A program made the translations under genes and the position numbers. This document shows, one piece after another, positions 1-20,000 of a DNA stretch of 20,000 nucleotides; position 1 is the stretch's first letter, and the number at the start of each line of letters is the position of its first letter. Where the stretch lies: IMG/VR virus record IMGVR_UViG_3300042881_003198, positions 56,335 through 76,334 of that record; one strand, given 5' to 3'. The notes under the pieces were generated by a model. It saw nothing but the letters and a program-made list of their open reading frames with translations, did not search any database and was not told the DNA's origin. The DNA comes from an uncultured virus (IMG/VR IMGVR_UViG_3300042881_003198) (taxonomy: Duplodnaviria; Heunggongvirae; Uroviricota; Caudoviricetes).

Positions 1-625
1 CATTCGTATATCCATCGTTATGTGCCTTTTTAAGAACATCAAAGATAGTCTTATTTGCGGCATCATTTACAATTCTTTCACTATGAGCAGGGAACATCTG
101 TCTCATATATGAAATCTTTGTATCAGGGTCTAGTGGATTCTTTTTCTTATCCTGACTTCTGGACGGATAGATTAAATAGTCTCCACCATCTGCCTGAGAT
201 GATGCGGCAGCAACATCCATCAATTGCTGGTGTCCGACTGTAGGAGGATTAAAACGACCGAAAGCAACAGTAAGAGTTCCTTTAGTCTTAGGAACAGGTG
301 GTGGAGTTGCCACAGGTTGTTGGGGTTCCTGTGCTACTGGTTGCTGCTCTGGTGCGGGTTGTTGCTGCTGTTGAGGTGGTTGTTGGGCATTTGGGTCATT
401 ATAACTTGGAGAAGGAACATCCTTTTCGTGTGGAGTCTGAACCGGGTCTTTTCCTACTCTTTGTCTCTTATTATAGAACTTTAACTTTCCACCTTCGGTC
501 TTGGCAACAAACTCTCCTGTTGATCTGTCATACCAACCTCCGTGTCCGTCTCCCTGCAACCCAAGACGCTGAGCTTGGTCTGCTGCAGAAGTTGCTTCTG
601 ATATAAATTGGAGGAAACTTTTCAT
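1..625 (-). CDS. Phage cytidyltransferase-like nucleotidyltransferase (HIGH superfamily), 5' part; runs off the window start
   Basis: Not in the ORF track. Manual translation from ATG at 625 gives MKSFLQFISEATSAADQAQRLGLQGDGHGGWYD..., a P/Q-rich linker, then TLTVAFGRFNPPTVGHQQLMD...SRSQDKKKNPL. The frame is open to the window edge. FGRFNPPTxGH is the motif of the T4-like cyanophage cytidyltransferase. Confidence 0.85.
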   Translation of the reverse strand, partial: MKSFLQFISEATSAADQAQRLGLQGDGHGGWYDRSTGEFVAKTEGGKLKFYNKRQRVGKDPVQTPHEKDVPSPSYNDPNAQQPPQQQQQPAPEQQPVAQEPQQPVATPPPVPKTKGTLTVAFGRFNPPTVGHQQLMDVAAASSQADGGDYLIYPSRSQDKKKNPLDPDTKISYMRQMFPAHSERIVNDAANKTIFDVLKKAHNDGYTN

Positions 626-873
626 TACTTACTTAATTTTTTCTTACAAATATTCGCCATTATTGCTTCTTTATTAGCAATAATATAGTTTAAACCATTT
701 TTTCTAATCTTAATATATTTATTCTTTAACAAATCTGATTTATTTGATTTGATTTCCTTATCAAGTGTGAAATAGAAATACTTGATAAAATCATTAAAGA
801 CATCATTTGGTATTGATTTTTTTGTGGTAAAAATATCAAGAATATTATTCAGAAATAATTGAAGGTCTTTCAT
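625..873 (-). CDS. Hypothetical protein (82 aa)
   Basis: ORF track; its stop overlaps the next ATG (TAATG), fitting the operon. Confidence 0.65.
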   Translation of the reverse strand: MKDLQLFLNNILDIFTTKKSIPNDVFNDFIKYFYFTLDKEIKSNKSDLLKNKYIKIRKNGLNYIIANKEAIMANICKKKLSK

Positions 874-890
874 ATTAAACTAGTTCTATT

Positions 891-2225
891 TCACTCAAGT
901 TTATAATATGGAGCAGAATAAGTTGCTTGAGAACTTGCATACAAATAAAAATCTTGAACTACACTATCTCGCATTTCCCCAGATATTGAATTAATTATTT
1001 GAAACAACTTCATAACAAGATATTTTGAATATCTATACTTATTTGATTTTTTTTGTATAAGATTTGCAATATCTTCAATTTGTTGTGGTTTAATTATTCC
1101 ATCCGATGCCATTAACTGGGATATATTCATACAATGCTCAATAGTATTTTTTGTGGCAAGTGACGCAGACTCTGTAGAAGATGGAATTTGAGATAAACCA
1201 TGTCTTCTTAAAATAAAATTAATTGGGCCAAGAGAAATTTTTCCTTGATTAGCAGATGCACCTTTAATTTCTCCCTGCCAACCTGTCAAGGATGTCTCAC
1301 CTCCAAAACTTCTAAACTGTATCTTTTCATTATTGAGAGATCCCCACCGAATATACCCATCCATAGAATCTACATTACTAGTTGTCCCATAAAATTTTGC
1401 GCTATTTACCTTAGTATCTGAGGGAAAATTTTTCTTTGATATTTTTCCGCTACCGTACATTTTTTTAAGAGATACTCCAATAACCTGATTATTTTTAATA
1501 TACTCATACATCTGAGCATTTAAACCTCTTAAAGATCTTTCCTGACTTAATTTTCCTAGATTGACGCCATTACTTATCATATAAATGTCTGCTGGGCTCC
1601 ATTTATTTAAATTACCAAATGCCTTTTCATCTTTATTAATTCTACTAAAAGCAGATTCAATCAAAGAAACTTCACCAGAACCCCTATGAAAAGTGAACTT
1701 TCCTTTACCGTTAAAATATCTATATAGAGCATTTGCCCCCAGAATAGATGAATTTATCCAATCATCAGGAAGATCATTAATTATACTCTGAACAGATGAA
1801 TCAATAAACGATGTAGATGATGCCTTTATAAAATTATCTTTAGTAACATCAAGAATTGTCATTTCTCTTCTCAAGACATTAAATACTACCGCAGCATATA
1901 ATGCCTGAGAAGATTCTGACAATTTCGTAAGAGCAGCCCCTGCGCCAGATCCACCACCTCCAGACTTTTTATATATTAATTTTATTACAGAATTTGATTT
2001 AGGTAAAACAATTTTAGTTACTGGAAATGACGACTCACTTTTATCAATTTCATTTTTAAAGTTAACTCTTCTTCCTTTTAACTGTTTTGAAATATTATCC
2101 TGATCTTCTGCTCTTTGTGCAGAAATTATTCTAATCTTATCTACTTTTGGTCCAGTTTTAATTACCTTAGTTTCATATCCAGACAATACAGAATTTACTG
2201 CCAATAATATTTCAGAGTCTGTCAT
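891..2225 (-). CDS. Putative PD-(D/E)XK restriction-endonuclease-like protein (444 aa)
   Basis: Long ORF with NKWSPADIYM...IGVSLKK, resembling a PD...SxK nuclease active site. Late-promoter-like ACTAAATA lies just upstream. Function is inferred. Confidence 0.5.
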   Translation of the reverse strand: MTDSEILLAVNSVLSGYETKVIKTGPKVDKIRIISAQRAEDQDNISKQLKGRRVNFKNEIDKSESSFPVTKIVLPKSNSVIKLIYKKSGGGGSGAGAALTKLSESSQALYAAVVFNVLRREMTILDVTKDNFIKASSTSFIDSSVQSIINDLPDDWINSSILGANALYRYFNGKGKFTFHRGSGEVSLIESAFSRINKDEKAFGNLNKWSPADIYMISNGVNLGKLSQERSLRGLNAQMYEYIKNNQVIGVSLKKMYGSGKISKKNFPSDTKVNSAKFYGTTSNVDSMDGYIRWGSLNNEKIQFRSFGGETSLTGWQGEIKGASANQGKISLGPINFILRRHGLSQIPSSTESASLATKNTIEHCMNISQLMASDGIIKPQQIEDIANLIQKKSNKYRYSKYLVMKLFQIINSISGEMRDSVVQDFYLYASSQATYSAPYYKLE

Positions 2226-2244
2226 TGCTCTTTTATTTTATTTT

Positions 2245-2252
2245 TATTTAGT
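2245..2252 (-). promoter_or_regulatory. T4-type late promoter variant (ACTAAATA)
   Basis: Similar to the TATAAATA consensus; about 20 nt upstream of the ATG at 2225. Confidence 0.5.
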
Positions 2253-2331
2253 GCCCAAGAGAGGACTCGAACCTCCACGCCGAAGCACATGATCCTAAGT
2301 CATGCGTGTATACCAATTTCACCACTTGGGC
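2252..2331 (-). tRNA. tRNA-Leu (anticodon UAG); CCA not encoded
   Basis: Reverse complement GCCCAAGTGGTGAAATTGGTATACACGCATGACTTAGGATCATGTGCTTCGGCGTGGAGGTTCGAGTCCTCTCTTGGGCA. Acceptor stem GCCCAAG/CTTGGGC, anticodon arm CATGA-CTTAGGA-TCATG, a variable arm, and T loop GTTCGAG. Confidence 0.97.
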
Positions 2332-2390
2332 TTATGGAGAATATAAAATTCATTCTCCTAATAAATGCTTACAAAGCACCGGTCATATAA

Positions 2391-2567
2391 TCATTCTACA
2401 ATAGCACCAATCTTTTCATCAAGGTCCATAATTACAGAACGAATATCACTAATACGAGGAGGAACAGAAACCTCATCATAAGTATAACCTTTTTGGTTCT
2501 CAAAAAGAATTTGACGAACTGCAGCGGCAGTACGAACATCCATTTTAATAGATACGGATTTAGTCAT
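2391..2567 (-). CDS. Small hypothetical protein (58 aa, MTKSVSIKMDVRTAAAVRQILF...)
   Basis: Manual translation, below the ORF-track cutoff. Fills the gap between the 169-aa ORF and the tRNA. Confidence 0.7.
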   Translation of the reverse strand: MTKSVSIKMDVRTAAAVRQILFENQKGYTYDEVSVPPRISDIRSVIMDLDEKIGAIVE

Positions 2568-2572
2568 CAGTT

Positions 2573-3082
2573 TTAAGCAAGAGATTTTGAAAGTTCTGAA
2601 TTAATTGTGAGAGCAACATCAACTGGAACATTAGAATATTCAGCACGAAAATTATTATGTTGAATAATAATAACAGCACATCCACTTTCTACAATTGATG
2701 CGTCAATAGTTCCCACTTTTATTTGACCCTCATCAGTTTCACTAAAGTAAAGTCTTCCAATTTTTTGCTCCTTAAAGATGTTTGGAAGTTTTTGTCTCCA
2801 TTCATCCCAAGTTTCATGCATTTTATTATTTTTAAATTTTTGTGAGATTATATCAACTACTTTGTCCCATTCATCATTTTCGAGATAGAATGAAAAATGA
2901 GTTTTAGCAACCTCTTTAATACCACGTAAAGCTTTACTATTTGGATTTCTTTTTTCTTGCTCAGATAGAGCTTTTTTTAAAATAGGTCTCCAATTTTTAC
3001 TAAATTCATTAGAAAAATTAGGATATTTTTCTTGAAGTTGTTCAACAGTTGGTCTGTTTCTTTTTTTAGTTGAAGTAGTCAT
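2573..3082 (-). CDS. Hypothetical protein (169 aa)
   Basis: ORF track; its start overlaps the mazG stop (TGATG). Confidence 0.75.
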   Translation of the reverse strand: MTTSTKKRNRPTVEQLQEKYPNFSNEFSKNWRPILKKALSEQEKRNPNSKALRGIKEVAKTHFSFYLENDEWDKVVDIISQKFKNNKMHETWDEWRQKLPNIFKEQKIGRLYFSETDEGQIKVGTIDASIVESGCAVIIIQHNNFRAEYSNVPVDVALTINSELSKSLA

Positions 3083-3492
3083 CAGATGTCTCCCTCTTCA
3101 CGATTTTCACTATAATATACATCAAAGAATCCGTCTGGATAACGCTTCATCAGTTTATCAATATTGGTCTGAATTACTTCATCAAAAGAGACATCAAGAG
3201 CAATACACGCTTGTGCCACATACCACATAGTATCTCCAAGTTCTTTAATCAGGTGAGTACGAGTCTCATCATTCCAACTTTTCCCCTGAAAGATAAGTTT
3301 TTTTACTATTTCCAGAAATTCCCCACCTTCGGCATTAATACCCACACCAGCAGTCAAAAGTCGTTCAATATTAGCACCTTTCTCATCCAACTGAACCATA
3401 CGGTCAGACAGAGCAAGAAAATCTTTAGATGCATCAGAAGTTACGGCATCTACAAAGTTTTGATATTTATCAAAGTCAACTCGTTGTGTCAT
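3082..3492 (-). CDS. mazG: MazG-like nucleoside triphosphate pyrophosphohydrolase
   Basis: ERLLTAGVGINAEGGEFLEIVKK...KELGDTMWYVAQAC (ExxE...ExxD metal-binding motif). This is its usual position after gp41 in cyanophages. Confidence 0.92.
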   Translation of the reverse strand: MTQRVDFDKYQNFVDAVTSDASKDFLALSDRMVQLDEKGANIERLLTAGVGINAEGGEFLEIVKKLIFQGKSWNDETRTHLIKELGDTMWYVAQACIALDVSFDEVIQTNIDKLMKRYPDGFFDVYYSENREEGDI

Positions 3493-4661
3493 GAAAACTT
3501 AAATCCCTCAAATGATTTTTTTGGTTTATTTTCTTCATAATTATACTCCTCTTCCTGCCCACTGTCAAGTATGTCTTTTTGGGCAGACTGTTCACAATCA
3601 TAAAGACGCATTTTAGCACGGTCAATACCAACAACAAAACGCTTAAAGATTGTTGGATCATTATATCTATTTTTAAGTTGCTTGACCATAATCTGCCCCA
3701 GACCTTCAAGTTCCTCCGTGCTAATCAAAGCAAACATAAGGTCGGCAGTAGCAGGAAGACCAAAGGATTCTGAAGTATCGGTCAATTCAACATCAGAAGA
3801 ACCAAAACCGCTTCTTGTCGTTTGTGTGGCACTCACAATTGGCACATTAAACTCAACTGCCAAACCACGAAGTTCTTCGGCAATAGACTTAACCAAAGTA
3901 TAAGAATTAATATTACTACCACTCTTAAATCGTGACGAAGAACAAATATTCAGATAGTCAATAAAGATAATATCAGGTCGGAATGATTTCTTAAGAGCAA
4001 GTTCATTTAGAAGTGCCTTAAAATGCCCCGAGTGTGCCGAAGCAGTAGGATACTCTTTAATTACTAAAGTACCTTGAGTCTTCTTCGCAATACCGGTTAC
4101 TTTCTTCTCAAATGCCGAACGTGGCAAATCAACCAATTGCTGAATCGGAACATTGAGAAGGTTTGCATCAATTCTTTCTGCAATTCTTTCTTCCGCCATT
4201 TCAAGAGTGATGTAGAGCACGTTCCTACCCTGTAGCAACGCGGCACTAGCAACGTGGCACATGAACAGAGATTTTCCAACGCCAGTATTATGGGAGGAAA
4301 CCCCATTAGTATAATACCTATGATTTGGATGATTTACATTAATATCCACAATAGGTATTTGATTATTAGTTTTAATAATCTTACCAATTCTAATACCATC
4401 ACTAGTAATAAATTCATAATATGAATTAGATTGCTCTATTTCTTTAGCAGAAATCCATCCGTCAGTAGTTTCAAATAAATGACTTTCGTTACATTTTACT
4501 TTAGTATTATCTAACAAATATAACTTATATTCTTCGTACATTCCTTTATTAATAAAAAAATTAACAGGAACATATCCATCGGGAGAATCGACCTCCACTT
4601 CATATCCATTATCAAGTAATGTTTTGATTTCAGCAATTGATGTTTCTTTTTCAATCCACAT
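3489..4661 (-). CDS. gp41: gp41 DnaB-like replicative helicase, C-terminal fragment, fused behind a 125-aa split-intein C part
   Basis: Likely start is ATG 4661 (MWIEKE). The intein ends ...HPNHRYYTNGVSSHN, followed by TGVGKSLFMCH, YITLEMAEE, IFIDYLN, SATQTTRSG and KQLKNRY helicase motifs. Confidence 0.93.
   Translation of the reverse strand: MWIEKETSIAEIKTLLDNGYEVEVDSPDGYVPVNFFINKGMYEEYKLYLLDNTKVKCNESHLFETTDGWISAKEIEQSNSYYEFITSDGIRIGKIIKTNNQIPIVDINVNHPNHRYYTNGVSSHNTGVGKSLFMCHVASAALLQGRNVLYITLEMAEERIAERIDANLLNVPIQQLVDLPRSAFEKKVTGIAKKTQGTLVIKEYPTASAHSGHFKALLNELALKKSFRPDIIFIDYLNICSSSRFKSGSNINSYTLVKSIAEELRGLAVEFNVPIVSATQTTRSGFGSSDVELTDTSESFGLPATADLMFALISTEELEGLGQIMVKQLKNRYNDPTIFKRFVVGIDRAKMRLYDCEQSAQKDILDSGQEEEYNYEENKPKKSFEGFKFS
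4287..4661 (-). other. Split intein C-fragment (IntC, 125 aa) of gp41
   Basis: Block-B-like KCNESHLF, block F IVDINVNHPNHRYY, terminal His-Asn, then Thr(+1) at 4284-4286. Confidence 0.92.
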
Positions 4662-4665
4662 TTTG

Positions 4666-4673
4666 TATAAATA
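4666..4673 (+). promoter_or_regulatory. T4-type late promoter TATAAATA for the antisense HNH gene
   Basis: Exact consensus 21 nt before ATG 4695, followed by a purine-rich RBS (CAGGGGAA). Confidence 0.8.
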
Positions 4674-4694
4674 GTAGTAGCAGGGACAGGGGAA

Positions 4695-5363
4695 ATGTTT
4701 AGTCAAATCTATTATAATCTATGCGAAAGCAATAGGTCAAGAAAAGACAATTATAAAAAATATTCTGGGTTACACGAACACCATATTACTCCAAAACATA
4801 TGGGGGGAGATGATAGTGAAGAAAATCTCACTTATTTAAGTGTAAGAGAACATATCATAGCACATTATTTGCTTTGGAAAATTTATAAAAATCCAAATGA
4901 TTTAAGGTCTATGAAAATGTTGGGGGCAAATATAACACCCCAACACAGAAAAATAATAGGAGAATTTTGTAGAGATAATCAAATTGGGTTCTTCTCAATC
5001 CCAGTAGAAGAAAGAAAAGATTGGAGACTAAAAGGAATAGAAATACAAAAACAAGAATATCTAATCAATAATACTAAAAATTTCTATTATTGGAGCACAG
5101 AAGAAGGCAGAAAGGAAAGAGCATCAATTGGAGGAAAACAAAGAGCATCCACAGAATTCAATTATTGGGCATCTAATGAAGGAAGAAAAACACGAGCATC
5201 ATTAGGGGGAAAAGCACATAAAGGCAAAAAGGTAATGCATTTACCGGGAACAAAGGGATGGAAAAGAGTATCCCCAGAAGAAGTTGATATAAAACTAAAT
5301 GAAGGTTGGAAGTTTGGAACTGGAGAACCAGCACCAAATTCCAAAATCAAGAAATCTTCCTAA
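4695..5363 (+). mobile_element. Free-standing MobE-like HNH homing endonuclease between the gp41 fragments, antisense orientation
   Basis: LHEHHITPKHMGGDDSEENLTYLSVREHIIAHYLLWKIY matches the T4 MobE-type HNH N-terminal domain. Confidence 0.88.
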
Positions 5364-5979
5364 ATCTAATTTTAACTCTAGTTTCTGGATGAACGCAACC
5401 AGCGAGAGCAATATTGAGAGTCTTGTTAGGTAAACCACCTTTAGTGATTTTGTTGAAATATTCCAAATCAAATTCGATTTTATCTTCTTTACGGTGATAA
5501 AATTCATAACGTTCCTCATAATTTTGAAGATAATCGTGACCAATATTATTATCAAAAGATACTGCTAGGGCATCCGAAAGAATACTTGGAATGGCATCAC
5601 GATTCTTCTTTTCATCCTTTCCATCAGCAATATGAATGGATTCCATAAGTGCCAGATAAATTGCTCTGTCACGACACCACTTTTCGGTAGTATCAAGAAT
5701 CCACTGTTTATCAACTGGAGCATCATTAAGTTTGGAAAGTAATTCTGAGATTTCCTTATTTTCAGATTCGGTTAAATCTCTACGATTATCAATCTCAATA
5801 TTAAGTGCTTCTATGGTAATTGAAGACCCGTACTTAACAATAAACTCAACAATTTCCTCAAAGACTATTTTTTCTGTTCTTTGTTCATAGTATTCTGGTT
5901 GAATAAATGGAATGACCTTTCTGGCATAATCTTCATTGAATATTAAGTTTCTAAGAATTGTAAGTTCAAGTCGTTCCAT
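5347..5979 (-). CDS. gp41: gp41 helicase, N-terminal fragment, ending in a 16-aa split-intein N part
   Basis: MERLELTILRNLIFNEDYARKVIPFI...TEKWCRDRAIY...IGHDY...TKGGLPNKTLNIALAG, then CVHPETRVKIRFRKIS and stop. Confidence 0.93.
   Translation of the reverse strand: MERLELTILRNLIFNEDYARKVIPFIQPEYYEQRTEKIVFEEIVEFIVKYGSSITIEALNIEIDNRRDLTESENKEISELLSKLNDAPVDKQWILDTTEKWCRDRAIYLALMESIHIADGKDEKKNRDAIPSILSDALAVSFDNNIGHDYLQNYEERYEFYHRKEDKIEFDLEYFNKITKGGLPNKTLNIALAGCVHPETRVKIRFRKIS
5350..5397 (-). other. Split intein N-fragment (IntN, 16 aa: CVHPETRVKIRFRKIS) of gp41
   Basis: Block-A-like peptide starting with Cys1 exactly where the Walker A motif is interrupted; TGA at 5347-5349. Confidence 0.9.
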
Positions 5980-5987
5980 TATTTTAA

Positions 5988-6533
5988 TTAAAGATTACGT
6001 TTATGATGCGGAACGTCAAATACAAAAGTAATTCTAACGTTGTCGCCAATATTGACTGCCTTATGAGGCAGTTTATTATTAAACCAAAAAAGAGTTCCAG
6101 GTTCAACGATTATAGTCTCATCTCCAACAGTATACTCGTATTTTCCCTGAATGGAAAGATGATATCTATCTTTTGTAAGATAGTAAGTTCCTTCGTCAAT
6201 ATGAGAACCAACTATTTCACCAACCGGAAGAGCAAGGAATCCACAACGACGAAGTTTCTTAAAATATTTTCCCAAGTAATTAAGAATCTCCGTGTGTTTT
6301 TCATATGCCGGAGTTTTAATGCATATCTCAGTATTCCCCACATATTGGTCTTCTTTTTCAACTCCACCCATTATGAGTTGTAGAACATCTACAGTAACGG
6401 TATACTCTGTAGGGTCCAGTTGCTCGGAGTCTTCAATATTTTTTTGAGATCCCCAGTCTTCTGGATGTTCTTTAAGTTGCTCTAGTATTTTAGATACATC
6501 AATACCAGTTTTTATAATGCGTATGTTTTTCAT
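5988..6533 (-). CDS. Aspartyl/asparaginyl beta-hydroxylase-like 2OG-Fe(II) oxygenase
   Basis: HxD motif (SHIDEG), [21 protein letters not shown] and RITFVFD. Confidence 0.8.
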
Positions 6534-7000
6534 ACGCCATAGGAAAATTCACCCTTAGCAATCACATCAAGTTTTTCCATTACCTCTTCAGTGAAGTATT
6601 TCTCTGGGTTCTTGAGAATTTCCTTGGCATAAATTTTCTTACCATCAATTTCATATCGCCCCGCTACATTCTTCCACATTTCGCCCAATTCCCCAAGCTC
6701 AAGAAGACCATAGTAACGATCAAGACCACGCTCGTCATAATAAAGACGAACTTCAACTTCTTGATTTTCCTTACTTAAACGTGATTTATGAGTCTTTGCC
6801 TTAATAATATTTCCGATGACTTCTGTCCCTTCTTTTTCTTTCTTTTTGCTGAGATAGATGATTGTAGAAGCAGCATACTTAAGACCAGAGTTGTGGGAGA
6901 CAATACCTCCATGAAGTATGTAATGATGTTCCCCCTCCACAGTAATGTCATATACTTCTTCTGTTTCAACTTTTTTGATAGACTTTACAATTCGTTCCAT
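6530..7000 (-). CDS. uvsX: UvsX RecA-like recombinase, C-terminal fragment, fused behind a 37-aa split-intein C part
   Basis: [37 protein letters not shown] followed by [19 protein letters not shown]...KSRLSKEN...[21 protein letters not shown] lies inside the upstream HNH gene. Confidence 0.93.
6890..7000 (-). other. Split intein C-fragment (IntC, 37 aa) of UvsX
   Basis: Block [13 protein letters not shown], block G SHN, and Ser(+1) at 6887-6889. Confidence 0.93.
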
Positions 7001-7634
7001 GCCACCTCTTATACATTGGGTATGTTATTTGTTTCTGACAGTGCTCACAGACAACCTGCCTGTGTTTTTTTCCATAACGAGGAGACTTCTCTCCTTTTCT
7101 TTCAGATGCCAGTTCCGAAAGAATTTTTTTTGTTTGTTCTGAGTGCGTTTTGTTGAAGAATGGATTAGACTCTCCACTCATCCTTTCACTCATCATTTTT
7201 CTATGTTCTGGAGAAGAAACAGTTTGTCTATGTTTTTCACGAACAACAGGATTAAACATTGGATTATTTTGTCCATAATGCCCTCTTCCATAGAAAGGAT
7301 TATTCTCACCTGAAGTTAAATGAGAATAACTTCTCCTTATTCTATCATAAGAATTTAGATTCTTACACCTAACTCCATTACCATTAATAGAACACATACG
7401 ATAAAAAGCATAACACATTTTTTTCTTATACTCACCCTCAACCATCTTTAATAATAAATGATGACAGATGAAATGTTCTCTTGGAGTTAAATTTACTAAA
7501 TTATCTTTTGTATTTTTACCTCCAAATGATTTGGGAATGATGTGGTGCCTTTCTGTAATGCCATTGATTTCTCTTTCCTTTGCTCTTTCTATAATACGAA
7601 AGTAGCAACTTGTATATTTGTTTATTATAAACAT
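6966..7634 (-). mobile_element. Free-standing MobE-like HNH homing endonuclease with NUMOD3-like repeats, between the uvsX fragments
   Basis: ERHHIIPKSFGGKNTKDNLVNLTPREHFICHHLL, repeated GENNPFYG / GESNPFFNKTHSEQTK motifs, and a C-terminal CxxC...H...C. Overlaps the uvsX-C start by 35 nt. Confidence 0.9.
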
Positions 7635-7675
7635 TAGGTTCTGGTCTTAAGTATTACTATTTAGACCAGAACCTA
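7635..7675 (-). promoter_or_regulatory. 13-bp perfect hairpin abutting the HNH start codon, with late promoter TCTAAATA (7658-7665) at the arm/loop junction
   Basis: Minus strand reads TAGGTTCTGGTCT-AAATAGTAATACTTA-AGACCAGAACCTA-ATG. Confidence 0.8.
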
Positions 7676-7678
7676 TTT

Positions 7679-8626
7679 TCATATTGAAATTGTTGGAATG
7701 CATTTGATTGCATCTCCAGGCAAAAGATCAATTACCTTTTTCCATTCATAACCGTTTTCAGTATCCACTAAAAATTTATGATCTGCACTACATTTAACAA
7801 TTTCACCATCCTCCAATTCCATCTCAAACACTTCTTTATCATTAAAACAAAAAGTATCAGCAACATAAGAGTATCCAAACATAGTTCTTACTTTGTCTCC
7901 AACTTTAATAGATTCAATAGGAACAGAACCTTTTACTGTTTGTATCTTAGTTCCGGCAACTAAGCAACCACCTCCCATTTCTTTAGTAGGAACATATGCA
8001 CCAATAACATCATAAGTATGATTAGTAACTAACATAGGAATTTTTGCCTGACCCAATTTAAGAGTCAGCATACGGAATGCACCCTTAATTAGTTGAGATT
8101 TAGTCATATCCCGAACTTCTTTATCATTCAAAGCATCATTAATCTCTTTGCTGGTGGAGAGCATTCCTAGAGAATCTAGCACGAACATACAAGGATTACG
8201 TTCACCTTCTGGTTTCTTCATATAAAGGTCAACTGCCTTAAGTGCCTTTCCACGAAACTCTTCTACGGTTACGACATTGACAACCACCAAACGAGTTGTG
8301 TCAACTCCCCTACTTTCCAGAAGGGATTTTGTGATTGCTGCTTCAGTATCAAAATACAGACAATATCCAGTAGGATTATTATCAAGGAAATTTTTAACGA
8401 CGGCAAGAGAGAAGAAAGTCTTTCCCGTAGAACTCTCACCTGCGATTGCAGTAATCTTATTCCCAGATACACCACCAAATATACTGCCGGATACAAGAGC
8501 ATTAAAAATGTACGAACCCGTATCCACAAAAGTTTCAGTTTCATTAATCTCTGAAGCAAGTTGTGTGTATTCTCCACCAATTTCTTTTATAATTTGTTGT
8601 AAAAAACTTGATTTAGAATCAGTCAT
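7679..8626 (-). CDS. uvsX: UvsX recombinase, N-terminal fragment, ending in a 95-aa split-intein N part
   Basis: Likely start is ATG 8626. Walker A AGESSTGKT, FDTEAA, VLDSLGML, TNHTY, PTKEMGGG, then CLVAGTKI. Confidence 0.93.
   Translation of the reverse strand: MTDSKSSFLQQIIKEIGGEYTQLASEINETETFVDTGSYIFNALVSGSIFGGVSGNKITAIAGESSTGKTFFSLAVVKNFLDNNPTGYCLYFDTEAAITKSLLESRGVDTTRLVVVNVVTVEEFRGKALKAVDLYMKKPEGERNPCMFVLDSLGMLSTSKEINDALNDKEVRDMTKSQLIKGAFRMLTLKLGQAKIPMLVTNHTYDVIGAYVPTKEMGGGCLVAGTKIQTVKGSVPIESIKVGDKVRTMFGYSYVADTFCFNDKEVFEMELEDGEIVKCSADHKFLVDTENGYEWKKVIDLLPGDAIKCIPTISI
7682..7966 (-). other. Split intein N-fragment (IntN, 95 aa) of UvsX
   Basis: Block A CLVAGTKIQT, then IESIKVGDKV, block B VKCSADHKFL, and WKKVIDLLPGD before the stop. 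Confidence 0.93.
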
Positions 8627-8855
8627 AAACTTTTGCAACTCCTCTTTCAGTTTGTTTTTCTATCCACTTTCTATCTGCTTCCATTCTTTCTTGTTGAAGA
8701 ACTTCATAGTCCTCATCAGTTGGAATTGGAGGTAATTTTTCCCATCCAGAAATATAGGAGGAAAACCCTAAATTAGTGTTCCATCTCCATAGTGTTCCAT
8801 CATCACAAAGGATAATATCATTTCCTATTTGTTTTGGTGTTCTGTTTTCAATCAT
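8619..8855 (-). CDS. Hypothetical protein (78 aa)
   Basis: ORF track; overlaps both neighbours by 8 nt, as expected in an operon. Confidence 0.65.
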   Translation of the reverse strand: MIENRTPKQIGNDIILCDDGTLWRWNTNLGFSSYISGWEKLPPIPTDEDYEVLQQERMEADRKWIEKQTERGVAKVYD

Positions 8856-9003
8856 TTTTCAAGTTTAAAATATTATTAATGTTAGTACGAATTTTAGATG
8901 CTTTTTGTTCTACATCTTCAAGTTCTCTCATAAGAATTTTTAGAGTTTTGTTTTTCATAATCGTATTGATGTAATAATTGTTACTAACTATTGTTTCGTT
9001 CAT
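8848..9003 (-). CDS. Small hypothetical protein (51 aa, MNETIVSNNYY...)
   Basis: Manual translation. Lies right after a strong sigma70-type promoter, with AAGG upstream of the ATG. Confidence 0.55.
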   Translation of the reverse strand: MNETIVSNNYYINTIMKNKTLKILMRELEDVEQKASKIRTNINNILNLKND

Positions 9004-9030
9004 TGCCTTTACCGTCCTATCTACAAAAAG

Positions 9031-9059
9031 ATTATACTACAAAAATTAAGCGCCGTCAA
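9031..9059 (-). promoter_or_regulatory. Sigma70-type early promoter TTGACG-N17-TATAAT
   Basis: -35 at 9054-9059, -10 at 9031-9036, 17-nt spacer. Confidence 0.8.
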
Positions 9060-9838
9060 ATATTTTGAGGGACAGCGCGATATCCTTTATGAGATTTTAT
9101 TCCTCTTTTATGGTTAAGCATATTACATATGGTTGCCTTATCTAAATCATTTTCCCTACAAAATTCTGCTATATTTTTCCCACAGATTATTTCACCTTTT
9201 GGATTTATAATAGAAAAATCTTTACTTTTTTTCTCCACTATTTTATTTACAACTTCAATATCTCTTTTCTTTCCATACAAAAAATGTTTTTCACCTTTTT
9301 TACATTCACTTAATTTGTTTCGTGTTTCTTCCGATGCTTTTCTACCTGTATTTTTTTGACTTATTTTTCTTTTAGTTTCTTCAGAATGTGATTTTCCATA
9401 ATTAGGAGGTATTCTACCTTTTAATGATTCGCTCAATTTTTTCTTATGTTCTTCATTTCTATTTTTAGAATATTCACTCATTTTATTTTTAGTTTTCTCG
9501 GTCATAACATATGGTTTTTTACCTTTCTTTGATTCAGATATTCTAAATCTTGCACTTTCATAAAGATAAGAATTATAATATTTACCTTTTGATTTCATTA
9601 AAATATGCGAGTGAATCATTTTTATTGTTTTTCTATCTTTTAATCCGTATCTTTTAATACAAATCTTTTCTAATAATGCGTGAGCGATATAATGCTCTCT
9701 TGCCGTAAGTACTACAATTCTACTATTGTCCCCAAAGATACTTTTAGGAAAGGTATGATGCTTTTCTGTGTAACCTTCAGGCGGAGTTCTATTCTCTGCT
9801 TTCCTGATGAGACTACAATAAATCTTTAGATAGTTCAT
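9056..9838 (-). mobile_element. Free-standing MobE-like HNH homing endonuclease with NUMOD3 repeats
   Basis: MNYLKIYCSLIRKAENR...EKHHTFPKSIFG...LTAREHYIAHALL; repeats such as GKSHSEETKRKIS and RKASEETRNKLS; C-terminal HTH-like region. Confidence 0.88.
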
Positions 9839-9863
9839 TTCTACTCTATTAAACCCGCACTAT

Positions 9864-9871
9864 TATTTATA
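9864..9871 (-). promoter_or_regulatory. T4-type late promoter TATAAATA for the HNH gene
   Basis: Exact consensus 25 nt upstream of ATG 9838. Confidence 0.8.
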
Positions 9872-9885
9872 ATAGTTTATATTAG

Positions 9886-9907
9886 AAAAGGTGCCCGAAG
9901 AGCACCT
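9886..9907 (-). terminator. Intrinsic terminator with a UUCG-containing loop
   Basis: Minus strand reads AGGTGC-TCTTCGG-GCACCT-TTT. Confidence 0.7.
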
Positions 9908-9945
9908 AATCTTATCTGTAGAGTTTGCGGGTTCAACAGATATTA

Positions 9946-10080
9946 TTATTTATCCTCTTTTTTATTATCAAAATAATTCATTTTATAAGTCCAAAGTTTT
10001 TGATAAAGAGCAGAGTCTCCACCAAGTCGCATTGCACTAATAATAGTATCCAACTCTTTGTCATTAATTGGCAAGTCCAT
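9946..10080 (-). CDS. Small hypothetical protein (44 aa, MDLPINDKELDTIISAMRLGGDSALYQKLW...)
   Basis: Manual translation; its ATG overlaps the gp43 stop (TAATG). Confidence 0.7.
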   Translation of the reverse strand: MDLPINDKELDTIISAMRLGGDSALYQKLWTYKMNYFDNKKEDK

Positions 10081-12581
10081 TAGGTAAAAAATGAATCAAG
10101 GTTTACAGTTTTTTCTACTTCCCATCCAATTGAATCTAAAATAGATTGAAGGGGGTCTACAAAACTTTTCTCAAATTGTAGTTCATAATCAATATATTTG
10201 TCAAGGTTAAGTTCCTTTGGGAAATCTGAAATAAAGGAAATAACATTCTCCTGAATAATATTTGGTTTTTTAAGAAAAATATATTTAACCTTCTCACCGT
10301 TATTAATAAGTGAATATTTATTGGTTAGTTTTTTTTCCTTTATGTAATGATTAAACAGAAGGGCACCACGAATATGAATAGGAGTTTTGGATGCGTAAAT
10401 ATTTGATGGCGAATAATATTTACGAACATCGGATGCCGTTCTTGGGAAAGCAATTTCTTCTGGGGGAAGACTTTTAAACTTTTGACGACAATTATCAATA
10501 AAATCAATTACCTCATCTTCAGTTCCACTCATCATCAATTTCAGAGCATCCTTAATCATCTGACGACAAGGTGCAGGAGTTGAAGATTTAACTGCCTCAA
10601 TACCCATCATTTTAAGTTTAGGTTCAGTATATCTCACACCCTCACTATCCCAGACGTTCAGAATATAACGCTTTTTGGCAGTCCAGATTCCACGGTCGGC
10701 AATATTTTCCCGCTTCATCTGCATCTTCTGGTCATAGGCATTCACATACTCTGCCAGTTCTTGGTAGCAACCTTCAATATATTTTTCAAGTTCCACCTTA
10801 CAGATCTTATCAAGGAACGTGACAATGCCTTCAGTAGTTTTCTCTCTTCCCTTGTATACAGTTTCAACCAAAGGACCCATATGAAGATAAATGGAGTCAG
10901 TATCAGAAGCAATAACATAATCAACATCTTTTGTCTTAAGAATTTTATTCAGATAAGAATTCATCTTACTCTCAATCCAACGAATCGCAACTTGACCCGA
11001 AAGAGTAATTGCTTCTGCATTTGCTAGTTTGAAGTAACGGAAGTACTGATTACCGCAAGCACCATAGGCAGAGTTAAGAGAAATCTTTTTTGCCATTTGA
11101 ATATTATTACATCTGGCAATTTCCTTTTCTAATTCCTTTGTCTTTTTCTTCTCATATTGTTTTTTTGCCGCAATCATTTTCTCTTTGAAAATAACACGGT
11201 CATTATACATTTTCTCCATAAGTTCTGGAAGAAAACCACGAATATCCTTACGGTACATCGCACCATTAGGACATACTGCATAGTCCTTATACATTTCAAA
11301 GGTAAGTTCTTGATTCAAAATTTTATCCACGGTTACACTGGGATGCCTTTCTTCAACAAGGGTTTCGGGACTTACATTAAATTGCATAATCAAATGCGGA
11401 TAAAGGCTGTTTAAGTCAAAATTAACCACCCAATCATACTTTCCGGGAATTGGTTCCTTTACATATGCACCGGCATACTTGGAGTCCTTATCAGTCTTTT
11501 CTTTAGGAGGAATGGCAATATTTCTTTTCTTCAGGTAATTGTAGATAATCGTATCCCACATTCTTACCTGCGAAAATACATCCTCATAGTTGACTTTACC
11601 GTCATATGCCATCGTAAGAGCAAGTTCAATCAGTTTCATCTTGTCTTCCAAACGGTCAACAAGTTCTACGTCAATAATGTTATACTCTACGAATTTCTGC
11701 CAGCCTTTAGTATAGAAGTCCTTGAATGTATCAAACTCAGAGTGATCCAGTTTCTTCTGCCCCAGTTCTACTTCGGCAATATAATCCAGACGATAAGATT
11801 CCTGTGTCTTATAGGTAAACTTCTTATAGAGTTTAATATAGTCAAGTTGACTTATACCACCAATATCATAGGAGATATGTTTTCTTCCAGAAATGTAAAC
11901 TTCATCCTCGGTGACAAGACCCCAAGGAGACATACGCTTCATTAACTTTTCACCTAAAATCCTATCAAGACGGCGAACAAGATAAGGAATATCGTACAGT
12001 TCACTATTCCAACCAGTCACAACCTCTGGAGTATTATCCTCCATCATCCACCAGTGAATAAAGTCATTTAACAGACTATATTCATCAGAAAATGCTCGGT
12101 AAGAAACATTTGATTGGTTATTATTGAACTTACCTTGACCCCAAGTACGAATTTGCTTTGTATTATAATCTTGAAGAGTAATGAGTAATATCTCTTCGGC
12201 AGCATTTTCCACATCAGGAAATCCATTTTCTGATGCGACCTCAATATCAATCGTTGTTAGTTTGATTTTGTCAATATCAAACTTAATTTCATTTTCAGGA
12301 TATTTGTCGGAAATATACTGATAGATGTATTTGTCATTCCCATAGATTTTGAAGTTTTGTACATCAGTATATTTTTTAATAAACTCTCTACAATCTCTCA
12401 CAGAACCTGGTTGAATAGGTTCCACATATTCTCCCTGAAGTGTTGTATATTTGGTTGGTTTTTTAGAAGGCACAAAAAGAGTCGGAGAAAACTTCTCACG
12501 GGTCATAAAATGTTTACCATTTTCATAACCACGAACCAAGAAGTGGTCCCCAACCATTTGCACATTTGTGTAGAATTGCAT
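10080..12581 (-). CDS. gp43: Family B DNA polymerase (T4 gp43-like)
   Basis: Exonuclease motifs DIE, GWNSELYDIPY and YNIIDV; polymerase motifs DLNSLYP, KISLNSAYG, SDTDS and KKRY; C-terminal clamp-binding-like LDSFF. Confidence 0.98.
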   Translation of the reverse strand: MQFYTNVQMVGDHFLVRGYENGKHFMTREKFSPTLFVPSKKPTKYTTLQGEYVEPIQPGSVRDCREFIKKYTDVQNFKIYGNDKYIYQYISDKYPENEIKFDIDKIKLTTIDIEVASENGFPDVENAAEEILLITLQDYNTKQIRTWGQGKFNNNQSNVSYRAFSDEYSLLNDFIHWWMMEDNTPEVVTGWNSELYDIPYLVRRLDRILGEKLMKRMSPWGLVTEDEVYISGRKHISYDIGGISQLDYIKLYKKFTYKTQESYRLDYIAEVELGQKKLDHSEFDTFKDFYTKGWQKFVEYNIIDVELVDRLEDKMKLIELALTMAYDGKVNYEDVFSQVRMWDTIIYNYLKKRNIAIPPKEKTDKDSKYAGAYVKEPIPGKYDWVVNFDLNSLYPHLIMQFNVSPETLVEERHPSVTVDKILNQELTFEMYKDYAVCPNGAMYRKDIRGFLPELMEKMYNDRVIFKEKMIAAKKQYEKKKTKELEKEIARCNNIQMAKKISLNSAYGACGNQYFRYFKLANAEAITLSGQVAIRWIESKMNSYLNKILKTKDVDYVIASDTDSIYLHMGPLVETVYKGREKTTEGIVTFLDKICKVELEKYIEGCYQELAEYVNAYDQKMQMKRENIADRGIWTAKKRYILNVWDSEGVRYTEPKLKMMGIEAVKSSTPAPCRQMIKDALKLMMSGTEDEVIDFIDNCRQKFKSLPPEEIAFPRTASDVRKYYSPSNIYASKTPIHIRGALLFNHYIKEKKLTNKYSLINNGEKVKYIFLKKPNIIQENVISFISDFPKELNLDKYIDYELQFEKSFVDPLQSILDSIGWEVEKTVNLDSFFT

Positions 12582-12835
12582 TATGCAGTTAATTCAAGAT
12601 ACTTTTTAATAATTTCGGGAGTTGGGTCTACTATTGTAAGAATACTATCGGAATGAATCATTAACTCAGTTTGATTAGTAACCTCTGGCCAAGGTTTCAT
12701 ATCATCAACACTAAAAAATTCATATGGATTAATTAGTTTACAATCAGGTTCACCAAGTTCAGAACCAACTTCAATAATTTCAGTAATCAATACAGTGTCA
12801 ACCTTCAATAGAAGACACTTCACGTTCCGTTCCAT
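12581..12835 (-). CDS. Conserved T4-like cyanophage hypothetical protein (84 aa)
   Basis: ORF track; ELGEPDCKLINPY...WP...IHSDSILTIVDP; weakly similar to the upstream ORF. Confidence 0.75.
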   Translation of the reverse strand: MERNVKCLLLKVDTVLITEIIEVGSELGEPDCKLINPYEFFSVDDMKPWPEVTNQTELMIHSDSILTIVDPTPEIIKKYLELTA

Positions 12836-13133
12836 TTACCTTTTCCTCATACATTTCTTTAATAGACTTGACTGGTTCAACAATAGTTACAACCCAATCT
12901 GGACGAACTGGAATCTCATTATCACTTGAAAAAAGAATCCAAGAAGAAAATGTTACACTCACTGTACCATCTCCAGGTTCTAATTGTTCTTCTGTCAAAA
13001 AGATTGAATTACTGACCTGCATTTTATGCGGATTCGTAAATAAATATCCACATACTTTATCTTCGGAAATCAATTCCTTAATATCGGCAATTACAGATTC
13101 TCCAGATTTTAATAGAGCAATTTTTACGGACAT
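12798..13133 (-). CDS. Conserved T4-like cyanophage hypothetical protein
   Basis: Likely start is ATG 13133 (MSVKIALLKSGESVIADIKE), downstream of a promoter; ends with DWVVTIVEP. Confidence 0.8.
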   Translation of the reverse strand: MSVKIALLKSGESVIADIKELISEDKVCGYLFTNPHKMQVSNSIFLTEEQLEPGDGTVSVTFSSWILFSSDNEIPVRPDWVVTIVEPVKSIKEMYEEKVNGTEREVSSIEG

Positions 13134-13154
13134 TTTTAATTCTTCTCTCAACTT

Positions 13155-13183
13155 ATTATAGCACAAAAAAAGGGGAGGTGCAA
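13155..13183 (-). promoter_or_regulatory. Sigma70-type promoter TTGCAC-N17-TATAAT with extended -10 TG
   Basis: -35 at 13178-13183, -10 at 13155-13160; reads toward the polymerase operon. Confidence 0.7.
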
Positions 13184-13206
13184 CTGGATTTTGCCAGTTG
13201 CCTCCC
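13165..13206 (-). terminator. Intrinsic terminator
   Basis: GGGAGG-CAACTGG-CAAAAT-CCAGTTG-CA-CCTCCC followed by C and T7 on the minus strand. Confidence 0.8.
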
Positions 13207-13230
13207 TGCACCGACGATATTCAGTACTAT

Positions 13231-13410
13231 TTAGTCTCCACCAGAATCACCGGAAGACCCTCCAGAACCACTGTCAGTATTCAAAGCACAAACTTTCTTT
13301 TTTGGTGCCATTACATATTTTACTGTTCTTCCATAACAATTTTCTTTGGTCGGCAGGGGGGGATTTCCAAAATCTCCAACCTTTTCCATAAATTGCTGAA
13401 AAGTTTTCAT
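13231..13410 (-). CDS. Small late protein (59 aa, MKTFQQFMEK...)
   Basis: Likely start is ATG 13410, preceded by tandem TCTAAATA motifs; Gly/Ser-rich C terminus. Confidence 0.6.
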   Translation of the reverse strand: MKTFQQFMEKVGDFGNPPLPTKENCYGRTVKYVMAPKKKVCALNTDSGSGGSSGDSGGD

Positions 13411-13430
13411 CACCCAACTAACTTTTTCTT

Positions 13431-13446
13431 TATTTAGATATTTAGA
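13431..13446 (-). promoter_or_regulatory. Tandem late-promoter-like motifs TCTAAATA TCTAAATA
   Basis: Direct 8-bp duplication overlapping the hsp20 stop codon. Confidence 0.55.
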
Positions 13447-13876
13447 GGTAGTCTTTACGAGAATGATGTTCCGGAACAATTTTACCTAGTCGAATGGTAA
13501 GTAGTCCATCTTCAAAGGTGACTTCTCGGACTTCTGTGTCGTCTGATAAAGTCCACACTCTCTTGAAACTTCTGCTAGCCAGACCCTTGTGGATAAACGT
13601 CCTATCCGATTCTGTATCTGATTTTTGCCCCTCGACAAAAAGTTTTCCATACTCGGTGAAGACATTTACTTCCTCCTTTTTAAATCCGGCAAGAGCAATC
13701 TCTAAATGAGATTCTACATTATTTACCTGAATTAGATTGTATGGTGGATAGTTATTTGTAGTTTCGTGAAGATTGAATAGACGGTCAAAATATTCATCCA
13801 TTCCAATACTATTGCGAGTAATTCTTTCCATCAAAGCAGGAAGATCCGCAGCAGTATACCTTGTGAGGTTAGTCAT
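13442..13876 (-). CDS. hsp20: Small heat shock protein (Hsp20/IbpA-like)
   Basis: Start at ATG 13876 after SD AAGGAG; NYPPYNL, LEIALAGF, HKGLASRSF, FEDGLLTI. Confidence 0.95.
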   Translation of the reverse strand: MTNLTRYTAADLPALMERITRNSIGMDEYFDRLFNLHETTNNYPPYNLIQVNNVESHLEIALAGFKKEEVNVFTEYGKLFVEGQKSDTESDRTFIHKGLASRSFKRVWTLSDDTEVREVTFEDGLLTIRLGKIVPEHHSRKDYL

Positions 13877-13884
13877 TATGGTAG

Positions 13885-13931
13885 CTCCTTTAAAAGCGAG
13901 GTTTGATTGTGTGATCCCTATAAGGCGATCA
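13885..13931 (-). promoter_or_regulatory. Structured hsp20 5' UTR; candidate ROSE-like RNA thermometer
   Basis: Hairpin TGATC-GCCTTATAGG-GATCA, then CTCGCT-TTTAA-AGGAG in which UCGCU pairs with the SD leaving a bulged G. Confidence 0.55.
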
Positions 13932-13954
13932 TTAATAATTATAATAGAAAGCAT

Positions 13955-13979
13955 AAAAAAGCGGGTCGTGAAACCCGCT
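13955..13979 (-). terminator. Intrinsic terminator after regA
   Basis: AGCGGGT-TTCACG-ACCCGCT-TTTTT on the minus strand. Confidence 0.8.
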
Positions 13980-13984
13980 CTTTA

Positions 13985-14425
13985 TCATTCGGTATCCTCT
14001 ACCTTTTTCTTTTTAGCACCAATATTGTATTTGGTCTCCAAAATCCAATCTCCCTTGTCCTTATAGGCAAGGACTTTAATTTGGTTCAAAGGTGCAATAT
14101 CTTGAATCTTACTCACATCCACAATAGTAATCAGACCCCAATCTGCAAGAAGTTGAGCAATACGATTACGACGTTGAACATCATTTACGGTTAGATTAGC
14201 GTGTTTGCCATCCAGTGCGAAAAGTTCTTTAAAATGCACAAGGAAATAACGACCTTGTTTGTGAAGAATATGACAAGACTGATAGATTTTCTTTTCCTTT
14301 CTTGAAGCAACTCCGATGCGAGTCAAAGTCTCACGAACCTTTAAAAAATCATCAGGTTCATTAAGAATCACTTCCACCATTTGATCGGGCGTCCACTTTA
14401 CTTCAGGTTCTTGAACGACACTCAT
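13985..14425 (-). CDS. regA: RegA translational repressor
   Basis: DDFLKVRETLTRIGVAS...QSCHILHKQGRYFLVHFKELF. Confidence 0.96.
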   Translation of the reverse strand: MSVVQEPEVKWTPDQMVEVILNEPDDFLKVRETLTRIGVASRKEKKIYQSCHILHKQGRYFLVHFKELFALDGKHANLTVNDVQRRNRIAQLLADWGLITIVDVSKIQDIAPLNQIKVLAYKDKGDWILETKYNIGAKKKKVEDTE

Positions 14426-14808
14426 TTTGTTCCTCCAGTTTCAAATTTCGATTTTATAAAAGTAAGTTGTTCTTTTGTAAGAATCCTCAAAGCCTGTTTT
14501 GCCTTTTCATTACTATAACCATAGTAACGTTTAACATAATCAAGATCTTTGATTGTATCTTTACGGAGCCAGGGAGAATATCTCTTCTTTTTCCTCAGAC
14601 TATTTATAAAAAAGTCATATTGCATCTTTTTCGGGAGGAATGAATACATATTCATTTCATTAGCAAACATAATACAATCAATTTCCCCAGAAAGACACCG
14701 ATTGATAATATATGAATTGTATTCTTTCTCTAAAGATGGATCCTCATCAATTAGATTTTTCTTCGTTTGATTGATTGAATTTAACCAATCTTTAAGTTCA
14801 GTCATCAA
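14422..14808 (-). CDS. gp62: Clamp loader small subunit (gp62)
   Basis: LKDWLNSIN...YIINRCLS...FANEMN...QYDF...YYGYSNEKAKQAL; lies directly upstream of regA. Confidence 0.92.
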   Translation of the reverse strand: MMTELKDWLNSINQTKKNLIDEDPSLEKEYNSYIINRCLSGEIDCIMFANEMNMYSFLPKKMQYDFFINSLRKKKRYSPWLRKDTIKDLDYVKRYYGYSNEKAKQALRILTKEQLTFIKSKFETGGTK

Positions 14809-15706
14809 TCAAACCCTCTTTCTTCAATCTATCATAATTATAACATCCATCAAAACTAAATTGTATTTTAGGATCTTTGGTATAATTAAAAAGCAAGAGT
14901 TCTTTACGTTGTTTTTGCTCACGCATATATTCACCCACGGAACGCATCGTATAAGTCAAATCAAACTCAGCAGCATTCCATTTTCCACCTAAGAAACGAT
15001 CTTTGACAAGTTGATCGGTATTATAACTTACCAACATATCCATATTGTTGGAATTGCAATCAGCAGCAAACTTATCGTGATCAAATCTTTTGTGCATTGA
15101 TCCTTTATTCCCATAGAGATTATCCTTAATATCATAAGGAGGGTCGAGATACATAAAAGCACTCTTGTTTCCATCCATTAGATAATCATAGGAGTAATTA
15201 GTTATACGCCAATTAACAATTAACTTTGAATACTCAGGAAGTTTTTCAATACCTCTCAATGAGAAATTGCTATTTGATGCTTGTGGAGAAAAAGAAGAAC
15301 TTTCGGTAAGACCACTAAAAGAACATTTGTTAACAATATAGAAAGCGACAGCACGATTAAGGTTCGTTTCAGATTCATCATTGATTTGCTCCTTTGATTT
15401 TAAGAAAAGTTCTCTTGCCAATTCTGGTGTACAATGTGCTAACTTCAGTCCACTAAGTTCATTCTTCAAATCATCTCCAAACATCTGGAGTTGCTGCCAG
15501 AAGTTTACCAGAGGTTCATAAAGATCATTTGCCCAAATATCTATACTAGGATACTTCTTTGTAATATAAATCGCAACGCTTCCGCCTCCTAAGAAAGGTT
15601 CACGGAATTCATCATAGTTGCGAAGGTCTGGAAAGTATGGGTCCATTTTAGTGACCGCTCTACTCTTACCACCGGGGTAACGAAGACAGGTTTTAAGAGA
15701 TTTCAT
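14798..15706 (-). CDS. dam: Dam-like (D12 class) N6-adenine DNA methyltransferase
   Basis: Likely start is ATG 15706; LRYPGGKS, EPFLGGGSV, ND and YLDPPY motifs. Confidence 0.92.
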   Translation of the reverse strand: MKSLKTCLRYPGGKSRAVTKMDPYFPDLRNYDEFREPFLGGGSVAIYITKKYPSIDIWANDLYEPLVNFWQQLQMFGDDLKNELSGLKLAHCTPELARELFLKSKEQINDESETNLNRAVAFYIVNKCSFSGLTESSSFSPQASNSNFSLRGIEKLPEYSKLIVNWRITNYSYDYLMDGNKSAFMYLDPPYDIKDNLYGNKGSMHKRFDHDKFAADCNSNNMDMLVSYNTDQLVKDRFLGGKWNAAEFDLTYTMRSVGEYMREQKQRKELLLFNYTKDPKIQFSFDGCYNYDRLKKEGLIDD

Positions 15707-15902
15707 AATCAGGTTTGTTATACTTAAGATATTCAAAAAAAGTAAGTTTCATTTCTTTCTGCGTCATACCACAGTGCTTTGCTGCCTGTGGAAGATTCAT
15801 TTTAGAATAAAAAAGTGCTTCATTTGCCTCCTTTACATTTTCAGGAGTCGTTTTAACTGGATTCTCCTTTAAGGATTTATAATCAATTTTATATAGATTC
15901 AT
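15693..15902 (-). CDS. Small hypothetical protein, possibly HTH (69 aa)
   Basis: ORF track; MNLPQAAKHCGMTQKEMK has an HTH-like pattern. Confidence 0.65.
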   Translation of the reverse strand: MNLYKIDYKSLKENPVKTTPENVKEANEALFYSKMNLPQAAKHCGMTQKEMKLTFFEYLKYNKPDYEIS

Positions 15903-16843
15903 CGAAACTCACACTCCACCATTATTTCAGTTAATGCTGCCAAAAGATTTATCTCCTGATCAACACAAAAAGCTGACTGATACTGATACTTAGCAATAAT
16001 GAGAACAGCAGCAGGAATAGATTGGGCAAGTAAATAATCATAAGAAGCGTCATAAATCCTACGAAGTAAGACCGGAGCATCATTATCAAGGTTGGAGACC
16101 ACCCACTTACGGACTTCTGTGAAATTCTTTTCTTTGAGATTCTTGATGAGTTCATTTACTGAAACGTCTGAGAAAGATGCAAGAATTCCAGTGTCAATTT
16201 TCCCACCAGTAGAATACCTTTGGCATTCATTAAGAACGCGACGAAAATCTGGAAAATGTTTTGAGACCAGTTCTGCAATGACCTTTTCATCATATTCAAT
16301 TCTTTCCGTATCCAAGATCGTTTGGAGACGTTTGAAGAATGCTCCAGCAAGTTGTTGCTTCTGCTTCCCTTTGATTGTGAAGTCGATGACGGCACAACGG
16401 GAATGGAGGGGTTCAATAATTTTGTTCTTGTAGTTACAGGTGAAGATGAATCTGCAGTTATTATAAAACGTCTCAATATTTGCCCGCAATAAGAGTTGAA
16501 CATCGGCGGTCGTGTTATCACTCTCATCCACAATGATGACTTTGTGCTTGTCATTTCCTTGAAGTGAGACGGTCGAAGCAAAGTTCTTTGCTTGGTTCCG
16601 TACAGTATCCAAGAAACGTCCTTCGTCGGATCCGTTAATGACATAATAATCTACTCCAAGTTCTTCACATAATGCTTTTGCTACTGTAGTTTTACCTACT
16701 CCTGGGGGTCCAGCAAGAAGGAGATTTGGGATTTCCCCCTTCTTAACAAAATCCAAAAATGTTTTTTTGATACCATCAGGAAGAATACAATCCTCAATTT
16801 TACGAGGACGATACTTTTCCACAAACAAAAAATCTTTACTCAT
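15899..16843 (-). CDS. gp44: Clamp loader AAA+ subunit (gp44)
   Basis: EKYRP, GPPGVGKTT, IVDESD, SRC and FPDFRR. Confidence 0.97.
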   Translation of the reverse strand: MSKDFLFVEKYRPRKIEDCILPDGIKKTFLDFVKKGEIPNLLLAGPPGVGKTTVAKALCEELGVDYYVINGSDEGRFLDTVRNQAKNFASTVSLQGNDKHKVIIVDESDNTTADVQLLLRANIETFYNNCRFIFTCNYKNKIIEPLHSRCAVIDFTIKGKQKQQLAGAFFKRLQTILDTERIEYDEKVIAELVSKHFPDFRRVLNECQRYSTGGKIDTGILASFSDVSVNELIKNLKEKNFTEVRKWVVSNLDNDAPVLLRRIYDASYDYLLAQSIPAAVLIIAKYQYQSAFCVDQEINLLAALTEIMVECEFR

Positions 16844-17292
16844 TAATAAACCTCATTTAATACATTCCAAATACTTCGTTGGTTTTTGCCCATAATATCA
16901 GCAATCTTTCTTTGAGACAATCCTTGCTCTGAAAGATTTTTAATTTTTTGCTTTATACCATCATCCATTTGCAATCTTCCTTTTTTGGGTTCTGGTCTTC
17001 CCAAATGAGACCTTCTTGTGTTTTCTGATCGGGGCAACCATCTTAGGTTTTCAACTTTATTGTTAGTTTTATTTTCATCAATATGATCTATACACCAATC
17101 CTTACCCTTTGGTTTTTTATCCCCCCAACATTCTACCACAAGTTGATGTAATCTTTTACTTCTAACATTAACATAACCATCTCGTTTATCAAGTCTTCCA
17201 ATAGGTTTCACATTTAGAATTTTACCACAAGCACTAACATAAATGTCAGGATAAGTTTTTGATTGTTTGTAAGTAATTCCGTCGAGTTCCAT
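16843..17292 (-). mobile_element. HNH homing endonuclease (I-HmuI/HNH_3-like) with C-terminal HTH
   Basis: RLHQLVVECW...IDHIDENKTNNKVENLRWL..SEN; GLSQRKIADIMG..QRSIWNVL. Confidence 0.88.
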
Positions 17293-17313
17293 TAGAAGAG
17301 TTATAACTAATGT

Positions 17314-17321
17314 TATTTATG
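17314..17321 (-). promoter_or_regulatory. T4-type late promoter variant CATAAATA for the HNH gene
   Basis: 21 nt upstream of ATG 17292. Confidence 0.65.
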
Positions 17322-17355
17322 TCCAAACGACATTTTGTGTAGTTTGGTTATAATC

Positions 17356-17610
17356 TCAATCTCTATGGACTTTCACTTTATGAATAGAAAATGCCAGGTC
17401 TGGTATCGGGCGTGATTCCCCATGTCTTTCCATATAAAAAATTAGAATTTCTTCTTCCCCTTCTTCATTTACACGAATGCCGGATTCAGTTTGTTTTTGA
17501 ATTTGTTTGTTTATTCCTTCCCAGCAATCATAGTCACCATTTTTGGTTGATTGTTTATCAAATACTGCTTGAATAGTTTCGGTCTGTTCTTGTGTTAATT
17601 TAAAAGTCAT
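17356..17610 (-). CDS. Hypothetical protein
   Basis: ORF track 17356..17622; the more likely start is ATG 17610 (MTFKLTQEQ). Confidence 0.65.
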   Translation of the reverse strand: MTFKLTQEQTETIQAVFDKQSTKNGDYDCWEGINKQIQKQTESGIRVNEEGEEEILIFYMERHGESRPIPDLAFSIHKVKVHRD

Positions 17611-17612
17611 AG

Positions 17613-17735
17613 TTAAATCCAATCAGGTTTTTTCAATTCAGAGGTAGGGACAACTTCCCACCATTCGTTCCCATCAAAAATATACAACTTATGTGTATTT
17701 TTGTCAAGGAAATAGTCACCTTTTTCGTATTTCAT
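17613..17735 (-). CDS. Small hypothetical protein (40 aa, MKYEKGDYFLDKNTHKLYIFDGNEWWEVVPTSELKKPDWI)
   Basis: Manual translation; ATGA overlap with the upstream ORF. Confidence 0.65.
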   Translation of the reverse strand: MKYEKGDYFLDKNTHKLYIFDGNEWWEVVPTSELKKPDWI

Positions 17736-17896
17736 ACCCATTCTGGACGCCTTTGAGAAATAGTTGATTTATCCAATCCCAATTCCCAACCCATAGCACA
17801 TTTGTTACAGGTTTCTCCAGTACACTCCCAACCACTATGACACTTTTCACATCCTTTACCTCCACATAAATTACAAACAGGATGACTATTATCCAT
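17732..17896 (-). CDS. Small Cys-rich protein (54 aa), possible zinc finger
   Basis: Manual translation: MDNSHPVCNLCGGKGCEKCHSGWECTGETCNKCAMGWELGLDKSTISQRRPEWV. Confidence 0.65.
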   Translation of the reverse strand: MDNSHPVCNLCGGKGCEKCHSGWECTGETCNKCAMGWELGLDKSTISQRRPEWV

Positions 17897-17899
17897 CAC

Positions 17900-18427
17900 T
17901 TAAATCCATTCTGGTTTACGTTCTGGCATACGAAGATAATTAGATGCAACCCAAGGTTTGGATGCAATATACATCTTGTAAGCAGTAAAAGTGTCAATGC
18001 TTGTGTCAAGTTTATACTCATCAGGCATTGCCCTCGTAAATTCTACCACATTTTTGTAGATGGAAATTTCTTTTCCACTTTTAGTGGCAAAGATATTCTC
18101 TGCAACTTCAAGACTTTTCATACAAGAGTGTTCTTTTTCATAACGATGCTGATACTCATTACAAAGTGCAAATCCGTGCCGAATCAACCAAGCAAGGTTC
18201 TCATGGGATTTTGCTGCCCATTGAGTACAGGGATGATTGCGGAAGGCACCCTTTTCAGTGTCATATGGAAGACCATCTTTCTTGGGAATGTATCCCCAAT
18301 CATAATACCATTTAGAGAAAATGATAGAAACCATCTGACAGGTCTCCAGAGGCATTTTCACAATATGCTTGTCTGGAAGTACCGCAGCAGAAAGCACAGG
18401 ACATTCATCAGTCACAAAAATGTTCAA
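17900..18427 (-). CDS. Pyrimidine-dimer DNA glycosylase (DenV/Pyr_excise)-like protein
   Basis: MNIF...LPDKHIVKMPLETCQM...NHPCTQWA...EYQHRY...AMPDEYK; TTG start with a GAGG SD. Confidence 0.7.
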   Translation of the reverse strand: MNIFVTDECPVLSAAVLPDKHIVKMPLETCQMVSIIFSKWYYDWGYIPKKDGLPYDTEKGAFRNHPCTQWAAKSHENLAWLIRHGFALCNEYQHRYEKEHSCMKSLEVAENIFATKSGKEISIYKNVVEFTRAMPDEYKLDTSIDTFTAYKMYIASKPWVASNYLRMPERKPEWI

Positions 18428-18429
18428 GG

Positions 18430-18522
18430 TTAGTTCCTCAAAGTTTTCTAATAATTAAATAATTGCTCCAACTCTTCTAGTGTAGAATATCTTTTGAGAA
18501 TGTTTGCTCTTCTAGAAACAAT
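18430..18522 (-). pseudogene. Remnant of an HNH endonuclease C terminus
   Basis: An intergenic frame reads IVSRRANILKRYSTLEELEQLFNY*KTLRN*, with no start codon and an internal stop. Confidence 0.55.
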
Positions 18523-18931
18523 ACTTTTGAATTACATACTTAACTTGTTCTGGTTTATCTTCCATCCAATAGGCTTCGTGTTCTATCTGTCTGGATGAGG
18601 TAGACATTCTAACAGATTTTTCAATATCTTGAAGTTTACTTTGTGGAAGAGGCATATCTTTTAATGGAATATAAAAAGGTTTATATCCTCTGCACATATG
18701 AGCAATATGAGTTGCTTCGTGATATACAGTCTCATTTACATAAAACTTGACATCATTTCCACTATGTTTAATGTTATTCGTACAAATAACTAATTTGTTA
18801 GTATTAACATATCCAAAAAAGTTTTTGTCCCTACAAAACCCAACATTTTCTTTAACTGAATACTTTGCACGAATAACATTTTGAATAATCTCACGACCTA
18901 TAGGAGTCAAATAAAGAAGAAATTCCATCAA
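18512..18931 (-). CDS. HExxH zincin-like protein (139 aa)
   Basis: ETVYHEATHIAH with a downstream EHEAY. Confidence 0.7.
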   Translation of the reverse strand: MMEFLLYLTPIGREIIQNVIRAKYSVKENVGFCRDKNFFGYVNTNKLVICTNNIKHSGNDVKFYVNETVYHEATHIAHMCRGYKPFYIPLKDMPLPQSKLQDIEKSVRMSTSSRQIEHEAYWMEDKPEQVKYVIQKYCF

Positions 18932-19614
18932 CCAAAAGTACTATCAGGTTCCAGAGCAATATAATAGCAGAGGTTATACTTTGTATTCTTGAACTGTGAC
19001 AGTAGTTTTTCTGACACAACCACATCATAAGATCCGGGAATGATCTTGATGTTCTCAACCTTGAAGTTGAAGGTAAATTCCTTGTTCGTTTCACCAACAA
19101 CGATGGAGTATTCGTTAGAAGTATCGTTTTTCTTGTCCCGAACCACCAGACGGATCACTCCTGCCTCACCGACCGCAGAAAGATCTGGAAGTTGATAAAC
19201 ACCTGCTGCCTTAACCAGTTTCTCCAGAGTTACACTATCAACTTGGAAACAAACGTCCTTTGAAGGCAGTTGGATCTCCTTTTCGGGAGGAGAAATAATC
19301 ACATTAGGATCGGCATAGAAATACTTCACCCTACGCTTACCTTCACGAATAGTGATGTAAGACTCTTCAGTAAAATCAAGATCGGGATCCTGATGAAGAC
19401 TAATACCATTTAGAAACTGGTTCAGATCATAAATGGCAAAATCGCGGGGGAATTCTTCGGTGATCTCTGCCTCTGCCAGAATGTTTTTGGCAACAGAAAT
19501 AGTACGAAGACGATTACCCTTTTTCACAAGAATTGAATTATTAATACCAGCAAAGTTCTTGAGAAGAGCACAGGTATTGTCAGAGAGTTTCATAGTTTTG
19601 TCTTGGATTTTCAT
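18928..19614 (-). CDS. gp45: Sliding clamp (gp45)
   Basis: MKLSDNT..LLKNFAGINNSIL...FAIYDLNQFL...YYIALEPDS. Start could be 19614 or 19593. Confidence 0.96.
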   Translation of the reverse strand: MKIQDKTMKLSDNTCALLKNFAGINNSILVKKGNRLRTISVAKNILAEAEITEEFPRDFAIYDLNQFLNGISLHQDPDLDFTEESYITIREGKRRVKYFYADPNVIISPPEKEIQLPSKDVCFQVDSVTLEKLVKAAGVYQLPDLSAVGEAGVIRLVVRDKKNDTSNEYSIVVGETNKEFTFNFKVENIKIIPGSYDVVVSEKLLSQFKNTKYNLCYYIALEPDSTFG

Positions 19615-19616
19615 AA

Positions 19617-19928
19617 TCAATATTGGTATTGGTCAGATTTGTTTTCGTGAAGACCAGCAAAATTATAAAGAAGAATGCAGTAATGAATTGCCTTCAAAAT
19701 ATCCATCTTAGATTTACCATTCTTCTTACCAAAGCGAGAAAGGTACTTGATTGCATTTGAACGGGTAAATGCTTCGGCATCACCAATACTTTCAATCAAA
19801 TCAAGAGTTTGAGTTTTGGATTGCTCAGAAGTATAATGAGAATAATAAGTGCTGGCAAGATACTCTTCAATTTCTTTCAGAGTCTTATCTTCGTTGTATT
19901 TCCAAAAATGATCTTTGCTATCTGCCAT
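19617..19928 (-). CDS. DUF3310-like conserved phage protein
   Basis: SHY...QTLDLIESIGDAEAFTRSNAIKYLSRFGKKNG...DILKAIHY. Confidence 0.75.
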   Translation of the reverse strand: MADSKDHFWKYNEDKTLKEIEEYLASTYYSHYTSEQSKTQTLDLIESIGDAEAFTRSNAIKYLSRFGKKNGKSKMDILKAIHYCILLYNFAGLHENKSDQYQY

Positions 19929-19931
19929 AGT

Positions 19932-19970
19932 AAAAATAAAATAAGGGGGAAGTCATAATTAACCTCCCCC
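19932..19970 (-). terminator. Intrinsic-terminator-like hairpin
   Basis: GGGGGAGGTTA-ATTA-TGACTTCCCCC followed by TTATTTTATTTTT. Confidence 0.65.
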
Positions 19971-19971
19971 A

Positions 19972-20000
19972 ATTATATCAGAATTGAGGTTGCTCGTCAA
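19972..20000 (-). promoter_or_regulatory. Sigma70-type early promoter TTGACG-N17-TATAAT
   Basis: -35 at 19995-20000, -10 at 19972-19977. Confidence 0.75.

Follow-up and report, generated by a model that had tools for sequence, protein, structure and literature searches.

A portable leader cassette with complementary arms precedes homing endonuclease genes of freshwater T4-like cyanophages

The leader of a free-standing homing endonuclease gene in an uncultured T4-like phage represents one instance of a portable 5′ control cassette that accompanies such genes in freshwater T4-like cyanophages. The cassette carries two arms whose complementarity is maintained by evolution, and the reading we favor, with a probability of about 0.6, is that masking of the leader by the 5′ arm in cis is the main regulation. 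Homing endonucleases are selfish genes whose expression has to be restrained if the phage is not to be harmed; the T4 design of a masked ribosome-binding site (RBS) with a nested late promoter is known from a handful of hairpins and has had little comparative support. The cassette adds more than 50 natural variants of this design, kept complementary by compensatory change, and it is a portable regulatory module that serves unrelated nuclease families, occurs in several copies per genome and recombines at its inner promoter. New relative to the T4 design are an invariant NNTAAATA exactly 5 nt before a purine at the foot of a co-varying hairpin, the hairpin itself and an embedded terminator. Taken together, the NNTAAATA motif, the hairpin and the terminator look like a gene for an RNA of about 57 nt. 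This extra promoter motif, 5′ hairpin and terminator raise the question of whether T4-like phages have dedicated small RNAs, and a cultured host–phage pair with six copies (Synechococcus phage S-SRM01) makes the question practical to address.

The window, which is the whole 20,000-nucleotide stretch of DNA that we analyzed, holds the endonuclease gene at 9056..9838 on the minus strand, as are all cassette elements and both upstream genes. Its 260-aa ORF has NUMOD3 motifs and matches phrog_655 ‘homing endonuclease’ (E 2.1e-32) and Pfam NUMOD3 (E 3.2e-26, above the Pfam cut-off). None of the Pfam HNH models reached E 0.1 against this ORF; a paralogue at 6966-7634 has weak HNH matches in Pfam. 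Judged by these matches, the product is a homing-endonuclease family member with DNA-binding NUMOD motifs and putative cleavage activity. In a tblastn search, the endonuclease matched 810 records, most of them from enterobacterial T4-like phages (identity about 42%). Upstream lies a gp43-like gene for a family-B DNA polymerase (10080-12581, DNA_pol_B match), followed by a 44-aa ORF (9946..10080, phrog_38428 match, E 1.9e-15) whose TAA stop at 9948-9946 overlaps the first element of the cassette, GATAAATA.

All of the elements that a first-pass annotation had listed in this leader of about 110 nt are present. In order, they are the NNTAAATA motif, 5 nt, a hairpin with the anti-leader arm, an intrinsic terminator, TATAAATA, 4 nt, the leader arm and the ATG (9838-9836, read from the sequence). 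The late-promoter-like motif GATAAATA at 9954-9947, here called P1, has a predicted start at the A at 9941 if the motif is taken as −13 to −6; this follows the late-promoter rule, in which the motif spans −13 to −6 with −13 poorly conserved, and Aeh1 has the variant CTAAATA (PMC1524935). Hairpin 1 (9913..9942) has the stem TATCTGT/ACAGATA (6-7 bp) and two inner pairs, GA/TC, and its loop displays the GC-rich core of the 5′ arm (9926..9940). The predicted intrinsic-terminator-like hairpin (9884..9912) stands between the two arms and comprises an 8-bp stem (9907-9900/9896-9889, one G-U), a UUC loop and then UUUUCU, to which the fold adds a flanking AGA/UCU extension (9912-9910 with 9886-9884). 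P2, the consensus late promoter TATAAATA at 9871-9864, has a predicted start at the G at 9858, which would give a 20-nt leader. The record as a whole has 11 copies of TATAAATA on the coding strand and two on the opposite one, most of them 19-34 nt ahead of an ATG. The 7-bp inverted repeat that had been noticed around TATAAATA is real in the window; it is not kept in relatives, as judged by eye. The 3′ arm (9845..9859) lies at −21 to −7 before the ATG and includes part of a purine-rich, Shine–Dalgarno (SD)-like AGAG.

The two arms pair as had been proposed, 9940-9926 with 9859-9845, over 15 positions with two G-U pairs and 7-21 nt before the ATG; the ATG and the last base of the AGAG are outside the helix. 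The duplex has an energy of −24.2 kcal/mol, which was matched by one of 3000 dinucleotide shuffles of the upstream segment, and the 5′ arm segment is the leader’s best partner anywhere on the window’s minus strand. The surrounding 141 nt have a folding energy of −42.4 kcal/mol (z = −6.49), a value that none of 200 shuffles equaled, and in the minimum-energy structure the long-range helix encloses the terminator.

Upstream regions were examined for the first 46 of 80 endonuclease loci, the remainder being partial-protein matches or at 30-49% identity. The 52 distinct cassette copies that we collected come from uncultured T4-like phage contigs and from S-SRM01, which has six, at positions 17953, 48433, 51247, 55959, 62406 and 192421 of its record; they precede HNH and GIY-YIG-like endonuclease genes in many different genomic contexts, with up to nine copies per record, and at L020 and L112 one leader type occurs with both kinds of gene. 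At one locus, ten contigs have an identical type of 5′ half; nine of them retain its cognate leader, and the tenth has an HNH gene with a foreign leader. This chimera (L025), with its non-cognate 5′ arm, reflects a gene replacement that has its breakpoint at the inner promoter. When the region was compared with cultured phages by megablast, the sole match was to the polymerase part of a single marine virus record, and a more distant blastn search found the cassette, among cultured phages, only in S-SRM01. Two short blastn matches in Acinetobacter phages lie inside head-protein genes and were taken as chance. In Rfam, no family reached its gathering threshold (the best was the L20 leader, 17.7 bits vs 58.7, E 0.55), and our literature search found no paper describing this cassette or an RNA from it.

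Across these copies the layout is strikingly regular. TAAATA stands at the P1 offset in 52/52 cassettes, whatever lies upstream, whereas the two bases before it and the five after it vary; T occupies −1 in 45 copies, and every one of the 52 has a purine at +1. P1 reads TATAAATA in nine copies and has C at its second position in 11. P2 reads TATAAATA in 51/52, always between the arms, with G at +1 in 46 and A in six; its position would place the transcription start within the first bases of the leader arm, leaving 18-25 nt of leader (20 nt in 26/52). The arms are 65-85 nt apart and enclose the intrinsic terminator, and a GC-rich hairpin followed by a T-run is predicted at its place in 25/25 cassettes. 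In the same number, hairpin 1 is part of the minimum-energy fold of the P1-to-terminator segment and begins at +1 or +2. The predicted P1-to-terminator RNA is 48-71 nt long across cassettes, and 58 nt for the window’s copy. A search for RNA sequencing runs that cover positions 8600-10700 of the window returned none, a result with no bearing on expression.

Covariation provides the strongest evidence for the arm pairing. Among 25 distinct leaders aligned with MAFFT, paired cells make up 93.0% vs 30-43% in slid controls, nine of the 15 pairs change on both sides with 90 compensatory cells, and none of 500 shuffles reaches the covariation score. A model-fitted alignment of 46 distinct leaders gives 93.5% paired cells vs 29-41% in slid controls, with changes on both sides at 15/15 pairs and 203 compensatory cells; covariation of seed and target across homologues had been named by the first-pass annotation as a check on its proposal, and the outcome is clearly positive. 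Cognate arm/leader duplexes average −23.1 kcal/mol vs −9.6 for non-cognate ones, and 24/25 are at −19.7 or below. One helix position is G-U in 26/46 sequences. On this comparative evidence the arm pairing is functional: more than 50 natural variants kept complementary are an unusually strong evolutionary proof. The same covariation is equally expected for pairing in cis and in trans and cannot separate the two.

Hairpin 1 also co-varies, with 25 distinct stem variants (U-G variants included) among 34 sequences. In an alignment-free strand-swap test, cognate strands gave −6.8 kcal/mol and 6.06 pairs, vs −3.8 kcal/mol and 3.41 pairs for swapped strands. RNAalifold predicted no pairs on the MAFFT alignment of the hairpin-1 region because the 3′ strands are out of register there. 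Hairpin 1 competes with five of the 15 mask pairs. In read-through RNA the mask dominates thermodynamically, being present in the predicted minimum-energy fold of 39/40 cassettes.

These observations lead us to favor masking in cis. Transcripts from the upstream gene or from P1 would mostly end at the terminator; in RNA that reads through, the 5′ arm would pair with the leader from −21 to −7 and hide the ribosome-loading region, such that early or read-through RNA would yield no nuclease. Late in infection, P2 would initiate at the first bases of the leader arm to produce an open leader of about 20 nt that lacks a masking partner, and the nuclease would be translated only from this late P2 mRNA. 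The design would be the one known from T4, an RBS mask with a nested late promoter, to which the terminator adds a second lock; here we infer that the promoters are active and where they start, that transcripts terminate and how translation is affected. The P1–hairpin–terminator segment, to judge from its sequence, probably also exists as a discrete RNA of about 57 nt or as the 3′-terminal part of the upstream mRNA, and action of such an RNA in trans, as an add-on to the cis mask, is possible.

Precedents for a cis mask are found in the T4 family. Hairpins that mask an RBS, together with a late promoter whose transcripts avoid them, have been reported at I-TevI, I-TevII, I-TevIII, segB and Aeh1 mobE, and at the T4 late genes soc and e, and a late promoter between the arms is given as the defining layout of the endonuclease masks (Edgell, Gibb and Belfort 2010, PMC2988022). 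As these masks are described there, they share with the cassette an upstream arm that pairs with the ribosome-binding leader, a late promoter between the arms that gives unmasked late transcripts, and a common purpose, the limitation of a selfish nuclease to late, low expression. Against the same descriptions, the cassette differs in that its arms are 65-85 nt apart around an intrinsic terminator, its 5′ arm lies in a co-varying hairpin at a fixed distance after an invariant late-promoter-like motif, its helix covers −21 to −7 rather than the SD plus AUG, and it is a mobile module common to several endonuclease families with up to nine copies per record. The suggestion that the leader goes beyond the known T4 cis hairpins therefore holds for the added promoter motif, hairpin and terminator only; a late promoter between the arms is already the T4-family layout. 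Simpler relatives also exist, in which a plain hairpin carries the late-promoter motif in an arm or in the loop and has no terminator. The other HNH gene of the window has a 13-bp hairpin that ends at its ATG (−21.1 kcal/mol, z −5.86), and L030, L031, L034 and G002:88358 have, by eye, plain-hairpin leaders too. These simpler relatives, the T4-family precedent, the arm pairing and the position of P2 between the arms together support masking in cis.

Several features are not what a pure cis mask would need. These are the invariant TAAATA with its fixed 5-nt spacer and purine (52/52), the co-varying hairpin 1, and the terminator between the arms, which would mean that most RNAs with the 5′ arm never contain the leader. 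The helix stops at −7, leaving the ATG and part of the SD-like AGAG unpaired. In the model-fitted alignment, the ten pairs displayed in the loop are 98.9% paired, whereas the five nearest the SD-like bases are the least kept (82.8%); loop-first pairing would account for this pattern no less well than RBS occlusion.

Such features bear on the proposal of the first-pass annotation that a trans-acting small RNA is the main regulator, a reading that we consider plausible in outline and nonetheless rather unlikely. P1 would fire late and give an RNA of about 57 nt consisting of a 5′-terminal hairpin and the terminator; its loop seed would pair with the single-stranded 5′ end of the P2 mRNA and extend into the stem, and the pairing would block ribosome loading or trigger cleavage, keeping the nuclease dose low. 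In a variant of this proposal, the terminated 3′ end of the upstream gene’s mRNA could act likewise. The invariance of TAAATA amid variable flanks, the purine at +1, the hairpin that begins at +1 or +2, its covariation and the near-complete pairing of the loop-displayed 10 bp all point in this direction. For 39/40 cassettes, the small RNA is predicted to bind the late mRNA with a net energy between −8.7 and −19.7 kcal/mol, and the target is mostly unpaired in many, although not all, predicted late mRNAs. Furthermore, NATAAATA and NCTAAATA variants occur elsewhere in the record on the coding strand, 19-31 nt before ATGs (11 vs 3 and 14 vs 0 by strand), and variants of this type count as late promoters in S-PM2 and Aeh1 (PMC2984593, PMC1524935).

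The status of P1 itself is mixed. GATAAATA is the GAT AAA TAA end of the 44-aa ORF, which the first-pass annotation had offered as a reason to doubt the motif, and the TAA/TAG of the P1 motif is the stop of the upstream ORF in 29/51 cassettes; its conservation may partly have this other cause. As a full explanation, we rejected the idea that the motif is only a stop codon: TAAATA is invariant, the upstream stop lies outside the motif in 22/51 cassettes, and the motif persists, by eye, directly after tRNA 3′ ends (L032, L098) and a few bases after upstream terminators (L022, L023), which also favors a small RNA. The proposed promoter-to-terminator unit gains sequence evidence from TAAATA, the purine at +1, the co-varying hairpin and a predicted length of 48-71 nt. 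P1 is sub-consensus (TATAAATA in 9/52, C at the second position in 11/52) in comparison with P2 (51/52), and from the quality of the two promoters one would therefore not expect more repressor than target.

Other observations also weigh against trans action. The 5′ half was never found apart from the leader half: in a model search of 13 records, strong matches were all full length and on the gene strand, although the two-half model is weak for lone halves. Nothing in these matches requires action at a distance. For the leader of the L025 chimera, no cognate arm was found elsewhere on its contig, which at 13 kb (6% complete) is too short for this result to bear on trans action. Simpler cassettes of the same gene families work without P1 or a terminator. 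Seeds are not orthogonal within a genome; in G002, L105 and L106 share one seed, and we dropped orthogonality as an argument for trans action, as cross-repression would in any case do no harm. Our assessment is that the P1–hairpin–terminator unit is doubtful as a true late gene for a trans repressor of about 57 nt directed at the neighboring endonuclease mRNA. If it were one, each cassette would be a self-contained small RNA/target pair with a 10-nt loop seed, with dozens of specificities, traveling with HNH and GIY-YIG genes alike; these units would then form the first family of small regulatory RNAs acting in trans from T4-like phages, and their matched seeds and targets a naturally occurring orthogonal set.

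A further alternative is that the repeats act mainly on DNA, as recombination or junction sequences for cassette moves, and that the RNA pairing has no regulatory role. The many contexts and up to nine copies per record, the one leader type shared by HNH and GIY-YIG-like genes, and the gene replacement with its breakpoint at the inner promoter all fit such a role, as does the proposal that PeSL elements are sites of shuffling in T4-like phages (PMC4122927). Recombination sites, however, need no complementarity of arms through many sequences, which here has left 203 compensatory cells; G-U pairs are tolerated on the sense strand, and mismatched chimeras are rare (1/52). We regard an action mainly on DNA as very improbable. 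PeSL elements are composites of a terminator and an early promoter (Comeau, Arbiol and Krisch 2014, PMC4122927). As portrayed there, they resemble the cassette as short, conserved terminator-plus-promoter modules, repeated per genome and tied to gene shuffling; their promoter is of the early (sigma-70) type and the cited passages describe no complementary arms or RBS mask, in contrast to the late-type TATAAATA of the cassette. By the sequence of the promoter after the stem-loop, which is of the late type, the cassette is not a PeSL element. Finally, a chance match in an AT-rich intergenic region, for which the short length of 15 nt is the sole point in favor, has a negligible probability, being ruled out by the covariation, with pairing kept through compensatory changes in 51/52 distinct cassettes, and by the cognate vs non-cognate duplex energies, in line with the shuffling of the window’s own upstream segment.

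The candidate RNA can also be compared with known RNA regulators. Cyanophage S-PM2 has CfrI, an antisense RNA of about 225 nt that overlaps a homing endonuclease gene and psbA (Millard et al. 2010, via PMC2984593). The candidate, like CfrI as summarized in that source, would be a regulatory RNA associated with a homing endonuclease of a T4-like cyanophage. CfrI comes from the strand opposite its target, to which it is complementary throughout, whereas the candidate shares the strand of its target, lies upstream of it and has a 15-nt seed. Type I toxin–antitoxin and antisense systems display their seed in a loop, and the type I target is a small toxic membrane peptide. StxS is a small RNA that arises by early termination after a phage late promoter (PMC7547250). 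With these systems, as far as the StxS source describes its RNA, the candidate would share a short, promoter-proximal, terminated RNA with a loop seed and an adjacent harmful gene that is repressed. Type I targets are small membrane peptides and the target here is a 260-aa nuclease; the cassette is not a type I toxin–antitoxin member because its target is a homing endonuclease of this size, and the earlier comparison to a type I antitoxin survives only as an analogy of mechanism. The cis reading explains most features without recourse to type I or StxS-like systems.

The closest loci in other uncultured phages may be those of the ‘fractured genes’ in marine metagenomes, in which 15/16 endonuclease 5′ UTRs have hairpins, ten with TATAAATA, and two conserved motifs are in most cases base-paired to one another (Dassa et al. 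2009, PMC2677866). Like the cassette, these are endonuclease genes of uncultured T4-like phages with paired upstream motifs; the relevant passages present them as simple hairpins and mention no embedded terminator, second promoter motif or covariation analysis (PMC2677866). Some of these loci may carry this same cassette. The window also contains a fractured gene, uvsX.

The window's homing endonuclease gene lies on the minus strand (9838-9056; 260 aa; phrog_655, E 2.1e-32; NUMOD3, E 3.2e-26), downstream of a family-B DNA polymerase gene (10080-12581, minus; Pfam DNA_pol_B) and the conserved 44-aa ORF that follows it (9946-10080, minus; phrog_38428, E 1.9e-15). A 107-nt gap separates this ORF from the endonuclease gene, and the control leader found here, which we call the cassette, reads on the minus strand as a late-promoter-like motif, P1 (GATAAATA, 9954-9947), whose end is the TAA stop of the 44-aa ORF; hairpin 1 (9942-9913), which holds the 5′ arm (9940-9926); a terminator with a GC-rich 8-bp stem followed by UUUUCU (9907-9884); an inner late promoter, P2 (TATAAATA, 9871-9864); and a 15-nt 3′ arm (9859-9845, -21 to -7 from the ATG) complementary to the 5′ arm with two G-U pairs. 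Sequence reading places every element where the first-pass annotation had put it, and the 15-nt complementarity it claimed is real: the arm/leader duplex (-24.2 kcal/mol) was equaled by 1 of 3000 dinucleotide shuffles, and a scan of the window's minus strand found no partner for the leader equal to the 5′ arm segment. The minimum-energy structure of the leader region, a long-range helix enclosing the terminator, has a folding energy of -42.4 kcal/mol (z -6.49) that none of 200 shuffles matched; an Rfam search of this region gave no family match.

Across homologues the two arms co-vary strongly, as had been proposed for seed and target. When 25 leaders are aligned with MAFFT, 93.0% of cells at the 15 proposed pairs are paired; sliding the partner by 1-3 columns lowers this to 30-43%. 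Both partners vary in nine of the pairs, and 90 cells are compensatory. None of 500 shuffles reached the covariation score; the count of pairs in which both partners vary, taken on its own, was reached by 42 of 500. Mean duplex energy is -23.1 kcal/mol for cognate arms versus -9.6 for non-cognate arms, the sole exception being one locus, L025, at -6.2. A model-fitted alignment of 46 distinct copies, which is biased towards structure by construction and with which the MAFFT result agrees, has 93.5% of cells paired (29-41% in slid controls) and compensatory change in all 15 pairs (203 compensatory cells). In these copies the 10 loop-displayed pairs are 98.9% paired, versus 82.8% for the five stem-overlapping pairs.

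Because the layout of arm, late promoter, arm and ATG is that of the T4 family, our preferred reading, to which we give a probability of roughly 0.6, is that the cassette masks the leader in cis, with a late promoter nested in the mask and the terminator as reinforcement. Passages of PMC2988022 describe the same design for I-TevI, I-TevII, I-TevIII, segB and Aeh1 mobE, with masks that form on upstream-promoter transcripts alone and unmasked mRNA coming from a late promoter within the structure; a passage of PMC2677866 reports that similar hairpins with TATAAATA precede endonuclease genes in ‘fractured genes’ from marine metagenomes. In the cassette, the 5′ arm of read-through RNA from upstream would pair with the leader and mask the endonuclease's ribosome-binding region, and the terminator between the arms would add to this block; a P2 transcript would start on the leader arm, lack the 5′ arm, and provide unmasked endonuclease mRNA. 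If the late motif spans -13 to -6, as in a passage of PMC1524935, its position predicts a P2 start at G 9858, which is position 2 of the leader arm and would give a 20-nt leader. Of 52 distinct cassettes, 51 have TATAAATA as the inner promoter; the predicted +1 is a G in 46 and an A in the other six, and leader length ranges from 18 to 25 nt. The predicted fold of the read-through RNA carries the mask in 39 of 40 cassettes. The cassette thus has the sequence-level traits of T4 masks and would work likewise, but it differs from them in its embedded terminator, second promoter-like motif, bistable 5′ hairpin, modular mobility and copy number. For the added promoter-like motif, 5′ hairpin and terminator the earlier suggestion of something beyond simple cis hairpins stands, whereas the layout itself is the T4 design.

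Judged by sequence conservation, three features would be surplus to a mask: the P1 motif, hairpin 1 and the terminator between the arms. The six core bases of the upstream NNTAAATA motif are invariant (52/52 cassettes), and five variable bases and then a purine always follow, with T at -1 in 45/52. NATAAATA and NCTAAATA variants in the window's record have a strand bias like that of TATAAATA, several lying 19-31 nt before ATGs, and S-PM2 and Aeh1 have accepted late promoters of this type (passages of PMC2984593 and PMC1524935). Hairpin 1 starts at the predicted +1 purine or at +2 (25 of 25 cassettes examined) and also co-varies, with 25 stem variants among 34 sequences; after exchange of its 5′ strand between cassettes, 3.41 pairs remain of 6.06, and the energy weakens from -6.8 to -3.8 kcal/mol. 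Since hairpin 1 and the mask share five bases, the two structures compete. Taken together, P1, hairpin 1 and the terminator resemble a gene for an RNA of 48-71 nt (predicted at 58 nt, ~9941 to 9884, for the window copy) whose loop displays the 10 best-kept pairing bases and whose predicted net binding to the late mRNA lies between -8.7 and -19.7 kcal/mol in 39 of 40 cassettes. The cis mask leaves unexplained the invariant core, fixed spacing and following purine of P1, the conservation and covariation of hairpin 1, and the conserved terminator. That this is a dedicated phage small RNA is the more novel possibility, and a testable one, but we consider it less likely than the cis mask. Against a dominant role in trans, the upstream motif is consensus in only 9/52 cassettes, its TAA/TAG is the upstream gene's stop codon in 29/51, the cassette halves never occur apart among covariance-model matches in the records searched, and simpler relatives do without the upstream motif or terminator. 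Of the small-RNA proposal, then, P1, the co-varying hairpin, the terminator and the arm pairing stand as sequence features, and a dominant trans role gives way to the cis mask as the likelier reading. The likeness to type I antitoxins goes no further than mechanism, type I toxin-antitoxin membership being rejected because the regulated product is a nuclease; the late type of its promoter likewise sets the cassette apart from PeSL elements. Our literature searches found no description of the cassette or of an RNA from it, and a term search of the S-SRM01 genome paper found no mention of the cassette.

We found 137 endonuclease relatives by a protein-guided scan of viral contigs and kept 80; the first 46 loci comprised 30 distinct upstream sequences. 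The window's leader architecture recurs in 25 of these, two have a simpler hairpin with TATAAATA in the loop, two the late promoter alone, and one none of these elements. Upstream flanks are wholly different (ends of unrelated ORFs, tRNA genes); the leader therefore travels with the endonuclease gene. Of 51 cassettes, 29 have the longest upstream ORF stopping at the TAA/TAG within the NNTAAATA motif, and 13 more have it stopping ≤13 nt upstream, so the cassette abuts the preceding gene or provides its stop codon. A covariance model from the 25-leader alignment, used to search further records, found one strong copy in the window's own record (76 kb), three in the complete record G001 (222 kb), nine in G002 (136 kb), six in G003 (89 kb), none in G004 (171 kb), two in G005 (73 kb), 1-3 in each of five shorter contigs (G006-G010, 13-80 kb) and six in the cultured freshwater Synechococcus phage S-SRM01 (Kyanoviridae; 241 kb). 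A weak match outside the window (G000:C1:14942-15027, minus; 20 bits, E 0.34) comprises a terminator and TATAAATA ahead of a 204-aa ORF, with no arm/leader complementarity visible by eye.

Mismatched products are rare: L025 is the only one among 52 distinct cassettes. Its 5′ half is common to ten contigs, nine of which retain a different ORF together with the cognate leader; the tenth, L025's own contig (L141), carries an HNH gene with a foreign leader, the junction lying at the inner late promoter. L141 is identical to L132, L134, L135 and L138 in the cassette's 5′ half and differs in leader and gene. The non-complementary cassette is thus the product of a gene replacement with its breakpoint at the inner late promoter, so inner promoter, leader and gene can move as their own unit.

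The ORFs behind the cassettes include HNH/NUMOD3-type genes like the window's, genes with NUMOD3 and weak GIY-YIG matches, and other small ORFs. Among four scanned ORFs of other records, three have NUMOD3 (one at E 1.6e-4), two a weak GIY-YIG match (E 3e-4 and 7e-4, both below the Pfam cut-off) and one no family; a single leader type, seed included, precedes one HNH gene (L020) and one GIY-YIG-like gene (L112). The annotated S-SRM01 ‘homing endonuclease’ (L124 1457-2158; NC_070963.1 192466-193167) begins 18 codons before the conserved start MNYLKIYC and so extends across the terminator and inner promoter of the cassette; the annotation has probably set its start too far upstream.

A second endonuclease gene in the window has as its leader (7634-7675, minus) a classical T4-style mask without terminator or second motif: a simple hairpin of 13 bp (-21.1 kcal/mol, z -5.86) that ends at the ATG and whose 5′ arm and loop contain TCTAAATA. 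This free-standing HNH/NUMOD3 gene (6966-7634, minus) splits a ‘fractured’ uvsX gene (6530-8638, minus) into a UvsX N-part with an N-intein (Hint) end (7679-8638, minus) and a C-intein end plus UvsX C-part (6530-7000, minus), the arrangement that Dassa et al. 2009 reported for other host genes (a passage of PMC2677866). A third HNH-like ORF (4666-5363, plus; phrog_655, E 3.9e-16), on the strand opposite to nearly all other genes, has TATAAATA 21 nt before its ATG and an unstructured leader (z +1.89). By eye, a sigma-70-like promoter (TTGACG-17 nt-TATAAT; 9031-9059, minus) overlaps the TGA stop of the cassette's endonuclease gene and could drive the next small ORF (9003-8848), in which case the genes downstream would still have an early promoter in spite of the terminator in the cassette.
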